Shown: in pieces, positions 1-64,000 of the stretch | Layout: each line of letters opens with the position of its first letter | Position numbering within the stretch: position 1 is the stretch's first letter | Assembly: GCA_020633955.1 (NCBI GenBank) | Contig: JACKCP010000011.1 | Coordinates: 24,027-88,026, forward strand | Direction: 5' to 3' | DNA: 64,000 nucleotides | Source: Desulfobacteraceae bacterium | Lineage (GTDB): Bacteria; Desulfobacterota; Desulfobacteria; Desulfobacterales; JACKCP01 | Program-made: the position numbers and the translations under genes | The notes under the pieces: model-generated | Told to the model about the DNA's origin: nothing | The model's input: the letters and a program-made list of their open reading frames with translations, nothing else | Databases searched by the model: none

Positions 1-248
1 ATAAAATAGCAGCTATCTCAGACTTAAGGGGAACAATTATCACAAGCTGAGCATAACAACATGAAATAACAGAAAAAAACATATATATATTTTTTAGTTT
101 ACAAACTTTAAACTGCAATAAAATTGCTTTAACAATTGTTATTACTTGAATATAAACAAAATTTGCGTTAATAACCAATAACATTGTATTTATTTATAAA
201 TCACACAAAATTCAAACCTAAAAGAATTAAATCAAAAGGAGCACAAGT

Positions 249-803
249 ATGAAAAGATTACTAGCTGTTTTAATTATTTCATTTATGCTGGCATCGACAG
301 TTTCAGCCCAGGAAGTTGGAGGTATTAATTTTTCAGATCAGATGACAATTTCTGGTAAAAATATGGTTCTAAACGGAGCAGGACTCAGAAAAAAAGCTTT
401 TATAAAAGTTTATGCATGCGGCCTTTATCTCAACGAAAAATCAAGTGATGCCAATGCCATTATCAATGCTGATGATCCAATGGCAATCAGACTTGTAATT
501 ACAACAGGCCTTGTTTCAAAAGAAAAAATGCAAAGTGCTATGACAGAAGGATTTGAAGCCTCAACTAACGGTAATCAGGCAGCACTCCAGTCTCAAATAG
601 ACGCCTTCAACAAGTGCTTTAGTGACGAAATAGTCAAGGAAGATGAATTTTTGATGACATATGTTCCAGGAACAGGTGTGGTAGTTTCTAAAAACGGAAC
701 AGAAAAAGGAGTTATTCAGGGACTTGATTTCAAAAAGGCTCTTTTTGGAATCTGGCTTGGAGATAAACCTGCTGATGATGATTTAAAAGAAGATATGATT
801 TAA
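249..803 (+). CDS. secreted chalcone-isomerase-like family protein
   Basis: 184-aa ORF with AAGGAG RBS upstream. It has a signal peptide MKRLLAVLIISFMLASTVSA/QE. The KAFIKVYACGLYL block is typical of bacterial chalcone-isomerase-like periplasmic proteins. Confidence 0.7.
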   Translation: MKRLLAVLIISFMLASTVSAQEVGGINFSDQMTISGKNMVLNGAGLRKKAFIKVYACGLYLNEKSSDANAIINADDPMAIRLVITTGLVSKEKMQSAMTEGFEASTNGNQAALQSQIDAFNKCFSDEIVKEDEFLMTYVPGTGVVVSKNGTEKGVIQGLDFKKALFGIWLGDKPADDDLKEDMI

Positions 804-816
804 TAATTATAATTTA

Positions 817-839
817 GAGCGGAATTCTTTATTCCGCTC
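817..839. terminator. hairpin between convergent genes (possible bidirectional terminator)
   Basis: gagcggaat-tcttt-attccgctc forms a perfect 9-bp stem with a 5-nt loop, 14 nt after the stop at 803. The flanking U-runs are weak. Confidence 0.4.
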
Positions 840-862
840 ATAAAATAAAATTTATCAATAAA

Positions 863-1546
863 TTAACTCTTGAAATCTTCCTCTGCTTCCTTTGCAAAAT
901 CACCTGATACAGTTTTATCAAGTTTTGTGAAAAGATTTTTATATACATCAAGAGATCTTCTTAAAATTTCATCAAAAGGAAGCTCGTCAAAATAACCAAA
1001 ATCTTTGATATATGACATATGCTTTCTTCCAGTCTCATCAAATTCATGAAAAAGAGAATCATTCTCACCGTCAAAATCAAGAGGTTTTACCCTGAATTTT
1101 TCACACAATTCCCTGTTAAAGGTAGGAGTTGCCTTGATCCATTTACCGTTTAAATAAAGCTCTGTATATCCATGATAATAAAAAGTATCAGTACCCATTA
1201 TCTCTTTTAGTCTTTTTGTAGTGAGATGATTTTTGACATCTGCCAGACCAAGTCTTGCTGGAATATTTGCAGCTCTTAAAACAGCACATAATGCAACAGC
1301 TTTTGCTACACAATACCCTTTTTTTCTTTCAATTATTGAACTTGCCTTCATTCCGTTTCTTGTAAAATCAATATCATATGGACTATAATAAATCTGGTCT
1401 CTAACTGCATAAAAAAGAGCTTTTGCCTTTTCCTTTAAAGACATCCCCTCTTCAGTGTTTTCTGCTGCAAAAGCCTTAACAGCAAAATGATCAGAGTCTA
1501 TGAAAAAAGTAGGCTCCAGATAAAAATCAGGATTTTTTTCTTCCAT
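863..1546 (-). CDS. transglutaminase-like domain protein (putative cysteine protease fold)
   Basis: 227-aa ORF. The KKGYCVAKAVALCAVLRAANIPARL block matches the transglutaminase-core Cys region, with downstream H/D-containing segments. Confidence 0.7.
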   Translation of the reverse strand: MEEKNPDFYLEPTFFIDSDHFAVKAFAAENTEEGMSLKEKAKALFYAVRDQIYYSPYDIDFTRNGMKASSIIERKKGYCVAKAVALCAVLRAANIPARLGLADVKNHLTTKRLKEIMGTDTFYYHGYTELYLNGKWIKATPTFNRELCEKFRVKPLDFDGENDSLFHEFDETGRKHMSYIKDFGYFDELPFDEILRRSLDVYKNLFTKLDKTVSGDFAKEAEEDFKS

Positions 1547-1561
1547 ACCAGTTCTCCCTTT

Positions 1562-2983
1562 TTATAAATCAAAATTTTTATAAACATGGGCTCTTAAATC
1601 ATTTAAAAGGGCCCTGTCCGATTCAATTGGATCTGAGTTTAGCAACTCATCAATTTTGGATACAGCATCCTTTGGCAGTATCCTCTTATTTCCCATGTAG
1701 TCTAGAGGAGCAGATTCGCTATCAACTGGATTTATTTTTGAAAAATATTGCTTTTTTTCTTCCATAATTTCTTCAAACAAGGAAACGTCATAATTCCTAA
1801 AAAGAATTCTTTGACCAAGCTTTTTATTTATTTCATCAAGGCTGCTTAAAATTTTCACTTTATCTTCAAGTTCTGCTTCAATAAAAAATCTGCATTTTTC
1901 TGATTCATAGTCATTTAAAAAGCCCCGCTCATATAAAAAAGCATCCTCATCAACATTATCAATTTCAGGATATCTGTAATTTAAGTGATATTTACAGACA
2001 TCAGCAAAGATTTCCTGGTTTTTTTCAAAAAAACTCAGATTTTCCATAAAAAGCTTTAATTTATCCTTGCTCAATTTTGATTTAAACCTGTCATAAAAGG
2101 GAAGAATAAAAGGTGGTTCTCCAAATTTTTTTCTTACAACAAAAGTTTTTTCCTCTATATTTTCCTTTGTAAGATTTAAAATTTCTTCAGAATCAAGCCT
2201 CAGCCACACCATTTGATTGGAGTATGGGACAGAATTTCCAAGGCAAAGAAAAGGAGCCATGAAATTATTTTCAAACCCAATTTTACCATGAATAAAAATT
2301 CCTGCTCTGTGTATTCCAAACCTGCTTTGAAAAGCCTGTTCTACAGACTCACTTCTCTTTTTATCCTTATTTTTTACAAAAAAATCAGTTAAATACTCAA
2401 AAACTTTTTTTTCTCTTGAAAAAAGCTTTGCAAGATTAAGTGTTGCCTCAACATCTGCCAGCGCATCGTGTGCTGTTCCCTTTGTTAAACTATTTAATGG
2501 AATAAGATTTTCAAGTTTAAGTGACACTTTCCCGTCAAAAACAGGCCAGACAGCAGAATTATTTGAAAAAAGATAATAAAACACTGCTATTGGATAAATA
2601 TCCATTCTTGAACAGTTATTTTTAAACTGATGGGTATAAGGGGGCAAAAGATTTCTGTAAAATGAAAACCTTAAAAACTCATCATCAAAACCAAGAGTAT
2701 TGTATCCAAGAGAAATTGTTCCAGGTGTATTCATGAGCCTGTGGATTTCTTTTACAGCCTCAAATTCACCTAAACCGTCTTTAAGCTGCTTTGGCCCCAT
2801 CTTATGAACTAAAAGAGCTTCCGGTGAAATAATTATATCGTCTCTTAAAGCAATTTTAAAATTATGTGTTTCTAGAATGTTAAAACCAAGATCTGTCCTA
2901 ATTGCTGCAAACTGAACAATCTGATCAAAACACTTGCTAAGACCGCTTGTTTCAATATCATAAAAAAGATATGTATTTTTCAT
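1562..2983 (-). CDS. sbcB: exodeoxyribonuclease I
   Basis: 473 aa, the length of ExoI. DEDDh motifs are present: FYDIETSGL, LGYNTLGFDDEFLRFSFYRN, AHDALADVEAT. Collinear with E. coli SbcB by eye. Confidence 0.85.
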   Translation of the reverse strand: MKNTYLFYDIETSGLSKCFDQIVQFAAIRTDLGFNILETHNFKIALRDDIIISPEALLVHKMGPKQLKDGLGEFEAVKEIHRLMNTPGTISLGYNTLGFDDEFLRFSFYRNLLPPYTHQFKNNCSRMDIYPIAVFYYLFSNNSAVWPVFDGKVSLKLENLIPLNSLTKGTAHDALADVEATLNLAKLFSREKKVFEYLTDFFVKNKDKKRSESVEQAFQSRFGIHRAGIFIHGKIGFENNFMAPFLCLGNSVPYSNQMVWLRLDSEEILNLTKENIEEKTFVVRKKFGEPPFILPFYDRFKSKLSKDKLKLFMENLSFFEKNQEIFADVCKYHLNYRYPEIDNVDEDAFLYERGFLNDYESEKCRFFIEAELEDKVKILSSLDEINKKLGQRILFRNYDVSLFEEIMEEKKQYFSKINPVDSESAPLDYMGNKRILPKDAVSKIDELLNSDPIESDRALLNDLRAHVYKNFDL

Positions 2984-2987
2984 TTAT

Positions 2988-3692
2988 TCAAATTACCTCA
3001 AGATTATCATCCAAGCACCATTTACCATAAACTGCAGGATTTTTTTCAGTCAACTCCTTTAAATACCCCAAAAATTCTTTTCTTGGAATTTCAACGGCAC
3101 CAAATCTTTTCAGATTATCCGTTTTCACCTGACAGTCAATTATTGGGAAATTCCATTTTTCAAGCTGCCTTACAAGATATACAAAACCTGTTTTTGATGC
3201 ATCTGGTTCAAGTGTAAACATAGATTCTCCAAAAAAAACACTTCCTATTGATACACCATAGAGTCCGCCGCAAATTTTAGAGCCATTCCAGACTTCTACT
3301 GAATGTGCATAACCCATTTCATGGAGTTTTATGTATGAATTTTCCATTTCTTCTGTAATCCAGGTTTCCTCATTTTTATTTGTTCTAATTCTGGCACACA
3401 TTTTTATTACATATTCAAAATTTTTGTCAAAACTCACAGAAAATTTATGTTTTTTTATGGATTTTTTAAGTGACTTTGAAATATGCAGATTTTTTGTGAA
3501 TAAAACCATTCTTGGGTCTGGTGACCACCAGAGATAAGGACTGAAATTATCAAACCAGGGGAAAATACCTTTTTGGTATGCAGCTAAAATACGATCAGGC
3601 TCAAGTCCTCCTCCAATTGCAAGAAGTCCGGAACTTTCTGCAAACTCAGGAGGAGGAAAAGAAATTCTTGAAGTAAGTTCAAAAACAGGCAT
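2988..3692 (-). CDS. aat: leucyl/phenylalanyl-tRNA--protein transferase
   Basis: 234 aa. Shows the GLLAIGGGLEPDRILAAYQKGIFPWF and GESMF signature blocks of L/F-transferase. Its start codon shares one nucleotide (3692) with the clpA stop codon. Confidence 0.9.
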   Translation of the reverse strand: MPVFELTSRISFPPPEFAESSGLLAIGGGLEPDRILAAYQKGIFPWFDNFSPYLWWSPDPRMVLFTKNLHISKSLKKSIKKHKFSVSFDKNFEYVIKMCARIRTNKNEETWITEEMENSYIKLHEMGYAHSVEVWNGSKICGGLYGVSIGSVFFGESMFTLEPDASKTGFVYLVRQLEKWNFPIIDCQVKTDNLKRFGAVEIPRKEFLGYLKELTEKNPAVYGKWCLDDNLEVI

Positions 3693-5935
3693 CAGCTCTT
3701 TTTAAAAGTAAAAGTAAAACTGCCGTTTCTGCAGCCTATTGTTACTTTTCCTCCATTGGAAATTTCACCAAACAAAATTTCATCTACCATTTTATCTTTT
3801 ATTTCAGTCTGAATAAGTCTTGCAAGAGGCCTTGCACCAAAAGTTGAATCATAACCTTTTTCAGCAAGAAGCTCCTTCGCCTTTCTGGTTACCTTTACAA
3901 TAATATTTTTTTCTTCAAGTGAAGAGCTCATTTCAGCTGCAAATTTTTCAACAACTTTGATCATTATGGCTTTATCAAGAGAATTAAAATAAACTATTTC
4001 ATCAAGCCTGTTTCTGAATTCAGGCGGGAAAGTTCTGCCAAGGGCATTTTTACCTTTTGAAAGAGAATCATCTTTCATATTTCCAAACCCAATTGATTTA
4101 GATGCCATTTCCCTGGCTCCGGCATTTGATGTCATCATTAAAATAACGTTTCTGAAATCTGCATGCCTGCCGTTATTGTCTGTAAGCTTTCCATAATCCA
4201 TAACCTGAAGAAGGATATTGTAAATATCTGGGTGAGCCTTCTCAATTTCATCTAAAAGAAGGACACTATGTGGTTTTTTCCTTATGGAGTCAGTCAGAAG
4301 ACCGCCCTGATCAAATCCTACATATCCTGGAGGAGCACCAATAAGTCTTGCAACTGAATGCTTTTCCATATACTCGGACATATCAAATCTTAAAAAATTA
4401 ATGCCAAGTGTTTTTGCAACCTGCTTTGCAAGCTCTGTTTTCCCAACTCCAGTGGGCCCTGTAAAGAGAAAGGAGCCTATTGGCTTTTCCATGTTTCCAA
4501 GGCCAGCCTTTGATCTTTTTATTGCTGAAACAACAGCTTCAACAGCGCTGTCCTGTCCAAAAAGAAATTTTTTAATTTCACTTTCAAGCTTTGCAAGCTT
4601 ATTTTTATCATTTCCAGTCATTTGCTGAAGAGGAACTTTTGCCATTTTAGAAACAACATCTGTTATTTCCTTTTCACTGATAAAATCTATTTTTTTATCA
4701 GAAAGTGCTGTCATTGCTCCTACTTCATCAATCACATCAATTGCCTTATCAGGCAGATATCTCTCATTTAAGTGCCGTAAAGATAGTTTTACAGCTGACT
4801 CGATTGCATCTTCAGAGTACTTTATTCCATGAAACATTTCATAACTTGATTTAAGACCTTTTAAAATCTCAATTGTTTCCTCTTCTGAAGGCTCTGATAC
4901 ATCAATTTTTTCAAATCTTCTTGAAAGTGCCCTGTCCTTTTCAAAATGGTTTTTAAATTCCTCATGGGTTGTTGAACCAATACACCTGAAACTTCCGCTG
5001 GTAAGTGAGGGTTTTAATATATTTGAGGCATCCATTGAGCCTGAATTTGTTGCACCAGCTCCAACTATTGTGTGTATTTCATCAATAAAAAGAATAGCAT
5101 CATCAATTTCTTCAAGCTCAATAAGTACTCTTTTAAGCCTTTGTTCAAAATCTCCCCTGAACTTTGTTCCGGCTAAAAGAGCACCAAGATCAAGTGAAAA
5201 AATTTTAGAATTCATAAGCTTATCCGGGACATCTCCCTCAAATATTTTTCTTGCAAGCCCTTCTGCAATTGCTGTTTTGCCGACTCCAGGGTCTCCAACA
5301 TAAACAGGGTTGTTTTTTCTTCTTCTGCATAAAACCTGCATTGTTCTTTTAAGCTCATCTTCCCTGCCGATAAGTGGATCAATTTTTCCTGAAGCTGCCT
5401 TTGCAATCATATCAACTGTGTATAAGGAAAGTGCTGAGCTGTCTTTTTTCACCTGATCGTCCTGGGTTACATTATCAAAACCGATCCTGTCTTTTGAAGA
5501 CCTCTCAGAACCCTGACCATGGGAAATATAATTTAAAATATCAATTCTTGTAATGCTTTCCTTTTTCAAAAAAAACACTGCATGAGAATATTCTTCCTCA
5601 AAAATTGAAACTAAAATATCTCCTACATTTATTGTCTGTTTTTCCGCTGCCCTTGCATGATTTACAGCTCTTTGTATTACTCGCTGAAAACCTATAGTCT
5701 GCTGGAGAACATAATTTGAATCCTTTGGCATGCTCTCAAGGTGTTCGTCAAAATATGTCTTGAGATCAGACTTCAGTATATGAATATTTCCTCCGCATGA
5801 CTCAATAATTTCAACTCCGTATGCATCATGAAGAATTGCAAAAAGAACATGCTCAACACAAACATATTCATGTCTTCTTTTTTTGGCTTCTCTTACAGCA
5901 AAACCAAGAGTAGCACTTAATTCCTTGCTTATCAT
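3692..5935 (-). CDS. clpA: ATP-dependent Clp protease ATP-binding subunit ClpA
   Basis: 747 aa with two AAA+ modules ([15 protein letters not shown] and [13 protein letters not shown] Walker A) and a Clp N-domain. There is no long middle coiled coil, unlike ClpB. It lies directly downstream of clpS. Confidence 0.93.
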
Positions 5936-5938
5936 ATG

Positions 5939-6253
5939 TTATGCCTTCTCCATTGTACTTTTTAATGGAAACCCGCTGTTTTTTGCAAGAGCTGTGACTG
6001 TTTCCACTTTGGTTTCGGCTAATTCATAAGGATATACTCCGCAAATTCCAACACCTTTTTTATGAACATTGAGCATTATTTTTTCAGCTTCCAGCTGAGA
6101 TTTATGAAAAACTGTTATCAGAATATCAACGACAAAATCCATAGTTGTATAATCATCATTATGTAAAAGCACTTTATATAAAGGAGGTTCCGTTATCTTT
6201 TCCGAGATATCAGATACTACCTCCTGTTCTGTACCCGGATTTTTTACTGCCAT
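5939..6253 (-). CDS. clpS: ATP-dependent Clp protease adaptor ClpS
   Basis: 104 aa. The PPLYKVLLHNDDYTTMDFVVDIL block is the classic ClpS core. There is a 3-nt gap to clpA. Confidence 0.9.
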   Translation of the reverse strand: MAVKNPGTEQEVVSDISEKITEPPLYKVLLHNDDYTTMDFVVDILITVFHKSQLEAEKIMLNVHKKGVGICGVYPYELAETKVETVTALAKNSGFPLKSTMEKA

Positions 6254-6317
6254 TCTTTCCCCCTCTGATTTATTTCTTTTTTATTAATCCTAAACATTAA
6301 ATTTACTTAAATCAAGC

Positions 6318-8858
6318 TTATGCACCACAGCATTTCTTATATTTTTTACCACTGCCGCATGGGCAAAGATCGTTTCTGCCTATTTTGGGCTCATTTCTGA
6401 CTACTGTTTTGGCTCCGTTATCAGCGTCACTGCCGCTGGAAAAAACCATTTCATCCTCAGAGACTTCTGAAAAGACAGGCCTTCTTTCCTCTTCATAACC
6501 ATTTTGAATCTCTATTCTCATTAGAATATTAACAATGTCGTCCTGTATTTTTTCAATCATGGACTGAAACATTGAAAAGCCTTCTCTTTTATAGATAATT
6601 AAAGGATTTTGCTGTGCATATCCTCTAAGTCCTATCCCTTCTTTTAAATGATCCATATTAAGAAGATGATCCTTCCACAAAGAATCAACAGTCTGGAGCA
6701 TAATAAAATGCTCAAGCTCTCTCATATTAACAGAGCCAATTGTATTTTCCTTTCTATTGTACTCATCCATGGCTTTTTTATAAATAAGCTCTGCAAGATC
6801 ATCTTCCGTTAAATTTTCAATATCAATACCCTGATCATCGAGATTAAGACTTATATCTTTTTTTACCTTTTCTCTAAATTCATTAAATCCGTATGACTGG
6901 GTTTTATCTTCATTTTTAGAACTTATAAATGCTGCTGCAATTGAGTATGATTTTCTTTCAATAATCTCTGAAATCTTTTCTTTGAGATTCTCATTGGTAA
7001 GAGCCTCTTTTCTTTCCCTGTAAATAACCTCTCTTTGGGCATTCATTACATCATCATACTCAAGAAGATGCTTTCTGATATCAAAGTTGTGTCCTTCAAC
7101 TTTTTTCTGTGCATTTTCAATTGCTCTGGAAATAATCCCATGTTCAATGGTTTCGCCTTCCTTCATTCCAAGACGGTCCATAACCTTTGTTATTCGTTCC
7201 CCTCCAAAAATTCTCAAAAGGTCATCTTCAAGGGAGAGGTAAAACCTTGATGAGCCGGGATCTCCCTGACGTCCCGAACGTCCTCTTAACTGATTATCTA
7301 TTCGTCTTGATTCATGTCTTTCAGTACCGATTATATGAAGACCTCCAAGATCAATAACACCTTCTCCAAGAACAATGTCAGTTCCACGTCCCGCCATATT
7401 GGTTGAAATAGTTACAGATTTTTTCTGGCCTGCCAAAGCAACAATTTCAGCTTCTTTCTCATGGTGCTTGGCATTTAAAACTTCGTGGGGAATGCCTCTT
7501 TTTTTAAGCATTTTACTGAAAAACTCAGAGACATCAATTGAGATTGTACCAACAAGGACCGGCTGACCTTTTTTATAACATTCTGTAATTTCTGCTATTG
7601 CAGCCTCAAATTTTTCTTTTTTTGTTTTATAAATCACATCTGGATAATCGTTTCTTATAAGAGGCTTATTTGTTGGAATAACAACAACTTCAAGGCCGTA
7701 AATCTCGGCAAATTCTTTTGCTTCTGTTTCAGCCGTTCCTGTCATACCGCTCAATTTATTGTACATTCTAAAGTAATTCTGAAAAGTGATTGAAGCAAGG
7801 GTCTGATTCTCATTTTCTATCTTCACATTTTCCTTTGCTTCAAGGGCCTGATGAAGGCCTTCGCTGAATCTTCTGCCTGGCATAAGCCTTCCTGTAAACT
7901 CATCGACAATTACAACCTGTCCTTCATTTACAATATAATCAACGTCTCTTTTAAAAATTGTATGTGCCTTGAGTGACTGATTGATGTGATGAAGAGTTTC
8001 TATGTGAGAAGGATCGTAAATATTTTTTATACCAAGCTCAGCCTCAATTTTTAAAATCCCATCATCTGTCAGAAGAACATTTTTATCTTTTTCATCAACT
8101 GTATAATCAGTATCTTTATTTAATTTTCTTACAACCAGATCAGCCATATGATAAAGGTCTGTTGATTTTTCTGCAGGACCGGAGATTATAAGAGGTGTTC
8201 TTGCTTCATCTATCAAAATCGAGTCGACCTCATCAACTACTGCAAAGTTGAGCTCTCTTTGGACAAGGTCTTCTTTCCTGAATTTCATATTATCCCTAAG
8301 ATAGTCAAAACCAAACTCATTATTGGTTCCATAAACTATATCACAATTATAGGCTTCTTTTCTTTCCCTGTCATTGAGGCCGTGAATAATAACTCCAACT
8401 GAAAGCCCAAGAAAACCAAAAATTTTCCCCATCCATTGGGAGTCTCTTCTTGCAAGATAATCGTTTACTGTAATTATATGAACTCCCTTGCCAGTTATTG
8501 CATTAAGATATGCGGGAAGAGTAGCAACAAGAGTTTTACCTTCACCGGTCTTCATTTCTGCAATATTTCCCTCATGGAGAACAACACCGCCAACTATCTG
8601 GCAGTCAAAATGTCTCATATCAAGAACTCTTTTAGAAGCTTCCCTGACAACTGAAAATGCCTCAGGAAGGATTGATTCTAAAGTTTCACCTTCCAAATAC
8701 CTTTTTTTAAACTCAATTGTCTTTTCTTTTAATTCTTCATCTGAAAGCTCAAGAATTGATGATTCAAAACTGTTAACTTCTTCAACTATTCTGGCTATTC
8801 GCTTAAGCTGCCTGTCATTTCTTGTTCCAAATAAAGCTTTTAACAGATTTACTATCAT
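6318..8858 (-). CDS. secA: preprotein translocase ATPase SecA
   Basis: 846 aa. Shows [14 protein letters not shown] Walker [20 protein letters not shown] and [10 protein letters not shown]. It has a C-terminal SEC-C zinc motif [20 protein letters not shown]. Confidence 0.97.
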
Positions 8859-9297
8859 TTTGATTCCTTATAAATTGTAATTTGCAACCAGGACATGTTG
8901 CTGATGTTGAACCAGACCTAATCAATCCATAATCCAAATTTAAATATTTTACAGGATCAATTTAAAGGCAGGAAAACTTTGTTAAATAAATATTTTGTCA
9001 ATATAACCACTGAATATCCAATGTAAATTCCTGTTTACTATTTACATTGGACAAAAAAATTTTTTTTAAGTCAAATTCCTTGCAAAAGGATTATTTTCTA
9101 AGCCTGTCTGTATCAGATGCAAAATTTGCCTAAAATACTAAACATATATTGTGCAAGGTTAATTTTTTATCTTCCTTGAACTGAAAAAAACCTTGTTATC
9201 AGTTAATGATTAAATAAACCAGAAAACATCTCATTATCATCAGTGATAAACAAGAAATATTTATAAAACAATTATACCAAAATATCAAAACCAAAAA

Positions 9298-9324
9298 CCC
9301 TCCTTCAAGATTTATTGAGGAGGG
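9298..9324 (-). terminator. rho-independent terminator downstream of the M23 peptidase gene
   Basis: On the minus strand the sequence is CCCTCCT-caataaatcttga-AGGAGGG followed by TTTTTGGTTTTG. It lies 70 nt after the stop at 9397. Confidence 0.5.
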
Positions 9325-9396
9325 CTTTATTTTTTAATTTTTCATAGTTCCTATAAAAAAAAAGACAGTAAAAACTCAGTGTTCATTAAAAAACAA

Positions 9397-10326
9397 TCAA
9401 TCAAGGATATATTTTTCAGGATTAACAGGACGTCCATTTACGTATATTACGTAATGGAGATGAGGCCCGGTACTTCTGCCTGAATTACCCATTTTTGCAA
9501 TCTGATGACCCCTTTTCACCTTTTGACCTGCCTTGACAAGAGCCTCATCAAGATGACCGTATTTTGTAATTATTCCATGTCCATGGTCAATAAGAACCGC
9601 ATTCCCTAAAAGACCTCTTTTGCCAACAAAAGAAACAATGCCGTCTGCAGGTGCAATAATTGAAGTTCCTTTTCTGTTTGCAATATCATATCCTTCATGA
9701 AATTCTTTTTTACCGGTAAAAGGAGAATCCCTGTAACCAAAGGGAGATGTTATCCAGCCTTTGGCAGGCCTGATTGCGGGAGTTGAGGCAAGCATGCTTC
9801 TTTTAGCTTCAAGTGAACCCAGAAGCTCTTCCATACTTTCAATCTTTACATCGGAAACATTTTTCAGCAAATCGGAGTTTTCAGTCATTTCCCTTACAAG
9901 TGAGCTGTGGGAGTTATCAAGTCCTATTCTGGAATCAATGGGTTCAGGCATAATTCCTCCTATTCCAAAAATTCCATTATCGTCCCTATTGTCATTTTTT
10001 TTGCCCAGATCTGCAATTATTCTTATTTTTTCTTCAAGCTTATCAAGTTTAACAAGGTTATCACGTATGGAGTTGATTTCTTCTGCAAAATAATGAAGCC
10101 TGTTTCTCTGTGACTCTATAAGTTCCTTTTTTCTTTCAAGATCTTTTTGTACCTTTAAAAGCTGCAGGTCGGATTTTTTTACAGATATATAATCATAAGT
10201 CAAAAACATTGCTCCGGAGATAAAAACTACAAGAGCAATCAAACAGGCAGCCGCAAAGCCGCCAGAGAATGAAAGGGTTCTTATTTTACCGCCGTTTATA
10301 ATATTTACTATATATTTTCCAGCCAT
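9397..10326 (-). CDS. M23 family (LytM-type) metallopeptidase with N-terminal TM and coiled coil
   Basis: 309 aa. It has an N-terminal membrane anchor and a coiled coil. The C-terminal LytM domain keeps intact metal ligands (HEGYDI ... GNSGRSTGPHLHY). Confidence 0.85.
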   Translation of the reverse strand: MAGKYIVNIINGGKIRTLSFSGGFAAACLIALVVFISGAMFLTYDYISVKKSDLQLLKVQKDLERKKELIESQRNRLHYFAEEINSIRDNLVKLDKLEEKIRIIADLGKKNDNRDDNGIFGIGGIMPEPIDSRIGLDNSHSSLVREMTENSDLLKNVSDVKIESMEELLGSLEAKRSMLASTPAIRPAKGWITSPFGYRDSPFTGKKEFHEGYDIANRKGTSIIAPADGIVSFVGKRGLLGNAVLIDHGHGIITKYGHLDEALVKAGQKVKRGHQIAKMGNSGRSTGPHLHYVIYVNGRPVNPEKYILD

Positions 10327-10396
10327 AATCAGTCTTTGAGTTAGTGTTTTATATGCATTTAAAAAAAATTAGCATATATTCCAATTAAAAGTCAAT

Positions 10397-11308
10397 TCAA
10401 ACAGAGCTTTTTTCTACTCTTGCAATCATGGACTTCAAGGTATTTTTCATGAGCATTGCTATTGTCATTGGCCCTACTCCGCCAGGCACAGGAGTAATCC
10501 AGCCGGCGATTTTTTTTATCTCATCAAAATCAACATCACCTTTCAAAACTGGAATTTTCTTTCCTGTTTTTTCACTGATCTTTTCTCCCACCCTGTTTAC
10601 ACCAACATCAATTACACAGGCTCCTTTTTTTACCCATTCCGGCTTTACAAGACCTGGAACTCCGGCTGCAACAATAAGAATATCGGCTCTCATGCAATGA
10701 GACTTTAAATCTCTTGTTGCTGTATGAACTATTGTTACTGTAGAATTTGCACCTTCATTTTTCTGCAGCATCATATTAGCTATCGGCTTGCCGACAATAT
10801 TAGATCGGCCCACAACTACAACCTCAGCTCCGTTTGTATCAATACCTGATCTTTTTATCATTTCTATTATTCCAGCAGGCGTGCAGGGAGCAAAAATAAC
10901 TTTTTTCCCAATTATCAGCCTGCCTACGTTAACAGGATGAAAACCGTCAACATCCTTGTCGGGATCAATGGCATTCAAAACTCTCTCTTCATTAATATGT
11001 TTTGGCAATGGAAGCTGCACCAGAATACCGTCTATTGTTTCATCTTCATTATATTTTTTGATTAAAGCAATAAGCTCATTTTCAGAAACATCTTCATTCA
11101 AATTTTCCTGAACTTCTTTAAAACCAACCCTTTCTGCTGTTTTTATTTTCAAGGAAACATATGAAACTGAAGCAGGATTATTGCCTATCAATATTGTAAC
11201 CAGCCCTGGAGGACGATTAAATTTTTCCTTGAGCTCAAGAGTTTTTTCTGAAATTTCATCTAAAATATCTTCACGCAATTTTGTACCACTAATAATTTTT
11301 GCTTCCAT
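10397..11308 (-). CDS. folD: bifunctional methylenetetrahydrofolate dehydrogenase/cyclohydrolase
   Basis: 303 aa. Shows PGLVTILIGNNPASVSYV, GILVQLPLP, VVVGRSNIVGKP and TPVPGGVGPMT blocks. Confidence 0.93.
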   Translation of the reverse strand: MEAKIISGTKLREDILDEISEKTLELKEKFNRPPGLVTILIGNNPASVSYVSLKIKTAERVGFKEVQENLNEDVSENELIALIKKYNEDETIDGILVQLPLPKHINEERVLNAIDPDKDVDGFHPVNVGRLIIGKKVIFAPCTPAGIIEMIKRSGIDTNGAEVVVVGRSNIVGKPIANMMLQKNEGANSTVTIVHTATRDLKSHCMRADILIVAAGVPGLVKPEWVKKGACVIDVGVNRVGEKISEKTGKKIPVLKGDVDFDEIKKIAGWITPVPGGVGPMTIAMLMKNTLKSMIARVEKSSV

Positions 11309-11338
11309 ATTTTTATATCCTTAAAAATTACATTAATA

Positions 11339-12376
11339 TTATACAGCCTGCGGGGGTACCATCAGCCCTTTTGCCTCATCTAGACCAAACATAAGGTTCA
11401 TATTCTGTATTGCCTGACCAGAGGCACCTTTTACAAGATTATCAATAACGGATACGATAATAAGACGCTTTGAACCATTATCGTATTTTATGCCGATATC
11501 GCAAAAATTTGTACCCGAAACATTTTTTATATTAGGGAATTCTCCTTCGCCCAAAACTCTCACAAACCTTGAGTTCTTGTAATAATCACATAAAATATTC
11601 CTCAGTTCTGACTCAGAGGTATCTGTTGATGTTCTCATGTAAATTGTAGCGAGCATCCCTCTTACAGCCGGGATAAGGTGTGGGGTAAAACATACTCCAG
11701 CTTTTTGATCTGCTATCTCCTCAATCTTTTCCTCAATTTCTGGCCTGTGTCTGTGTGCCATCACCTTATAGGCTTTAAAACCCTCGTCTACCGAGCAAAA
11801 ATGAGTACCTTCCGAAAGCCCTCTACCAGCTCCGCTAACCCCTGACTTGGCATCAATAATAATATCATCACAATTGACTTTTTTATGTTTAATAAACGGT
11901 ATAATACCAAGGAGGCTGCATGTTGGATAGCAGCCTGGGTTGCCAACAAGGGAAGCATTTCTTATCAAATGAGAATTAACTTCGCAAAGGCCGTAAACCG
12001 ACTTTTCAAGATATTCAGCTGCTTTATGCTCACAGTAATAATCTTCATAGGATTTAATTGACCTGAACCTGAAATCAGCTGAAAGGTCAACAACCTTTAT
12101 TTTATTTTCAATTAGCCCCGGAATTATTTCCATTGGAATTTTGTGAGGAAGAGCTGTAAACACAACATCGCACCTGTTTTGAGCCTTTTTCAGGTCAAAC
12201 TCTTCTATTTCAATATCAGCAATTGTTCTTAAAGCAGGATAAATGTCTGAAAAAATTTGTCCGGCATACTGGCGTGAAGTAATATATGTAAGCTCTGCCT
12301 CGGGGTGAAAGCTTAAAAGACGTACAAGTTCAGCTCCTGTATAGCCTGTTCCTCCTATAATGCCTGCCCTTATCAT
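11339..12376 (-). CDS. argC: N-acetyl-gamma-glutamyl-phosphate reductase
   Basis: 345 aa. It has GGTGYTGAELVRLL at the N-terminus, catalytic-Cys context GNPGCYPT, and VIDNLVKGASGQA. Confidence 0.93.
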   Translation of the reverse strand: MIRAGIIGGTGYTGAELVRLLSFHPEAELTYITSRQYAGQIFSDIYPALRTIADIEIEEFDLKKAQNRCDVVFTALPHKIPMEIIPGLIENKIKVVDLSADFRFRSIKSYEDYYCEHKAAEYLEKSVYGLCEVNSHLIRNASLVGNPGCYPTCSLLGIIPFIKHKKVNCDDIIIDAKSGVSGAGRGLSEGTHFCSVDEGFKAYKVMAHRHRPEIEEKIEEIADQKAGVCFTPHLIPAVRGMLATIYMRTSTDTSESELRNILCDYYKNSRFVRVLGEGEFPNIKNVSGTNFCDIGIKYDNGSKRLIIVSVIDNLVKGASGQAIQNMNLMFGLDEAKGLMVPPQAV

Positions 12377-12772
12377 TAAAATATCTCCAAATTTTATAAT
12401 TTATAATTAATAAATTTTCCTATAACAAAAAAAAAGGAATCTAAACAGATTTTATTTAATCTGCTTATCAACAAAGGTAGGTGTTAGCACATTTCTGTCC
12501 TGTGCTCAAAATTTAATCAGAAAAGATGAGATCTTCACTACTGAGTTAAATTGGATCATGCATAGCAAAGCAAAACACTTAAGTCTTTTGAAAGTTTAAT
12601 TTTGCACAAGCAAATTTAACCCTGATATCTTAACGATAAAAACAATATTTTCCTTTTTAATATAATTATCCAAAATAATTATGGATTTAGATACAGTTTA
12701 TTTATAATAATTATTAAATCCTACTGCTTATTTATTAAAAAAAATTTTTTGTGCAGTGCAATAAAAAACATC

Positions 12773-12800
12773 TTGACATACTCTTTTTTTTTATTACAAT
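12773..12800 (+). promoter_or_regulatory. candidate sigma-70 promoter for the phasin-like gene
   Basis: TTGACA (12773-12778), a 16-nt spacer, then TACAAT (12795-12800). It lies about 75 nt upstream of the ATG at 12875, which has a TAAGGAGAGG RBS. Confidence 0.45.
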
Positions 12801-12874
12801 TTATTCATAAGTTTTAATCTAGATTCTCACAAAAAAAACTATATCAAATCCAATCAAATCTAAGGAGAGGTAAA

Positions 12875-13183
12875 ATGAAAACAATGGAACCAACAAAAAT
12901 GATGCAGCAGATGATAGACTTTCAGAAAACTGCATTTGAAAACAGCTATAATGCAATGATTATGATGCAGTCACAAACTGAAAAAATGGCTGAGTCGCTT
13001 TTGTCCAAAAATTCCATCCTTCCTGAAGAAGGACAGAAAATGATAAACGAATGGATTCTTGCATTTAAAAAAGGCCGTGATGATTTCAAAAAATCAGTTG
13101 ACGAAAATTTTGCTAAAATGGAAGAATATTTTAATTCAGCATTAAAGGCAACTAAATCAACTGCAAAAAACGATTCCAAGTAA
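12875..13183 (+). CDS. small all-helical protein, phasin-like (tentative)
   Basis: 102-aa ORF with strong RBS AAGGAGAGG, its own near-consensus promoter and its own terminator. It is a paralogue of the next ORF. The phasin assignment rests only on composition and pattern recollection. Confidence 0.6.
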   Translation: MKTMEPTKMMQQMIDFQKTAFENSYNAMIMMQSQTEKMAESLLSKNSILPEEGQKMINEWILAFKKGRDDFKKSVDENFAKMEEYFNSALKATKSTAKNDSK

Positions 13184-13193
13184 TCTTTTTTTC

Positions 13194-13224
13194 ATGAGTC
13201 CGGGCATCGGACTCATTTTTTTTA
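13194..13224 (+). terminator. rho-independent terminator
   Basis: atgagtccg-ggcat-cggactcat forms a 9-bp perfect stem followed by an 8-nt T-run, 11 nt after the stop at 13183. Confidence 0.65.
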
Positions 13225-13254
13225 TTATAACAATATGAATTACAGGTGAATTTC

Positions 13255-13524
13255 ATGAATCAGACCGAAATGCTAAAAAATATTCTAGGCTGGTATACAA
13301 ATTCTTTTGAGAATACAGTCAATGTAATAAATCTTTATCAGGAGCAGGCAGAAAACCTGACCAAAGCCTTTATAACAAACTCCAATCTACCTGAGGATTC
13401 AAAAAAAGTTATTGAAGAATGGTTTGAATTTATGCGTCAAAGCCAGTCGGACTTTAAAGAATCTATGGAAACCGGATTAAAGCAGCTAGAAACATATCTT
13501 GTATCTCTTGTCCCAGGCGACTAA
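13255..13524 (+). CDS. small all-helical protein, paralogue of 12875-13183
   Basis: I placed the start at ATG 13255 (AGGTGA RBS 5 nt upstream) rather than GTG 13246. It shares these blocks with the previous ORF: FEN, Q-Q-E, SxLPE, KxIxEW, DFKxS. Confidence 0.6.
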   Translation: MNQTEMLKNILGWYTNSFENTVNVINLYQEQAENLTKAFITNSNLPEDSKKVIEEWFEFMRQSQSDFKESMETGLKQLETYLVSLVPGD

Positions 13525-13544
13525 ATTCATTAAAGAGGTTTACC

Positions 13545-14048
13545 ATGAGTCAAAAAAATAAATTCAGCGATCTATTCTCGGGCTTTAATTTTGTTATGCC
13601 TCAAAATGCCCAGTTATTTCCTGTTTCAGATTTCAATGAAGTATTCAACTCAGGAATGAAGCTGTTTGAAGAAGCATCTCAAATATCGAAAAATTTTATG
13701 TTCAAGGGCTTTGAAAGTGCAAATATGTTTTCATTCCTTGAAAACTCTGCAGAAATAATGACTTCGTCCTATTCAGGATATCTTGAAATGTTTGGATTTA
13801 TTTCCAAAGAAGCCTATGATCAGCTTGTTGAAAAATACAATACGATCCAGGACGAAATAAATAAGCAAAAAAAACAGATTTCACAAAAAGATTCCAAAAT
13901 TAAAGATCAGGAAAAGAAACTCAAGGCTGTTGAAAAAGACATTAAAGATTTTGAAAATAAAATAAAAGATCTTGAAAATGAACTGGCAGCTGAAAAAATA
14001 AATAAATCAGCTGCTCCAGCAATAAAAAACGACACGCCAAAACAATAG
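13545..14048 (+). CDS. hypothetical protein with C-terminal Lys/Glu-rich coiled coil
   Basis: 167-aa ORF with AAGAGG RBS, 20 nt after the previous stop. The F/M-rich N-terminal half is followed by the heptad-like KQISQKDSKIKDQEKKLKAVEKDIKDFENKIKDLENELAAEK. Confidence 0.6.
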   Translation: MSQKNKFSDLFSGFNFVMPQNAQLFPVSDFNEVFNSGMKLFEEASQISKNFMFKGFESANMFSFLENSAEIMTSSYSGYLEMFGFISKEAYDQLVEKYNTIQDEINKQKKQISQKDSKIKDQEKKLKAVEKDIKDFENKIKDLENELAAEKINKSAAPAIKNDTPKQ

Positions 14049-14057
14049 GTATTTATC

Positions 14058-14097
14058 AAATGGAGAGATGCTTCTTTAAATAAGGCATTCTCCATTT
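14058..14097. terminator. long imperfect hairpin between convergent genes
   Basis: aaatggaga...tctccattt forms a 9-bp outer stem, plus an atgc/gcat inner stem. The T-run is weak. Confidence 0.35.
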
Positions 14098-14226
14098 ATT
14101 TTATAGTTTGAACGAAAATCCACTTTTTTGCGCATTTAAGTCTGCGGTGAAAATTTGCAGTTAAACAAAAAATGCTGGTTGAAACGGTCACGCCTTAAAA
14201 CTCAGCCGAAATGTTACCAGCAATTT

Positions 14227-14715
14227 TTAAGCCATGCAGCATTTTTTATATTTTTTGCCGCTTCCGCATGGACATGGTTCATTGCGGCCGATTTTTTTAT
14301 CTTCACGTACATAAGTTTCAGGACTTACAGGCTCTCCATCAAAAAAATACCACATTCCTTCATTCTTTTTAAAATAGGCCATTTCATGATGAGTTATATT
14401 TTGAAGCTTTTGCCTGTATCTTACTTTAAACTCTATAAAGCCTTCATCATCTTCCTTCTGCCCTTTTTTAATTCCAATTATTTCAAAACTCAGCCATGTT
14501 GATTCATCAGCCCATTTTTTTGTTGCCTTTGAATCGTGCTGCTCCTTCTGCTCTGGATGGATAGTTTCATAAATATAATCCAGCTCACCCATTGTATACG
14601 CAGTATACCTGGCTCTTAAAAGAGCCTCGCAGGTTTCAGGCTGAACATTTCCTTTTATATAGGGTTCACAACACTGCGAATAATCAAGGCCGCTGCCGCA
14701 TGAACAATTTGCCAT
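14227..14715 (-). CDS. ychJ: YchJ family protein with N- and C-terminal SEC-C motifs
   Basis: 162 aa. It has [16 protein letters not shown] at the N-terminus and [20 protein letters not shown] at the C-terminus. Collinear with E. coli YchJ by eye. Confidence 0.85.
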
Positions 14716-14881
14716 TTTCTTTTATTCTCCTGATAATTATCATTATTATTCTTATCTGAACTAAACGCTGAAAAATTGCTGAACAAAAACTGAATTTTGG
14801 CCATTCCAGCGTCAGATTCAAATTTTAATATTCAAAAAAAGCCATGCATTCTTAAGGTTAAATAGTTCATATTGCTAAAAT

Positions 14882-14913
14882 AAACAAAAAATTACAGTTT
14901 TCAGACAGTCACT
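14882..14913 (+). repeat. copy of the ~35-nt intergenic repeat family (see findings)
   Basis: aaacaaaaaattacagttttcagacagtcact. Its reverse complement AGTGACTGTCTGAAAACTGTAATTTTTTGTTT aligns with the copies at 17410, 17502 and 45503. Confidence 0.5.
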
Positions 14914-14979
14914 AAATATTTTTAATACATGCTCTAAAGTCTTTTCCAAAGAACCTGATGATCTAATCAACACGAGATT

Positions 14980-15933
14980 CTATAAGTCAAAAGGTGTAAG
15001 ACTCTCATAGCCATTTTCAGTTACTACTATGGTCTGCTCAAACTGGGCAGAAAGTGAACGATCCCTTGTTATGGCAGTCCATCCATCATCCAGAATTTCA
15101 ACATCCTTTTTTCCCAGGTTAAGCATAGGTTCAATCGTAAAAGTCATATTCTCAACAAGGGGAACTCCAAAACCCCTTCTCCCAAAGTGGAGAACCTGAG
15201 GAGGTTCATGGAACTCAATTCCCACTCCATGACCAACAAATTCCCTTACAACAGAACATCCCTGCTGTTCTGCAAAAGACTGGATTGCATAACCAATATC
15301 ACCTATTGTAGCTCCAGGTGCAACTACCTCAAGCCCTCTTTTCAGAGCTTCCCTGCAGTTAAAAACTAGTTTTTTTGCATCCTCAGATGGTGTTCCTGCA
15401 AAGTAAGTATAGTTTGCATCGGCATAAAATCCGTTAAGAATTGTTGTTATATCAACATTTACAATATCACCGTCTTTTATGACCCTGGGCCCTGGAATTC
15501 CATGACAGATTACTTCATTTATAGAAACACAGACACTTTTTGGATATCCTCTGTAGTTCAATGGCGCCGGGATTCCACCATTTTTTAAGGTAAATTCATG
15601 AACAAGAGTGTTAATTTCATCTGTAGTTATTCCAGGTCTTATAATTTTTTCAACCTCTTTATGGGTTTCCATTACAAGAATACCTGATTTCCGTATACCC
15701 TCAATTTCTTCTGGAGTTTTGATCCTGATGCCATATTTTTTTAAGTAATATGATTTGATATCTGTTTTTGGATTTACAGTTTTCATGCAGCACTTCTTAT
15801 ATTTTAGACCGCTGCCGCAGGGGCATGGATCGTTTCTTCCTATCTTCCTGTTATCTTCTTTTTTTGACAAAACCAATATCTTTCTTTTTTTTTTATTATC
15901 TGTTATTTTCTTAGTTCTTGAAAATATCCCCAT
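14980..15933 (-). CDS. map: type I methionine aminopeptidase with N-terminal SEC-C motif extension
   Basis: 317 aa. [18 protein letters not shown] lies near the N-terminus. It is followed by a MetAP-I core with metal ligands in [25 protein letters not shown] and QFEQT. Confidence 0.92.
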
Positions 15934-15979
15934 ATAATTTTCAAGTCAATCAAATATAACAAAATAATATGGAGGTAAC

Positions 15980-16498
15980 ATGGAACTTACAGGTAAAAAA
16001 AGTGTAATTTTTGTTGAAGAGCAGTTCAATGACCAGGAATTCTGGTATCCATATTACAGACTTCTTGAGGCAGGATCTGACGTGGTGATATGTGGAAGCG
16101 GGAGAACATCTGTTTTTACCGGCAAAGCAGGCACACAGACAAAAGCAGATACAGACGCCTCATCCCTTAATGCAGATGACTATGATATTCTTATAATCCC
16201 TGGAGGGTTTGCACCGGATTTCATGAGACGTAATTCTGATATGGTCAATTTTGTTCATGAAATGAACAGCAAAAACAAAATCATTGCCTCAATCTGCCAT
16301 GGAGGATGGATGCTTGTCTCTGCAAAAATTTTAAATGGAAGAAATGCAACTTCTTTCTTTGCAATCAAAGACGATATGATTAATGCGGGTGCAAACTGGA
16401 TCGATCAAGAAGTTGTTGAAGACAATAATCTGATAACCAGCAGAACTCCTGATGATCTTCCGGCCTTTATGAGAAAAATACTTGGCAAGTTTAAATAA
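15980..16498 (+). CDS. DJ-1/PfpI family protein
   Basis: 172 aa with GGAGG RBS. Shows the nucleophile elbow IASICHGGWML and the LIIPGG block. Confidence 0.85.
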   Translation: MELTGKKSVIFVEEQFNDQEFWYPYYRLLEAGSDVVICGSGRTSVFTGKAGTQTKADTDASSLNADDYDILIIPGGFAPDFMRRNSDMVNFVHEMNSKNKIIASICHGGWMLVSAKILNGRNATSFFAIKDDMINAGANWIDQEVVEDNNLITSRTPDDLPAFMRKILGKFK

Positions 16499-16504
16499 AC
16501 TGAA

Positions 16505-16927
16505 ATGGCAATGAATTATCCTGAGCACAGATTAAATTTCCGGCCTCCTTTAAGTTATATAGATATAGGTAAGGTGATCTATAACTCAAGATATCTCGAC
16601 ATATATAATTATGCACGTGATGAGTACATGAGGAGCATTGGATACCCATATACAAAACTTAACATGGAAGACGACAAACACCTTGCTGTAGTTGAAGCAA
16701 ATATTAAATACAGAAAACCTGTTCATTACGATGAAGAAACAGTTATTGTTTCAAAAATTGAAAAAATAAGCTCCAGAACTATTTTGTTTCATCAATTAAT
16801 GTATAAAAATAATATGAGCCTGTTATGCAATGAGGCAAAATTTGTAATGGTGTGTATTGACAATTCATTCAAGGCATCATCAGTTCCGGAAGGTTTAAAA
16901 AAGGCATTTGAGAATGGCCCCCTGTGA
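16505..16927 (+). CDS. hotdog-fold acyl-CoA thioesterase (YbgC/4HBT-like)
   Basis: 140 aa. The N-terminal YIDIGKVIYNSRYLDIY matches the D-x-x-G-x-V-x-N-x-x-Y pattern of 4HBT-II thioesterases. Confidence 0.65.
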   Translation: MAMNYPEHRLNFRPPLSYIDIGKVIYNSRYLDIYNYARDEYMRSIGYPYTKLNMEDDKHLAVVEANIKYRKPVHYDEETVIVSKIEKISSRTILFHQLMYKNNMSLLCNEAKFVMVCIDNSFKASSVPEGLKKAFENGPL

Positions 16928-17411
16928 TTTTAATAATCAGATTATTATTGGTGTAATGGGAGGTGGTACAGCCTCTTCTTCAGACCTTGAAATGGCATAT
17001 GAAATTGGGACATATATAGCAGAAAACAATTATATTCTTTTAAACGGTGGAAGAAACAAGGGAATAATGGAAGCATCGGCAAAAGGTGCTTTTGAATCTG
17101 GAGGCATTACAATCGGTATTCTTCCCGGCACCAGCCTTGATGAAACCTCAGATTATATAAAAATTCCAATACTGACAGGAATTGGAAATGCAAGAAATCA
17201 GATAAATATTCTTTCAAGCCATATAGTAGTAACATTTAAAGGGGGCCCCGGCACTGTTTCGGAAGTAGCATTTGCTTTAAAGTTTGGAAGAAAAATTATT
17301 TTAATTGATTTTTACCCAGGAATATTCATTGACCAATACATCAACAAAACTGTTTTTCTGGTAAAGAATCCAAAAGAAGCCATTGATAAAATTAAGGAAA
17401 TATTAAAATAG
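16908..17411 (+). CDS. TIGR00725/LOG-like Rossmann-fold protein
   Basis: 167 aa. Shows IGVMGGG, LLNGGRNKGIMEASAKGA, GGITIGILP and GGPGTVSE blocks. It overlaps the previous ORF by 20 nt, so the start is uncertain. Confidence 0.7.
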   Translation: MRMAPCDFNNQIIIGVMGGGTASSSDLEMAYEIGTYIAENNYILLNGGRNKGIMEASAKGAFESGGITIGILPGTSLDETSDYIKIPILTGIGNARNQINILSSHIVVTFKGGPGTVSEVAFALKFGRKIILIDFYPGIFIDQYINKTVFLVKNPKEAIDKIKEILK

Positions 17412-17535
17412 TCATTAAACCAAAACTAGTATTTTTGTTCAAAGTTTCACAACTATTCTACACAGTAGAATATTGAATTTTCAGGAAGGGATTAAATAGC
17501 TGCTGAACAAAAAATTCTAGTTTTCGGCCAATCAC
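17410..17535. repeat. 126-bp MITE-like element: two ~34-nt inverted copies of the intergenic repeat flanking ~58 nt
   Basis: The left arm is AGTCATTAAACCAAAACTAGTATTTTTGTTCAAA. The reverse complement of the right arm is AGTGATTGGCCGAAAACTAGAATTTTTTGTTCAGC. These share about 26/34 identity by eye. The element fills the gap between two convergent genes. Confidence 0.55.
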
Positions 17536-17557
17536 TTAATAGGATTTTAAAAAAAAT

Positions 17558-18235
17558 TTAAAATAGTTTTTTTGCAAACTCAAGGTCTGAAGGTGTGGTT
17601 ATTTTAATATTTTCCCTGCTTCCCTCAACCATTTTAACCTGAAATCCAAAATTTTCCATAAGAGCTGAATCATCTGTAACATCCAGACCGTCTTCAAGAG
17701 CCCATTCATGCACCTTTTTTAATATTGAAGTTTTAAATCCTTGAGGAGTCTGGGCCAGATATAGATTCTCCCTTGAAATAGTTTTGTTAACTATTTTACC
17801 AGGGTCAGTTTTTTTTATGGTTTCAACAACAGGAATTCCAAGAATAACACCGTCATAAAGGTCAAGTCCATTAATCACAGAGATGATTTCATCTTTTTTT
17901 ACAAAAGGCCTCACTCCATCATGAATAAGAACTTTGGAGGATTTTGAGTCAACTTGATCTAGGCCGTTTCTGACTGAATCCTGTCTTTGTTTTCCCCCGG
18001 ATACCAGTTTAAATGATTTTTTTAAATTTAGAACCTTAATCTGATCACAGCAAAATTCTATTAAATTTTCTGGAACAACTATTAAAACCTCATCTATTTC
18101 TTCAACAGAATCAAAAACCAGTGCGGTATGAAATAAAATAGGCAGACCATCAATGGAAAGGAACTGCTTTGGGATATCTGAACCCATTCTAAGTCCTTTT
18201 CCTCCGCCAACAATAACAGCACTTGTAAAACACAT
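17558..18235 (-). CDS. ispD: 2-C-methyl-D-erythritol 4-phosphate cytidylyltransferase
   Basis: 225 aa. Shows AVIVGGGKGLRMGSDIPKQF, VLIHDGVRPF and AQTPQGF blocks. Confidence 0.9.
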   Translation of the reverse strand: MCFTSAVIVGGGKGLRMGSDIPKQFLSIDGLPILFHTALVFDSVEEIDEVLIVVPENLIEFCCDQIKVLNLKKSFKLVSGGKQRQDSVRNGLDQVDSKSSKVLIHDGVRPFVKKDEIISVINGLDLYDGVILGIPVVETIKKTDPGKIVNKTISRENLYLAQTPQGFKTSILKKVHEWALEDGLDVTDDSALMENFGFQVKMVEGSRENIKITTPSDLEFAKKLF

Positions 18236-18237
18236 GG

Positions 18238-19551
18238 TTATTCCCTTAAATACTCAAGCTCTTTTGGCAGAGGAACCCCCTTGCCCATGGAATCTTCGCC
18301 ATAATTAACGCCCGCAAGTATTTCAAGGTCGCTCAAGGCTCTTATATCTCCGACAAAGGTAACATTTTTAATATTTTCCTTTTGAATTTTTCCACCTGCC
18401 CACTGTATATCCAGAACACTGCTTGCATCAAATTTTGAATCCCCCACATGCAGCTCAACCTCACCTCCATAATGCTGAACCACCTTGGCTACCATGAGAC
18501 TTGGCCTGCTGTGAAAACCAAGCTTCTGAGGGATTCCAACAGTTATTTTCCCTCTCTCCATATTTGCATTTAAAAGGGTCTCCGCAATATCTTTTCCAGC
18601 AGAAAGAAAATAATTGGCATAATATAATGCGTAATTTATTGTTCTGTCTAAAAGGAATTTTTTATCTACAATAATTGACAGCTGCTCCATTACTTTTTTA
18701 TATGTGTCTTTATAGCCTCTGTCCTGGAGATGACGTTCATAGTAATGCAGAAGTCTTTCCATTATCTGGAGAAGATGGAGACAAACAGAAATATGAGCTC
18801 TAAGCCTGATTATATCTCCACTGTCTCCTTTATAGCCTCCATGTGCTACATAGGAATCATATGAAGACTGGAGATTATGAACCAGAATATTATATCTGCT
18901 GATTTCAGCCTCACTTACCTTTTCAGGAATGAGTTTTAAAATATCTTCAATTGTATAAGGAGCATAAAAACCAAAAAGCTGATCAAATTTATCAGCAACA
19001 GAAAGGTATTCAGAAGTAATTTTTGCAATATACTTACAATGAATTTCAGGTCTTTCATGCTCATCTATATCAGCTGGAAGCATTTCTGAAGTAACCACAC
19101 CCGGAAAATCAGAGGGATCAAAATATTCCAATGGAACAGGAATATTCAATAATCCTGCCTCATCTAAAATAACAGGAGCAATCCTTTTCAAAATTGTATT
19201 GAAATAATCCAGAGTATATGAAGCCTGTGCAGGGAAGGCATCTATATCTCTCAGCTTGTAGTATCCCAGCCTGTTTATTATATGCTGCTGGACATAGGCC
19301 GCAAGACTGATATGCCTTATTGTTGCTGTGAGTTCTCTGTAGTAAAACCACTGCCTGTTGCTTTTTGCTCCATGAAAATCCAGAAGATCCTCAAGCAGCT
19401 GAGAAGTAGCAATGAGTTTTGAGTAAAGTCTTTTGGTAAAAAAAATATCAGGTTCTTTATATTTGCTGATATAAAGACAGCATTTAAGAAAATCTTCAGA
19501 GTAAATCCGGACCTTTTCTTCAAATGTTATTTTGCAATACTTCTGATCCAA
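18238..19551 (-). CDS. fusion protein: uncharacterised ~330-aa helical N-terminal domain + C-terminal HPr-like phosphocarrier domain
   Basis: 437-aa ORF with TTG start. The last ~100 aa are ITVGIPQKLGFHSRPSLMVAKVV...GDSKFDASSVLDIQWAGG. This reproduces the HPr G-(L/F)-H-(A/S)-R-P active-site loop and the Ser46-region pattern. Confidence 0.75.
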   Translation of the reverse strand: MDQKYCKITFEEKVRIYSEDFLKCCLYISKYKEPDIFFTKRLYSKLIATSQLLEDLLDFHGAKSNRQWFYYRELTATIRHISLAAYVQQHIINRLGYYKLRDIDAFPAQASYTLDYFNTILKRIAPVILDEAGLLNIPVPLEYFDPSDFPGVVTSEMLPADIDEHERPEIHCKYIAKITSEYLSVADKFDQLFGFYAPYTIEDILKLIPEKVSEAEISRYNILVHNLQSSYDSYVAHGGYKGDSGDIIRLRAHISVCLHLLQIMERLLHYYERHLQDRGYKDTYKKVMEQLSIIVDKKFLLDRTINYALYYANYFLSAGKDIAETLLNANMERGKITVGIPQKLGFHSRPSLMVAKVVQHYGGEVELHVGDSKFDASSVLDIQWAGGKIQKENIKNVTFVGDIRALSDLEILAGVNYGEDSMGKGVPLPKELEYLRE

Positions 19552-19585
19552 AATCTTTTCCTAATTCCTTCAATTATTGATGAGG

Positions 19586-19942
<357 letters not shown>

Positions 19943-19983
19943 GCCGATTTCATATAACCAGAATATCTAAAAAATATCAAGGA

Positions 19984-20712
19984 TCATATTGGCCTGTCTT
20001 CTTCAAGATAAACAATTCTATGACATCTTGGACAATAAATAAGTTCGTTTGCCTTTTTAATTTCAATCAAAACCTGAGGAGGAATTCTTAAAAAACATCC
20101 GTTGCACACCTGATTTGAAACAGGGACTATTGCTACTCCACCAGATTTTTTCAGCGTATCATAATAAATTTCTTTAATTTTTGGATCAAGATTTTCAGAT
20201 ATTTCATTTTTTTTGGATATTAATTCCGTCTTTTCCCTTGCTTCGTTTTCAGCCTTTTTAAGAACCTCTTCCTTTTGTGACTCGGTCAATGATTTCAGCT
20301 GAAGAATTGAAGCTTCCTTATCCCTGATAACAGAATCAAACTCTTCAATTTCCTCAAGAAGAGTTAACAGGCTTTCCTGAATTTCATCATTTAATTTTCT
20401 TGTTTCATCAACTTCACGCTGAAGAGCTCTGTAGTCCTTTGGATTTGCCAGCTTTTTCAGATGCTGTTCATATTTTTCTATTCTCTGATTATTTGATTCA
20501 AAATCCGACTCGTACATACCATACATTTTCTTTTTTTCCAGACGGGATTCCTTTAAACCATCAAGTTTTTTTTCCTCATCCAAAAAATTTTGCTCCAGGA
20601 CAGTGATTTCACCGTCAACTTTTTCAAGAACCTTTTCAAGCTCAATTATTTTTTTGTCATAAGTCTGGAGCTTAATCATAAGTTCTCGCTGTTCAAGGAC
20701 TTTGTTATTCAT
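19984..20712 (-). CDS. coiled-coil protein with C-terminal C4 zinc ribbon (COG1579/DUF164-like)
   Basis: 242 aa. A long coiled coil is followed by VCNGCFLRIPPQ...YCPRCHRIVY. It lies downstream of nif3, as in many bacteria. Confidence 0.8.
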   Translation of the reverse strand: MNNKVLEQRELMIKLQTYDKKIIELEKVLEKVDGEITVLEQNFLDEEKKLDGLKESRLEKKKMYGMYESDFESNNQRIEKYEQHLKKLANPKDYRALQREVDETRKLNDEIQESLLTLLEEIEEFDSVIRDKEASILQLKSLTESQKEEVLKKAENEAREKTELISKKNEISENLDPKIKEIYYDTLKKSGGVAIVPVSNQVCNGCFLRIPPQVLIEIKKANELIYCPRCHRIVYLEEDRPI

Positions 20713-20730
20713 AAATCAACCCTTACGATA

Positions 20731-21528
20731 TTAAAAATTTAAAAAAACATCTTTATTGTAAAAAATATCAACTTCTACAGATAACCCTTTATCTTTAAAA
20801 ACAAGATCCAGTCTTTCCTTTAAAAGCTCACACACTATTTTTTCTGTTCCGTAGTGGCCTGCATCAATCAGACCTATGCCAAGCTCAGAAGCCTTTTGTG
20901 CATCATGGTATTTAACATCTCCTGTGACAAATATTTTTGCTCCGAGATTAAAGGCCTTTTCCATGAGAGATGTGCCGCTGCCGGTACAAACACCAATTAT
21001 ACTGGATAAAACATCTGAGTTTCCTGATATTCTTAAATTGTCTATCTCAAGTTTTTTTTTAATCTGAGCAGCAAAATCAATACAGCAAATCTCTTTTTCC
21101 AAATAAGAAATCCTCCCAAGTCCATGTTTATTATTATCTGGATAAGGCAGAATTGGTGTCTTGGATGAAAGTCCAATCTTTTTAAAAAAATAATCATTCA
21201 GGCCGTTACTTGCACTGTCAAGGTTTGTATGTGCGGAATAAACTGCAAGATCATTTGCAACTGCAGTTTTTATTAATCTCCCTGTGGTCGTGGAAAAATC
21301 AACAGACCTTATATTTGAAAAAAAAAGAGGATGATGGGTTATGAGAAGATTTGAACCTTTTGATACACAATTTTCAACCGCATCCAGATCAGGGTCAAGG
21401 GAAATTGTAATTTTTGTTATTTCCTTAAATGGATCTCCAATCTGTAAACCGCAATTATCCCAGGATTCAGCAAGATAAGGAGGTGCTATTTCTTCCATTA
21501 TTGAAATTATTTTATCAAGATTTGCCAT
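20731..21528 (-). CDS. Nif3-like dinuclear metal centre protein (YbgI/GTP cyclohydrolase 1 type 2 homologue)
   Basis: 265 aa. Shows WDNCGLQIGD, LLITHHPLFF, VYSAHTNLD and DAGHYGTE blocks. Confidence 0.88.
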   Translation of the reverse strand: MANLDKIISIMEEIAPPYLAESWDNCGLQIGDPFKEITKITISLDPDLDAVENCVSKGSNLLITHHPLFFSNIRSVDFSTTTGRLIKTAVANDLAVYSAHTNLDSASNGLNDYFFKKIGLSSKTPILPYPDNNKHGLGRISYLEKEICCIDFAAQIKKKLEIDNLRISGNSDVLSSIIGVCTGSGTSLMEKAFNLGAKIFVTGDVKYHDAQKASELGIGLIDAGHYGTEKIVCELLKERLDLVFKDKGLSVEVDIFYNKDVFLNF

Positions 21529-21540
21529 TATCCTACCCCC

Positions 21541-21575
21541 AAAATAAAAAAAGCGTGGCAGAAATCTGCCACGCT
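21541..21575 (-). terminator. rho-independent terminator after tRNA(CAT)
   Basis: On the minus strand the sequence is AGCGTGGCAG-attt-CTGCCACGCT, a 10-bp stem, followed by TTTTTTTATTTT. Confidence 0.65.
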
Positions 21576-21664
21576 TTATGATTCAGAGAATGTTTGATAT
21601 TTGTTTTATTTGTTCAGTATCTGAATTTATCAAACCTTTTAAAAACTCCCCTATTTTCAAATTT

Positions 21665-21740
21665 TGGTGGGCCCACCTGGGTTCGAACCAGGGACCTATC
21701 GGTTATGAGCCGATGGCTCTTCCAGCTGAGCTATGGGCCC
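21665..21740 (-). tRNA. tRNA with anticodon CAT (elongator Met or, more likely, lysidine-modified Ile2)
   Basis: 76-nt cloverleaf: GGGCCCA-TA-GCTC-AGCTGGAA-GAGC-C-ATCGG-CTCATAA-CCGAT-AGGTC-CCTGG-TTCGAAC-CCAGG-TGGGCCC-A-CCA. The CCA end is encoded. It is not an initiator (1:72 is paired and there is no GGG/CCC anticodon stem). Confidence 0.9.
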
Positions 21741-21791
21741 CAAATGAAAACTCTTGTTAAATAGCTTTTAGAGGCTTTAATGTCAAGAAAA

Positions 21792-23660
21792 TTATTCCCC
21801 AATTTCAATAAAACTTTTCAGCTTTTTACTCCTGGTAGGATGTCTTAATTTTCTCAATGCCTTAGCTTCTATCTGCCTTATTCTTTCTCTTGTAACGGAA
21901 AAGTCTTTTCCTACTTCCTCAAGAGTATGATCAGCCTTTTCTCCAATTCCAAATCTCATTCTGAGAACTTTTTCTTCCCTTGGAGTAAGAGTTGCAAGAA
22001 CTTTTCTTGTCTGATCCGACAAGTTCATATTGATTGCAGCATCTGAGGGAAGAACAAATTTCTTGTCTTCGATAAAATCTCCTAAATGACTGTCTTCCTC
22101 TTCTCCTATAGGAGTTTCAAGAGAAATAGGCTCTCTTGCAATTTTCAATACCTTTCTCACCTTGTCAACCGGGATTTCCATTTTTTCGGCTATTTCGTCA
22201 GGAGTAGGTTCTCTTCCAAGTTCCTGAACAAGATACCTTGAGGTTCTTATAAGCTTGTTTATGGTTTCTATCATATGAACTGGAATTCTTATGGTTCTGG
22301 CCTGGTCTGCAATAGCTCTTGTTATTGCCTGTCTTATCCACCAGGTTGCATAGGTGCTGAATTTGTATCCCCTTCTGTATTCAAACTTGTCAACAGCCTT
22401 CATAAGACCGATATTGCCTTCCTGGATAAGATCCAAAAACTGAAGACCTCTGTTTGTATATTTTTTTGCAATACTTACCACAAGCCTTAAGTTTGCTCTC
22501 ACAAGTTCGCTTTTTGCATTCCTTGCAACGCTTCGTCCAGAATCGACTTCAGCAAGAACTTTTTTCAGCTGTCTTGAACTTGCCTTAATTCTAAATTCTC
22601 TGAGATTAATTCCTTCCTGAAGTAAAACACAATCTTTATAAAGCATTACAAGCTCATCTTCCGAGAATCTGCTCCTGTTCTTGCCCCAGTTGAAAAACTC
22701 CTTTTCACCCTTTTCAATAATTTCCCTGAAGTCTGTAATATTTGCTCCAAAAACTCCGGCGCAGTCACTTAAAACCTGATTCATTGTTTCATACCAGGTA
22801 ATCTGATGTCTTATGCTGTTCTCAATTTTATCAAGTATTGAACTTTCAAGTCTCCAGTCTTTTACCAGCTCATATATTTTTTCATTTCTTCTTGATATAT
22901 TTCTGCGTATTTTCTTTTTTTCGTCCCTGTCAAGTCCTTCTTCAAAAAGAGATTCCTTGAGCTTTTCATTTTCATCATAAATAACCAGAACATCATCAAT
23001 AACAGATATAAATGAAGATATGTTTTCATTTTCTTCTCCTTCAACATCGCCCTCATCTATATCCCTTAATATATTTTTTGCTCTAAGCTCACCGCTTTTT
23101 ACTCTTTTTGCATATGACAAAAGCATGTCAATACCAATGGTTGTGGCAAGCATGGCTTTTAAAACTTCACATTCACCATTTTCAATTTTTTTGGCAATTT
23201 CAATTTCACCTTCACGGCTTAAAAGAGTAACAAGCCCCATTTCCTTTAGATACATTTTTACAGGGTCTGTAACGGCTCCAAAATCAGTATCAGTATCTTC
23301 GGGATCAAAATTTGCTCTGGCAATTTTAAGGGCATTTGCAGATTTTTTTGTCTGTTCGTCATCTGAATCATCTTCAGAACTGTCACATCCCTCAAAGGAA
23401 AGAGAGTCTATATCAGCCTCTCTTGCATTATCATCATCGTCATCGTCTTCATCTTTTTTTTCAACTATATCAATACCCAGATCGGAAAATGTCTGGAGCA
23501 CAGATTCCATCTGCTCAGGAGAGACAAGATCTTCAGGAAGAATTTCGTATATATCATCATAGGTTAAAAAACCCTTATCTCTCCCTTTGGATATAAGCTC
23601 TCTGAGCTCCTGCTTCTTATCTTTTTTAGATAACTTTGATTCATTATTTTTCTGGGTCAT
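21792..23660 (-). CDS. rpoD: RNA polymerase primary sigma factor
   Basis: 622 aa with AGGAGGA RBS. It has an acidic region 1.1. Regions 2-4 show [41 protein letters not shown] and the C-terminal [30 protein letters not shown]. Confidence 0.96.
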
Positions 23661-23760
23661 TTATGTCCTCCTGCTCACCGTTTACCATAAGCCCGGTTTA
23701 AATTGAAAAAAACTCTTTTTTTAAATCAAAAGCTATAGATTTGTCAACAAAATCCAATTT

Positions 23761-25428
23761 TTAATATGAAAGAACATGCAAACCAGCTTTTTTTTTCCTG
23801 TACGCATTTTCAAACTGCATCACCAATATTTTTGCTGACTTCAAATTCCAACTCCCCTGCTCAATCCTTATTTTTGCAAACATGGGCTCAATGCCTGAAT
23901 CAACAGTCAAAACTGAATCACTATTATTATCAGATTCAAGTATTTTAACTACGGATTTTCTTACAGATTCATTTTCAATCTTATCGGCAATTTTTTTATC
24001 AATAAAAATTTTTTTTAACTCAGGAACATCACTTAAAGCAGCCAGAAGGGAAATTTCAATTTTAAAATATTCAGAATTAATTTTTAAATTAGCAGATAAA
24101 GAATTTTTATTATCAATTGAACTTCCGTTTTGACCAAATCTTTCCTGAAGTGCCCTTTCTTCAATATTTAAAATCTGTGAAATTCTTTTTACATAAAGAT
24201 TTTTTGTAACCGCATCATTTATATTATTCATTAAGCTTTCAAGAGCTGTTACAACCTTCACCTTACCCTCAATTGTATTGCCGTACAGTTTTAAATAATA
24301 TTTTGTTATAAAATCAACGGCTTCCTGAGCATTTAAGGATTCCTCCCTGAATTTATCCGCCCCAAACGAATTTATAAAGTCATCCGGATCCATTCTGTCT
24401 GGCAGAATAAAAACAGAAACATCAGCCCCCTCATTTGCAAAAATTTCAATGCTTCTTGCAGCAGCCTTTATACCTGCTTCATCACCGTCATAAACAAGTA
24501 CCATTTTCTCAGCATAACCTTTCAGGGTTTTTACATGCATTGAGGTAAGTGAGGTTCCAAGGGTGGCCGCACAATTTTTTATCCCCGATTTATAAAGAGC
24601 CAAAACATCAAGATACCCTTCAACAATATAAATCAGATTTTCCTTTCTGCAATGCTCCCTGGCCTGATAAAGTCCGTATAAGGAACTGCTTTTATTATAA
24701 ACTGGAGTTTCAGGTGAATTAAGATATTTTGGTATTCCGTCTCCAATTATCCTGCCTCCAAACCCGATAATATTCCCTCGAATGTCAAAAATTGGGAAAA
24801 CCAGTCTTTCCCTGAATCTGTCATAAAAGCTAGTGCCCGATTTTTTTTTTATGACCAGTCCTGCTTTTTCCTGAATTTCAGAAGAAACCCCTTCCTTACA
24901 GAGAAAGGCATAAAGATTGTCCCATCCCTCCGGAGCCATGCCTAACATAAAAGTGTCAACAATATCTTTTGGAATTTTTCTCTTTTTTAGATACTCACTC
25001 CCTTTATTTCCGACAGGAGAATTATTTAAAAGATAATTATAATATTTTGCAGCCTTTTTATTTAAACTTAGTATACTTTCCTTAAGACTTTTAGTTTTTG
25101 AATTTGCCGCACTGGAATAATTTTCAGGAATTTTAATATTGTACTGTTCAGCTATTGATCTTGCAGCTTCAGGAAAGGTAAGGTTTTCATATTTCATAAG
25201 AAATGAAAAAATATTTCCACCTTCTCCGCACCCAAAGCAGTAAAACATATTTTTTTCAGGAGATACAGAAAATGAGGGTGTCTTTTCCGAGTGAAAAGGA
25301 CAGAGCCCAACAAAATTTCTGCCAGCCTTTTTAAGGTTTATATACTGGGAAATAAAATCAACAATATTTACTGAATTTAAAATTTCGGAAATGACAGTTT
25401 CAGGAACAAGCAAAACTAAAAACCCCAC
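23761..25428 (-). CDS. dnaG: DNA primase
   Basis: 555 aa. Shows the zinc ribbon CPFHSEKTPSFSVSPEKNMFYCFGCGEGGN, a TOPRIM domain (IVEGYLDV, VYDGDEAG) and a C-terminal helper domain. The exact start (GTG 25428 or TTG 25413) is uncertain. Confidence 0.92.
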   Translation of the reverse strand: MGFLVLLVPETVISEILNSVNIVDFISQYINLKKAGRNFVGLCPFHSEKTPSFSVSPEKNMFYCFGCGEGGNIFSFLMKYENLTFPEAARSIAEQYNIKIPENYSSAANSKTKSLKESILSLNKKAAKYYNYLLNNSPVGNKGSEYLKKRKIPKDIVDTFMLGMAPEGWDNLYAFLCKEGVSSEIQEKAGLVIKKKSGTSFYDRFRERLVFPIFDIRGNIIGFGGRIIGDGIPKYLNSPETPVYNKSSSLYGLYQAREHCRKENLIYIVEGYLDVLALYKSGIKNCAATLGTSLTSMHVKTLKGYAEKMVLVYDGDEAGIKAAARSIEIFANEGADVSVFILPDRMDPDDFINSFGADKFREESLNAQEAVDFITKYYLKLYGNTIEGKVKVVTALESLMNNINDAVTKNLYVKRISQILNIEERALQERFGQNGSSIDNKNSLSANLKINSEYFKIEISLLAALSDVPELKKIFIDKKIADKIENESVRKSVVKILESDNNSDSVLTVDSGIEPMFAKIRIEQGSWNLKSAKILVMQFENAYRKKKAGLHVLSY

Positions 25429-25987
25429 TTCTTCGGGCGGTTTAAAGATTAAAAGCAGTGTAAAAAACTGCTTTACCTAAAATATAATTGAGAAACGAAA
25501 ACTATTTTTTTGCAAATGCAGACTGTTATTCAACCCTCAAACAAAAACAAATTACCAGGATCAAATTACTGATGGTGTTAAAAAATGACAAATTATTTTC
25601 CACCATCTAAAAATTTTATAAACCTTTTTATATAATTATATTTTACCATAAAAGTCAATTTTAAAAGCTTCCAAACATAAATCAAATAAGTTATCAGCAC
25701 TTATCACAATTAATGGAATTAACTAAACCGTTTTTTCCCTTTCGCAAGTCAGCCTGTAAACTTTCGTCTCACTATTTAATATTTTTTAACCAGAACTGAA
25801 ATCCAATCTCCTTTAAAGCAGATAATTAAATTATCAAAATACTTTTTTACCAAAGTCCTAAACATTCCATAACAATAAGCAGGTATCTTTCATCCTTCAG
25901 GCACAAGTTATTTTTTTAATAAAATTTGTAAAGAATTAACAAGCCAAAACAAACTTAACAGCCTTTAAAAAGGAGTGGAGGAGAAAA

Positions 25988-27775
25988 ATGAAAAAAAAGT
26001 GGAAAAATTTTTCCAGGATAGTGAACATGCTTGTTGCAGCAGGGCTTTTGCTCATTGTAACCGGATGTAACAGCTCTGACAGCGATGACGACAAAGAACC
26101 TGCAGCTGAAGCCAAAAAGAAAAATATTATCCTGATGATAGCTGACGGTTCTCAGCTTGAGCATGAAAAAGCCTACAGCCGCTTTGTAAATGGTGACGAC
26201 ATGGCCCTAACAAGCGCTGATTTTCCATATCAGGGATGGAACACATCATGGGATGTCACCACATACGATATGTGGGCCTGGAATGCGGCACGTCAGGGAA
26301 TTGATATTGACAATGAAAACTATAATAATGAACAGTGGATCATGGACCCTGGATCTCCAACAAAAGACACATATACCCAGCCTGCACCAAAATTTACAGA
26401 AACAGCCATGAATCCAGTTTTTGGCTACAACTCGAGCGTTGGGGGAGTAAAGCCTTTTCCAGTTGATGAAACAAGTGATATGGCCTCAGAGCGCTACCTT
26501 GCCATGCCACCAAAAGACATATACAACGGAAGTGAAAACGCTAAAATTGAAAGAGCCAAAGGCCGTGACTACGGAAAAAGTTTTGATGAAGGTTCTTCAC
26601 TCTATCCTGCAACAGACTCTGCTTCTTCAGCAACAGCCATGGCAACAGGAAGAAAAACTGATGCAGGCAATATAAGCTGGCTTCCTTCTGACCCTGAAAA
26701 CGGACAGATTAAAACAATTGCAGAACTTGCACGTGAACAAAAAGGCGCAGCAATAGGAATAGTATCTTCTGTTGAATTTTCCCATGCAACACCTGCATGC
26801 TTTGCAAGCCACAATGTCAACAGAAGCAACTACAGTGCAATTGCAACAGAAATACTTACATCTGTAAAACCTGATGTTGTAATAGGTTCAGGGCACCCGG
26901 ACTGTGGTACAACAAAATACACTGGTTCCCAGGAAATTTATGATTCCATGAAAAACGGAACTAACCCTGATTATGTATTTGCAGAACATGCTAACGGAGT
27001 TGACGGCAATGATTCAATACTTGCAGCAGCCAGTACTGTTGTTGCAAACATTGAAGCTGGTTCAGGAAAAACCAAGCTTTTTGGACTCTATGGAGCGAAA
27101 ACAACCCAGAAGACTGCATACAAAAACGGATACGGTGAGCCTGCAGGAACAGAGTACGACGATGTTCATTTCCATCCCCCACAGCCAAAAACAGACGGCA
27201 GCGGAGAATTTGAACGTATTGAAACAAAAAATCCAACACTTGCCGCAGCAACAGAGGCTGCTTTAAAAGTTTTATCAAAAGACAAAGACGGTTTCTTTTT
27301 AATGGTTGAAGGCGGAGATATTGACTGGGCAAACCATGCAAATGATTATGAATGGATGCTTGGCGCCTGGTACAACTTTGACATGGCATGCAAAAAAGCT
27401 GTTGAATTCATAGACCAGCCAGACGATGACATTACCTGGGAAAACACAATGGTTATCATTGCAACAGACCATGGCAACAACTACATGCGCCTTAAAAAAT
27501 ATTACGGTAAAGGACAAATCCCTCCAGGTGAAGAGCGCCAGCTCTGCCAGTCTGCAAAGCCTGAAACTGTTGGTATTAAATTCAGTTCAAATGATCATAC
27601 AAACGAACTTGTTACTCTTTATGCAAAAGGCGGAAACACAGACCTTCTAAAAAAATACGAAGGAAGCTGGCATGAAGGCACAAGAATTCTTGACAACACT
27701 CATATATTCTTTGCAATGGCTGAATGGCTTGGAGTTGAACCGGGATACTCTCCCATGACGCCTGTTTCCAAATAA
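25988..27775 (+). CDS. alkaline phosphatase family lipoprotein
   Basis: 595 aa with GGAGTGGAGGAG RBS. The lipobox is LLLIVTG/CNSS. Shows IILMIADGS, the catalytic-Ser block ATDSASSATAMATGRKT, and the metal-ligand blocks VEGGDIDWANH and ATDHGN. Confidence 0.85.
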   Translation: MKKKWKNFSRIVNMLVAAGLLLIVTGCNSSDSDDDKEPAAEAKKKNIILMIADGSQLEHEKAYSRFVNGDDMALTSADFPYQGWNTSWDVTTYDMWAWNAARQGIDIDNENYNNEQWIMDPGSPTKDTYTQPAPKFTETAMNPVFGYNSSVGGVKPFPVDETSDMASERYLAMPPKDIYNGSENAKIERAKGRDYGKSFDEGSSLYPATDSASSATAMATGRKTDAGNISWLPSDPENGQIKTIAELAREQKGAAIGIVSSVEFSHATPACFASHNVNRSNYSAIATEILTSVKPDVVIGSGHPDCGTTKYTGSQEIYDSMKNGTNPDYVFAEHANGVDGNDSILAAASTVVANIEAGSGKTKLFGLYGAKTTQKTAYKNGYGEPAGTEYDDVHFHPPQPKTDGSGEFERIETKNPTLAAATEAALKVLSKDKDGFFLMVEGGDIDWANHANDYEWMLGAWYNFDMACKKAVEFIDQPDDDITWENTMVIIATDHGNNYMRLKKYYGKGQIPPGEERQLCQSAKPETVGIKFSSNDHTNELVTLYAKGGNTDLLKKYEGSWHEGTRILDNTHIFFAMAEWLGVEPGYSPMTPVSK

Positions 27776-27808
27776 TTTGGAAATTATTTGACTTCTGGCT
27801 GAATCAAT

Positions 27809-27847
27809 GTCCGGTTTTTTATTAAACCGGACTGTTTTTTTATTTTC
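27809..27847 (+). terminator. rho-independent terminator after the alkaline phosphatase gene
   Basis: gtccggttt-tttatt-aaaccggac forms a 9-bp perfect stem followed by tgttttttttatttt. Confidence 0.7.
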
Positions 27848-27891
27848 TCCGGGATCAAGAGTTTTATATTTTTTAAAAAGAACCAAAAATT

Positions 27892-29766
27892 ATGAAAATC
27901 AATAGACATGTACCCCATTTTTTTTTAACCGGAAGTTTGACAGCCCTATTTTTTTCATCCATTTTTTTTGCGGCTGGTCTTTTAAGTCAGGCAAATTCAC
28001 TTAACAGTCCAATAATATTAAAAACAAATTCCTACAGCAGTTTCATAATTTTTTTTTCAGCATTTCTAAACTTCACCCTGTTCGTCTACCTTATAACAAA
28101 CTGGTTTTTTTACAGAAAAAACAGCAAAATCAATTCTTTTCTTATAAAATCAATTTCCTGGTTTATTTTACTGCTTACTTTATCCGGGGCAGTTATTTCA
28201 TTTATTTTTATAAAAAACCTTCCTTTTGCTTATGAACCAACAGGCTTAACCTTATTGAAATTTTGCGGATTTGGAATTTTTATTAATATATTTCCAATTC
28301 TTGTCATACAAAGGCATGCAGACTTATCTGATAGAGAAGAATTACCTTCAAAAAGATCCATTGCAGTTTTTACAAAAGCTGTTGCATCAATACTTGTATT
28401 AATTGCACTGACAGCTCTTGGTTCAGGATTTAAACTTGAAATATCCAGTGTCTTAAATCTTGGATTTACATGGCTGCTTGTAATAATTGTATATTTCATG
28501 TTTTTTGTTTTTATTGAAATTTCAATAAGAGCCTTTGTCAGTATTATCCTTATAAAAGCCCCAAAAGATAAAATCAGCTTTTTTTCCTATAATTTTTCTG
28601 CATTCACAGTTTTTGCAAAAAAAAACCCGTTTTCAGAGATAAATAAAAGTTTAAAAAAATATTTTGGCGTAGATATATCAAAAATATGGGCAATACATTT
28701 TTTTAAAATTGCAGGATTTCAGCTTTGTGCATTTCTGGCTTTAATTTCATGGCTTGTTACGGGTATGACTTCTCTGTCAATCAATGAAAGGGGAGTTTAT
28801 GAAAAGTTTGGCCATGTTGAAAAAGTTTTCAAGCCAGGACTTCACTTTCATCTGCCCTGGCCCTTTGGAAAAGTAAACAGGATTGATTTTGGAGTTGAAA
28901 AAAGACTTTTCCTTGCAGGAAAAAACATGGAAAAACAGGCCATGCCAGAGGCAAGAAAAAAACTTGATGTAGAAGCTGCAACCACAAAATGGGAAGACCG
29001 GCTGTGGGAGACATCCCATGGACGTGAAATCTATTTTTTAACAGCAAGCAACAAAATCATTACAAAACAGGGTAAAAAAGACAAACGCGGTGTAAGACCC
29101 TATGAAATGACAAATGCTGATATAGTCATTCACTACAGAACAGGTCTTGAAGATAAAGATGCAATAGCCGCATCTTATAATATCAATTCTCCTGAAGAGC
29201 TTGTATTAAGGCAGGCCGGAAGATGGGTTCAGTCTGTATTTGCCTCATCAACTCCAGAAGATCTTATTGGAACGGACAGAAAAATCCTTGGCAAAAAAAT
29301 GCTTGGAAGTCTTCAAAAAGAGATGGATATTCTAAATACAGGAATAGAAATAACCGGAGTTTATTTTGAGGCAATCCATCCACCCATAGAAGCTGCAACA
29401 TCATTTTACAACGTACAGGCAGCCCTGCATGATCTAAAAGCACAGATATCTTTTGCAGTCTCAAATTCAAAAAGAGTTGAAACAAGTGCACAGATAAAAT
29501 CTGCATCAATAATTGACTCAGCAATGGCTGATGCTGAAGAAATAATTTCAAAAGCAACCATAGAGACAAGATTTTTTACTGCGGACAATCATGCATTCAG
29601 TATTAATCCAGATGCATATAAAATTGAAAACTACCTGAATGTACTTGATGATATTTCCAGTCTGAAGAAACTATACATTGTTGATGAAAATATCCCATGG
29701 AAGTCCGGATTTCATATAGATTTCAGAAAACTTACAAACGAACCTGTTAAAATAATGTCGGATTAA
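27892..29766 (+). CDS. polytopic membrane domain (~7 TM, ~290 aa) fused to an SPFH/band-7 (HflK-like) domain
   Basis: 624 aa. About seven hydrophobic helices come first. The SPFH entry motif follows: SINERGVYEKFGHVEKVFKPGLHFHLPWPFGKVNRIDF. The C-terminal region is helical. No obvious SD sequence. Confidence 0.75.
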   Translation: MKINRHVPHFFLTGSLTALFFSSIFFAAGLLSQANSLNSPIILKTNSYSSFIIFFSAFLNFTLFVYLITNWFFYRKNSKINSFLIKSISWFILLLTLSGAVISFIFIKNLPFAYEPTGLTLLKFCGFGIFINIFPILVIQRHADLSDREELPSKRSIAVFTKAVASILVLIALTALGSGFKLEISSVLNLGFTWLLVIIVYFMFFVFIEISIRAFVSIILIKAPKDKISFFSYNFSAFTVFAKKNPFSEINKSLKKYFGVDISKIWAIHFFKIAGFQLCAFLALISWLVTGMTSLSINERGVYEKFGHVEKVFKPGLHFHLPWPFGKVNRIDFGVEKRLFLAGKNMEKQAMPEARKKLDVEAATTKWEDRLWETSHGREIYFLTASNKIITKQGKKDKRGVRPYEMTNADIVIHYRTGLEDKDAIAASYNINSPEELVLRQAGRWVQSVFASSTPEDLIGTDRKILGKKMLGSLQKEMDILNTGIEITGVYFEAIHPPIEAATSFYNVQAALHDLKAQISFAVSNSKRVETSAQIKSASIIDSAMADAEEIISKATIETRFFTADNHAFSINPDAYKIENYLNVLDDISSLKKLYIVDENIPWKSGFHIDFRKLTNEPVKIMSD

Positions 29767-29770
29767 ATTA

Positions 29771-30718
29771 ATGAAAACAATAAAATTCAGTTTTAAAAAC
29801 CCAATATCAAGAATCGTATCTGCTGTTTTTTTTCTCTTTATTACAGGAGTGTTTGCAGTCTCTTTTACAGTGAGGGAAAAACAGGCAATAGTCCTTACAA
29901 GATTTGGAAAACCAGTAAGAACCATTGTTGATCCAGGACTTTATTTCAGGCTTCCCCCGCCGGTAGAAAAAGAAGTAAAGGTGGATTTAAGACTTAGAAC
30001 AACAGCAAGCGGTCTATACTCAACCCAGCTCAAGGACGGCTCAATAATTGTAATAGAAGCATTTGTTGTCTGGAAGGTCCCAGCAAATATCGAATCTGTA
30101 AAGACATTTGTAAGTGCACTTGGAAACAATACAGCTGAAGCAGCAGTACAGCTTAGAAGTATTCTTGGATCATCTCTTCAAACAGTTGCTGGAAGCTATA
30201 CAATGCAAAATCTTATAAATACAGAAAAAAAGGAACTCAAACTTGATGATTTTGAAAAAGAACTTGCAAATATCATAACATCAAAAACTGAAAGTGTTTA
30301 TGGTGTTGAAATTAAAACGGCTGGAATTGAAAGACTGATGGTTCCTGAACCAATTGTGGCAAGTACTATCCAGGCAATGATAGAGGACAGACGTGTTCTT
30401 GCACAGAAAACAAGAAGTGAAGGCGTAGAACGTGCAGGCCAGATAATGAGTAATGCCCATAGTGAATCAAGAAGAATAATAGCAAAGGCAAAAACCAGTG
30501 CCTCTGAAATTGAGGCTGAAGCAAGAAAAAAAGCTGCTGAAATATATGCATCAGCCTATGAAAAAGACCCCGAACTATACAAGTTCACAAGGGGTGTTGA
30601 TACATTAAAAAAACTAATGAACCAACAGACCACTCTAATACTTAAAACAGACTCTTATCCATTAAATTACATTGGAGAGTTTTCACAAACAGATAAAAAA
30701 GAAAAAAAAGATGAGTGA
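29771..30718 (+). CDS. SPFH/band-7 protein (HflC-like)
   Basis: 315 aa. One N-terminal TM is followed by VREKQAIVLTRFGKPVRTIVDPGLYFRLPPPVEKEVKVDLR. The tail is an Ala/Glu/Arg-rich coiled coil (AQKTRSEGVERAGQI...EAEARKKAAEIYA). It starts 4 nt after the previous stop. Confidence 0.8.
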   Translation: MKTIKFSFKNPISRIVSAVFFLFITGVFAVSFTVREKQAIVLTRFGKPVRTIVDPGLYFRLPPPVEKEVKVDLRLRTTASGLYSTQLKDGSIIVIEAFVVWKVPANIESVKTFVSALGNNTAEAAVQLRSILGSSLQTVAGSYTMQNLINTEKKELKLDDFEKELANIITSKTESVYGVEIKTAGIERLMVPEPIVASTIQAMIEDRRVLAQKTRSEGVERAGQIMSNAHSESRRIIAKAKTSASEIEAEARKKAAEIYASAYEKDPELYKFTRGVDTLKKLMNQQTTLILKTDSYPLNYIGEFSQTDKKEKKDE

Positions 30719-31682
30719 GAAAAACAGCACGGCCTCTGCAATGGCTGAATCCATACATTTAAGTTTTAAATTTTTGTACCTTGCAATTACAATTCTTGCA
30801 GCTGCCTGGCTTTTTTCAGGGATAACGCAGGTATCTTCAGGAGAGCAGGCAATTGTTCTAAGATTTGGCAAAGTACACACAATTAAAAAGGAACCAGGTC
30901 TTGTTTTTGCTCTTCCAAAACCTTTTGATACAATAATCATCATCCCCTCACTCAAACGCCAACTTTCCCTGGAGGTAAGTGATCTTGCATTTATTGAAAA
31001 CAAAAACAATGGAAATAAAGCAGGACTTCATCCAAGGGATGACGGCGGATACTTAATAATGGGCGATGGAGGTATTTTGCACATAAAAGGAGTTATAATA
31101 TACTCAATAACCAATGCTTTAAAAGCAAATACAGGTGTTGCAGATCTTAAATCCTCAATAAGACGTATTTTCTGTGATGCTGCAATTCATATATGTGCAG
31201 GCTCAACAACAGAACAGATTTTAATAACCGAACCTGAAAAAATCAAAACGCAAATAATGAATAAAATGAATTCTGCAGCAACAGTACTCGGGCTTGGAAT
31301 TCGTATAGGAAGGGTTGACATCATGGCATCTTTACCCAAAAAGGCAAAGGATGCATTTGATAATGCTCAAAGTGCATCTGCTCAATCATCATCCGATGTT
31401 GCAAGGGCAGAAAAAAGTGCAAGGCTTTCTATTCAGGATGCAAACAGGGAAAAAGCATCTATTATTTCCAGTGCTGAAGCTGTAAAAAAAGAAATAATCA
31501 GCCGTGCAGAAATAATCACAAATAAAATACTTGCCCAAAAAGAAAATGCCAAAGGTAAAAAAAGAGAAAATCTTTTAAGAAGAATTCACCATGAAGCATA
31601 CACACAGGGATTACAGCAGGCAGGAAAAATAGTTTTGGTTCCTGATGAATCTGCATCATCTTTATTTATTCCAGGGGATTAA
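30711..31682 (+). CDS. SPFH/band-7 protein (third, more divergent paralogue)
   Basis: I placed the start at ATG 30711, which overlaps the previous stop (ATGAGTGA). The track start 30672 reads through an A-run. One TM is followed by VSSGEQAIVLRFGKVHTIKKEPGLVFALPKPFDTIIIIP and a coiled-coil tail. Confidence 0.75.
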   Translation: MSEKNSTASAMAESIHLSFKFLYLAITILAAAWLFSGITQVSSGEQAIVLRFGKVHTIKKEPGLVFALPKPFDTIIIIPSLKRQLSLEVSDLAFIENKNNGNKAGLHPRDDGGYLIMGDGGILHIKGVIIYSITNALKANTGVADLKSSIRRIFCDAAIHICAGSTTEQILITEPEKIKTQIMNKMNSAATVLGLGIRIGRVDIMASLPKKAKDAFDNAQSASAQSSSDVARAEKSARLSIQDANREKASIISSAEAVKKEIISRAEIITNKILAQKENAKGKKRENLLRRIHHEAYTQGLQQAGKIVLVPDESASSLFIPGD

Positions 31683-31685
31683 AAA

Positions 31686-33599
31686 ATGGAAACAAATCAG
31701 TCTATTAAAGAAACCACATATCAAGAAAACCTTGAAGCAGTATTAACCACTTCAGAAAAAGCAAGCCTTGGAATAAGACTGTCTTCTGCTTTTCTGGCAG
31801 CAGGTATATTAATAATTTCATATACAATTGAATATCTTGATCATGGTCAGGCTGAAGCAGCTGGATTTTTAAATGGAATAGCAGCCCTTCTTGCAGGAAT
31901 TCCTGTAATGTGGAATGCATGGAAAGGAATAAAGAGTCCTGATCTTCACTCAGTTGCAGACCTGCTTGTGTCAGTTGCACTTCTTGCAGCCTGGGTTGCA
32001 GGAGATTTAAGGAGTGCAACAATAATCCCGCTTATTATGGTAATCGGACATGTTCTTGAAGACAGGAGCATGATTGGTTCAAAGGAAGCAATAAATGCAC
32101 TTGCAAAACTGACTGAAAACTCAGTTACAAAAATAAACACTGAAAATATTGAAGAAACAGTTTCTGCAAAGGATCTTGCTCCGGGAGATTTAATTATTGT
32201 AAGACCCGGAGAAAGAATTTCTGCAGATGGAATTCTTGTTTATGGCAAAACAAGCCTTGATACTGCTCCGTTAACAGGAGAGTCAGTTCCTGTTGAGGTA
32301 AAAAAAGGCGATATTGTCAGGGCAGGTTCAATAAATCTTTATGGACTTGTCAAAATAGAGGTATCTCAGGTGGGTGATAAAACAGCACTTGGGCAGATAG
32401 TTGAACTTCTCAAAGAAGCTGAACAATCCAAACCTCCTGTTACAAGGGTTCTTGAAGAACATGCAGGAACCTATCTTCCCCTTACAATTGCAATATCTCT
32501 TATTACACTTTTTATTACCGGTGATGTTGCATCCATGATGGCAGTCCTTGTTGTATGCTGTCCGTGTGCTCTTGCAATTTCAGCTCCTGCAACAACTGTT
32601 GCAGGACTTGCAGCTGCAGGAAGACACGGAATTCTCATAAAAGGTACTGCTTTTTTAGAACAGCTTGCAGAAGCAGACACCATGATTTTTGACAAAACAG
32701 GCACACTTACAACAGGCAGACTAAATATTGTTGATATAAAAGTCTATAATGGACATACAAAGGAGGAAGTTCAAAACGCCGCTGCAAGCCTTGCAGTTTT
32801 CAGCAAGCATCCTGTAAGTAATTCTATTGCCAGAGCTTCAGGATCAGAAAACCTGAAAACAATTGAAGACCTTTCGGAAATCCAGGGTTTTGGACTAAAA
32901 GGAAAAATAAACGGGACTCAGGTTATTCTGGGGCGGGCAAGCCTGTTAGCCCAATATAATATTAAAGCTGAAATAAGGCCAAAACACTTCGGCCCTTTGG
33001 TAGCCTGTTCCATTGGAAATAGTTTTGCAGGATGGATTCTTTTGCAGGACACACTGCGCCCTGAAGCAGAATCTGTTTTAAACAACCTGAAAAATCTTGG
33101 AATAAAAAGAACACTTCTTGTTTCAGGCGATAATGAAGCAGCAACAAAAGCAGTATCAGATTTGCTGCCCTTAGATGAAACACATTGGGAAAAACTTCCC
33201 CACGAAAAACTATCCATAATAAAAAAAGAAATAAAAAACAAAAACAGGCCGGTAATGGTTGGTGACGGAATTAATGATGCTCTTGCATTAAAGGCTGGTG
33301 CAGTTGGTATAGCAATTGGCGGTTCTGGAACTGACATTGCACTTGCATCTTCTGATATTGTTTTGTTAACACCTGATTTAAGAAGAATTGAGACAATGAT
33401 TCGATTAAGCAGAAAATGCAGAAGCACAATAACTGCAAATATTGTTATTGCAATGACCTGGACTTTAATAATGTTTGTCTGTGCAGCAGGCGGATTTATT
33501 GGACCTGTTGCAGCGTCTTTATTTCACAACATAGGAACAGTCTTTGTAATAGCAAACTCGGGAAGACTTCTTGCATTCAATGAAATATCTCTGGCCTGA
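31686..33599 (+). CDS. P1B-type (heavy-metal) P-type ATPase without N-terminal metal-binding domain
   Basis: 637 aa, starting 3 nt after the previous stop. Four TM helices precede the actuator domain. Shows TGES, CPC in VVCCPCALAISAP, DKTGTLT, the HP motif (SKHPVS) and GDGINDA. The last TM reads LFHNIGTVFVIANSGRLL. Confidence 0.9.
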   Translation: METNQSIKETTYQENLEAVLTTSEKASLGIRLSSAFLAAGILIISYTIEYLDHGQAEAAGFLNGIAALLAGIPVMWNAWKGIKSPDLHSVADLLVSVALLAAWVAGDLRSATIIPLIMVIGHVLEDRSMIGSKEAINALAKLTENSVTKINTENIEETVSAKDLAPGDLIIVRPGERISADGILVYGKTSLDTAPLTGESVPVEVKKGDIVRAGSINLYGLVKIEVSQVGDKTALGQIVELLKEAEQSKPPVTRVLEEHAGTYLPLTIAISLITLFITGDVASMMAVLVVCCPCALAISAPATTVAGLAAAGRHGILIKGTAFLEQLAEADTMIFDKTGTLTTGRLNIVDIKVYNGHTKEEVQNAAASLAVFSKHPVSNSIARASGSENLKTIEDLSEIQGFGLKGKINGTQVILGRASLLAQYNIKAEIRPKHFGPLVACSIGNSFAGWILLQDTLRPEAESVLNNLKNLGIKRTLLVSGDNEAATKAVSDLLPLDETHWEKLPHEKLSIIKKEIKNKNRPVMVGDGINDALALKAGAVGIAIGGSGTDIALASSDIVLLTPDLRRIETMIRLSRKCRSTITANIVIAMTWTLIMFVCAAGGFIGPVAASLFHNIGTVFVIANSGRLLAFNEISLA

Positions 33600-33713
33600 G
33601 ACGGCTCAGCAATATTTTCCCGGCCGTTCCCAGTGACCTGCCTGTAAGTACTCAACAGATAAGAGAAAAATTACATACATTACTATTATTGCCTGATACA
33701 GCGACAATTACTA

Positions 33714-34295
33714 TTATAAAACCCCCTTGGTTGAAGGAATAAAATCAGATTCAATTTTGCAGGCCATGGCAAGGCTTCTTCCAAAACCTTTAAAAATTGC
33801 TTCTACAATGTGGTGCTCATTTTCACCATAGAGTACATTTATATGCAGAGTAATTCCGGCATGCACAGCAAAAGCCCTGAAAAATTCCTTGGCAAGATAG
33901 GGTGAAAACGGCCCTTTTGCCCTTATTGTTTCCGGAACATTAAAAACAAGATACGGCCTGTTTGAAATATCAAGAGCAATATTTGCAAGGGTTTCATCCA
34001 TTGGAAGAAAAAAATTGCCATACCTTGCTATTCCTTTTTTGTCTCCAAGGGCTGTTTTAAATGCTTCACCAAGTGCAATCCCGATATCTTCCACTGTATG
34101 GTGATAATCAATTTCAATATCACCCTTTGCCGCTACCATAAGGTCAAAGCCTCCGTGAACAGCAAAAAGGTTAAGCATATGATCAAAAAAAGGAATTCCA
34201 GTAGAAATTTCCGAACTTACCTTTTTATCCAGTTCAAGAAGTATATAAATATCAGTTTCATTGGTTTTTCTTTTTATTTCAGCTTTTCTTGCCAT
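33714..34295 (-). CDS. hisB: imidazoleglycerol-phosphate dehydratase
   Basis: I placed the start at internal ATG 34295 (MARKAEIKRKTNETDI...). Shows the DxHHxxE block (DYHHTVEDIGIALG) and GENEHHIVEAIFKGFGRSL. Confidence 0.92.
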   Translation of the reverse strand: MARKAEIKRKTNETDIYILLELDKKVSSEISTGIPFFDHMLNLFAVHGGFDLMVAAKGDIEIDYHHTVEDIGIALGEAFKTALGDKKGIARYGNFFLPMDETLANIALDISNRPYLVFNVPETIRAKGPFSPYLAKEFFRAFAVHAGITLHINVLYGENEHHIVEAIFKGFGRSLAMACKIESDFIPSTKGVL

Positions 34296-34403
34296 TGATA
34301 AAATCCTGTATTTCCATATGTTGAACAAACACTGATGCAGCATGGTTTCTTAACGAAAACTTGGAAAAAACCAGGCAGCCTTCCAATTTAAACTGTAAAA
34401 TTA

Positions 34404-34922
34404 TCAGATAATACCCTGTTTTTCATAATAAATTTTAAGACCGCCCAAAACCCCCTTAAAAAGTTTGGCACCAGCAAGTATTACAAATGTATCCTCAGGA
34501 AGAAGACACTGAACAGCAAAGGCAGGCCCAATTACAGAAGCAGGCTCGGCTGCAGCTTTATTTTGCGACAATTCCTTCAGATAATAATTAAGCTTATCTT
34601 TTATTACCTCAAAATAGTCAATATCAACATTTGAATATTTTCTGGTTGCCTCTGTAACACTTTTTGAAAACTCAAGAATATGCTCCCAGTAAATTTTAGA
34701 AATTTCATCCTTCTTTTCCCGGGGCTCAATAAGATAGTTAATTGAAACTCCTGCTGTGATAATTTTTAAAATCTGAAGCTCATACAAAAGAGTTGCTTCT
34801 TCGGCATTTGAGTTTTCAATGGTTTCTTTTGCAATATTTTTTAGATCATCCCTTGAAACTGAATAGGAAAAAAGAGTGTTTGCAATTTGATTTTCAAGTG
34901 AAATATTTGTTTCTTCTGTCAT
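34404..34922 (-). CDS. hypothetical protein (helical)
   Basis: 172-aa ORF with no recognisable motif. It is called only on length in an AT-rich genome and clean intergenic spacing. Confidence 0.5.
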   Translation of the reverse strand: MTEETNISLENQIANTLFSYSVSRDDLKNIAKETIENSNAEEATLLYELQILKIITAGVSINYLIEPREKKDEISKIYWEHILEFSKSVTEATRKYSNVDIDYFEVIKDKLNYYLKELSQNKAAAEPASVIGPAFAVQCLLPEDTFVILAGAKLFKGVLGGLKIYYEKQGII

Positions 34923-35036
34923 TTTTTACACCATTTGTTTTATTTGAATTTAAATGTGACTATCATATTTTTTCTTTTAAAAACAGAGACAATTTAATTT
35001 ACTAAGCCATCTAAAATGATTATAATTTTTTAAGAG

Positions 35037-35675
35037 GTGAAAAAAATGAATGTCAACAATTCAATAACTCAAAGATTCAATCCCTATGTAAATACTGAAA
35101 AATACAATAAGGACACCTCTGCTTCACCTTCAAAAAATTCAGAAGAAACATCGAGCTCAGATAATTCAAAGGACAGCACCCGGGACAAAAAAATAAAAAC
35201 ATCAAAAGATGATTTTACTCCCTATGAACAGAAAATAATTGAAGAACTCAAGTCAAGGGATCAGGAGGTAAGAGATCATGAAATGGCTCATGTTGCAGCA
35301 GGAGGGCCATACATAAAACGGGGTGCAAACTATGAATACCAGAAAGGTCCTGACGGAATTTTATATGCTGTTGGAGGAGATGTACTTATAGACACATCTC
35401 CTGTGGCAGGAAATCCTGAAGCAACCATAAGGAAAATGGATGTTATAAGAAGTGCGGCCCTTGCTCCTGCCAATCCTTCAGGATCAGACAGGGCAATTGC
35501 TTCAAGAGCTGCATCAACAAGAATAAAGGCCAGTGAAGAACTTATTAAAATGCAGCTTGAAAAATCCGGCCTTGAAAAAAACGATAAAAAATCTCCATAT
35601 ATGGTTTCAGATGCCTACTCAAAATCCACTGAACAGTCAGATCAGCCCGGAAATTTAATAAATCTGTCAGCATAA
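35037..35675 (+). CDS. SprA-related putative metalloprotease family protein
   Basis: 212 aa. EVRDHEMAHVAAGGPY...YQKGPDGILYAVGGDVLIDTSPVAGNPEATIRKMDVIRSAALAPANPSGSDR matches my recollection of the SprA-related (CJM1_0395-type) family core. Confidence 0.65.
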   Translation: MKKMNVNNSITQRFNPYVNTEKYNKDTSASPSKNSEETSSSDNSKDSTRDKKIKTSKDDFTPYEQKIIEELKSRDQEVRDHEMAHVAAGGPYIKRGANYEYQKGPDGILYAVGGDVLIDTSPVAGNPEATIRKMDVIRSAALAPANPSGSDRAIASRAASTRIKASEELIKMQLEKSGLEKNDKKSPYMVSDAYSKSTEQSDQPGNLINLSA

Positions 35676-35676
35676 T

Positions 35677-37878
35677 TTATAAATCAAGCCGTTTGGTAAT
35701 TTCTTCTGCCCTTTTACTCAAATCACCGCATTGAGACTCAAGCCTTCCAAGTTCCTCAAGACAAACTTTTTTAGATTCCTGATTATTTTCCATTATCTCA
35801 AGAATATCTGAAAAATCATTTACATAGGAATCAAGAGATTCAATAAGGCTTTTCAAGTAAACATCCATGACCTGCTCAGAAAACTTTAATACATATTGAA
35901 ACTTAAGGTTTTCTCTGTAGTTTAAAAAATGATTTTTCAGGGTTGATTCAGTTTCTTTTTTTATTTTTAAAAGGCCTTTTTCAATAATTTTAAGTGCATC
36001 ATCGTTTAAGGAATTTTTAGGTTTAAAAATCCTGTTAATCAAATTTTTGAAAAAAACCATTGAAGAGCCGGCCATTGCACTGCTTCTTAATACAACATTG
36101 TAATTGAGTGCATCAAGTGCAGAAGGAATTTCAAATGCCTGCTCAAGACTGAAGTTATCTGGAGAAGGAATATTTGTACCAAATTTTACAGGATCTTTTC
36201 CTATTGTTTTCTGAAAATTGTTTCTTGTTTCAAAAACCATATATTCAGAGGATTTTGATAGTTCATAATAATATGAAACAATTTCTTTTTCCTTTTCCTT
36301 AATAAAAGATATTACCAGTGGATTAATTTCTCTTGTAACAAAATTATCAAGACTTTGTCTGAAATCCTGATACAGGGAAAAATAATTTACCTTAACTGAG
36401 CTGTCCCCTGTTTTTACAACATATTTGTTAAGTTCTCCCTTGTATGACTTTATGAAATCGTACACCATACCTGTTATTTCGGAGCTTGAAGAAAAAAAGG
36501 AATCAATCTCGTTTTTTAAGTTTTTATCAAATTTGGACTTTGATCCTTCCATGGTATTTTTTATAATATTTTTAACTTCCCTGAATTTTTTGGTCTGATC
36601 GATAAGCTCTTTTTCAGCAGTTTTATCACCTGAATCAAGAATTTTTATTTTTATTTCAAGACGCTCGCTCAACTCATTTATTTTGTCTCTAATTTTCCCA
36701 AGAATACTTGAATAAAAGAAAAACTGCTTCTTTAAAATAAGTTCATTTTTAAAATAATTGTTAAAGTCTTTAAACCCGTTTTTTAAAAAAATTGAGCTTT
36801 CCTTATCAAGCCTCCATTGTTCAAGCCTCAAAATATCTTTTTTTGAAAGACTGTCTTCATTTTCAGTAAAAAGTTCATAAAGGGCAGATATTGTAAAATA
36901 CTTTGCATCAGGCTTTAAAAGACAGATTTCCTCTGCAGTTTTTTTCTCAACCCTTTTAAGATCTTCAAGATTTTCATGTTCTGACAAATCAGCATTCAAA
37001 ACAAAAACAGACTGGCCTGTAAGTCCCATTTTTTTAAGCATATTCAAAAAAATTATATCAGCCTGTCTTAAACCTGTCCGAGTGCTTACAAGATAAATTA
37101 TAAAGTTGGTTTTTAACAGATAATCCTGAATACGGGCTATATGAAGAGGATTTGTGGAGTCGCTTCCCTGACAGTCTGCTATTTCTGTTTTTTCGTCAAT
37201 AGCATTTCCAGGAATTTCAACATAAATATCTTTTACATAAACTGCTAAAGGCTCCTGGCTTGCAAAATCCTTATATTCATCAAAATTATCACCGAAAAAC
37301 TCAAACTCTCCTTTTTCAAGGATATTTTCAAGACGCTCATAACCCTTGAGATATGACTGAAGATATACGCTTTTTGCTTCTCTTGAGTCTTTTGTAAAAA
37401 GATCTTCATTTTTCAGTGCAACAAGTACCCGATCAAGCCTTTGTCTTGAGTTTATATCCCTGATGTCAAAATCATCAAAATTACCGTTATCTTCAAACTC
37501 AGGTAAAAGAACCACTGAGTTTTTTATGTCATTATTTATTTCATCAATAGTTTTAAAAGAAACAACTGCTTTTTTTTCTTTTCCTGCCATTACACGGGTT
37601 ACAACAGAAGTTATTACCCCTGCTCCCCTTTTTAAAAAGTCAGATTTTAAAAAGGAATTTATAAATGTGCTTTTTCCAGATTTTATTGCTCCCACAACTG
37701 CAATTTTTAAAACCTGATCATCAATATTTTTATTTATTGATCCAAAAAATTTTTTTATTTTTTCAAGCTCTTCAATTCCTGATTTATCCTCAGACTTAAG
37801 ATAACTTGAGTAAATGGTTCCAAGTTCATTTGAAAGATCAATAAGTTCATTTGTTATATCAAAAGCATTGTTTGCCAT
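35677..37878 (-). CDS. bacterial dynamin-like GTPase
   Basis: I placed the start at ATG 37878 (GGAGA RBS 6 nt upstream). This gives 733 aa. The P-loop is GAIKSGKSTFINS, G3 is DCQG, and the rest is a long helical stalk. Confidence 0.8.
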   Translation of the reverse strand: MANNAFDITNELIDLSNELGTIYSSYLKSEDKSGIEELEKIKKFFGSINKNIDDQVLKIAVVGAIKSGKSTFINSFLKSDFLKRGAGVITSVVTRVMAGKEKKAVVSFKTIDEINNDIKNSVVLLPEFEDNGNFDDFDIRDINSRQRLDRVLVALKNEDLFTKDSREAKSVYLQSYLKGYERLENILEKGEFEFFGDNFDEYKDFASQEPLAVYVKDIYVEIPGNAIDEKTEIADCQGSDSTNPLHIARIQDYLLKTNFIIYLVSTRTGLRQADIIFLNMLKKMGLTGQSVFVLNADLSEHENLEDLKRVEKKTAEEICLLKPDAKYFTISALYELFTENEDSLSKKDILRLEQWRLDKESSIFLKNGFKDFNNYFKNELILKKQFFFYSSILGKIRDKINELSERLEIKIKILDSGDKTAEKELIDQTKKFREVKNIIKNTMEGSKSKFDKNLKNEIDSFFSSSSEITGMVYDFIKSYKGELNKYVVKTGDSSVKVNYFSLYQDFRQSLDNFVTREINPLVISFIKEKEKEIVSYYYELSKSSEYMVFETRNNFQKTIGKDPVKFGTNIPSPDNFSLEQAFEIPSALDALNYNVVLRSSAMAGSSMVFFKNLINRIFKPKNSLNDDALKIIEKGLLKIKKETESTLKNHFLNYRENLKFQYVLKFSEQVMDVYLKSLIESLDSYVNDFSDILEIMENNQESKKVCLEELGRLESQCGDLSKRAEEITKRLDL

Positions 37879-37979
37879 AAAAATTCTCCACAAAAAAATT
37901 AAAGCATTCTAAAATATTTATTTTAAATCATAACTCTGATAACCTGAAAACAAAAAACAATCAAAAGAGAAAATTAATC

Positions 37980-38963
37980 ATGGAAACAAATCTTATCAAC
38001 CCCGTAAAAAATCAGCCACACTTCAAACTGTTTGAATCAGGTCCAAAAATAAATATTAAAGACTTTAAACTGCAGACAAAAATGGGTAAAAAAATCCCTG
38101 GTTTTTTAAAGCCCCTTTTTTTCAGACAGTTTATTTTTGCAGGAATAATAACAGATAACCATATTGCCGGTGCTGCCATTGCAGATCTTGGATATGCTTC
38201 AAAAGGATTTGTGTATATACATGATCTTGAAACAAACACCCTTCATGAAAAAGGCTCTCTTGTTTTTCCTTTTTTCAAAAAGATTATTAACCCCGATACA
38301 GAAAATTCTGATGCCTGGTTTAAAGCAAAGGATCTTGAAATTAAATTTTTTACAAACAGCCTTTATGTAAACTCAAAAAATATTAAATTTGAGATAGAAT
38401 TTTTAAATGAAAAAAAACCATCTCCTTTAAGAATTTGCTCAAAAACTTCATATAACAGGTGGTTTTTCACAAAAAAACAAACTCCTTTAAAATGCACAGG
38501 CAAAATAGGTCTTAATAATAATGAAACAGAATTTTCTTCAGAAACATCAAGGGCCATCACAGACCGAAGTCTTGGATATCCAGGAAGGGAAATATGGTGG
38601 AACTGGGCTTCAACGGCATGCATACTTGATTTTAAGGAATTTGGAATGAATCTTTCATGGGGAGTAAATCAGACAGGCGAAACAGAAAACTTCATCTGGC
38701 ATGATGATAAATTTATAAAAATAAATCAGGTGAATTTTGAAAAAGAAGATAATGAAATATGGTCTGTCAGGTCAAATGACAATATTATTGACCTAAAATT
38801 CATCCCCAAAAAAACAAAAACTGAAAAAACAAATTTTTTATTTACCGCCTCAAATTTTATCCAGCATACAGGCATATTCAGAGGAAAAATAAAACTTGAT
38901 GAAAAAAATTATAAGGATGTTGAATTTTTGGGATGGCTTGAAGACCATTATGTAAAATGGTGA
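37980..38963 (+). CDS. hypothetical protein, possibly DUF2804 family
   Basis: 327-aa ORF, divergent from the dynamin gene. It has predicted beta-rich character. The DUF2804 assignment is a recollection of overall pattern only. Confidence 0.45.
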   Translation: METNLINPVKNQPHFKLFESGPKINIKDFKLQTKMGKKIPGFLKPLFFRQFIFAGIITDNHIAGAAIADLGYASKGFVYIHDLETNTLHEKGSLVFPFFKKIINPDTENSDAWFKAKDLEIKFFTNSLYVNSKNIKFEIEFLNEKKPSPLRICSKTSYNRWFFTKKQTPLKCTGKIGLNNNETEFSSETSRAITDRSLGYPGREIWWNWASTACILDFKEFGMNLSWGVNQTGETENFIWHDDKFIKINQVNFEKEDNEIWSVRSNDNIIDLKFIPKKTKTEKTNFLFTASNFIQHTGIFRGKIKLDEKNYKDVEFLGWLEDHYVKW

Positions 38964-39003
38964 TTTACATGTGCACCAAATTTTTACAGTTCAAATGAAA
39001 AAT

Positions 39004-39291
39004 TCAAAAGCTGTAAATATCGTATTCAGAATCAATAAGTTCAGCAAGTGCAGATGATTCTGCAAGATTAAAAAGTTTGTCAACCTTGGAGTTCAAAACA
39101 TTTTTATCGTTTGAAACCATGGAAAAACCAATCTCTGCAATCTGGTATTTATCAAGGCTTCCAGCTTCACATACTGAAGCATTAAATTCATTTTGAATTT
39201 TTGATATTATTGGCTTTACATGGGAACGTTTCTGCTTGAGTGAAAAACATTCATGTATTTTGTATTTTAAAATCCCTGAGGCTATATACAT
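39004..39291 (-). CDS. DUF503 (YlxP-like) protein
   Basis: 95 aa. The block LKYKIHECFSLKQKRSHVKPIISKIQNEFNASVCE...AEIGFSMVSND is typical of DUF503. Confidence 0.75.
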   Translation of the reverse strand: MYIASGILKYKIHECFSLKQKRSHVKPIISKIQNEFNASVCEAGSLDKYQIAEIGFSMVSNDKNVLNSKVDKLFNLAESSALAELIDSEYDIYSF

Positions 39292-40016
39292 TAATAATAT
39301 ACCTGTTTTTTTAAGAGCTTCTTTTCCTGATTTTTTGAAAGAGGCTTTTTTCTGAAAAGGACATAGGTTCCGCCGCTTCCGCCATCTGTACTTTTTGCAC
39401 TGGCACAGGCAAAAATTCTTCTTCTCCAGTAATTGGAACTCAAAATCTCCTGTACAAGATTTTTCAATACCGGTTCATTTTTTGAAGAAAGACCACGTCC
39501 ATGAACAATTAAAACTGCGTTTTTATTTTCCCTAAAACTTTTTTCAAGAAAATTTCTAACAATCTCATCTGCATCAATTCTTGAAAATCCGTGCAGATCT
39601 ATATATGCCTGAACCGAAAACTTACCTTCATGGAGCTTTTTTGCTGTTTCCTCACAAACTCCTGCTCCAATCAGTTCACAATATTCCGGAGTTTTTGATA
39701 CTTCGAAACCCTCTCCCGAATCAAGAAGTTTTTCAAGCTTTTTTAAAACTTCCTTTTTTTCACAATAGTAATCTATTTTATTGTAGCTTTTTCTTGTATT
39801 GAAAGAGCCTCCAATCTTTTTTTTGCCTTTTACAGGAACAACATCTGACATTTCTTTCAAAAAAAGGTCATCATCTTTTTTGACCGAACAATATGATTTT
39901 TTATTTTCCCTTGTCTGCCAGGGGACAGTTTTTTTCTTATTTTTCACAAGTCCTGTTAATACATGCCTGTAGTCCTCAAATGGACTGTTTGAAAAACCAT
40001 TGCTGAATCCAGACAT
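39291..40016 (-). CDS. Smr-domain endonuclease (SmrB-like)
   Basis: 241 aa. The Smr domain reads IDLHGFSRIDADEIVRNFL...AVLIVHGRGLSS. The N-terminal DDDLFLKEMSDVVPV resembles the SmrB N-terminal hook. It overlaps the DUF503 start by 1 nt. Confidence 0.8.
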   Translation of the reverse strand: MSGFSNGFSNSPFEDYRHVLTGLVKNKKKTVPWQTRENKKSYCSVKKDDDLFLKEMSDVVPVKGKKKIGGSFNTRKSYNKIDYYCEKKEVLKKLEKLLDSGEGFEVSKTPEYCELIGAGVCEETAKKLHEGKFSVQAYIDLHGFSRIDADEIVRNFLEKSFRENKNAVLIVHGRGLSSKNEPVLKNLVQEILSSNYWRRRIFACASAKSTDGGSGGTYVLFRKKPLSKNQEKKLLKKQVYY

Positions 40017-40127
40017 AAATACTCCTTAAAAATAAGTCATAGGAAGTTTAATGTAACAGATAAGAAACATAAAAACAAAAACATTTACTTGACTTTTATT
40101 ATCCCATAACTTAGTTGATTAGTCTGT

Positions 40128-40204
40128 GTGCCCGTGGCCCAGCCGGATAGGGCGTCGGCCTCCGAAGCCGGAAATCGCGAGTTCGAGTCTCGCCGGGCAC
40201 GCCA
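40128..40204 (+). tRNA. tRNA-Arg (anticodon CCG)
   Basis: 77-nt cloverleaf: GTGCCCG-TG-GCCC-AGCCGGATA-GGGC-G-TCGGC-CTCCGAA-GCCGG-AAATC-GCGAG-TTCGAGT-CTCGC-CGGGCAC-G-CCA. Confidence 0.92.
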
Positions 40205-40449
40205 GTTAATCCCCTTGAAAATCAACTCTAAACCCTTTTAAATAAACCATTTCAGACTTTTTAAAAGCTTTCAGGTTTTATACTGCTTTTTCTTTTATTT
40301 TTCCTGTTTTTCCTACCTAAGTTGGGGAAATGGGTGGGGAAAAATCCATGGCATTTCCAAAGAATATTCGGCTGTGATTGATGAAAATAAAAGTTTCTAA
40401 GAAAATTTAAAAAAAAATTGGCACTATAGATTGGCACTACTTTAAAATT

Positions 40450-41889
40450 TTAGACTCTTATTGTTTTTGTATAATAACCCAGATTATCTTTTTTCCTTAT
40501 AAATTCAAAAATATAATCATAGTTAAAATCAAGTTCCAAATCAGAATGAGTTACATAAATCAGAGATTTATGAGGCATTTTGCAGATTGTTCTTACAATA
40601 TCTAAAACAATTTTTCTGTGAAAAGAGTCAAGGCCGTGACAGGGCTCGTCCATTATAATAAGATCAGGATCTTTTATAAGTGATCTTAAAATAAGAACAA
40701 GCCTTTGCTGACCATATGAAAGGGATAGAAAACTTTTATAAAAAAGATTATCAATATTGAATTTTTTAAAAATATATTTTGCAGTGTCAATATGGATTTT
40801 ATCCGGTTTTCTGTAAAGACCAACAGAATCAAAATAACCTGAAATCAAAACCTTATAGGCTTCAATTTTTTTATCATATTTTAAATGAAGTGACGGAGAA
40901 ACATAACCTGTATTTTTTTTAAATTCCCACAGGGTTGTCCCAAACCCTCTTTTTTTACCAAAAACCCTGACTTCATTTGAATAAACCTGAAGATTATCTC
41001 CTGTTATAAGAGATAAAAGTGTTGATTTACCACAGCCGTTTTCACCTTTTACAACCCATTTTTCTCCAGTTGAAATCTGAAGATTGATATTTTCAAGTAC
41101 CTTTTTTTCACCGTAATGAACGCTGCAGTTTGAAAGCTCTGCAATAAGCTCTTTTTTGAAATCAGGCTTGAATTTTTCAAATTCAGTCAAATCAGGAGTT
41201 TTTCCGTCTGAAATTTTTAAAATATCTGGATTGTCAATCTCAAAGACTTTGTTATCATTGACGGCAAGATATTTAAAGTTGCAGCCTGAAATTTCATCAA
41301 CCCTGTGTGTTACAAGGATAACAGCTATATCTGAGCAGCACAGATCCAAAACAAATTTTTTCAAAAGATCAACGGAGTTTGAATCAAGGCCGTCAAATGG
41401 TTCATCAAGTATCAGAAGTTCAGGGTCGTTTTCCAGAGCTTTTAAAATCTGAAATTTTCTTAATTCACCGCTTGAAAGATTATCAATTTTTTTACCTTTG
41501 AATGAATTCAGATCAAATATTTTAGAAAAAGATCTGTTTTCATCAAAAACATTAAAAGCATCGGGCTTTATTTCTTTTCCGGAATAATATTCTGCTTCTT
41601 CAAGAATTTCCTGTTTACGCAGTATTTTTCTTAAATTTTCAAAGGAAATATATGAAATATTTTTACTTAAAGGAAGTTTGTGGTAGCGGGAAATATTTCC
41701 TTTACAAATTGAAACCTCGCCTGTCAATGCCTTCATAAGCGAGGTTTTACCGCTGCCATTTTTTCCTGTCACAAGGATATTTTCTCCCCTTGAAATTGAA
41801 AAAGAAGTACCCGGCAGAACAAAAGAGCCTGGATAATAAATGGTAATATCTTTTATTTCAAGAAGAAGTCCTTTAGTCATGACAATCAA
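40450..41889 (-). CDS. tandem ABC ATPase without a membrane domain (ModF-like)
   Basis: 479 aa with two ABC cassettes. Walker A motifs are GKNGSGKTS and GENGCGKST. Signature motifs are LSSGELRK and LSYGQQR. Walker B motifs are LILDEP and IIMDEP. Confidence 0.85.
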   Translation of the reverse strand: MIVMTKGLLLEIKDITIYYPGSFVLPGTSFSISRGENILVTGKNGSGKTSLMKALTGEVSICKGNISRYHKLPLSKNISYISFENLRKILRKQEILEEAEYYSGKEIKPDAFNVFDENRSFSKIFDLNSFKGKKIDNLSSGELRKFQILKALENDPELLILDEPFDGLDSNSVDLLKKFVLDLCCSDIAVILVTHRVDEISGCNFKYLAVNDNKVFEIDNPDILKISDGKTPDLTEFEKFKPDFKKELIAELSNCSVHYGEKKVLENINLQISTGEKWVVKGENGCGKSTLLSLITGDNLQVYSNEVRVFGKKRGFGTTLWEFKKNTGYVSPSLHLKYDKKIEAYKVLISGYFDSVGLYRKPDKIHIDTAKYIFKKFNIDNLFYKSFLSLSYGQQRLVLILRSLIKDPDLIIMDEPCHGLDSFHRKIVLDIVRTICKMPHKSLIYVTHSDLELDFNYDYIFEFIRKKDNLGYYTKTIRV

Positions 41890-42917
41890 AAATAAAGCGG
41901 ATAAATTTCAACTCTTCTGTTAAGGCTCTTATAATATTCACTTGTATTTGGAAGAATAGGCATTGCCTCTCCAAATCCTTTTGATTCTATTCTCAAGGAA
42001 GAAATATTTTTTTTCTGAAGATAAGCCCTGACAGATTCAGCTCTTTTTTTGCTCAAGGTTAGGTTGTATTTTTCATCGCCTGTATTGTCTGTAAAACCTC
42101 TTAAGCTGAATCTTGCTCCGGCAAGCTCAGGGGAGTTTAGAACTCCTGATATGATATCTAAAAAAGAGGCTGCTTTAGAATTTATTGCGCTGGAATCAAA
42201 ATCAAAATTAACCCTTAAAACAATTGAAGTCCCAAATTCATTATTGCTGTTTTTAAGACTCAGCATGGCATCCTTTAAATTTTGTGCAAAGCTTTGTTCC
42301 TGAAAATTATCAGAACTGAATAAAACCTTTTTTTTGTATCCTGATTCTTTTTTATCTTTGCTTTCAGTTTCTGACTCATCTTTTTTTATGCTGTCTTCTT
42401 TTTTTACCAAAGCTCTTTTTCTGAACTCAATCTTATCAATCATTGATATGTCTATGTACTCGGGAACCCAGGTATTGTTGTAGTCGTCAAATCTTAAAAC
42501 AGATATTTTTTTAGAGGGAGTATTGTTTCCGCTGTATTTGTAAAATCTTGCATTGGAAGTATTTTCTTCTGTTTTATCCAAAAATTTTATTTTCAAGCTA
42601 TAGTTATCAGAAATACCCGGCACCCTGTCCACAAAATCGATTTCCGAAACTTTGGTTAACAGATCATCTTTTAAAATAAAATGTACAAGATTATCTTTAT
42701 CTGAGGTGTATTCCATTTGAGATATGTTTAAATCAGTAACCCTTACATTTGGATTATAGACATCTCTTTTTTCATTATTATCTAGAGGCAGGGTAAAATC
42801 TTTTGATAAAATCCTTGAATTATCCTTTAAATGAACAACAAGATTTGCTGAATATAGACGAATAACTGACAAAAAGAAAATTACAATAGAAAAAAAAATA
42901 AGTTTTTTTTTCATCAT
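41886..42917 (-). CDS. exported OmpA-family (peptidoglycan-binding) protein with novel N-terminal domain
   Basis: 343 aa with signal peptide MMKKKLIFFSIVIFFLSVIRLYSA. The C-terminal OmpA-like domain reads GFTDNTGDEKYNLTLSKKRAESVRAYL...NRRVEI. It overlaps the ABC gene start by 4 nt. Confidence 0.8.
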   Translation of the reverse strand: MMKKKLIFFSIVIFFLSVIRLYSANLVVHLKDNSRILSKDFTLPLDNNEKRDVYNPNVRVTDLNISQMEYTSDKDNLVHFILKDDLLTKVSEIDFVDRVPGISDNYSLKIKFLDKTEENTSNARFYKYSGNNTPSKKISVLRFDDYNNTWVPEYIDISMIDKIEFRKRALVKKEDSIKKDESETESKDKKESGYKKKVLFSSDNFQEQSFAQNLKDAMLSLKNSNNEFGTSIVLRVNFDFDSSAINSKAASFLDIISGVLNSPELAGARFSLRGFTDNTGDEKYNLTLSKKRAESVRAYLQKKNISSLRIESKGFGEAMPILPNTSEYYKSLNRRVEIYPLYF

Positions 42918-43027
42918 GCCTCCATATTTAAAGACTGCCTTTTAAGCAGAAAACAACAATTATTATTATCTATGCTTTTCAATAATTCCATTTCAACTTA
43001 AATTCGGCAGCCTTCAAAAAAACTTAA

Positions 43028-44401
43028 CTAAAGATAGGTTTTTATGTACTTGTCAACAAGGGTTTCAGCTGCTCCTGTGTATGTTTGAGGAGTAAGCTTC
43101 TTGAGCCTTTCCTTTTCATTTTGAGGAAGATTTTCAAGGGAATCAATAAATGTATCAAGTTCCTTCCTTGTTATTCTGTGACCTCTTGTAAGCTTTTTCA
43201 TTTTTTCGTATGGATCTTTTTCGCCAAAAGCTCTCATCACAGTCTGTACAGGCTCTGCAAGAAGTTCAAGATTTTCTTCAAGATCTTTTTTCAATGCTTC
43301 GCTGTTAAGCTCAACTTTTGAAAGACCTTTTAAAATAGAATTACCTCCAATAAAAAGATAACCAAAAACTGCGCCAATATTCCTTAATACTGTTGAATCT
43401 GACAAATCTCTTTGAAATCTTGAAATAAGAAGCTTTGAACCAATATGTTCTGCCATTGCAGAACAAAGTCCGAAGTTTCCTTCACTGTTTTCAAAATCTA
43501 TTGGATTGACCTTATGTGGCATTGTTGAAGAACCAACCTCCCCTTCCTTGATTTTCTGCTTGAAATACCCAAGGGAAATATATCCCCACATATCACGGGC
43601 AAGATCAATTGAAATTGAACAAAGCCTTGAAATTGAGTGAAGGTTTTTTGCAATATAAGAGTAGGGATTAATCTGGGTTGTATAAAAAAGAGGTTCAGCT
43701 CCAAGATATTTTTTTATAAAATTTTCAGATGCTTTGGCCCAGTCTATATCCGGAAAAGCAGAAATATGAGCATTAAAATTACCTGTTGCGCCGTTCATTT
43801 TGCCTTGAACCGGAAGGTTTTTCAAAGTTTCAAGCTCTTCTCTTATTCTCCATGCAAAATTGATAAGCTCTTTTCCCATGGTTGTAGGAGTTGCCGGCTG
43901 TCCGTGTGTTCTTGACATCATGGGTTCTGATTTAAATTTGATTCCCAGATTTTCAACAAGATCAAGAATTTGATTAAAAAGTTCAAGAGCTTTTTCCCTG
44001 CCTCTTTTTATCATAAGACAATAAGAAGTATTATTGATGTCTTCTGACGTACACGCAAAATGAATCCATTCCTTTAAGTCAGAGAGGTTTTTTGAGCCAT
44101 TATCAAATTTTTCCTTTAAAAAATATTCGCAGGCCTTAACATCATGATTTGTAACCTTTTCAATATCTTTTATTTTTTGTGCATCATCAGCACTGAAGTT
44201 TTCAATTATTTTATTCAGATACAATCTGTCTTCATCTGAAAGATTACCAAATTCCAGTTCTTCCATTAAAAAAATAAACCATTTGATTTCAATTTCTATC
44301 CTGTGCTTTATAAGACCGAATTCAGAGAAAATATCCGATAAAACTGAAGTATGTCTTTTGTATCTACCGTCTAGAACTGAAATAGACAGAACCTGATTCA
44401 T
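43028..44401 (-). CDS. purB: adenylosuccinate lyase
   Basis: 457 aa. Shows the fumarate-lyase signature GSSTMPHKVNP, TSEDINN and MSRTHGQPATPTTMGKE. Confidence 0.95.
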   Translation of the reverse strand: MNQVLSISVLDGRYKRHTSVLSDIFSEFGLIKHRIEIEIKWFIFLMEELEFGNLSDEDRLYLNKIIENFSADDAQKIKDIEKVTNHDVKACEYFLKEKFDNGSKNLSDLKEWIHFACTSEDINNTSYCLMIKRGREKALELFNQILDLVENLGIKFKSEPMMSRTHGQPATPTTMGKELINFAWRIREELETLKNLPVQGKMNGATGNFNAHISAFPDIDWAKASENFIKKYLGAEPLFYTTQINPYSYIAKNLHSISRLCSISIDLARDMWGYISLGYFKQKIKEGEVGSSTMPHKVNPIDFENSEGNFGLCSAMAEHIGSKLLISRFQRDLSDSTVLRNIGAVFGYLFIGGNSILKGLSKVELNSEALKKDLEENLELLAEPVQTVMRAFGEKDPYEKMKKLTRGHRITRKELDTFIDSLENLPQNEKERLKKLTPQTYTGAAETLVDKYIKTYL

Positions 44402-44433
44402 TTTTTTACTCCCCTTATTTTAAAATTCTAATT

Positions 44434-44868
44434 TCAATATATAATATAATCTTCCAGATTATCCTCATCAACATCTTTTCCGGAAACAGCTTTGCCAAAA
44501 GCTGAAATTCCCAGTTTATGCACCAGAGTCCTGTCCCCTGAAACAAGATAGTGCCAGTCAGGCAGTTTTTTCTCCAGAAAAAGGATTCTGTATGAGCAGT
44601 TTGTGGGAAGATAATTAATATATTTTTCAAGATAATCAACACTTAATTTTACGCAGTCTTTTTTTTGCTCGCATCTTTTTTCATAAACACTGCAACGTAA
44701 GGAATCAAGTTCCAGGTAAATACAGGATACACAGGTAAAATAAAGTTCATCTGTTTCACTGTCGATAAGTTTTTCCATGCAGCACAGCCCGCACCTTGAG
44801 CATATAAGCTCCCACTCATATTCTGTAAACTCATCCATTTTTTTAAATCTGAAAAAATCTTTTTTCAT
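44434..44868 (-). CDS. ycgN: YcgN-family cysteine-cluster protein (UPF0260)
   Basis: 144 aa. EYEWELICSRCGLCCMEKL...DELYFTCVSCIYL...CSVYEKR is collinear with E. coli YcgN. Confidence 0.8.
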   Translation of the reverse strand: MKKDFFRFKKMDEFTEYEWELICSRCGLCCMEKLIDSETDELYFTCVSCIYLELDSLRCSVYEKRCEQKKDCVKLSVDYLEKYINYLPTNCSYRILFLEKKLPDWHYLVSGDRTLVHKLGISAFGKAVSGKDVDEDNLEDYIIY

Positions 44869-44896
44869 TCAAGTAAACCGTTGGGTTAATAATCGC

Positions 44897-44934
44897 AAAA
44901 AAAAAGCATCTTCGACCTTTTAAGGTGAAGATGC
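44897..44934 (-). terminator. rho-independent terminator of the cold-shock gene
   Basis: The minus strand has GCATCTTCACC-ttaaa-aGGTcGAAGATGC (11 bp with one bulge) followed by a 9-nt T-run. Confidence 0.6.
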
Positions 44935-44961
44935 TTTAAATTTCCAAAAATATAAAAAAAA

Positions 44962-45162
44962 TTAAATTTTTCTCACATTGTCAGCGGCAGGTCCTTTTGG
45001 TCCTTCTTTGATTTCAAAAGTAACCTTGTCACCTTCGTTCAGTGATTTGAAACCATCTGAATTGATTGCTGAAAAATGAACAAAAATATCTGTACCGTTT
45101 TCCTGCTCAATAAAACCAAAACCTTTTTTGTCACTGAACCACTTAACTACTCCGTTTGCCAT
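44962..45162 (-). CDS. cspA: cold-shock protein (CspA family)
   Basis: 66 aa. The sequence [33 protein letters not shown] carries the RNP1/RNP2 motifs. Confidence 0.95.
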
Positions 45163-45278
45163 CTAAACTAACCCTTTCTTAAATTTAATAGTATAAAAGT
45201 TTCCATTTATCAATTATTCCATATTAATAATTTGAGCAATTGACAAAGAAACCGGACCGCCATAAATACGGTATAAAA

Positions 45279-45307
45279 ATATTAATTTTTTTTTTATTTA
45301 AGGTCAA
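45279..45307 (-). promoter_or_regulatory. candidate sigma-70 promoter with ~110-nt leader for the cold-shock gene
   Basis: On the minus strand, TTGACC (45307-45302) is followed by a 17-nt spacer and TAATAT (45284-45279). Long 5' leaders are characteristic of cspA-type genes. Confidence 0.4.
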
Positions 45308-45502
45308 GATTAAATATTTGTTTGGTTTTCAATGTTTATTATAAAATAGCTTAATTGAATATTTTAATCTGATCATATTTATCAGGAGGTTAATCTAAGC
45401 ATGATATAAATGTGAAAACATTTGAACAGACAATTTTATCCATTGGATATGTGAAGCATTATTCATTGCTCAGTTTAGTTAAAAATCAATCTGTTTATAA
45501 AT

Positions 45503-45537
45503 AGTGACTGCCCGAAAATAAGGATTTTCTGTTCAGT
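45503..45537 (-). repeat. copy of the ~35-nt intergenic repeat family
   Basis: AGTGACTGCCCGAAAATAAGGATTTTCTGTTCAGT has about 28/35 identity to the reverse complement of the 17502-17535 arm. A weaker opposed copy at 45642-45672 would delimit a ~170-bp element. Confidence 0.5.
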
Positions 45538-45691
45538 TGCCAAATAACTTTTCAATAAACCAAAACCGCTTTTTTCCATAATGTTTACGGGTTAAAAAGC
45601 TTAACAACCTATGCTGAAGTATAATTTTTTTACCGGAACCGGATAAAAATATCAGTTTTCAGCCAACCAATACAAACAACGGGGAAAATCA

Positions 45692-46075
45692 ATGATTACT
45701 GTTTGTGCCGCTATTATTTTTAATGAAAAAAAAGAAAGGATTCTTATTGGAAGAAGAAAATCAGGTGAATTTAAAGGATACTGGGAATTCCCCGGAGGAA
45801 AACTTGAAGCCGGTGAAACCCCTGAAGACTGCATATTAAGAGAACTTGAGGAGGAACTGTGTGCAAGATCAGAAATAGTTTCTTTTTTCCATGAAGTGAT
45901 CCATGAATATAAATCAAAAAAAATTAAACTTGTTTTTTTTGAAGTAAGATTGATTGACCAGAAACTATGCACTAATGATCATGATATTGTGATCTGGGAA
46001 AAACCTTCGGAATTTAAAAATTATAAATTCCCTGAAGCTGACCTGAAAATTATTGAGATGCTTAATCAGTCATAA
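45692..46075 (+). CDS. mutT: Nudix hydrolase (MutT-like 8-oxo-dGTP diphosphatase)
   Basis: 127 aa with Nudix box GGKLEAGETPEDCILRELEEELC. Confidence 0.8.
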   Translation: MITVCAAIIFNEKKERILIGRRKSGEFKGYWEFPGGKLEAGETPEDCILRELEEELCARSEIVSFFHEVIHEYKSKKIKLVFFEVRLIDQKLCTNDHDIVIWEKPSEFKNYKFPEADLKIIEMLNQS

Positions 46076-46103
46076 AAAAAGGCAGCCCAGTAAAGACTGC
46101 CTT
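46073..46103 (-). terminator. terminator of the HesB-like selenoprotein gene
   Basis: The minus strand has AAGGCAG-tctttactggg-CTGCCTT followed by TTTTTTT, 22 nt after the TAA at 46125-46127. Confidence 0.5.
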
Positions 46104-46124
46104 GAATGCAAAAGTATTTATTAT

Positions 46125-46442
46125 TTAAACAGCACAGCTTCCGCCTGAACCGCAGCTGCTGCATCCGCCAGGTCCAAAGTCAATACTTGAATCAACTTTA
46201 AACCCTGTTGCAAGGTAATCTATCTTTACAGGTGAAGCCTGCTTCAAGAATTCTTTTTCTGCTATGAATTTAAAACCTTCAATTTCAAATACATCGTCTG
46301 TGTCTTTCTGCTCATCCAGAGCAAGTGCAATTGATGGACCTGCTCAACCGCCGCTTGCAACAAAAACTCTTACAGGCATAATTTCTTTGTCTGCAAAGAA
46401 ATTTTTTATTTCCTGTATTGCACTTTTAGTTACTTCAATCAT
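46125..46442 (-). CDS. HesB/IscA-like Fe-S assembly protein with in-frame UGA (predicted selenocysteine)
   Basis: This gene is absent from the ORF track. It starts at ATG 46442-46440, with a GGAGG RBS 8 nt upstream. My translation is MIEVTKSAIQEIKNFFADKEIMPVRVFVASGG-U-AGPSIALALDEQKDTDDVFEIEGFKFIAEKEFLKQASPVKIDYLATGFKVDSSIDFGPGGCSSCGSGGSCAV*. TGA is codon 33 (46346-46344), at the position of the conserved GGC(S/A)G cysteine. Seventy-two further stop-free codons follow. The gene has its own terminator. Confidence 0.75.
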
Positions 46443-46494
46443 TATTTTGCCTCCGTTAAAAATTTTGTGCTATTTTTAACACAACTGTTTTAAT

Positions 46495-46529
46495 AACTCA
46501 ATAGATTATCTCAATAAATCTATTGAGTT
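46495..46529. terminator. 11-bp inverted repeat downstream of clpB / upstream of the HesB-like gene
   Basis: aactcaataga-(13 nt)-tctattgagtt. No clear U-run on either strand. It could be a clpB terminator or an operator. Confidence 0.3.
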
Positions 46530-46583
46530 GTATCAGGAAAGAGAATAGTTTTAAAAATAAGTTACAATTTATTTCAAATAATA

Positions 46584-49163
46584 TTACATTAATTCAAAGA
46601 CTATTTCCCCATCCCTTAAATAAGCCTCCACCCTGCTTCCGTCTGTTATTTCACCTTTAAGAATTGCAAAAGAAAGCTTGTTTTCAATTAAATTCTGAAG
46701 TGCTCTTTTTAGAGGCCTTGCTCCAAAATCAGGCGAATATCCTGCTTCAGCAATATAATCAAGAGCATCTTCTTTTATATTTATACAGATATTTCTTGCT
46801 TCAAGTCTTTTCTTAAGATTTTTAAGCTGAATTTTAACAATTTCCTTTATCTGTTCTTTACCAAGATTATGGAACACAATTGTTTCATCAATTCTGTTTA
46901 AAAATTCAGGCTTAAATGAACCCCTTAGTATCTCTCCAACCTTTTGAGTCATTTCACTATAGTCTTTATTTGCATATTCAAGAACAAGGTGACTTCCAAT
47001 ATTTGAAGTCATAATTATTATTGTATTCTTGAAATCAACTGTTTTTCCATGGCCGTCTGTGAGTCTTCCGTCATCAAGAATCTGAAGCAGAATATTAAAT
47101 ACATCAGGATGGGCCTTTTCAATTTCATCAAAAAGAATAACACAGTATGGCCTTCTTCTTACTGCTTCTGTAAGATATCCGCCCTCTTCATAACCAACAT
47201 AACCAGGAGGAGCACCAATAAGCCTTGAAACAGCATGTTTTTCCATATATTCAGACATATCAACTCTGACAACAGCATTTTCGCTGTCGAACAAAAATTC
47301 TGCAAGAGCCTTGGCAAGTTCTGTTTTACCAACGCCTGTCGGCCCGAGGAAAATAAAAGAGCCAATTGGTTTATCAGGATCAGATATTCCAGACCTTGAT
47401 CTTCTGACAGCATCTGACACAGCTTTTACTGCTTCATTTTGACCGACAACCCTTTTTACGATCCTGTCTTCCATAAAAACAAGTTTTTCCATTTCGCTTT
47501 CAAGCATTTTGCTTACAGGAATCCCTGTCCATCTGGATATAACCTGTGCAATATCTTCTGAATCAACTTCCTCCCTTAAAATTGAATTTTTTGCCTCTGT
47601 TGATTCCTTTTCAGCCTTTTCAAGCTCCCTGTTAAGCTCATTCATTCTTCCATATCTTATTTCAGCAACCTTGTCGTATTTTCCTTCCCTTTCAAGCTTT
47701 TCTGCTTCAATACCAAGTTTTTCCAGTTCCTCCCTGATATTTCTGACCTTCCTGATTTTGTCTTTTTCAGTCTGCCATTTACCTTTTTTCTCAAGAAGCT
47801 CCTCTTTTAAAGCAGAAAGCTCTGATTCAATTTTTTCAAGCCTTTTTTTAGACCCCTCATCTTTTTCTTTTTTTAGAGCCTCCCTTTCAATTTCAAGCTG
47901 AGTGGTTTTTCTCTGAATTTCATCAATTTCAGCAGGCATTGAATCTATTTCTATTCTAATTTTGGAAGCAGCCTCATCAATCAAATCAATTGCCTTGTCA
48001 GGGAGAAAGCGGTCTGCAATATATCTGTTTGAAAGTGTCGCAGCTGATACTATGGCTGAATCCTTTATTCTTACCCCATGATGAACTTCGTATTTTTCCT
48101 TCAGCCCCCTTAAAATTGAAATAGTATCTTCAACATCTGGCTCTCTTATGATCAGAGGCTGAAATCTTCTTTCAAGGGCAGAATCCTTTTCAATATATTT
48201 TTTATATTCATTAAGTGTTGTTGCACCTATACATCTTAATTCACCTCTGGCAAGTGAGGGCTTGAGCATGTTTGAAGCATCCATTGACCCTTCTGCCGAA
48301 CCAGCGCCCACAAGAGTATGAAGTTCGTCGATAAACAGTATTATTTCACCTTCAGACTTTTCTATTTCCTTTAAAACAGCTTTGAGCCTGTCTTCAAATT
48401 CTCCTCTGTATTTTGCTCCGGCAACAAGAGCACCAAGGTCAAGTGCAATAATTCTTTTATCTTTTAATGTTTCTGCAACATCACCTTCAATTATTCGTCT
48501 TGCAAGTCCCTCTGCAATTGCTGTTTTACCCACTCCCGGCTCACCTATGAGCACGGGGTTGTTTTTTGTTCTTCTTGATAAAATCTGAACAACACGCCTT
48601 ATTTCATCATCACGTCCAATAACAGGATCAAGTTTTCCTTTTCTAGCAAGTTCTGTAAGATCCTTGCTGTATTTTTCCAGTGCCTGATATTTTTCTTCAG
48701 GATTTTGATCTGTAACCACGTCGTTTCCCCTTATATCAACCAAAATTTTTAAAATTACATCTTTTGTAAGACTGTTTGCTTTGAAAAGCTTTTTGATCTT
48801 ATCTTCTGCATTGTCTATTAACGAGATCAAAATATGTTCAACGCTTACATACTGATCCTTCATATTTTCTGCTATGGCAAATGATGCATCCAGAACCTTG
48901 TGAGCATTTCTTGAAATGTATACTTCGCTGTTTGAACCAGAAACAGAAGGAATTTCATTTAAGAGAGCTTCAACGCTTTTTTTAAAATTTTCCCTTAAAA
49001 CTCCTGCTTTCCCTAAAATTATTGAGGTTATTCCGTTGTTGTCTTCAATCATTGAATTTAAAAAATGAATATTTTCTATTGCCTGATGGCCTTTTCTCAG
49101 GGCAAGACTCTGGGAATTGGCAATTATTTCCTGTGACTTAACTGTCAGCTTATCAAATCTCAT
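46584..49163 (-). CDS. clpB: ATP-dependent chaperone/disaggregase ClpB
   Basis: 859 aa with two AAA+ modules ([30 protein letters not shown]). A long middle coiled-coil domain lies between NBD1 and NBD2. Confidence 0.97.
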
Positions 49164-49321
49164 ATTGCTTTATTCTCCTTATGATAGATATTAATTTACC
49201 CAATCAGTCTTGACAGATTAAATAAATTCTTTAATTTGAAATTTAAGCATTTGATAAATGTTGTCAAATATTGAAAGATAAAAAGGCTTGATTTTTGCAT
49301 ACAAAAAAACAAGGAGAAGTA

Positions 49322-49759
49322 TTGATTAATTCATTTATGGATGAAGCAGTAAATTCTGGCGCTGAAGCTGTTTTACCAAAAAACTTAAAAGACAAATGGC
49401 TTGACCCCATTTGTGAAGCAGGAGCTGAATTTCTAAAGTCAGCTTTCAATGAAAAACAAGAAGACCCCGAAACATTTTTAAACCACGAAAAAGGCCTGCT
49501 TCTTCTTGCAGCCGCATCTGAGCTTATTCAGTCAAGATATGACTACCCAGCCGGATTTCACATTGCAACGCTTCCACAGGATATCTTATTTGAATATATT
49601 TCCTGTTATTCACTTGCAGCTCTTCTGGAAAAGGGAAAAAGAGAATCTTTGTTTGAGATTCCAGATATTGATGAAGACAATATTTTTGATCAGGATTTTA
49701 TTTCTGAAATTGAACAAAAAAATCCTGCTGTAACCAGTTATCTTTACAGCAGGATTTAA
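49322..49759 (+). CDS. hypothetical protein
   Basis: I placed the start at TTG 49322 (AAGGAGA RBS 5 nt upstream). ATG 49337 is an alternative start. No recognisable motif. Confidence 0.5.
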   Translation: MINSFMDEAVNSGAEAVLPKNLKDKWLDPICEAGAEFLKSAFNEKQEDPETFLNHEKGLLLLAAASELIQSRYDYPAGFHIATLPQDILFEYISCYSLAALLEKGKRESLFEIPDIDEDNIFDQDFISEIEQKNPAVTSYLYSRI

Positions 49760-49776
49760 AAAGGATTTTAAATTTT

Positions 49777-50208
49777 TTATCTCCTGAGACTGTGAGCCTC
49801 AATTTTTTTTCTCAGTCTCAGGTAAGGAGCATACTCCTTGTCACAATTACATATATGGTCAGAATAAACATCTGCAATATGATCGACCATTTCATTATCA
49901 GTTGTTTCCGGATCTTCAGCAAGTCTTCTTCTCAGCTTGATAAGACATCTTAAATAACTTTTATGCTCTTTTCTATGGAGATCAACTTCTGGATACCTGT
50001 ATTTGGCAAGAAGCTTTTCTTCTCTGGAAAAATGTATCCTGAACCCGTCAATAATTGAATTCAGCTCTTCAATATTAAAGCTCCCGGGTCTTTTAGATAT
50101 TTTTTTCAAAACATCATTTAATTTTTCTGCAAGAAATTTTCTTGGTTCATCTAAATCCTTTATCAAAACATCAAACTCATTTTTCCATTTGATTTCTTTC
50201 ATCAACAT
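49777..50208 (-). CDS. hemerythrin-like metal-binding protein
   Basis: 143 aa. It carries HFSREE, HRKEH and DHICNCD ligand blocks. The first canonical His (D-x-x-H-x-x-(L/I)-F) appears to be replaced (LDEPRKFL). Confidence 0.75.
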   Translation of the reverse strand: MLMKEIKWKNEFDVLIKDLDEPRKFLAEKLNDVLKKISKRPGSFNIEELNSIIDGFRIHFSREEKLLAKYRYPEVDLHRKEHKSYLRCLIKLRRRLAEDPETTDNEMVDHIADVYSDHICNCDKEYAPYLRLRKKIEAHSLRR

Positions 50209-50458
50209 TCACCTTTAAAAAAGAATATTTAAAAAATTTTTAATGACTATTATAACAATGATTTTTTATTTTAAAAGACAGAAAAAAACCATTTTTTAAT
50301 TTTTTTTTAAAACAATACAAACAAAAAAAACAATGACTGCTAATAAACTAATAAATTAATCATGAGCAAAACCGTATTTGCCGGTCAATAAAGTAATATT
50401 CAAACTTTGACCCAAAAAATATTCCATGCATTATGCGGTTAAATTTTTTATATTTCTT

Positions 50459-50494
50459 GAAGCCAACAAAAATTCTGGTTTCAGCCAAATAACT
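50459..50494 (+). repeat. diverged copy of the intergenic repeat family
   Basis: gaagccaacaaaaattctggtttcagccaaataact aligns with gctgaacaaaaaattctagttttcggccaatcact (17502-17535). Confidence 0.4.
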
Positions 50495-50612
50495 AAATAA
50501 AAAAATTGCTTAATCTAAAACACTAATTATTGTAACTTCAAGCAGTATTTTAATTCATAAAAAAAATAATTTGAATAAATTTTATCAAATCATTTTAAAC
50601 AGGAGAAAAAAC

Positions 50613-51860
50613 TTGCATATTGTAATAGCAGGAGGCGGTTTTGCAGGGATAAACGCTGCAAAAGCACTCGGTAATAAAAAGGATGTCAAGGTAACACTGA
50701 TAGATAAAAAAAACCATCATTTATTTCAGCCGCTGCTTTATCAGGTTGCAATGGCAGGGTTAAGCCCTGCAGAAATTGCAGCTCCAATAAGAAGTCTTCT
50801 GTCAAAATACAGAAACATAAGAGTTCTTCAGACAAAACTCATGGATATTAATCAGGATGAAAATACAATAAAAACAGACTTCAAAGATATTACATACGAT
50901 TATCTGATTTTGGCATGCGGAGCTAAAACAACATATTTTGGCAATGAAAACTGGGAATGCAATGCACCAGGACTAAAAACGATTGAACAGGCAACAGAAA
51001 TAAGAAGAAGGGTTTTAACTGCATTTGAAGATGCAGAAAGAACCGATGACCCTGAAATGCAGAAATTTCATCTTACATTTGTAATTGTCGGAGGAGGACC
51101 AACAGGAGTTGAGCTTGCAGGAGCAATAGGTGAAATGAGCAGGTTTACACTTGCAAAGGATTTTAAAAATGCAAATCCAAAACTTACAAGAATAATTTTA
51201 GTTGAAGCAGGAAAAAACATATTAAACGATTTTTCAAGAAAATTAAGAGAAAGGGCTGTAAGAGACCTTGAAAAGCTTGGAGTTCAGGTCTGGACTTCAA
51301 GTAAAGTTACAGATATCGATGATAAATCAGTCACTATAGGAAATGAAAAAATCCAGACTGCCAATGTTTTATGGGCAGCAGGAATAAAGGCTTTTGAGCC
51401 TGCAAAAAACCTCAATCCAAAAACAGATTATATGGGAAGAATTGTTGTAGAAAAGGATTTGAGTATTCCAGGTCATAAAAATATTTTTGTAACAGGAGAT
51501 CTTGCTTCCTTTGAACAGGAAAATATCGGACTTCTTCCTCCCCTTGCACCGGTTGCCATGCAGCAGGGAACATTTTGTGCAAAAAATATTTTAAGGGAAA
51601 TAAACGGGAAAGAAAGACTTGGGTTTGCTTACAAGGATAAAGGGAAAATGGCAACAATAGGAAGAAGCAAGGCAATTGTTGAAGTCGGCAAATTAAAACT
51701 GTCAGGTTTTTTTGCCTGGCTTATCTGGCTTGTAATTCATATTTATTATTTATCAGGATTTAAAAACAAGTTTTTTGTGTTTCTTAACTGGTCGTGGTCT
51801 TATCTTTCCTTTAAAAAAGGAGCAAGACTTATTCTTTCAAAAAAATGGAAGTCTGACTGA
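50613..51860 (+). CDS. ndh: type II NADH:quinone oxidoreductase (NDH-2 family flavoprotein)
   Basis: I placed the start at TTG 50613 (AGGAGA RBS 6 nt upstream), giving LHIVIAGGGFAGINAAK. A second dinucleotide fold is present (FVIVGGGPTGVELAG). The C-terminus is a hydrophobic anchor. Confidence 0.85.
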   Translation: MHIVIAGGGFAGINAAKALGNKKDVKVTLIDKKNHHLFQPLLYQVAMAGLSPAEIAAPIRSLLSKYRNIRVLQTKLMDINQDENTIKTDFKDITYDYLILACGAKTTYFGNENWECNAPGLKTIEQATEIRRRVLTAFEDAERTDDPEMQKFHLTFVIVGGGPTGVELAGAIGEMSRFTLAKDFKNANPKLTRIILVEAGKNILNDFSRKLRERAVRDLEKLGVQVWTSSKVTDIDDKSVTIGNEKIQTANVLWAAGIKAFEPAKNLNPKTDYMGRIVVEKDLSIPGHKNIFVTGDLASFEQENIGLLPPLAPVAMQQGTFCAKNILREINGKERLGFAYKDKGKMATIGRSKAIVEVGKLKLSGFFAWLIWLVIHIYYLSGFKNKFFVFLNWSWSYLSFKKGARLILSKKWKSD

Positions 51861-51890
51861 AAAAAAACGGGGGTTTAATCCCCCTGTTTT
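51861..51890. terminator. bidirectional rho-independent terminator between convergent ndh and pgsA
   Basis: aaaaaaaacggggg-tttaat-ccccctgtttt. The G5/C5 core stem is flanked by A-run/T-run arms that serve both strands. Confidence 0.6.
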
Positions 51891-51947
51891 CTGGAGGGTA
51901 AACGAAAACGTTCTTTTTACCCCACATCTGCTTATAAATTTTCAGGT

Positions 51948-52517
51948 TCAGGTAAAATACTTTCTTGCCTTGTAAAAATAATCAAAGCCTGAAACAAGAG
52001 TCAGTACAAGTGCAATCCAGATCAAAATATTTCCAATATATGCCATATCAATTCCAATGAAATTATAGTGATAGATCAGAGGAATTAGAGCTGCTATCTG
52101 AAAACCTGTTTTCCATTTTGCAACAACAGATGCCGAAACATCGTCGTTATGTTCTGTCATAAGATTTCTTAGACCTGTAACAGCAAGTTCCCGCCCAATT
52201 ATTATGCATACCATCCAGTCAGGAACCCATCCCTTTGAAACAAGCATTATAAAGGCAGAACTTATCAGAATTTTATCAGCAAGGGGATCCATCATTTTAC
52301 CGAAATTTGAAACAAGTCCCATTTTTCTTGCAAGGAATCCGTCAAGATAATCAGTGATGGATGCAAGAATAAATACAACAGCCGCAAAAAAACAATTCCA
52401 GAAACTGTCTCCAAGCATGAGCAAAATAAGAACCGGAACAGCAATCACCCTGTAGAGGGTAAAAGCATTGGGATGCATAAGTTTTTTCTTTAAATCTTCT
52501 TTAATCCTGAACTTCAT
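51948..52517 (-). CDS. pgsA: CDP-diacylglycerol--glycerol-3-phosphate 3-phosphatidyltransferase
   Basis: 189 aa. Shows the CDP-alcohol phosphatidyltransferase motif DYLDGFLARKMGLVSNFGKMMDPLADK. It has multiple TM helices. Confidence 0.9.
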   Translation of the reverse strand: MKFRIKEDLKKKLMHPNAFTLYRVIAVPVLILLMLGDSFWNCFFAAVVFILASITDYLDGFLARKMGLVSNFGKMMDPLADKILISSAFIMLVSKGWVPDWMVCIIIGRELAVTGLRNLMTEHNDDVSASVVAKWKTGFQIAALIPLIYHYNFIGIDMAYIGNILIWIALVLTLVSGFDYFYKARKYFT

Positions 52518-52522
52518 TTTCT

Positions 52523-53014
52523 TTAATCCTTCAAATATTTTTTTATCCCCTGGCTTAAAACTTTTTTTTCTTCAGATAATTTTTTAACACTTTTCTTAAA
52601 TACAGGATGCACAAAATTTTCATTGATATCCATTAATGGAAAAAGAACAAAAGCCCTTTCATGCATTCTTTCATGGGGTATCTTAAGATCTGGCAGATCA
52701 ATTATTTCATCTGAATAAAATATTATGTCAATATCTATAGTTCTTGGGCCAAACCTTATTTTTTTTTCACCCTGCCCCATTTTCTCCTGGATTTTTTTTG
52801 CTGTTTCAAAAATTTCAAAAACAGTTTTTTCCGATTCAAAAAAAACACAGCAGTTTATGAAATTTGGCTGCTTCTCATAATCAACAGGTTCTGTCTCATA
52901 AAAATAAGAAACATTAAGTTTACCAAATTCATTTTCCAGAAAAAAAAGAGCTTTATTTAAATTTTCAGTTCTTTTCTCAATATTGGAGCCAAGACTCAGA
53001 TAAACATCAGCCAT
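52523..53014 (-). CDS. folK: 2-amino-4-hydroxy-6-hydroxymethyldihydropteridine diphosphokinase
   Basis: 163 aa. Shows VYLSLGSNI, GPRTIDIDII, PHERMHERAFVL. Confidence 0.9.
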   Translation of the reverse strand: MADVYLSLGSNIEKRTENLNKALFFLENEFGKLNVSYFYETEPVDYEKQPNFINCCVFFESEKTVFEIFETAKKIQEKMGQGEKKIRFGPRTIDIDIIFYSDEIIDLPDLKIPHERMHERAFVLFPLMDINENFVHPVFKKSVKKLSEEKKVLSQGIKKYLKD

Positions 53015-53391
53015 TACCTTATCTCAAATTCTTTTAAGGCAGACTTGCTTTTTATGTCATTTTTTACAGCTGTAAGCCTCAGCTTATAACGGCCCTGCCC
53101 AAAATCTGAAAAAACATGATAATCACGCTCGCCTTCGATTTCTGCAATCTTTACAAAAGAATCAGGGCATGACTCGCATTCTGTCTGAGAAAGTTCCAAA
53201 ACAAAATAATCTGCATTTCCTTTATTATCGAAAAAAAGAGTATGCTTTTGATCTTTTGAAACAATTTTCAAATTTTCAGGCATTGGAACTGTTTCCATGT
53301 CTGTAACAAAGGGCATTGCCTTTCTTCCGCAGCCTGAAAAAAAAAGACAGATAAAAACAAAACTAATAATTAAAATTCTTTTGTTCTTCAT
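53014..53391 (-). CDS. small lipoprotein of unknown function
   Basis: It begins [22 protein letters not shown] (lipobox). The start is uncertain (ATG 53391 or TTG 53406). It overlaps the argH 3' end by 29-44 nt, and its stop overlaps the folK start. Confidence 0.55.
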   Translation of the reverse strand: MKNKRILIISFVFICLFFSGCGRKAMPFVTDMETVPMPENLKIVSKDQKHTLFFDNKGNADYFVLELSQTECESCPDSFVKIAEIEGERDYHVFSDFGQGRYKLRLTAVKNDIKSKSALKEFEIR

Positions 53392-54763
53392 CAAGAAGCT
53401 CTGCAATACTTTTTAGTTCGTTTTTAATATTTTCCCTTGATGTACCGCCAAGCGATTTTCTTTTATCAACAACAGCCTCTATATCAAGGTATGAGTAAAT
53501 ATCATCATCAAAAACATCTGATATTGTCCTTAAATCATCAAGGCTTAGATTTTCAAGCTCACATCCCTTATCAAGAGCAAGTGCAACAGCTTTTCCGGTA
53601 ATTTCATGGGCAAGCCTGAAAGCCACATTTTTTTCTACAAGATAATCTGCCATATCTGTTGCATTTAAAAATCCGGACTTAGTTGCTTCAAGCATTCTGT
53701 CTTTGTTTATCTTAATCTCAGGAAGCATTCTGTTATAAATATCAATGCATGACAAAAGAGTTTTTGCACCGTCAAACAAAGGCGGCTTGTCTTCCTGCAT
53801 ATCCCTGTTGTATGCCATTGGAAGGGATTTCATCAAAGTAAGGATTGCAACAAGACTTCCGTATACCCGTCCTGTTTTACCCCTTACAAGCTCCGGGATA
53901 TCAGGATTTTTCTTTTGGGGCATAATAGAACTTCCTGTTGTAAAACCGTCTGAAATGGTTACAAAGGAAAATTCAGATGTTGACCATAAAATAAGTTCTT
54001 CTGAAATTCTGCTTAAATGCATCATGCATATTGACGCACATGACAAAAACTCTATTACAAAATCCCTGTCTGAAACTGCATCCATGCTGTTTTTTGTATA
54101 GGTTGAAAAACTTAAAAGCTCAGTTGTTCTTTTTCTGTCTATTTTATGGGGAGTTCCTGCAAGTGCTGCAGACCCTAAGGGATTTTCATCAAATCTTTTT
54201 AAGCAGTCAAAAAACCTTGAGGCATCCCTTGTAAACATTTCATAGTATGCAAGCATATGATGTGCAAAAGACACGGGCTGGGCTCTCTGCATATGGGTAT
54301 ACCCGGGTAAAATTGTGTCAATATTTGAAAGAGCTTTTTCATAAAAGTTTTTTCTTAAATAAAAAAGACCTTCCACAACTTCATTTATTACAGTTTTAAG
54401 ATAAAGTCTTATATCAAGTCCTACCTGATCATTTCTGCTTCTTGCAGTATGAAGCTTTCTAGCGGCATCGCCAATTTCTTCAGTAAGATAAGACTCAATG
54501 TGCATATGAATATCTTCAAGTGAATCATCATGCAAAAAATCACCTGATTCTATTCTTTTTTCTATTTTTAAAAGACCCTGCTCAATTTTTTTGGCATCTT
54601 CTCTTGATATGATACCGCACTCAGAAAGCATTTTTGAGTGGGCAATACTTCCCTTTATGTCTTCCTTATAAAGGGCTGAGTCAAAGTCTATGGAAGAGGA
54701 AAACTTTTCCACAGCCTTGTCAGTTGTTACAGAAAAACGCCCACCCCAGAGTTTTGAACTCAT
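53363..54763 (-). CDS. argH: argininosuccinate lyase
   Basis: 466 aa. Starts LWGGRF. Shows [16 protein letters not shown] and [12 protein letters not shown] signatures. Confidence 0.96.
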
Positions 54764-55968
54764 GAACTCCTCCGCATCATTTCCTGAATCCTCAGGCGAA
54801 GTGCATTAAGGCGTATAAATCCTTCTGCATCTTTCTGATTGTAGGCTCTGTTGTCTTCTTCAAAGGTTGCAATATCAGGGTTATAAAGTGAATTTTTCGA
54901 TTTTCTTCCAAGAATATAGGAATTTCCCTTGTAAAGCTTCATTTTTACTGTACCTGATACTACCTGCTGAGTATGGTCTATCATGGTCTGAAGCATTTTC
55001 ATTTCAGGTGAGAACCAGAATCCGTTGTAGATAAGCTCTGCATATTTTGGAATAAGGGAATCTCTTATATGTGCAACTTCACGGTCAAGTGTAATCGATT
55101 CAATTGCCATATGTGCATTTCTCAAAATTGTACCGCCCGGAGTTTCATATACACCCCTTGACTTCATTCCAACAAACCTGTTTTCAACAAGATCTATTCT
55201 TCCTATGCCGTTTTGTCCTGCAATCTGGTTTAATTTTGCAAAAAGAACTCCTGGAGACAGATATTCGCCGTTTACTGCAACAGGGTCACCGTTTTCAAAC
55301 TCGATTTCAATTATTTCAGGTTTGTCAGGAGCCTTTTCAGGAGGAATACTCATTGTATACATATCCTCAGTTGCAGATTCCCATGGATCTTCCAAGACTC
55401 CGCCCTCATAGCTTATGTGTAAAATATTTCTGTCTGTTGAGTATGGCTTTTCAATAGTTGTAGGAACCTCAATTCCATGTTTTTTTGCAAAAGCCATAAG
55501 AGCAGTTCTGGAATTTAAATCCCAGTCTCTCCATGGGGCTATGCACTTGATGTTTGGTTCAAGAGCAAGATAGGAAAGTTCAAATCTTACCTGATCGTTT
55601 CCTTTTCCTGTTGCACCGTGACTTACTGCATCAGCGCCTTCTTTTCTTGCAATTTCAACCTGTTTTTTTGCAATAAGGGGTCTTGCAATGGAAGTTCCTA
55701 AAAGATAATTCCCCTCATATATTGCATTTGCACGAAAAGCCGGGAAAATATAATCTTTAACAAATTCTTCCCTAAGATCTTCTATATAAACCTTTGAAGC
55801 TCCTGTTTTAAGAGCTTTTGGCTCTACAAAATCAAGTTCTTCCTCCTGGCCCAAATCTGCTGTATAGGCTATTACTTCGCATTCATATGTTTCAATGAGC
55901 CACTTCAATATTACTGAAGTGTCAAGTCCTCCGGAATATGCAAGAACAACTTTTTTTATATCTGACAT
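54760..55968 (-). CDS. argG: argininosuccinate synthase
   Basis: 402 aa. Shows [22 protein letters not shown] and [16 protein letters not shown]. There is a 4-nt overlap with argH. Confidence 0.97.
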
Positions 55969-55979
55969 GATTACCTCTG

Positions 55980-56909
55980 TTATTTAATATTATTAGTAAT
56001 AAAAATATCCAAAAGAGCCTTGTGCATGTGAAGCTTGTTTTCTGCTTCATCAAAAATTATTGACTGGCTTCCCTCCATGACTTCATCACTTATTTCCTCT
56101 CCCCTGTGGGCTGGAAGACAGTGCATTACACAGCAGTCTTTTGCAGCATGGCTTAAAAGAGCGGAATCAACAAAAAAGTTTTTGAAAACCTTTTCCCTTT
56201 CCTTTTGTTCAGCTTCCTGTCCCATGCTTGCCCATACATCTGTATAAATAATGTCTGCATCTTTTACAGCTTCTTTCGGATCTCTGAATATTTTTATATT
56301 TTTGTTTGTTTCCAGAGCCTTTTCAAGAACTTCTTTATCAGGGTCATAGTTTTCAGGGATTGCAAGACTTAGTTCAAAGCCTAAAACCTTTGCAGCATTT
56401 ATCCATGAATTTGCAACATTGTTCCCGTCTCCAACCCAGGCATATTTTAAATTTGAGAGATTATTTATTCCACCCTTATGCTCTGCAACAGTCATTAAGT
56501 CACTTAAAATCTGACATGGATGATACAGGTCTGTAAGTGCGTTTATAACAGGAATTTTACTGTATTTTGCAAAATCTTCAACAAGCTCCTGTGCGTAGGT
56601 TCTTATTACAAGAATGTCGCAGTATCTTTCAAGAACCCTTGCAGTATCTTTTACAGGCTCACTTCTGCTCATCTGGGTGGCACCTGAACTTAAAAACATC
56701 GGATGTCCTCCAAGCTGTGCAAATGCAACTTCAAAGGAAACCCTTGTTCGTGTGGAGGCCTTGTCAAAAATAAGTGCCATTGTTTTTGAAATAAAAGGAC
56801 GGTCAATTATCCCTTTTTTAAATCTTTCTTTTAATTCCAATGCTCTTTCAATAAAATAAATCAGTTCTTCTTTTTTTAATTCTCCTAAATGAAGCAGATC
56901 CTTTTTCAA
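55980..56909 (-). CDS. argF: ornithine carbamoyltransferase
   Basis: 309 aa. Shows [22 protein letters not shown] and [10 protein letters not shown]. Confidence 0.94.
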
Positions 56910-56999
56910 TTTAACCTCTATCTTTTGTAATTGTTCAGCTTAAGCTGGATTTCAGTCAACCGGATTTTTCCTCAGTTTTAAGCTGAATAGTTCAGTTTT

Positions 57000-58190
57000 T
57001 TAAAATTCGCCAAAAACAATATCTGCAGTTTCTGCAAACATGTCCATAGTTTCAGTATCTATTGTCAAAGGCGGTGCAAGCCTTATTATGTGTCCCTGAA
57101 TTATGTTTATCAGAAAACCTTTTTCATAAAAGCTTTTTACAAGATTTGAAACATCAAAATTTTCATCCAGTTCAACACCCATCAAAAGACCGAGTCCTCT
57201 CACATCTTTGATAATCTTATGTTTTTCCTTTAATTTCATCATTAAATCAAGTAAATATCTTCCTTTTTCCAAAGCTTTTTCACAAAGATTATCCCTTTTT
57301 ATAATTTCAAGGACTTTGTCTGCGGCCGCACATGAGACAGGGTTTCCTCCAAAAGTTGTCCCGTGGGAACCCGGCCCGAAAGACTGCATTACATGATTTG
57401 AGGCAAGCATACACCCTATTGGCATTCCGTTTCCAAGAGCCTTGGCAAGAGTCATAATATCTGGAACAACATCATAGTTTTCATAGCAGAAAAGCTTTCC
57501 TGTTCTTCCAATGCCTGTCTGGATTTCATCAAAAATAAGAAGAATATGGTTTTTGTCGCAAAGCTCCCTTAAATCCTTTAAAAACTTTTTATCAGCCGGC
57601 CTTACCCCGCCTTCACCCTGAACCGGCTCAAGCATGATTGCGCATGTATTTTCGCTTACAAGTTTCTTTACAGACTCAATATCGTTGAATACGGCATAAT
57701 CGAAACCTTCAGGAATTGGAGCAAATCCTTTTTTAATTTTATCCTGTCCAGTGGCAGCTATTGTTCCAAGGGTTCTTCCGTGAAATGAATTTAAAAAGGT
57801 AATGATTTTATTTTTATGGATTCCATAATTGTCGCACCCGTATTTTCTTGCAAGCTTTATTGCAGCCTCATTTGCCTCAGCTCCCGAGTTTGCAAAAAAA
57901 ACCCTGTCTGCAAAACTTGAGTCTACAAGTTTTTTGGCAAGACTTGTCTGTGGCATCGTATAATAAAGGTTTGAAACATGAAAAAGCTTTTCAGCCTGAT
58001 TTTTTACGGCCTCAACAACTTCAGGATGACAATGGCCAAGACTGCACACAGAAATACCTGAAAAAAAATCATAAAAAGAGCGGCCCTTTTCATCATATAT
58101 TTTAAGTCCTTCACCCCGCTCGATCATGAAAGGATAACGCGCATATGTATCTGCAATATTTGAATCGGATACTTCAATCAGCTCTGACAT
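57000..58190 (-). CDS. argD: acetylornithine aminotransferase
   Basis: 396 aa, a class-III PLP aminotransferase. Shows [30 protein letters not shown], and TLAKALGNG with the PLP Lys. Confidence 0.92.
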
Positions 58191-59089
58191 GAAAACACCT
58201 CTGTACCTATACCCTGGTTAGTAAAAAGCTCCAGTAAAATTGCATGGCTTTTTGTTCCGTTTATTATCTGGGTTTTTCCGACACCTGATTCAACAGCTTT
58301 TAATGCACACTCAATTTTTGGAATCATTCCGCCCACAATTTCTTCCGAGTCTATCATTTCTTTTGCCTTTACAGAGTCTATTGATGAAATAAGATTTTTA
58401 TTTTTATCTAAAACACCGTCAACATCTGTCATGAGAATAAGTCTTCCTGCATTGAGAGATGATGCAACTTCAGATGCAACAATATCAGCATTTATATTGT
58501 ATGTTTCACCGTTTTTTCCAACTCCAACAGGTGCAATAACAGGGATAAACCCCTTGTCTGAAAGGGTTTTTATAATTTCAGGTCTTATTTCAACAACACG
58601 TCCTACCATTCCGGGATCTAGAATTTCCGGCGGCTTGTTTTCATCAATTTTTTGAAGAATCTGCATTTTTTCGGCAACAATAAGTCCTCCGTCCTTTCCG
58701 GTAAGACCAACGCATTTTCCGCCTTCACCGGAGATAAGTGCAACAATTGACTTATTCACCTTTCCGCCCAAAACCATTTCAACAACATCCATGGTTTCTT
58801 CATCTGTAAATCTCATCCCCTGGACAAATTTTGTTTCAATACCCATTCTTTTCAGAACATTGTTAATCTGGGGACCGCCTCCGTGAACAACCACGGGATT
58901 AATACCAATAAACTTTAAAAGGGTGATATCCTTTGCAAAATCATGTTTAAGCTTTTCATCCACCATGGCATGACCTCCGTACTTTATAACAATTGTCATG
59001 CCTGCAAACTTTCTGATGTATGGCAGAGCTTCAATAAGAATATCAGCTACTTTTCCAGGGCCTTGTGAATCAAAAATAGTGTCTGTCAT
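58178..59089 (-). CDS. argB: acetylglutamate kinase
   Basis: 303 aa. Shows [37 protein letters not shown]. Confidence 0.95.
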
Positions 59090-59105
59090 CTCTAATTTTC
59101 TCTTT

Positions 59106-60455
59106 TTATAAAATGTATCTGCTCAAATCCTGATTGTTTTTAATGTCAGAAAGCTTATCCTTAACAAAAGCACCATCAATTTCAATATTTTTCTCATCAA
59201 TATCCGGAGCTTTATATAAAATTTCTTCAAGAAGCTTTTCCATTATTGTATGAAGCCTTCTTGCACCTATGTTTTCAGTCCCGGCATTAACCTCTTCTGC
59301 AATTTTTGAAATTTCCTTTACAGCTTCATCTGTAAACGAGAGATTTATTCCTTCTGTTCTTAACAGCGCAATATACTGTAAGGTAAGTGCATTCTGAGGT
59401 TCTGTGAGAATTCTGTAAAAATCGCCTGCTCCGAGAGAATCGAGTTCAACTCTTATTGGAAATCTTCCCTGAAGTTCTGGAATAAGATCTGATGGCTTTG
59501 ATATATGAAAAGCTCCTGCTGCAATAAAAAGAATATGGTCTGTCTTTACGCTTCCGTATTTTGTCACAACTGTGCTTCCCTCAACAATAGGGAGAAGATC
59601 ACGCTGAACACCTTCCCTTGAAACATCAGGGCCTTTTCCCCCTGTTCTTGCAGTAACCTTGTCTATTTCATCGAGAAAAATTATTCCTGACTGCTCTGTA
59701 AGATCTATTGCCTTTTTTGAAACTGCATCCATATCTATTAAAGAAGCCGCTTCTTCATCTTCAATTATTTTAAGGGCGTCTTTTACCTTCATTTTTCTTT
59801 TTTTGGTATTTTTTGGAAAAATATTTCCCATCATGTCCTTGAAATTAAATCCAAGCTCTTCCATTCCCATATTTGAAAAAACTTCAACCATTGGAGTTGA
59901 GCGTTCATTTACCTCAACTTCAACCTCTCTTTCATCAAGCTTTCCGTTTTCAAGCATTTTCCTTAATTTATCTCTTGTTTTTTCACGGGTTTCAGCTGTT
60001 TCAACAACGTCCATTGAGTTTTGACCTTCACTCTGACCTGAACCGGGAAGAAGAAGATCCAAAACCTTTTCTTCGGAAATTTTTCTGGCCTTTTCCCTGA
60101 CCCTTTCCTCCTCTTCAACCTTGACCATTGAAATTGCTGTATTTAAAAGGTCTCTGACCATTGACTCAACATCTCTTCCAACATAGCCTACTTCAGTAAA
60201 TTTTGAAGCTTCAACCTTTACAAAGGGAGAACCTGTAAGCTTTGCAAGTCTTCTTGCAATCTCAGTTTTTCCAACACCTGTTGAGCCGATAAGAATTATA
60301 TTTTTGGGAGAAATTTCATCTCTTAAATCCTCTTCGACATGACGTCTTCTCCAGCGGTTTCTAAGGGCTATGGCAACTGATTTTTTTGCGTTTTTCTGAC
60401 CGATTATATATTTGTCCAGTTCCTGTTCAATCATGGCTGGTGTAAGGTTAAGCAT
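59106..60455 (-). CDS. hslU: ATP-dependent protease ATPase subunit HslU
   Basis: 449 aa. Starts [17 protein letters not shown]. Walker A is [15 protein letters not shown], with IIFLDEIDK and an I-domain insertion. Confidence 0.97.
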
Positions 60456-60468
60456 AATAAATTTCCCT

Positions 60469-61011
60469 TTATTTTTTCTCTATTTTTTCAATTGTAAAAT
60501 TTGAATTTGTATAAATACAGGTTTCAGCCGCAATTTCCATTGCACTCAAGACAATATCCTCAATATCCATTTTTGTATTTCTGAAAAGAGCAAGAGCTGC
60601 AGACTGTGCTGAAATGCTTCCTGAACCTATTGAAATTACCCCTTCATCAGGCTCAATCACATCTCCTGTTCCTGAAATCAGATAAGTGTTTGAATCATCT
60701 GCAGCAATCATCATTGCTTCAAGCTGTCTCAAATATTTGTCTGTTCTCCATTCCCTTGCAAGCTCAACAGATGCTCTTGTAAGATTTCCGCTGTACTGCT
60801 CAAGTTTTCCCTCAAGCCTTTCTGTAAGGGTAAAGGCATCTGCTGTTGCTCCTGCAAAACCTACAATAATTTTATCATTGTAAATTCTTCTTACTTTTCT
60901 TGCTGTCTTTTTAATTGCAGAATTTCCTAAAGTGACCTGGCCGTCTCCTGCAACAACAACCTTGTTGTCTTTTCTGATGCTTAAAATTGTGGTTCCCTTG
61001 AATTTATCCAT
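60469..61011 (-). CDS. hslV: ATP-dependent protease subunit HslV
   Basis: 180 aa. The Thr nucleophile context is [24 protein letters not shown], followed by [10 protein letters not shown]. Confidence 0.96.
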
Positions 61012-61031
61012 ATTAAAAACTCCTGATTCCC

Positions 61032-61937
61032 CTAATTCCTCGGGTGTGATTTATCATATACTTCCATTAATCTGTCCATTGTGACATGGGTATATTTTTG
61101 TGTGGTTGAAAGACTTTTATGATTTAAAAATTCCTGAATAAACCTTAAATCCGCTCCGTTATCAAGCATGTGAGTTGCAAAGCTGTGCCTTATTTTATGA
61201 GGTGATGTTTTAAAATGAAGCCCGGCTTTCAATATAAGTCCGTCAAGAATTCTTGCAATTGATCTTGCAGAAATTCTTGTTTTGAATCTGTTTAAAAAAA
61301 GTGCTCCCTCAAGCTTTCTGTGAATTTCCATTTCCGCAAGCTCGATATAGTCTCTTAAATATTTTAAGGACTTTGATGAGCAGGGAACTATCCTTTCCTT
61401 TCTTCCTTTTCCAAAAACCTTTATAAAACCTGAATCAAAAACATCGTCAACATTCAATCCAACAAGCTCAGAAACCCTTATTCCAGTTGAATACATAAGC
61501 TCAAAGACAGCCCTGTTTCTTGCATCAAGCCAGGTTTTGACTGAAATTGAATCAAGGAAATGAAACATATCGTCAATTCCTATAAAAGAAGGAATTGTCT
61601 TTGAAAGCTTTGGAAGACTTACTCCTGTACATGGATTTTTCTTAATTTTATCAGTTTTAAGAAGATGGTTGTAAAAGGAAGCTATGGAAGCAATTTTCCG
61701 CCTTATTGAAGAAGGCTTGTATTTTTTTGAATGAAGAAAATAAAGATAATTTCTGATCTGCTCCTTTTTTACATCTTCAGGCAAAAGTCCGCCTTCGTTT
61801 TTCCTGATAAAAAGACAAAAATCCTCAATGTCTTTTGTGTAGCCGGTTATTGTATGCTCACTTGCATTTTTTTCAGCTGCAAGAAATGATACAAAATTTA
61901 AAATATCTTTTTCCCATGTCTGGTTTTCCATATTCAT
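61032..61937 (-). CDS. xerC: tyrosine recombinase XerC/XerD
   Basis: 301 aa. The catalytic R..HxxR..Y pattern is present ([35 protein letters not shown]). Its position directly upstream of hslVU matches the conserved xerC/codV-hslV-hslU arrangement. Confidence 0.8.
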
Positions 61938-62512
61938 CAGCCGAAAAGATTTGAGATTTCATACCATGAATTTACTTCAATAAAATTGTTTGGAAGCCTG
62001 TTCCAGGGCTGGACAAAAACTACCGGCTCAAACCCGTTCTCCTTTAAATGAAAACAGGTTTCAATTCTGTCTTCCACCAGATATTTTTTTCTGAAATCAT
62101 GCAAAGCATCTGTTTTCGAATTAAAATCGCCTGTTGCAACAACATCAAATTTCGATTCATCAATATCAAGATAGTTTTTAACCCAGAGTTCTACAGGTTT
62201 TTTTTCAGGTCTTGCCGTTATAATCAGAAGCTTTTCACCTGCACTGACAAAATCTGTCAGAACATCCACTGCTCCGTCAATGGGCCTTAGATAGCTGTAG
62301 CAGTCTTCGCTTATTATCTTAAAACCTATATCCATAATAATTTCTTCTGAAACATCAAGACATTTTCTAAGGTCATAGTTTGTAATATCTGACACTGAAA
62401 TATCATTCCTTTGATATTCTTTTTTCATGAGAGCTACAAAAAGTCCCATGGTGTCGGCCATTACTCCATCAAAATCAAAGGCAATATCTTTTCTGTCAAT
62501 TTTAATTTCCAA
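61937..62512 (-). CDS. HAD-superfamily hydrolase (5'(3')-deoxyribonucleotidase-like)
   Basis: 191 aa. HAD motif I is AFDFDGVMADT, with LIITARP and a downstream acidic motif. The subfamily call is tentative. Confidence 0.6.
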   Translation of the reverse strand: MEIKIDRKDIAFDFDGVMADTMGLFVALMKKEYQRNDISVSDITNYDLRKCLDVSEEIIMDIGFKIISEDCYSYLRPIDGAVDVLTDFVSAGEKLLIITARPEKKPVELWVKNYLDIDESKFDVVATGDFNSKTDALHDFRKKYLVEDRIETCFHLKENGFEPVVFVQPWNRLPNNFIEVNSWYEISNLFG

Positions 62513-62692
62513 TTCTTTTTCCCGTCACTTATAATGCATAATAAAATTAATAGAAGTTATTCACACAAATCAGGTGTGTCAATTAAATAAATCTAATTTA
62601 ATATTGACTGAAATTCAAATAAACAGTTAATAAATACTAAAAAAGATTAATCCTTAAAAATATAAGCCAATTATAAAATCAACGGAGAAATC

Positions 62693-64000
62693 ATGCTCAT
62701 TCCAGTAATTCTAGCAGGAGGTTCAGGAACAAGACTTTGGCCGCTTTCAAGAAGGCTTTACCCAAAACAGCTAATTGAACTGACATCAGATAATACAATG
62801 CTTCAGGAAACAATTCTAAGGCTTGAAAATATAGAAAATCTTTCAGATCCAATAATTATCTGCAATGAAGAACACAGATTCATGGTTGCAGAACAGCTCA
62901 GACAGATCAGCATAGAGAGCCCTTCAATAATCCTGGAACCAGTTGCAAAAAACACTGCACCTGCAATAGCTGCTGCGGCTGTGAAAGCACTAGAACTTGA
63001 CAGCGACCCTACTTTAATTGTTCTTCCTGCAGACCACTATATCGGAGATATGGAAAACTTTAAAAAAAGTATTAAAACAGGTTATGAGGCTGCTGAAAAA
63101 GACCTTGTAATAACATTTGGGATTGTTCCATCATCTCCTGAAACAGGTTACGGCTATATTAAAAAGGGGGCTGCAGTTTCAGACCAGGTTTCAATGGTTG
63201 AAAAATTTGTTGAAAAGCCAGACCTTGAAACTGCAAAACAATATCTTGAATCAGGCAGATATTTATGGAACAGCGGAATGTTTATTTTCAAGGCAAAAAC
63301 AATTATTGAAGAATTTGAAAATAATTCTCCAGAGATTTTGAAATGTTCCAGAACTGCTGTTGAAAAAAGCAGTGTCGACCTTGACTTTATGAGGCTTGAC
63401 AGGGAAAGTTTCAGCCTTTCCCCTGAAGATTCAATAGATTATGCAATAATGGAAAAAACAAAGCGTGCTGCTGTTATTCCCATTTCATGCAAATGGAATG
63501 ACCTTGGCTCTTTTGAGGCTTTATGGCAGACAAAACAAAAAGATGAAAACAACAATGTAACTTACGGAGATGTTTATCTTTCAGATGTGAAAAACTCTTT
63601 TCTTCATTCCACATCCAGAATTGTTGCAGCAGTTGGAATTGAAGATCATGTTGTAATAGAAACATCAGATGCTGTTCTTGTTGCCTCAAGGGACAAGGTT
63701 CAGGATGTTAAAAAAATTGTTGAACAGCTCAAAAAAGACAAAAGAAATGAACCGGATATTCATAAAAAAGTTTACAGACCCTGGGGAAACTACGAAACAA
63801 TAGATATTTCCGAAAGATTTCAGGTAAAAAGACTTACAGTAAAGCCCGGAGAAAAACTTTCGGCACAAAAACACCACCACAGAGCAGAACACTGGGTTGT
63901 TGTAAAGGGGACTGCTGTTGTTACAAGGGGAGAAGATGAGATTCTTTTAAAGGAAGACGAATCAATATATATCCCCCTTGGAACTCTTCACAGACTTTAC
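62693..64000 (+). CDS. manC: mannose-1-phosphate guanylyltransferase / mannose-6-phosphate isomerase (partial, runs off window)
   Basis: This gene is absent from the ORF track because no stop lies in the window. It starts at ATG 62693 with a GGAGAA RBS and has 436 stop-free codons. Translation shows MLIPVILAGGSGTRLWPLSRR, EKPD, the cupin block HHHRAEHWVVVKGTA, and YIPLGTLHRL. Confidence 0.92.
   Translation, partial: MLIPVILAGGSGTRLWPLSRRLYPKQLIELTSDNTMLQETILRLENIENLSDPIIICNEEHRFMVAEQLRQISIESPSIILEPVAKNTAPAIAAAAVKALELDSDPTLIVLPADHYIGDMENFKKSIKTGYEAAEKDLVITFGIVPSSPETGYGYIKKGAAVSDQVSMVEKFVEKPDLETAKQYLESGRYLWNSGMFIFKAKTIIEEFENNSPEILKCSRTAVEKSSVDLDFMRLDRESFSLSPEDSIDYAIMEKTKRAAVIPISCKWNDLGSFEALWQTKQKDENNNVTYGDVYLSDVKNSFLHSTSRIVAAVGIEDHVVIETSDAVLVASRDKVQDVKKIVEQLKKDKRNEPDIHKKVYRPWGNYETIDISERFQVKRLTVKPGEKLSAQKHHHRAEHWVVVKGTAVVTRGEDEILLKEDESIYIPLGTLHRLY

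Follow-up and report, generated by a model that had tools for sequence, protein, structure and literature searches.

The stretch 27892-33599 of the window (the whole 64-kb piece of DNA analysed) carries four forward-strand genes, encoding three Band_7/SPFH proteins (g1, g2 and g3) followed by a P1B-type ATPase (g4). We read these genes as one conserved four-gene cassette, in which an HflK/C-like assembly of three SPFH paralogues has a divalent-metal transporter as its dedicated partner, and give this reading a probability of roughly 0.7. The features on which it rests are collected in the table below.

An earlier note described four same-strand genes with junctions of +4, -8 and +3 nt, which the ORFs and the sequence confirm. 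The g1/g2 junction reads TAA-atta-ATG, the ATG of g3 overlaps the end of g2 in an 8-nt overlap (ATGAGTGA), and the g3/g4 junction reads TAA-aaa-ATG. The note also placed a terminator upstream and a convergent hisB downstream, and both were found. The terminator ends an upstream alkaline-phosphatase gene and delimits the cassette at its 5' end; its hairpin is conserved with compensatory changes in a 65% identical relative (locus L001). The convergent gene, at 33714-34343, is hisB (IGPD, 8.7e-64). A phmmer screen of the 64-kb window detected no ftsH, nfeD or further SPFH gene, in line with the note's remark that the first two are missing, and g1 to g4 gave no match to the PADLOC anti-phage defence models.

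Features of the SPFH-ATPase cassette and its upstream boundary (positions in the window)
Feature	Coordinates	Strand	Description
Intrinsic terminator	27809-27847	+	hairpin 27809-27832 plus T-run; 9-bp stem with 5 GC pairs (terminator scan)
g1	27892-29766	+	ORF, 624 aa
g1 six-TM N-domain	27892-28515	+	residues 1-208, predicted N-in/C-in (hydropathy, positive-inside count; AF2)
g1 cytoplasmic linker and TM7	28516-28782	+	K/R-rich linker, residues 209-266; TM7, residues 267-297
g1 SPFH domain and long coiled-coil helix	28783-29766	+	HflK-like; AF2 coiled-coil helix, residues 499-571
g2	29771-30718	+	ORF, 315 aa; single-TM (hydropathy), HflC-like SPFH protein
g3	30711-31682	+	ORF, 323 aa counted from ATG; single-TM (hydropathy), HflK-like SPFH protein
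g4	31686-33599	+	ORF, 637 aa; P1B-type ATPase, no N-terminal HMA or His-rich domain
g4 M2 motif		+	H122/E125; conserved His-x-x-Glu
g4 M4 motif	32559-32567	+	CPC, residues 292-294; conserved in 67-73 of 73 module ATPases
g4 phosphorylation motif	32691-32705	+	DKTGT, residues 336-340; conserved in 73/73 module ATPases
g4 M6 motif	33525-33530	+	H614-N615; H-N-x-G

Pfam searches verified the presence of three SPFH proteins and a P-type ATPase core, as had been claimed. Band_7 was found in g1 (1.3e-11, 45.3 bits), g2 (1.8e-21, 77.4 bits) and g3 (5.8e-17, 62.7 bits), all exceeding the 23.6-bit gathering score, and E1-E2_ATPase (2.6e-46) and Hydrolase (8.1e-21) were found in g4. The best PDB sequence match of g1 is HflK (2.2e-6), and g3 also matches HflK (1.6e-8); neither matches HflC. 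PDB searches with g2 returned both HflC (1.4e-18) and HflK (2e-9). By these sequence matches, we class the trio as HflK-like (g1), HflC-like (g2) and HflK-like (g3). The C-terminal half of g1 shows the family motifs PGLHxxLPWPF and HPP(I/V)E and has the HflK/C cage subunits 7vhq and 9cz2 as its top Foldseek matches (E 5e-11).

The earlier note assigned an N-terminal membrane anchor to each of the three SPFH proteins. This holds for the single-TM proteins g2 and g3; the N-terminus of g1 consists of six TM helices, a loop and a seventh helix. TM helices 1-6 are predicted across residues 10-208, where the AF2 model has six confident helices. The linker that follows is a 58-residue loop with 10 K+R, and alignments of relatives reveal near-invariant residues in it (E209, R213, S234, G259, D261 and W266). 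TM7, modelled by AF2 as a helix at 266-289, would place the g1 SPFH domain outside the membrane, and all three SPFH domains are predicted to lie on the outer face of the cytoplasmic membrane.

The six-TM domain of g1 matched no Pfam family at E up to 1, including Cation_efflux (PF01545) and NfeD. Conserved His or Asp residues are absent from its TM helices, and HxxxD metal sites were not found. The best non-SPFH Foldseek matches of g1 are ZnT1, ZnT4 and YiiP, all of them weak (E 0.07-1.3, TM-scores 0.35-0.45), and hhalign gave a weak, co-linear match of TM4-6 (10% probability) to the CDF domain of the fusion proteins described next. PF01545 was found in 4 of the 66 g1 N-termini scanned, three being fusions and one marginal. 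These model comparisons suggest that the domain may be a degenerate CDF-like fold without metal sites. In loci L006-L008 and L071 and in protein P0011, Cation_efflux (up to 8e-27) and Band_7 occur within a single protein, and the CDF domain of these fusions has intact HxxxD/HxxxD sites. Genes of the g2 and g3 types come next at the four fusion loci (L006 is cut inside the third gene), and the ATPase is absent from them. The fusions represent a sister variant of the cassette, in which a true CDF transporter domain replaces the six-helix domain of g1.

The heavy-metal P-type ATPase model TIGR01525 scores 515.7 bits on g4 (cut-off 346.25), and g4 also exceeds the cut-off of the cadmium-family model TIGR01512; with the ZntA-specific models NF033775 and PRK11033 it falls far under the cut-offs. 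Its best PDB matches are ZntA (4umv, 5e-81) and sCoaT (7qbz, 4e-78). Aligned with 4umv, g4 has T593 and H614 where ZntA has K693 (M5) and D714 (M6), and S/T and His are the consensus at these two positions across 73 module ATPases. Three established classes were considered for g4 and rejected. P1B-2 (ZntA/CadA) shares the CPC motif, but the M5 Lys and M6 Asp pair is absent from g4. P1B-4 needs SPC and HEGxT, and g4 has CPC, with Asn in place of Glu after the His that aligns with that of sCoaT. For P1B-1 Cu(I) pumps (CopA), TIGR01511 reached 374.6 bits, short of its cut-off (397 bits), and the M6 motif (MxxSS) is absent from g4. The module ATPases form a distinct P1B clade with CPC in M4, H-N in M6 and no ZntA Lys/Asp pair. 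His/Cys-rich N-tails are present in many of the orthologous ATPases.

A scan of GTDB species genomes yielded 190 relatives of g1, of which the best 80 were examined along with context look-ups and plasmid hits. The order g1-g2-g3-ATPase on one strand is found in 75 of the 77 informative loci (those that have sufficient sequence and lack a CDF fusion), in about seven phyla: Pseudomonadota, Planctomycetota, Verrucomicrobiota, Lentisphaerota, Bacillota, Ca. Ozemobacteraceae/Rifleibacteriota and Desulfobacterota. Among the cultured carriers are Ruminiclostridium hungatei, R. sufflavum and Paraburkholderia sprentiae, and cassettes occur on plasmids of cultured bacteria, one copy being carried by a conjugative Klebsiella plasmid. 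In the exceptions, the ATPase is either not adjacent (L019) or located upstream with one gene intervening (L044). An ATPase with the H-N signature also lies beside thiamine genes without SPFH genes (L099). Flanking genes vary everywhere, and a Pfam census of 131 neighbours returned no universal family, which leaves the cassette as the conserved unit. Distance matrices of the four genes, compared across 53 loci, give correlations of r = 0.94-0.97 (Mantel 0/999), with identities down to 13-30%. We conclude that cassette and P1B ATPase clade occur together and have diverged together as one unit. In a reverse test with 80 metagenome-sampled P1B ATPases, the trio was present only at the three most g4-like ATPases with upstream room, and none of the CadA-, CopA- or P1B-4-type pumps in that sample had one.

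The earlier note had suggested surveying gene neighbourhoods for co-occurrence. The adjacency does recur beyond this genome, and no homologue adjoining ftsH or nfeD was found among the loci surveyed; an NfeD domain was found neither in g1 to g4 nor in the top 25 families of the 131 flanking ORFs. Recurrence in the same order across phyla argues that the scaffold is dedicated to the metal transporter. The proposed tie between trio and pump is supported by the conserved adjacency and the CDF fusion; the physical cage around the pump is a step that we infer.

It is very improbable that the trio are ordinary FtsH modulators ("protease modulator HflK/HflC") whose adjacency to an ATPase is mechanistically meaningless. 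PGAP so names them in L089 and L090, as do the Pseudomonas papers, and the nearest NCBIfam models and nearest solved structures are indeed HflK and HflC. However, g1 (65.2 bits) and g3 (74.5 bits) do not reach the cut-off of the hflK equivalog TIGR01933 (159.4 bits), and g2 (123.7 bits) is under that of the hflC equivalog TIGR01932 (134.4 bits). The hfq-hflX-hflK-hflC / ftsH context is absent from the window flanks and from the census of 131 flanking ORFs, with ftsH, hfq and hflX near none of the loci, and the ATPase adjacency persists while the surroundings change. Moreover, in the CDF fusion a metal transporter is covalently joined to the g1 SPFH protein, and in P. aeruginosa separate, canonical hflK/hflC genes are located elsewhere in the genome (PMC13086221).

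The earlier note knew of no described module of this kind. This stands for the mechanism: no mechanistic link between scaffold and pump is drawn in PMC4542158, PMC8531726 or PMC13086221, and no paper was found that treats both as one machine. It holds less well for the gene set, for which the hmtA locus of P. aeruginosa (PA2439-PA2434) is a likely precedent (PMC4542158, PMC8531726), likened to the cassette by gene order and protein lengths only and not by sequence. As in the window, three SPFH genes (PA2439-PA2437, PA2439 being the first), annotated as HflK-family / HflC / HflC-family, lie upstream of a P1B ATPase gene, hmtA (PA2435) (PMC4542158 Table 2, PMC8531726). The SPFH lengths include 666/346/337 aa in P. 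aeruginosa and are 648/345/356 aa in P. syringae and 624/315/323 aa in the window. Unlike the window, the hmtA locus has an extra small gene, PA2436, between trio and hmtA, and the window ATPase differs in having no His-rich N-tail. Zinc starvation induces the locus, with Zur binding at the PA2439 promoter (PMC4542158, PMC8531726, PMC11761036); co-induction and promoter binding are also reported in PMC9431628. Its SPFH genes were named PaFlo5-7 in 2026, in a paper that mentions neither HmtA nor metals; their distribution is patchy and HGT-like, and a triple deletion had only mild phenotypes under conditions that did not include metals (PMC13086221). The literature view is that the trio are FtsH modulators and HmtA a stand-alone importer.

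Several hints point to zinc: the HxxxD sites of the CDF fusions, the His/Cys-rich N-tails, the same-strand ZIP transporter genes that adjoin the cassette in L009 and L011, and the zinc-starvation induction in P. aeruginosa. A scan with the Zur-box consensus gave matches only in AT-rich clostridial promoters, and neither the window operon nor the proteobacterial loci showed a Zur/Fur box upstream. CDF and P1B transporters are canonical exporters, and HmtA is a reported importer; the pointers to transport direction conflict.

An efflux resistance determinant like zntA/cadA/czcD, with the SPFH proteins as accessory membrane-stress protectants, is a distinctly unlikely alternative. It would agree with the exporters ZntA and sCoaT as best matches of g4, with the TIGR01512 score, with the export function of CDFs and with the copy on a conjugative plasmid. 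Yet the neighbours that are informative are of the uptake type (ZIP, metal ABC permeases, PCu(A)C, DUF2946, DUF4198), and the census showed no enrichment of metal-excess regulators (MerR, ArsR, CzcRS-type) or other resistance genes nearby. The ATPase lacks the ZntA Lys/Asp pair, and zinc starvation, not excess, induces the likely counterpart in P. aeruginosa (PMC4542158, PMC11761036).

In the dedicated-partner reading that we prefer, the trio would assemble outside the cytoplasm into a ring or cage of the HflK/C type, in which g2 would alternate with either g1 or g3. The six-helix domain of g1, presumably dead for transport, could be the adaptor by which the ATPase is kept within the ring, and the SPFH assembly would confine, stabilise or gate the pump. 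The transported metal would most likely be Zn2+, possibly also Cu or Co, and, if the hmtA locus of P. aeruginosa is a guide, the cassette may serve metal economy under scarcity rather than detoxification.

The trio might instead set the stability of the pump or CDF, shielding it from FtsH or other proteases or presenting it to them, while leaving transport itself unshaped. Among bacterial relatives only HflK/C is understood mechanistically, and it acts in this way on FtsH substrates (7vhp, 7wi3, 9cz2); the conservation data fit such a role as well as they fit the main reading. We regard it as unlikely, since the neighbour census found no protease gene linked to the cassette and a working CDF domain covalently fused to the scaffold would be odd for a degradation adaptor. 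The present data do not separate quality control from scaffolding or gating.

A quite unlikely variant makes the SPFH ring a semi-closed extracytoplasmic chamber, into which the P1B ATPase or fused CDF would export Zn2+ and so load exported apo-metalloproteins under scarcity. It would apply in monoderm and diderm cells alike and provide a high local metal concentration; candidate clients are the lipoprotein-type alkaline phosphatase just upstream (window and L001) and the M10 protease beside L003. If true, this would be a new kind of "metallation compartment", and the HmtA "importer" phenotype would be an artefact of a pump expressed without its cage.

Several known systems resemble parts of the cassette under the dedicated-partner reading. 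With P1B-2 and P1B-4 ATPases, g4 shares the eight-helix P1B core and DKTGT, with CPC in M4 as in P1B-2 and an M6 His that aligns with the HEGxT His of sCoaT (P1B-4); it differs in its conserved M2 His-x-x-Glu and in belonging to the one P1B group in the sample that is linked to SPFH genes. The PacL1-CtpC metal-efflux platform of Mycobacterium tuberculosis is conceptually alike: a small membrane scaffold, encoded beside a P1B ATPase, organises the pump into platforms. PacL1 is an unrelated DUF1490 protein, not SPFH, in a system that responds to zinc excess. SPFH-NfeD operons (QmcA-YbbJ, 8z5g; stomatin/PH1511-PH1510) likewise join an SPFH protein and a dedicated membrane partner in one operon, whereas the cassette has no NfeD domain and a transporter as partner. 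A further comparison is E. coli HflK/HflC-FtsH (7vhp, 7wi3, 9cz2), the paradigm of an SPFH cage around a membrane-protein client and the best sequence and fold match of g1 to g3. Both have K-type and C-type paralogues, N-terminal TM anchors, extracytoplasmic SPFH domains and long coiled-coil helices. The window differs in having three paralogues rather than two, one of them with a 6+1 TM region, in scores under the equivalog cut-offs, and in the exchange of ftsH/hfq/hflX linkage for a conserved partner that is a metal transporter.

The four genes g1 to g4 read along one strand of the window, with junctions of TAA-atta-ATG between g1 and g2, an 8-nt overlap (ATGAGTGA) between g2 and g3, and TAA-aaa-ATG between g3 and g4, each read directly from the sequence. 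Pfam searches placed Band_7 in g1 (1.3e-11), g2 (1.8e-21) and g3 (5.8e-17), and E1-E2_ATPase and Hydrolase in g4; the earlier note's account of genes and junctions proved exact, and the domains it named for confirmation were all recovered. By NCBIfam, g4 belongs to TIGR01525 (515.7 bits, cut-off 346). An identical g1 protein is already recorded under 'MAG: Desulfobacteraceae bacterium'. Upstream, a hairpin followed by a T-run marks the end of an alkaline-phosphatase gene (Alk_phosphatase, 3.3e-40), and the convergent gene downstream is hisB (IGPD, 8.7e-64). A defence-system reading of the cassette was rejected, since PADLOC returned 0 matches.

Coordinates of the cassette genes and of related features in the window and in the loci compared with it (L-handles).
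Locus	Coordinates	Strand	Feature
Window	27892-29766	+	g1, 624-aa ORF
Window	29771-30718	+	g2, 315-aa ORF
Window	30711-31682	+	g3, 323-aa ORF
Window	31686-33599	+	g4, 637-aa ORF
Window	25988-27775	+	Alkaline phosphatase
Window	27809-27832		Hairpin
Window	35037-35675	+	SprA-related family protein
Window	35677-37893	-	738-aa protein
L001	292-2076		Alkaline phosphatase
L022	8245-9276		Upstream LRR_5 gene
L027	8447-9520		Upstream LRR_5 gene
L037	8303-9349		Upstream LRR_5 gene
L006	10001-11728		CDF-SPFH fusion
L007	3664-5391		CDF-SPFH fusion
L008	797-2551		CDF-SPFH fusion
L071	1161-2918		CDF-SPFH fusion
P0011 (protein)			CDF-SPFH fusion
L002	13826-15745		ATPase, CPG or IPC in M4
L017	13522-15468		ATPase, CPG or IPC in M4
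L086	12959-14875		ATPase, CPG or IPC in M4
L099	3961-5949		ATPase, H-N-x-G in M6
L009	7486-8232	+	ZIP-family transporter
L011	15432-16154	+	ZIP-family transporter
L089	1-4295		Metal-related genes before cassette
L090	4488-5075		DUF4198 gene before cassette

The alkaline phosphatase next to the cassette is a zinc enzyme whose N-terminus resembles a lipoprotein signal (…LLLIVTGC), and it is retained in L001, a relative with 65% identity. In L003 and L004 the cassette adjoins a gene with weak Pfam similarity to Peptidase_M10, a zinc protease family. Such links to exported zinc enzymes are anecdotal. Two further window genes, adjacent to each other and unrelated to the cassette, encode an SprA-related family protein (PF12118, 3e-30) and a protein with the P-loop motif GAIKSGKST that resembles dynamin-like GTPases.

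Distant g1 homologues (19-25% identity) in loci L002, L003/L004 and L005 all belong to a four-gene set that matches the window in content and order, in surroundings unrelated to one another. A scan of GTDB (one genome per species) with the g1 alignment as query yielded 190 relatives, of which the best 80 were fetched. These loci, together with those from context look-ups and plasmid searches, were annotated by phmmer with the window proteins as queries. Genes of the g1, g2 and g3 types and a P1B ATPase lie together on one strand in 75 of the 77 loci with sufficient downstream DNA and without a fusion to a cation diffusion facilitator (CDF), and at the cassette positions every gene's best match is its own window paralogue. 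The exceptions are L019, with a rhamnosidase-like gene after g3, and L044, with the ATPase upstream and one gene intervening; contig ends interrupt 12 loci. Carriers include Pseudomonadota, Planctomycetota, Verrucomicrobiota, Lentisphaerota, Bacillota and Desulfobacterota, and also Ca. Ozemobacteraceae. The tie between the SPFH trio and a metal pump put forward in the earlier note withstands the refuting condition set there, as the adjacency is not confined to one genome, and the neighbourhood survey it had suggested gives the same gene order in about seven phyla.

Among the Bacillota carriers are many gut and rumen Clostridia as well as the cultured Ruminiclostridium hungatei and R. sufflavum, and, in a homology search, g1-type proteins were also seen in the Burkholderia cepacia complex. 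With tblastn against plasmids, the cassette turned up on replicons from cultured Paraburkholderia, Burkholderia and Rhizobium as well as on a conjugative plasmid from Klebsiella aerogenes. PGAP labels its four members 'protease modulator HflK / HflC / SPFH (or HflK) / cation-translocating P-type ATPase'. An exhaustive profile search returned 2,352 clusters at 50% identity with E no higher than 1e-30. Of its 150 best matches (E below 1e-88), most have 550-710 aa and a few about 400-480 aa, and many also align in the N-terminal region. Distance matrices of the four genes correlate at r = 0.94-0.97 over 53 loci (Mantel 0/999), with identities down to 13-30%. Among 131 flanking ORFs surveyed with Pfam, no universal neighbour, fifth gene or regulator emerged. 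We conclude that the conserved unit is the four-gene cassette.

BspA-type leucine-rich-repeat (LRR_5) genes lie directly upstream on the same strand in many clostridial loci and make up 17 of the 131 flanking ORFs. Their recurrence is restricted to Clostridia, and they seem to be a lineage-specific fifth gene of the gut and rumen members.

Against solved structures, g2 matched HflC best (1.4e-18; HflK, 2e-9), while g3 (1.6e-8) and the C-terminal half of g1 (2.2e-6) matched HflK only. All three proteins fall under the curated HflK/HflC cut-offs. Judged by these matches and scores, the trio is K-like / C-like / K-like and not bona fide HflK/C. The 'FtsH protease modulator HflK/HflC' label that cassette genes carry in hundreds of genomes is unsupported by the curated cut-offs and calls for correction.

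The g1 protein is predicted to begin with six transmembrane (TM) helices at residues 10-208, with both ends cytoplasmic according to the positive-inside pattern, followed by a 58-residue K/R-rich loop, TM7 and an SPFH domain predicted to lie outside the membrane. An AF2 model of g1 (pLDDT 80) is consistent with this topology and shows a further helix of 70 residues following the SPFH domain; Foldseek matches the model best to the HflK/C cage subunits 7vhq and 9cz2. In several g1 homologues (four loci and the related protein P0011), the six-helix domain is replaced by a true Cation_efflux domain (E down to 8e-27), after which the same linker, TM7 and g1-type SPFH domain follow as in g1. Genes of the g2 and g3 types come next in the fusion loci L006-L008 and L071, with L006 ending inside its third gene, and no ATPase is present in these four loci. 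The fusion CDF domain comprises the complete transmembrane part, without the cytoplasmic C-terminal dimerisation domain, and retains HxxxD / HxxxD in TM2 and TM5, the transport site typical of zinc-type CDFs. By a Rosetta-stone argument, these fusions point to a divalent-metal transporter as the client class of the SPFH trio.

Assignment of the g1 N-domain itself as a CDF by sequence was rejected, as Pfam gave no CDF match, an HMM of the CDF domains in the fusion proteins did not match it, and hhalign against the fusion CDF domain reached only 10% probability. In Foldseek searches with two AF2 models (full and domain-only, pLDDT 80-81), the CDFs ZnT1, ZnT4 and YiiP were the sole recurring transporter family among the top matches, at non-significant values (E 0.07-1.3, TM-scores 0.35-0.45). 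We hypothesize that the six-helix domain of the window protein may be a decayed CDF: it shares position and topology with the fusion CDF domain, and CDFs are the only transporter family recurring in the structural matches, although those matches are weak, the sequence comparisons fail and its helices hold no conserved His or Asp.

The best alignments of g4 are to ZntA (4umv) and the P1B-4 pump sCoaT (7qbz). Over 73 module ATPases, DKTGT is invariant, M4 reads CPC (C 72/73, P 73/73, C 67/73), M6 reads H-N-x-G (70/73, 67/73 and 67/73) and M2 reads H-x-x-E (67/73 and 72/73), with the Lys/Asp pair of ZntA replaced by S/T and His. On these residues, the module signature is placed outside all four of the classes P1B-1 to P1B-4. 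Many orthologous ATPases bear His/Cys-rich N-tails, and the window protein has no such tail. In A5, an alignment that includes the module ATPases, some planctomycete and verrucomicrobial proteins have CPG or IPC for CPC in M4 and retain DKTGT and the M6 His; these variants may reflect altered metal coordination.

As a reverse test, metagenomes were scanned with the module-ATPase alignment, and 80 assorted P1B ATPases were obtained. The SPFH trio occurred only with the three most g4-like ATPases having upstream DNA (L091, L092 and L094), and none of the pumps with CadA-type (FADVG), CopA-type (MxxSS) or P1B-4-type (HEGS) M6 among the same 80 had a trio beside it. The H-N signature is not exclusive to the module, because a solitary ATPase with H-N-x-G in locus L099 follows thiF-thiG-thiH-thiE-like genes, and the 3.9 kb upstream of it contain no SPFH gene.

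The conserved, co-diverging cassette thus comprises a K/C/K-type trio, with SPFH domains predicted to be extracytoplasmic, whose partner is a specific P1B clade or, instead, a fused CDF. From the solved SPFH cages (HflK/C, stomatin, prohibitin and erlin) we infer a scaffold-pump mechanism in which the trio would form a ring or cage on the outer side of the membrane, with g2 subunits between those of g1 or g3 in alternation. The seven-TM region of g1 would lie in or at the membrane patch so enclosed, and the six-helix domain could serve as a docking module for the pump.

Our best guess for the metal carried is zinc, on the basis of the HD/HD sites of the fused CDFs, the His/Cys tails, neighbouring ZIP genes, uptake-type plasmid neighbours and regulation in Pseudomonas. 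In a Dyella MAG (L009) and a Rhizomicrobium MAG (L011), the immediate same-strand neighbour of the cassette is a ZIP-family zinc transporter gene. On a Paraburkholderia sprentiae plasmid (L089), the cassette comes after metal ABC permeases, a DUF2946 gene and a PCu(A)C copper chaperone; on the conjugative K. aerogenes plasmid (L090), it comes after a DUF4198 gene and has a Tn3 transposase in its vicinity. Such plasmid contexts are uptake-type and mobile. Evidence on transport direction is conflicting: both client types, P1B and CDF, are canonical exporters, whereas expression of HmtA, the P1B ATPase of a P. aeruginosa locus, reportedly leads to metal accumulation. A Zur-box scan gave an apparent 6.5-fold upstream enrichment due to AT-rich clostridial promoters, and no Zur box upstream of the window operon or the proteobacterial loci.

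To our knowledge, bacterial SPFH clients are largely unknown, HflK/C-FtsH aside. In the cassette, an SPFH set and its putative client form a genetically defined pair that is deeply conserved, and the fusion variant points to metal transporters as the client class. Carriers include the tractable Burkholderia cepacia complex and Ruminiclostridium, and probably P. aeruginosa, so the hypothesis is directly testable. None of the following seems to have been described in the literature searched: the coupling of scaffold to pump and its occurrence in about seven phyla, a trio of K/C/K composition, a g1 with 6+1 TM architecture, a sister variant carrying the CDF fusion, or an ATPase with the distinct CPC/H-N signature. 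No paper was found there that describes SPFH-CDF fusions or, beyond the Pseudomonas zinc papers, links SPFH proteins to a P-type ATPase or CDF; the words ATPase, cation, heavy metal and transporter are all absent from Hinderhofer 2009 (PMC2636767).

The earlier note knew of no described module of this kind, which apparently stands for the coupling of scaffold and pump but not for the module as a whole, because a zinc-starvation locus of P. aeruginosa, its probable counterpart, has already been described. In PAO1, one locus comprises PA2439 (HflK family), PA2438 (HflC), PA2437 (HflC family) and the P1B ATPase gene PA2435, whose product HmtA is reported as a zinc and copper importer; mutation of znuA induces this locus (PMC4542158, Table 2). 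Its proteins increase under zinc depletion (PMC11761036), and the SPFH genes PA2439-PA2437 are induced by zinc chelation caused by N-acetylcysteine (PMC9431628). Reviews still call the import direction of HmtA, a long-standing anomaly among metal pumps, unconfirmed (PMC10393844). A 2026 SPFH study named the three proteins PaFlo5-7, described a single operon with patchy distribution and mild phenotypes of the triple deletion, and is silent on HmtA, on P-type ATPases and on tests with metals (PMC13086221). From its Table S1 we took only lengths and organisms; the accession column there seems sorted independently of these two (for example, Homo sapiens is paired with WP_ accessions, and the accessions in E. 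coli rows are unrelated). No Pseudomonas sequence was among the 120 matches listed per query for the window, Dyella and Paraburkholderia g1 proteins, and the comparison of PA2439-PA2435 with the window is one of gene order and protein lengths. SPFH lengths in P. aeruginosa (including 666, 346 and 337 aa) and P. syringae (648, 345 and 356 aa) fit the g1/g2/g3 size pattern of the window, and a 631-aa Burkholderia contaminans protein equals in length the 631-aa Burkholderia g1-type proteins retrieved here (PMC13086221, Table S1). From gene order and protein lengths, PA2439-PA2435 is probably orthologous to the window cassette; if HmtA does work in a three-protein SPFH assembly, earlier heterologous experiments were performed without its partners.

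What the first reader, a model, noticed from the sequence alone, without database searches (positions are those of the whole stretch)
46125..46442. Unannotated HesB/IscA-like selenoprotein gene with in-frame UGA
Seen: the minus strand has an ATG with a GGAGG RBS 8 nt upstream. There are 32 sense codons, then TGA (46346-46344), then 72 more stop-free codons ending in TAA, followed by a hairpin plus U-run terminator. In this AT-rich genome a 72-codon stop-free run after a genuine stop would be unlikely. The TGA lies in VFVASGG-U-AGPS, which is the GGC(S/A)G cluster-ligand position of IscA/HesB proteins. The C-terminus is Cys-rich (GGCSSCGSGGSC). An 8-bp hairpin (GAGCAGGU/ACUUGCUC with an 11-nt loop, 46319-46345) begins inside the UGA. 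Established: HesB-like proteins are a known bacterial selenoprotein family, reported mainly in deltaproteobacteria and marine metagenomes. Other genes here clearly terminate at TGA (for example 30716-30718), so this is not a recoded genetic code. Inference: this is a Sec-decoded gene that the ORF track split, and the plus-strand ORF 46264-46479 is an artefact.
Basis: partly seen in the sequence, partly recalled or inferred. Interest (0 to 1): 0.62.

Follow-up and report, generated by a model that had tools for sequence, protein, structure and literature searches.

The report
Selenocysteine IscA/HesB gene, known family
A small iron-sulfur-assembly-type (IscA/HesB) gene with an in-frame UGA that most likely encodes selenocysteine is really there and is transcribed, but it belongs to an already curated selenoprotein family, so it is a gene-calling gap rather than a discovery.

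Summary
The minus-strand gene 46442-46125 (105 codons) has a GGAGG ribosome-binding site, one in-frame TGA at codon 33 (46346-46344), a TAA stop and an intrinsic terminator.

- The protein scores 119 bits against NCBIfam NF038090 'IscA_HesB_Se' (cutoff 85).
- TGA sits at the same codon in 17 of 18 orthologous loci from Desulfobacterota genomes. Cys occupies that column in the remaining orthologue, in other family members and in solved IscA structures.
- Substitutions downstream of the TGA are mainly synonymous.
- TGA ends 17 of 53 long ORFs in the window, so the genetic code is not reassigned.
- RNA contigs from four metatranscriptomes span the gene across the TGA.

One correction concerns the SECIS. 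The conserved element is UUGCUC-UGGAY-GAGCAR at 46324-46308. Its loop starts 25 nt after the UGA and has G at loop position 2. Synonymous codons in its stem are frozen in all 17 Sec forms, while five Cys forms use other codons.

This is a known family and mechanism, so interest is low.

The parts
46125..46442 (-). Coding sequence of a 105-residue IscA/HesB-family selenoprotein (MIEVTKSAIQEIKNFFADKEIMPVRVFVASGG-U-AGPS...GGCSSCGSGGSCAV), stop TAA at 46127-46125
   Evidence: reading frame; NF038090, 119.3 bits, cutoff 85; PF01521, 30.4 bits, cutoff 26.3; IscA/SufA fold, TM 0.6-0.7
46450..46454 (-). Shine-Dalgarno GGAGG, 7 nt before the ATG
   Evidence: conserved in L001-L003
46344..46346 (-). In-frame UGA, codon 33, proposed Sec codon; aligns with the first cluster-ligand Cys (GGC[S/A]G) of IscA-type proteins
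   Evidence: TGA at codon 33 in 17 of 18 orthologous loci, Cys in L006; Cys in 17 full-length protein homologues; aligns with Cys in 1nwb, 2apn, 1r94
46308..46324 (-). Conserved SECIS-like hairpin UUGCUC-UGGAU-GAGCAG (6 bp, 5-nt loop at 46318-46314), embedded in codons 40-45 (L-A-L-D-E-Q); the loop starts 25 nt after the UGA
   Evidence: RNAalifold consensus; 98% of cells paired, U-A to G-C compensatory change in L004 and L007; frozen synonymous codons GCU, CUG, GAG in 17/17; the loop codon varies; five Cys forms cannot form it; it is the MFE once 12-15 nt after the UGA are occluded
46319..46345 (-).
   Evidence: z-score 0.28; 76% of cells paired; pairs 5-25 and 9-21 broken in 12 and 13 of 17
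46134..46163 (-). Cys-rich C-terminal tail C94-S-S-C97-G-S-G-G-S-C103, in place of the C-x-C ligand pair of canonical IscA
   Evidence: one tail Cys is invariant in the alignment, C97; tail residues 91-105 have pLDDT below 50, so it is flexible
46079..46103 (-). Intrinsic terminator-like hairpin followed by TTTTT, between the convergent hesB-like and NUDIX genes
46139..46519 (.). Stretch covered by RNA contigs in four metatranscriptomes (gene plus about 70-nt leader); the neighbouring genes are not covered
   Evidence: X14 record 46143-46510 with 0 differences; X16 46139-46444; X15 46148-46512; X12 46140-46519
46495..46529 (.). Palindrome AACTCAATAGAT-N11-ATCTATTGAGTT upstream of the gene; role unknown (operator or promoter region?)
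   Evidence: right half conserved in L001-L003

Best explanation
The minus-strand gene 46442-46125 encodes a 105-residue member of the IscA/HesB superfamily, NCBIfam subfamily NF038090 'IscA_HesB_Se'. Codon 33 (UGA) is decoded as selenocysteine.

Proposed mechanism (inferred from the established bacterial pathway): when the ribosome reaches the UGA, the nearby clade-specific hairpin is unwound. The 17-nt hairpin at 46324-46308 has the loop UGGAU, with G at its second position, starting 25 nt after the UGA. This hairpin is free to bind SelB-GTP-Sec-tRNA(Sec), which delivers Sec in competition with RF2.

The Sec replaces the first of the cluster or metal ligands of A-type Fe-S carrier proteins (Cys35 of E. 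coli IscA). Together with the flexible C-terminal CxxC...C tail, it most likely binds an Fe-S cluster, iron or another thiophilic ligand, or performs selenol/thiol exchange. The gene is transcribed on its own from a leader of about 70 nt and ends at an intrinsic terminator.

Shown here: the gene anatomy, family membership, conservation of the UGA, Cys in homologues, purifying selection downstream of the UGA, the conserved hairpin with frozen synonymous sites, and transcription. Inferred: actual Sec insertion, SelB binding and the biochemical role.
For: Family and fold:
- NF038090 scores 119.3 bits against a cutoff of 85. Nine other Sec and Cys homologues also pass that cutoff.
- The AlphaFold model (pLDDT 79) matches IscA and SufA structures 1x0g, 1r94, 1s98 and 2d2a at TM 0.6-0.7.

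The UGA column:
- TGA is at codon 33 in 17 of 18 orthologous loci that are 42-97% identical, including the isolate Desulfobotulus alkaliphilus (L004). L006 has Cys there.
- Cys occupies that column in 17 full-length protein homologues and in the solved structures 1nwb, 2apn and 1r94.
- Downstream of the TGA, substitutions are mostly synonymous: 14 synonymous to 2 non-synonymous against L001, and 18 to 9 against L003.

The SECIS hairpin:
- RNAalifold's consensus structure is the hairpin at columns 23-39.
- 98% of cells are paired, with a compensatory U-A to G-C change in L004 and L007.
- Ala41 is GCU in 17/17, Leu42 is CUG in 17/17 and Glu44 is GAG in 17/17. The loop codon Asp43 varies, and other invariant Ala, Gly and Pro codons use 3-4 synonyms.
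- Five Cys-form homologues use other codons. Their forced-hairpin energy is +2.5 to +5.5 kcal/mol (one at -2.3), against -5.8 to -9.2 for the Sec forms.
- The hairpin meets the published bSECIS rules on loop size, stem length, G in the first two loop positions and 16-37 nt spacing (PMC13188914).

Code, base calls and transcription:
- TGA ends 17 of 53 long ORFs in the window.
- The TGA is present in independent DNA and RNA data sets.

Literature:
- HesB-like proteins are an established selenoprotein family, common in Deltaproteobacteria (PMC1794560; PMC1976440).
- The family was confirmed by 75Se labelling in Methanococcus maripaludis (PMC11097638).
Against: - The Sec-insertion machinery (selA, selB, selC, selD) was not shown in this genome. 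The 64-kb window holds no tRNA-Sec, no sel gene among ten size-matched ORFs and no second selenoprotein candidate.
- The hairpin alone is only -6.5 to -6.9 kcal/mol in this sequence, slightly weaker than the -7.5 threshold of the bSECIS model.
- Covariation is thin: only one pair shows compensatory changes. The stem also lies in a conserved peptide motif.
- No Rfam family matched the region.
- There is no protein-level evidence for Sec.
Confidence: 0.9

Rival explanations
1. UGA 33 is read through without selenocysteine, for example by near-cognate Cys-tRNA or Trp-tRNA, because this organism has lost the Sec machinery. The gene would then be a leaky or decaying relic of a selenoprotein gene.
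For: The Sec machinery was not verified. No sel genes or tRNA-Sec lie in the window. No other selenoprotein gene lies in the window.
Against: The SECIS hairpin in the window is intact and identical to that of L001 and L002. The downstream frame is under purifying selection against close relatives. The gene is transcribed in four metatranscriptomes. Lineages that lose Sec usually show UGA-to-UGC/UGU conversion or gene loss (PMC1794560).
Confidence: 0.05
2. The gene is a pseudogene. The TGA is a nonsense mutation, and only a 32-residue fragment, or nothing, is made.
For: Table 11 ORF calling splits the frame. Public gene callers often report only the C-terminal 65-68 residues.
Against: The same TGA occurs at the same codon in 17 orthologues down to 42% identity. 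There are no further stops or frameshifts, and synonymous changes exceed non-synonymous ones downstream of the TGA. The hairpin is conserved with frozen synonymous sites.
Confidence: 0.02
3. The organism reads TGA as a sense codon throughout (code 4 or 25), so the residue is Trp or Gly.
For: Some public gene calls of orthologues carry W at this position (P0002-P0005 and P0011).
Against: 17 of 53 long ORFs in the window end at TGA, with lengths matching their families. Homologues have Cys, never Trp or Gly, at this column. GC content is 35%, but no other gene needs TGA read-through.
Confidence: 0.01

Closest known systems
NCBIfam NF038090 'IscA_HesB_Se' (IscA/HesB family protein; subfamily holding Sec and Cys forms)
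   Same: The whole protein matches the full-length model (1-96 of the protein to 1-101 of 101) at 119 bits against a cutoff of 85. It has the GG[U/C]xGP motif, the LALDE block and the Cys-rich C-terminal tail. Orthologues 81-97% identical exist in public Desulfobacterota MAGs.
   Different: Nothing of substance. This copy was simply not called as one gene.
HesB-like selenoprotein family (TIGR01911 HesB_rel_seleno; Zhang et al. 2006, PMC1794560; 75Se-confirmed in Methanococcus maripaludis, PMC11097638)
   Same: A small IscA/HesB-superfamily protein with Sec in a UxGP motif at the position of the conserved Cys. It occurs mainly in anaerobes, including Deltaproteobacteria. Its function is unknown.
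   Different: The protein scores only 30 bits against TIGR01911 (cutoff 66.35), so it belongs to a sister subfamily. It carries a longer Cys-rich tail.
A-type Fe-S carrier proteins IscA/SufA/ErpA (PDB 1r94, 1s98, 1x0g, 2d2a)
   Same: The fold is the same (TM 0.6-0.7). Sec33 aligns with the first cluster ligand, Cys35 of E. coli IscA. The C-terminus is flexible and carries Cys residues.
   Different: Sec replaces Cys. The C-terminal ligand motif is CxxC(x5)C rather than C-G-C. The protein scores below the TIGR00049, IscA, SufA and ErpA cutoffs. The gene is not in an isc, suf or nif operon; it lies downstream of clpB.
Bacterial SECIS consensus (bSECISearch model; summarised in PMC13188914)
   Same: A stem-loop inside the coding region just 3' of the UGA, with a 5-nt apical loop, a 6-bp stem, G at loop position 2 followed by G, and 25 nt between the UGA and the loop.
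   Different: The hairpin is minimal at 17 nt and has no extended lower stem. Its free energy of -6.5 to -6.9 kcal/mol in this sequence is slightly weaker than the model's -7.5 limit. The loop-closing N1 and N2 positions (U and U/C) do not pair.

Membership tests
NCBIfam NF038090 IscA_HesB_Se | Whole-protein HMM score at or above the curated cutoff (85 bits) | tested here: met
   119.3 bits, E 7e-35, full-length match
NCBIfam NF038090 IscA_HesB_Se | Sec or Cys at the GG[U/C]xGP position, plus a Cys-rich C-terminal tail | tested here: met
   U33 in VASGG-U-AGPS; tail C94, C97 and C103; aligned with Sec and Cys family members
HesB-like selenoprotein, TIGR01911 HesB_rel_seleno | HMM score at or above the curated cutoff (66.35 bits) | tested here: not met
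   30.0 bits, so it is a related but separate subfamily
HesB-like selenoprotein, TIGR01911 HesB_rel_seleno | UxGP Sec motif (PMC13188914, Table 1) | tested here: met
   U-A-G-P at residues 33-36
A-type Fe-S carrier (IscA/SufA/ErpA; TIGR00049, TIGR02011, TIGR01997, NF010147) | HMM score above the curated cutoffs | tested here: not met
   48.0 against 58.8; 36.0 against 150.6; 36.9 against 136.2; 33.9 against 117
A-type Fe-S carrier (IscA/SufA/ErpA) | IscA fold | tested here: met
   Foldseek top hits 1x0g, 1r94, 1s98 and 2d2a, probability 1.00, TM 0.6-0.7
A-type Fe-S carrier (IscA/SufA/ErpA) | Three invariant Cys ligands, C-x(~63)-C-x-C | tested here: not met
   The first ligand is present as Sec33. 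The C-terminal C-G-C is replaced by C94-x-x-C97-x5-C103.
SelB/SECIS-dependent bacterial selenoprotein gene | In-frame UGA that aligns with Cys in homologues, with a conserved open frame downstream | tested here: met
SelB/SECIS-dependent bacterial selenoprotein gene | bSECIS stem-loop: 3-9 nt loop, stem of at least 4 bp, G in the first two loop positions, 16-37 nt from the UGA, MFE of -7.5 kcal/mol or lower | tested here: inconclusive
   Loop, stem, G position and spacing are met, and the hairpin is conserved with frozen synonymous sites. The energy of the hairpin alone is -6.5 to -6.9 kcal/mol here and -9.2 in L004. No Rfam SECIS match was found.
SelB/SECIS-dependent bacterial selenoprotein gene | selA, selB, selD and tRNA-Sec present in the same genome | not testable with these tools
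None of these genes is in the 64-kb window.
SelB/SECIS-dependent bacterial selenoprotein gene | Selenium actually incorporated (75Se labelling or mass spectrometry) | not testable with these tools
   This is an experimental test. It has been done only for the archaeal HesB-like protein (PMC11097638).

The most novel reading that the evidence does not exclude
The NF038090 subfamily may not be a conventional A-type Fe-S carrier. It may instead be a highly expressed, stand-alone selenol/thiol protein in which Sec33 works with the flexible CxxC...C tail. In the Desulfobacteraceae-like clade it is genetically tied to the disaggregase gene clpB, and it might act in stress-linked repair or in handling a thiophilic metal or metalloid. 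In the same clade, the hairpin that sequesters the UGA competes with the SECIS hairpin and could tune Sec insertion.
Probability: 0.15. Interest if true: 0.35.

Novelty: already known. Interest (0 to 1): 0.15.

Why it matters
The finding is mainly an annotation matter. Standard ORF calling splits this gene. Public gene catalogues hold its orthologues either truncated to 65-68 residues or with a false Trp at the Sec position. Selenoprotein-aware annotation, for which a curated NCBIfam model already exists, would recover it.

Two minor points add value:
- The SECIS of this subfamily is now located. It is a 17-nt hairpin inside the LALDEQ codons, with a clear synonymous-site freeze.
- Metatranscriptome data show the gene expressed as its own unit in wastewater and plastic-associated communities.

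The biochemical role of HesB-like selenoproteins remains unknown (PMC11097638), but this instance does not make that question more tractable.

Tried and rejected
- **Own-genome search for Sec machinery.** The machinery test was therefore not done.
- **Sec genes inside the window.** ARAGORN and Rfam found only tRNA-Met, tRNA-Arg and RNase P. Ten ORFs of SelA, SelB or SelD size are other proteins, including argC, argH, hslU, a P1B ATPase and SPFH proteins.
- **Other selenoprotein genes in the window.** A scan for other in-frame-TGA genes returned only antisense or upstream-extension noise besides this gene.
- **Rfam scan of 45900-46700 at E up to 10.** No SECIS or other credible family matched.
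Rejected. Its z-score is 0.28. Pairs 5-25 and 9-21 are broken in 12-13 of 17 orthologues. Its loop starts 6 nt after the UGA, and its 5' arm would lie inside the ribosome when the UGA is in the A site.
- **tRNA-Sec in the 18 related loci.** None found.
- **Earlier scan notes.** Notes on this genome and on look-alike sequences held nothing about Sec.
- **A second Sec at the C-terminus of L008, L009 and L011 (..SC-TGA-TAA).** Judged a tandem stop, because relatives end ..SC-stop or ..SC-Gly-stop.
- **Transcription start.** Candidate -10 boxes (TAGATT at 46522-46517, GATAAT at 46510-46505) and the RNA contig ends at 46510-46519 do not settle it.

Full report
**1. Observation**

- GGAGG lies at 46454-46450, 7 nt before the ATG at 46442-46440.
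- 32 sense codons are followed by TGA at 46346-46344, then 72 further sense codons, then TAA at 46127-46125.
- A terminator-like hairpin with a T-run lies at 46103-46079.
- Under table 11 the frame appears only as a 32-aa ORF and a 40-aa ORF.
- Read with TGA as U, the product is MIEVTKSAIQEIKNFFADKEIMPVRVFVASGGUAGPSIALALDEQKDTDDVFEIEGFKFIAEKEFLKQASPVKIDYLATGFKVDSSIDFGPGGCSSCGSGGSCAV.

The TGA is not an assembly error. Contigs from three independent DNA metagenomes of different studies, and from four metatranscriptomes, carry it unchanged.

**2. Family**

- Pfam PF01521 (Fe-S_biosyn) matches above its gathering score.
- NCBIfam places the protein in NF038090 'IscA_HesB_Se' at 119.3 bits against a cutoff of 85.
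- It scores below the cutoffs of TIGR01911 (the classic HesB-like selenoprotein model), TIGR00049, IscA, SufA and ErpA.
- Nine further homologues, both Sec and Cys forms, also pass the NF038090 cutoff. The subfamily therefore mixes the two forms.
- An AlphaFold model (pLDDT 79, residues 91-105 disordered) matches IscA and SufA crystal structures at TM 0.6-0.7.
- Sequence alignment to 1nwb, 2apn and 1r94 puts residue 33 on the GGC(S/A)G ligand Cys.

**3. Is the UGA decoded?**

A scan of one genome per species returned 18 true homologous loci, all labelled Desulfobacterota except one 'Candidatus Aminicenantes' MAG contig (L009) whose gene is identical to that of a Desulfovermiculus MAG (L008). 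They include the isolate Desulfobotulus alkaliphilus and the Olavius algarvensis Delta 4 symbiont.
- 17 of the 18 have TGA at exactly codon 33, across 42-97% protein identity. One (L006) has Cys there.
- 17 full-length protein homologues carry Cys at that column.
- Downstream of the TGA, synonymous differences dominate. Counts are 14 synonymous to 2 non-synonymous against L001, and 18 to 9 against L003. The 3' part is therefore translated in this frame.
- TGA ends 17 of 53 long ORFs in the window, and no other gene needs read-through. The code is standard.
- The antisense ORF 46264-46479 is broken by stops in five relatives.

**4. The SECIS**

Across orthologues, its pairs 5-25 and 9-21 fail in 12 and 13 of 17 sequences.

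RNAalifold instead returns a 6-bp, 5-nt-loop hairpin at alignment columns 23-39, which is window 46324-46308: UUGCUC-UGGAU-GAGCAG.
- 98% of cells pair, against 30-64% for slid controls. L004 and L007 show a compensatory U-A to G-C change.
- The stem lies in the conserved L-A-L-D-E-Q motif, so I used two controls.
  - Synonymous sites: in the 17 Sec forms, Ala41 is always GCU, Leu42 always CUG and Glu44 always GAG. The loop codon Asp43 alternates GAU and GAC. Other invariant Ala, Gly and Pro codons of the gene use 3-4 synonyms.
  - Cys forms: five homologues with the same or similar peptide motif use different codons and cannot form the hairpin. Forced energy is +2.5 to +5.5 kcal/mol (one at -2.3), against -5.8 to -9.2 for the Sec forms.
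- The hairpin meets the published bSECIS rules for loop size, stem length, G in the first two loop positions and UGA-to-loop spacing (25 nt, allowed range 16-37). It is marginally weaker than the -7.5 kcal/mol limit (PMC13188914).
- The two hairpins share the segment CUUGCUC and so exclude each other. With 12-15 nt after the UGA occluded, as by a ribosome decoding the UGA, only the conserved hairpin forms.

**5. Expression and context**

- In four metatranscriptomes, RNA contigs cover 46139-46519 and cross the TGA with no differences. The neighbouring clpB and NUDIX genes are not covered, apart from about 40-nt conserved clpB pieces from other organisms. This fits a separately transcribed, well-expressed small gene. 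Contigs carry no strand information and are a poor measure of abundance.
- The order clpB, hesB-like, NUDIX (convergent), cspA, ycgN-like, purB is kept in L001-L003. The clpB, hesB-like pairing is also kept in L004.
- A palindrome at 46529-46495 precedes the gene. Its right half is conserved in L001-L003. Its role is open.

**6. What could not be done**

The window contains none of these genes. Earlier scan notes hold nothing on the matter. Sec decoding therefore rests on comparative evidence, plus the literature showing that Deltaproteobacteria are rich in selenoproteins, HesB-like proteins among them (PMC1794560; PMC1976440).

**7. Comparison with the known, and verdict**

- HesB-like proteins have been a recognised selenoprotein family since 2005-2006. 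One was confirmed by 75Se labelling in Methanococcus maripaludis, and its function is still unclear (PMC11097638).
- A curated NCBIfam model (NF038090) already covers exactly this subfamily, and near-identical orthologues are in public MAGs.
- The finding is therefore a correct call of an already known kind of gene. The SECIS assignment is corrected here.
- Interest is low. My confidence that this is a Sec-decoded IscA/HesB gene is about 0.9.

Noticed in passing
window 46495-46529: A perfect 12-nt-arm palindrome, AACTCAATAGAT-N11-ATCTATTGAGTT, lies between the clpB stop and the hesB-like start. Its right half, GATAATCTATTGAGTT, is conserved in L001-L003. RNA contigs from three metatranscriptomes end inside it (46510-46519). 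It could be an operator or part of the promoter.
   Followed up: partly
P0002-P0005, P0011; P0006, P0008, P0009, P0013-P0015, P0017, P0018, P0024: Public protein collections hold orthologues of this gene either with Trp at the Sec column (called under a TGA=W code) or as 65-68-residue truncations starting at the Met after the TGA. This is systematic mis-annotation of the family.
   Followed up: partly
L008:526-830, L009:181-485, L011:314-618: These orthologues end ...C-T-S-C-TGA-TAA, where close relatives end ...S-C-Gly-TAA or ...S-C-TAA. This is most likely a tandem stop rather than a second, C-terminal Sec.
   Followed up: no
window 46139-46519 versus flanks 45600-47200: In four metatranscriptomes only the small hesB-like gene is represented by RNA contigs. 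The adjacent clpB and NUDIX genes are not, which suggests comparatively high expression of this gene in situ.
   Followed up: partly
window 46057-46120: One wastewater metagenome contig (X4) replaces these 64 bases, the hesB/NUDIX intergenic region that includes the terminator, with 96 unrelated letters. This is strain-level variation of the intergenic region.
   Followed up: no
window 46319-46345 and the same span in L001-L004: In the five closest sequences the UGA-proximal hairpin is kept. L004 has a synonymous GCA-to-GCC change that pairs with its U24-to-G24 change. That same G24 is also compensated within the SECIS stem. This could mean two alternative conformations, or it could be chance.
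   Followed up: partly
window 43028-49163; L001-L004: The order clpB, hesB-like, NUDIX (convergent), cspA, ycgN-like, purB is conserved among the nearest relatives. More distant Sec-form orthologues (L005-L018) do not have clpB within 3 kb upstream.
   Followed up: partly
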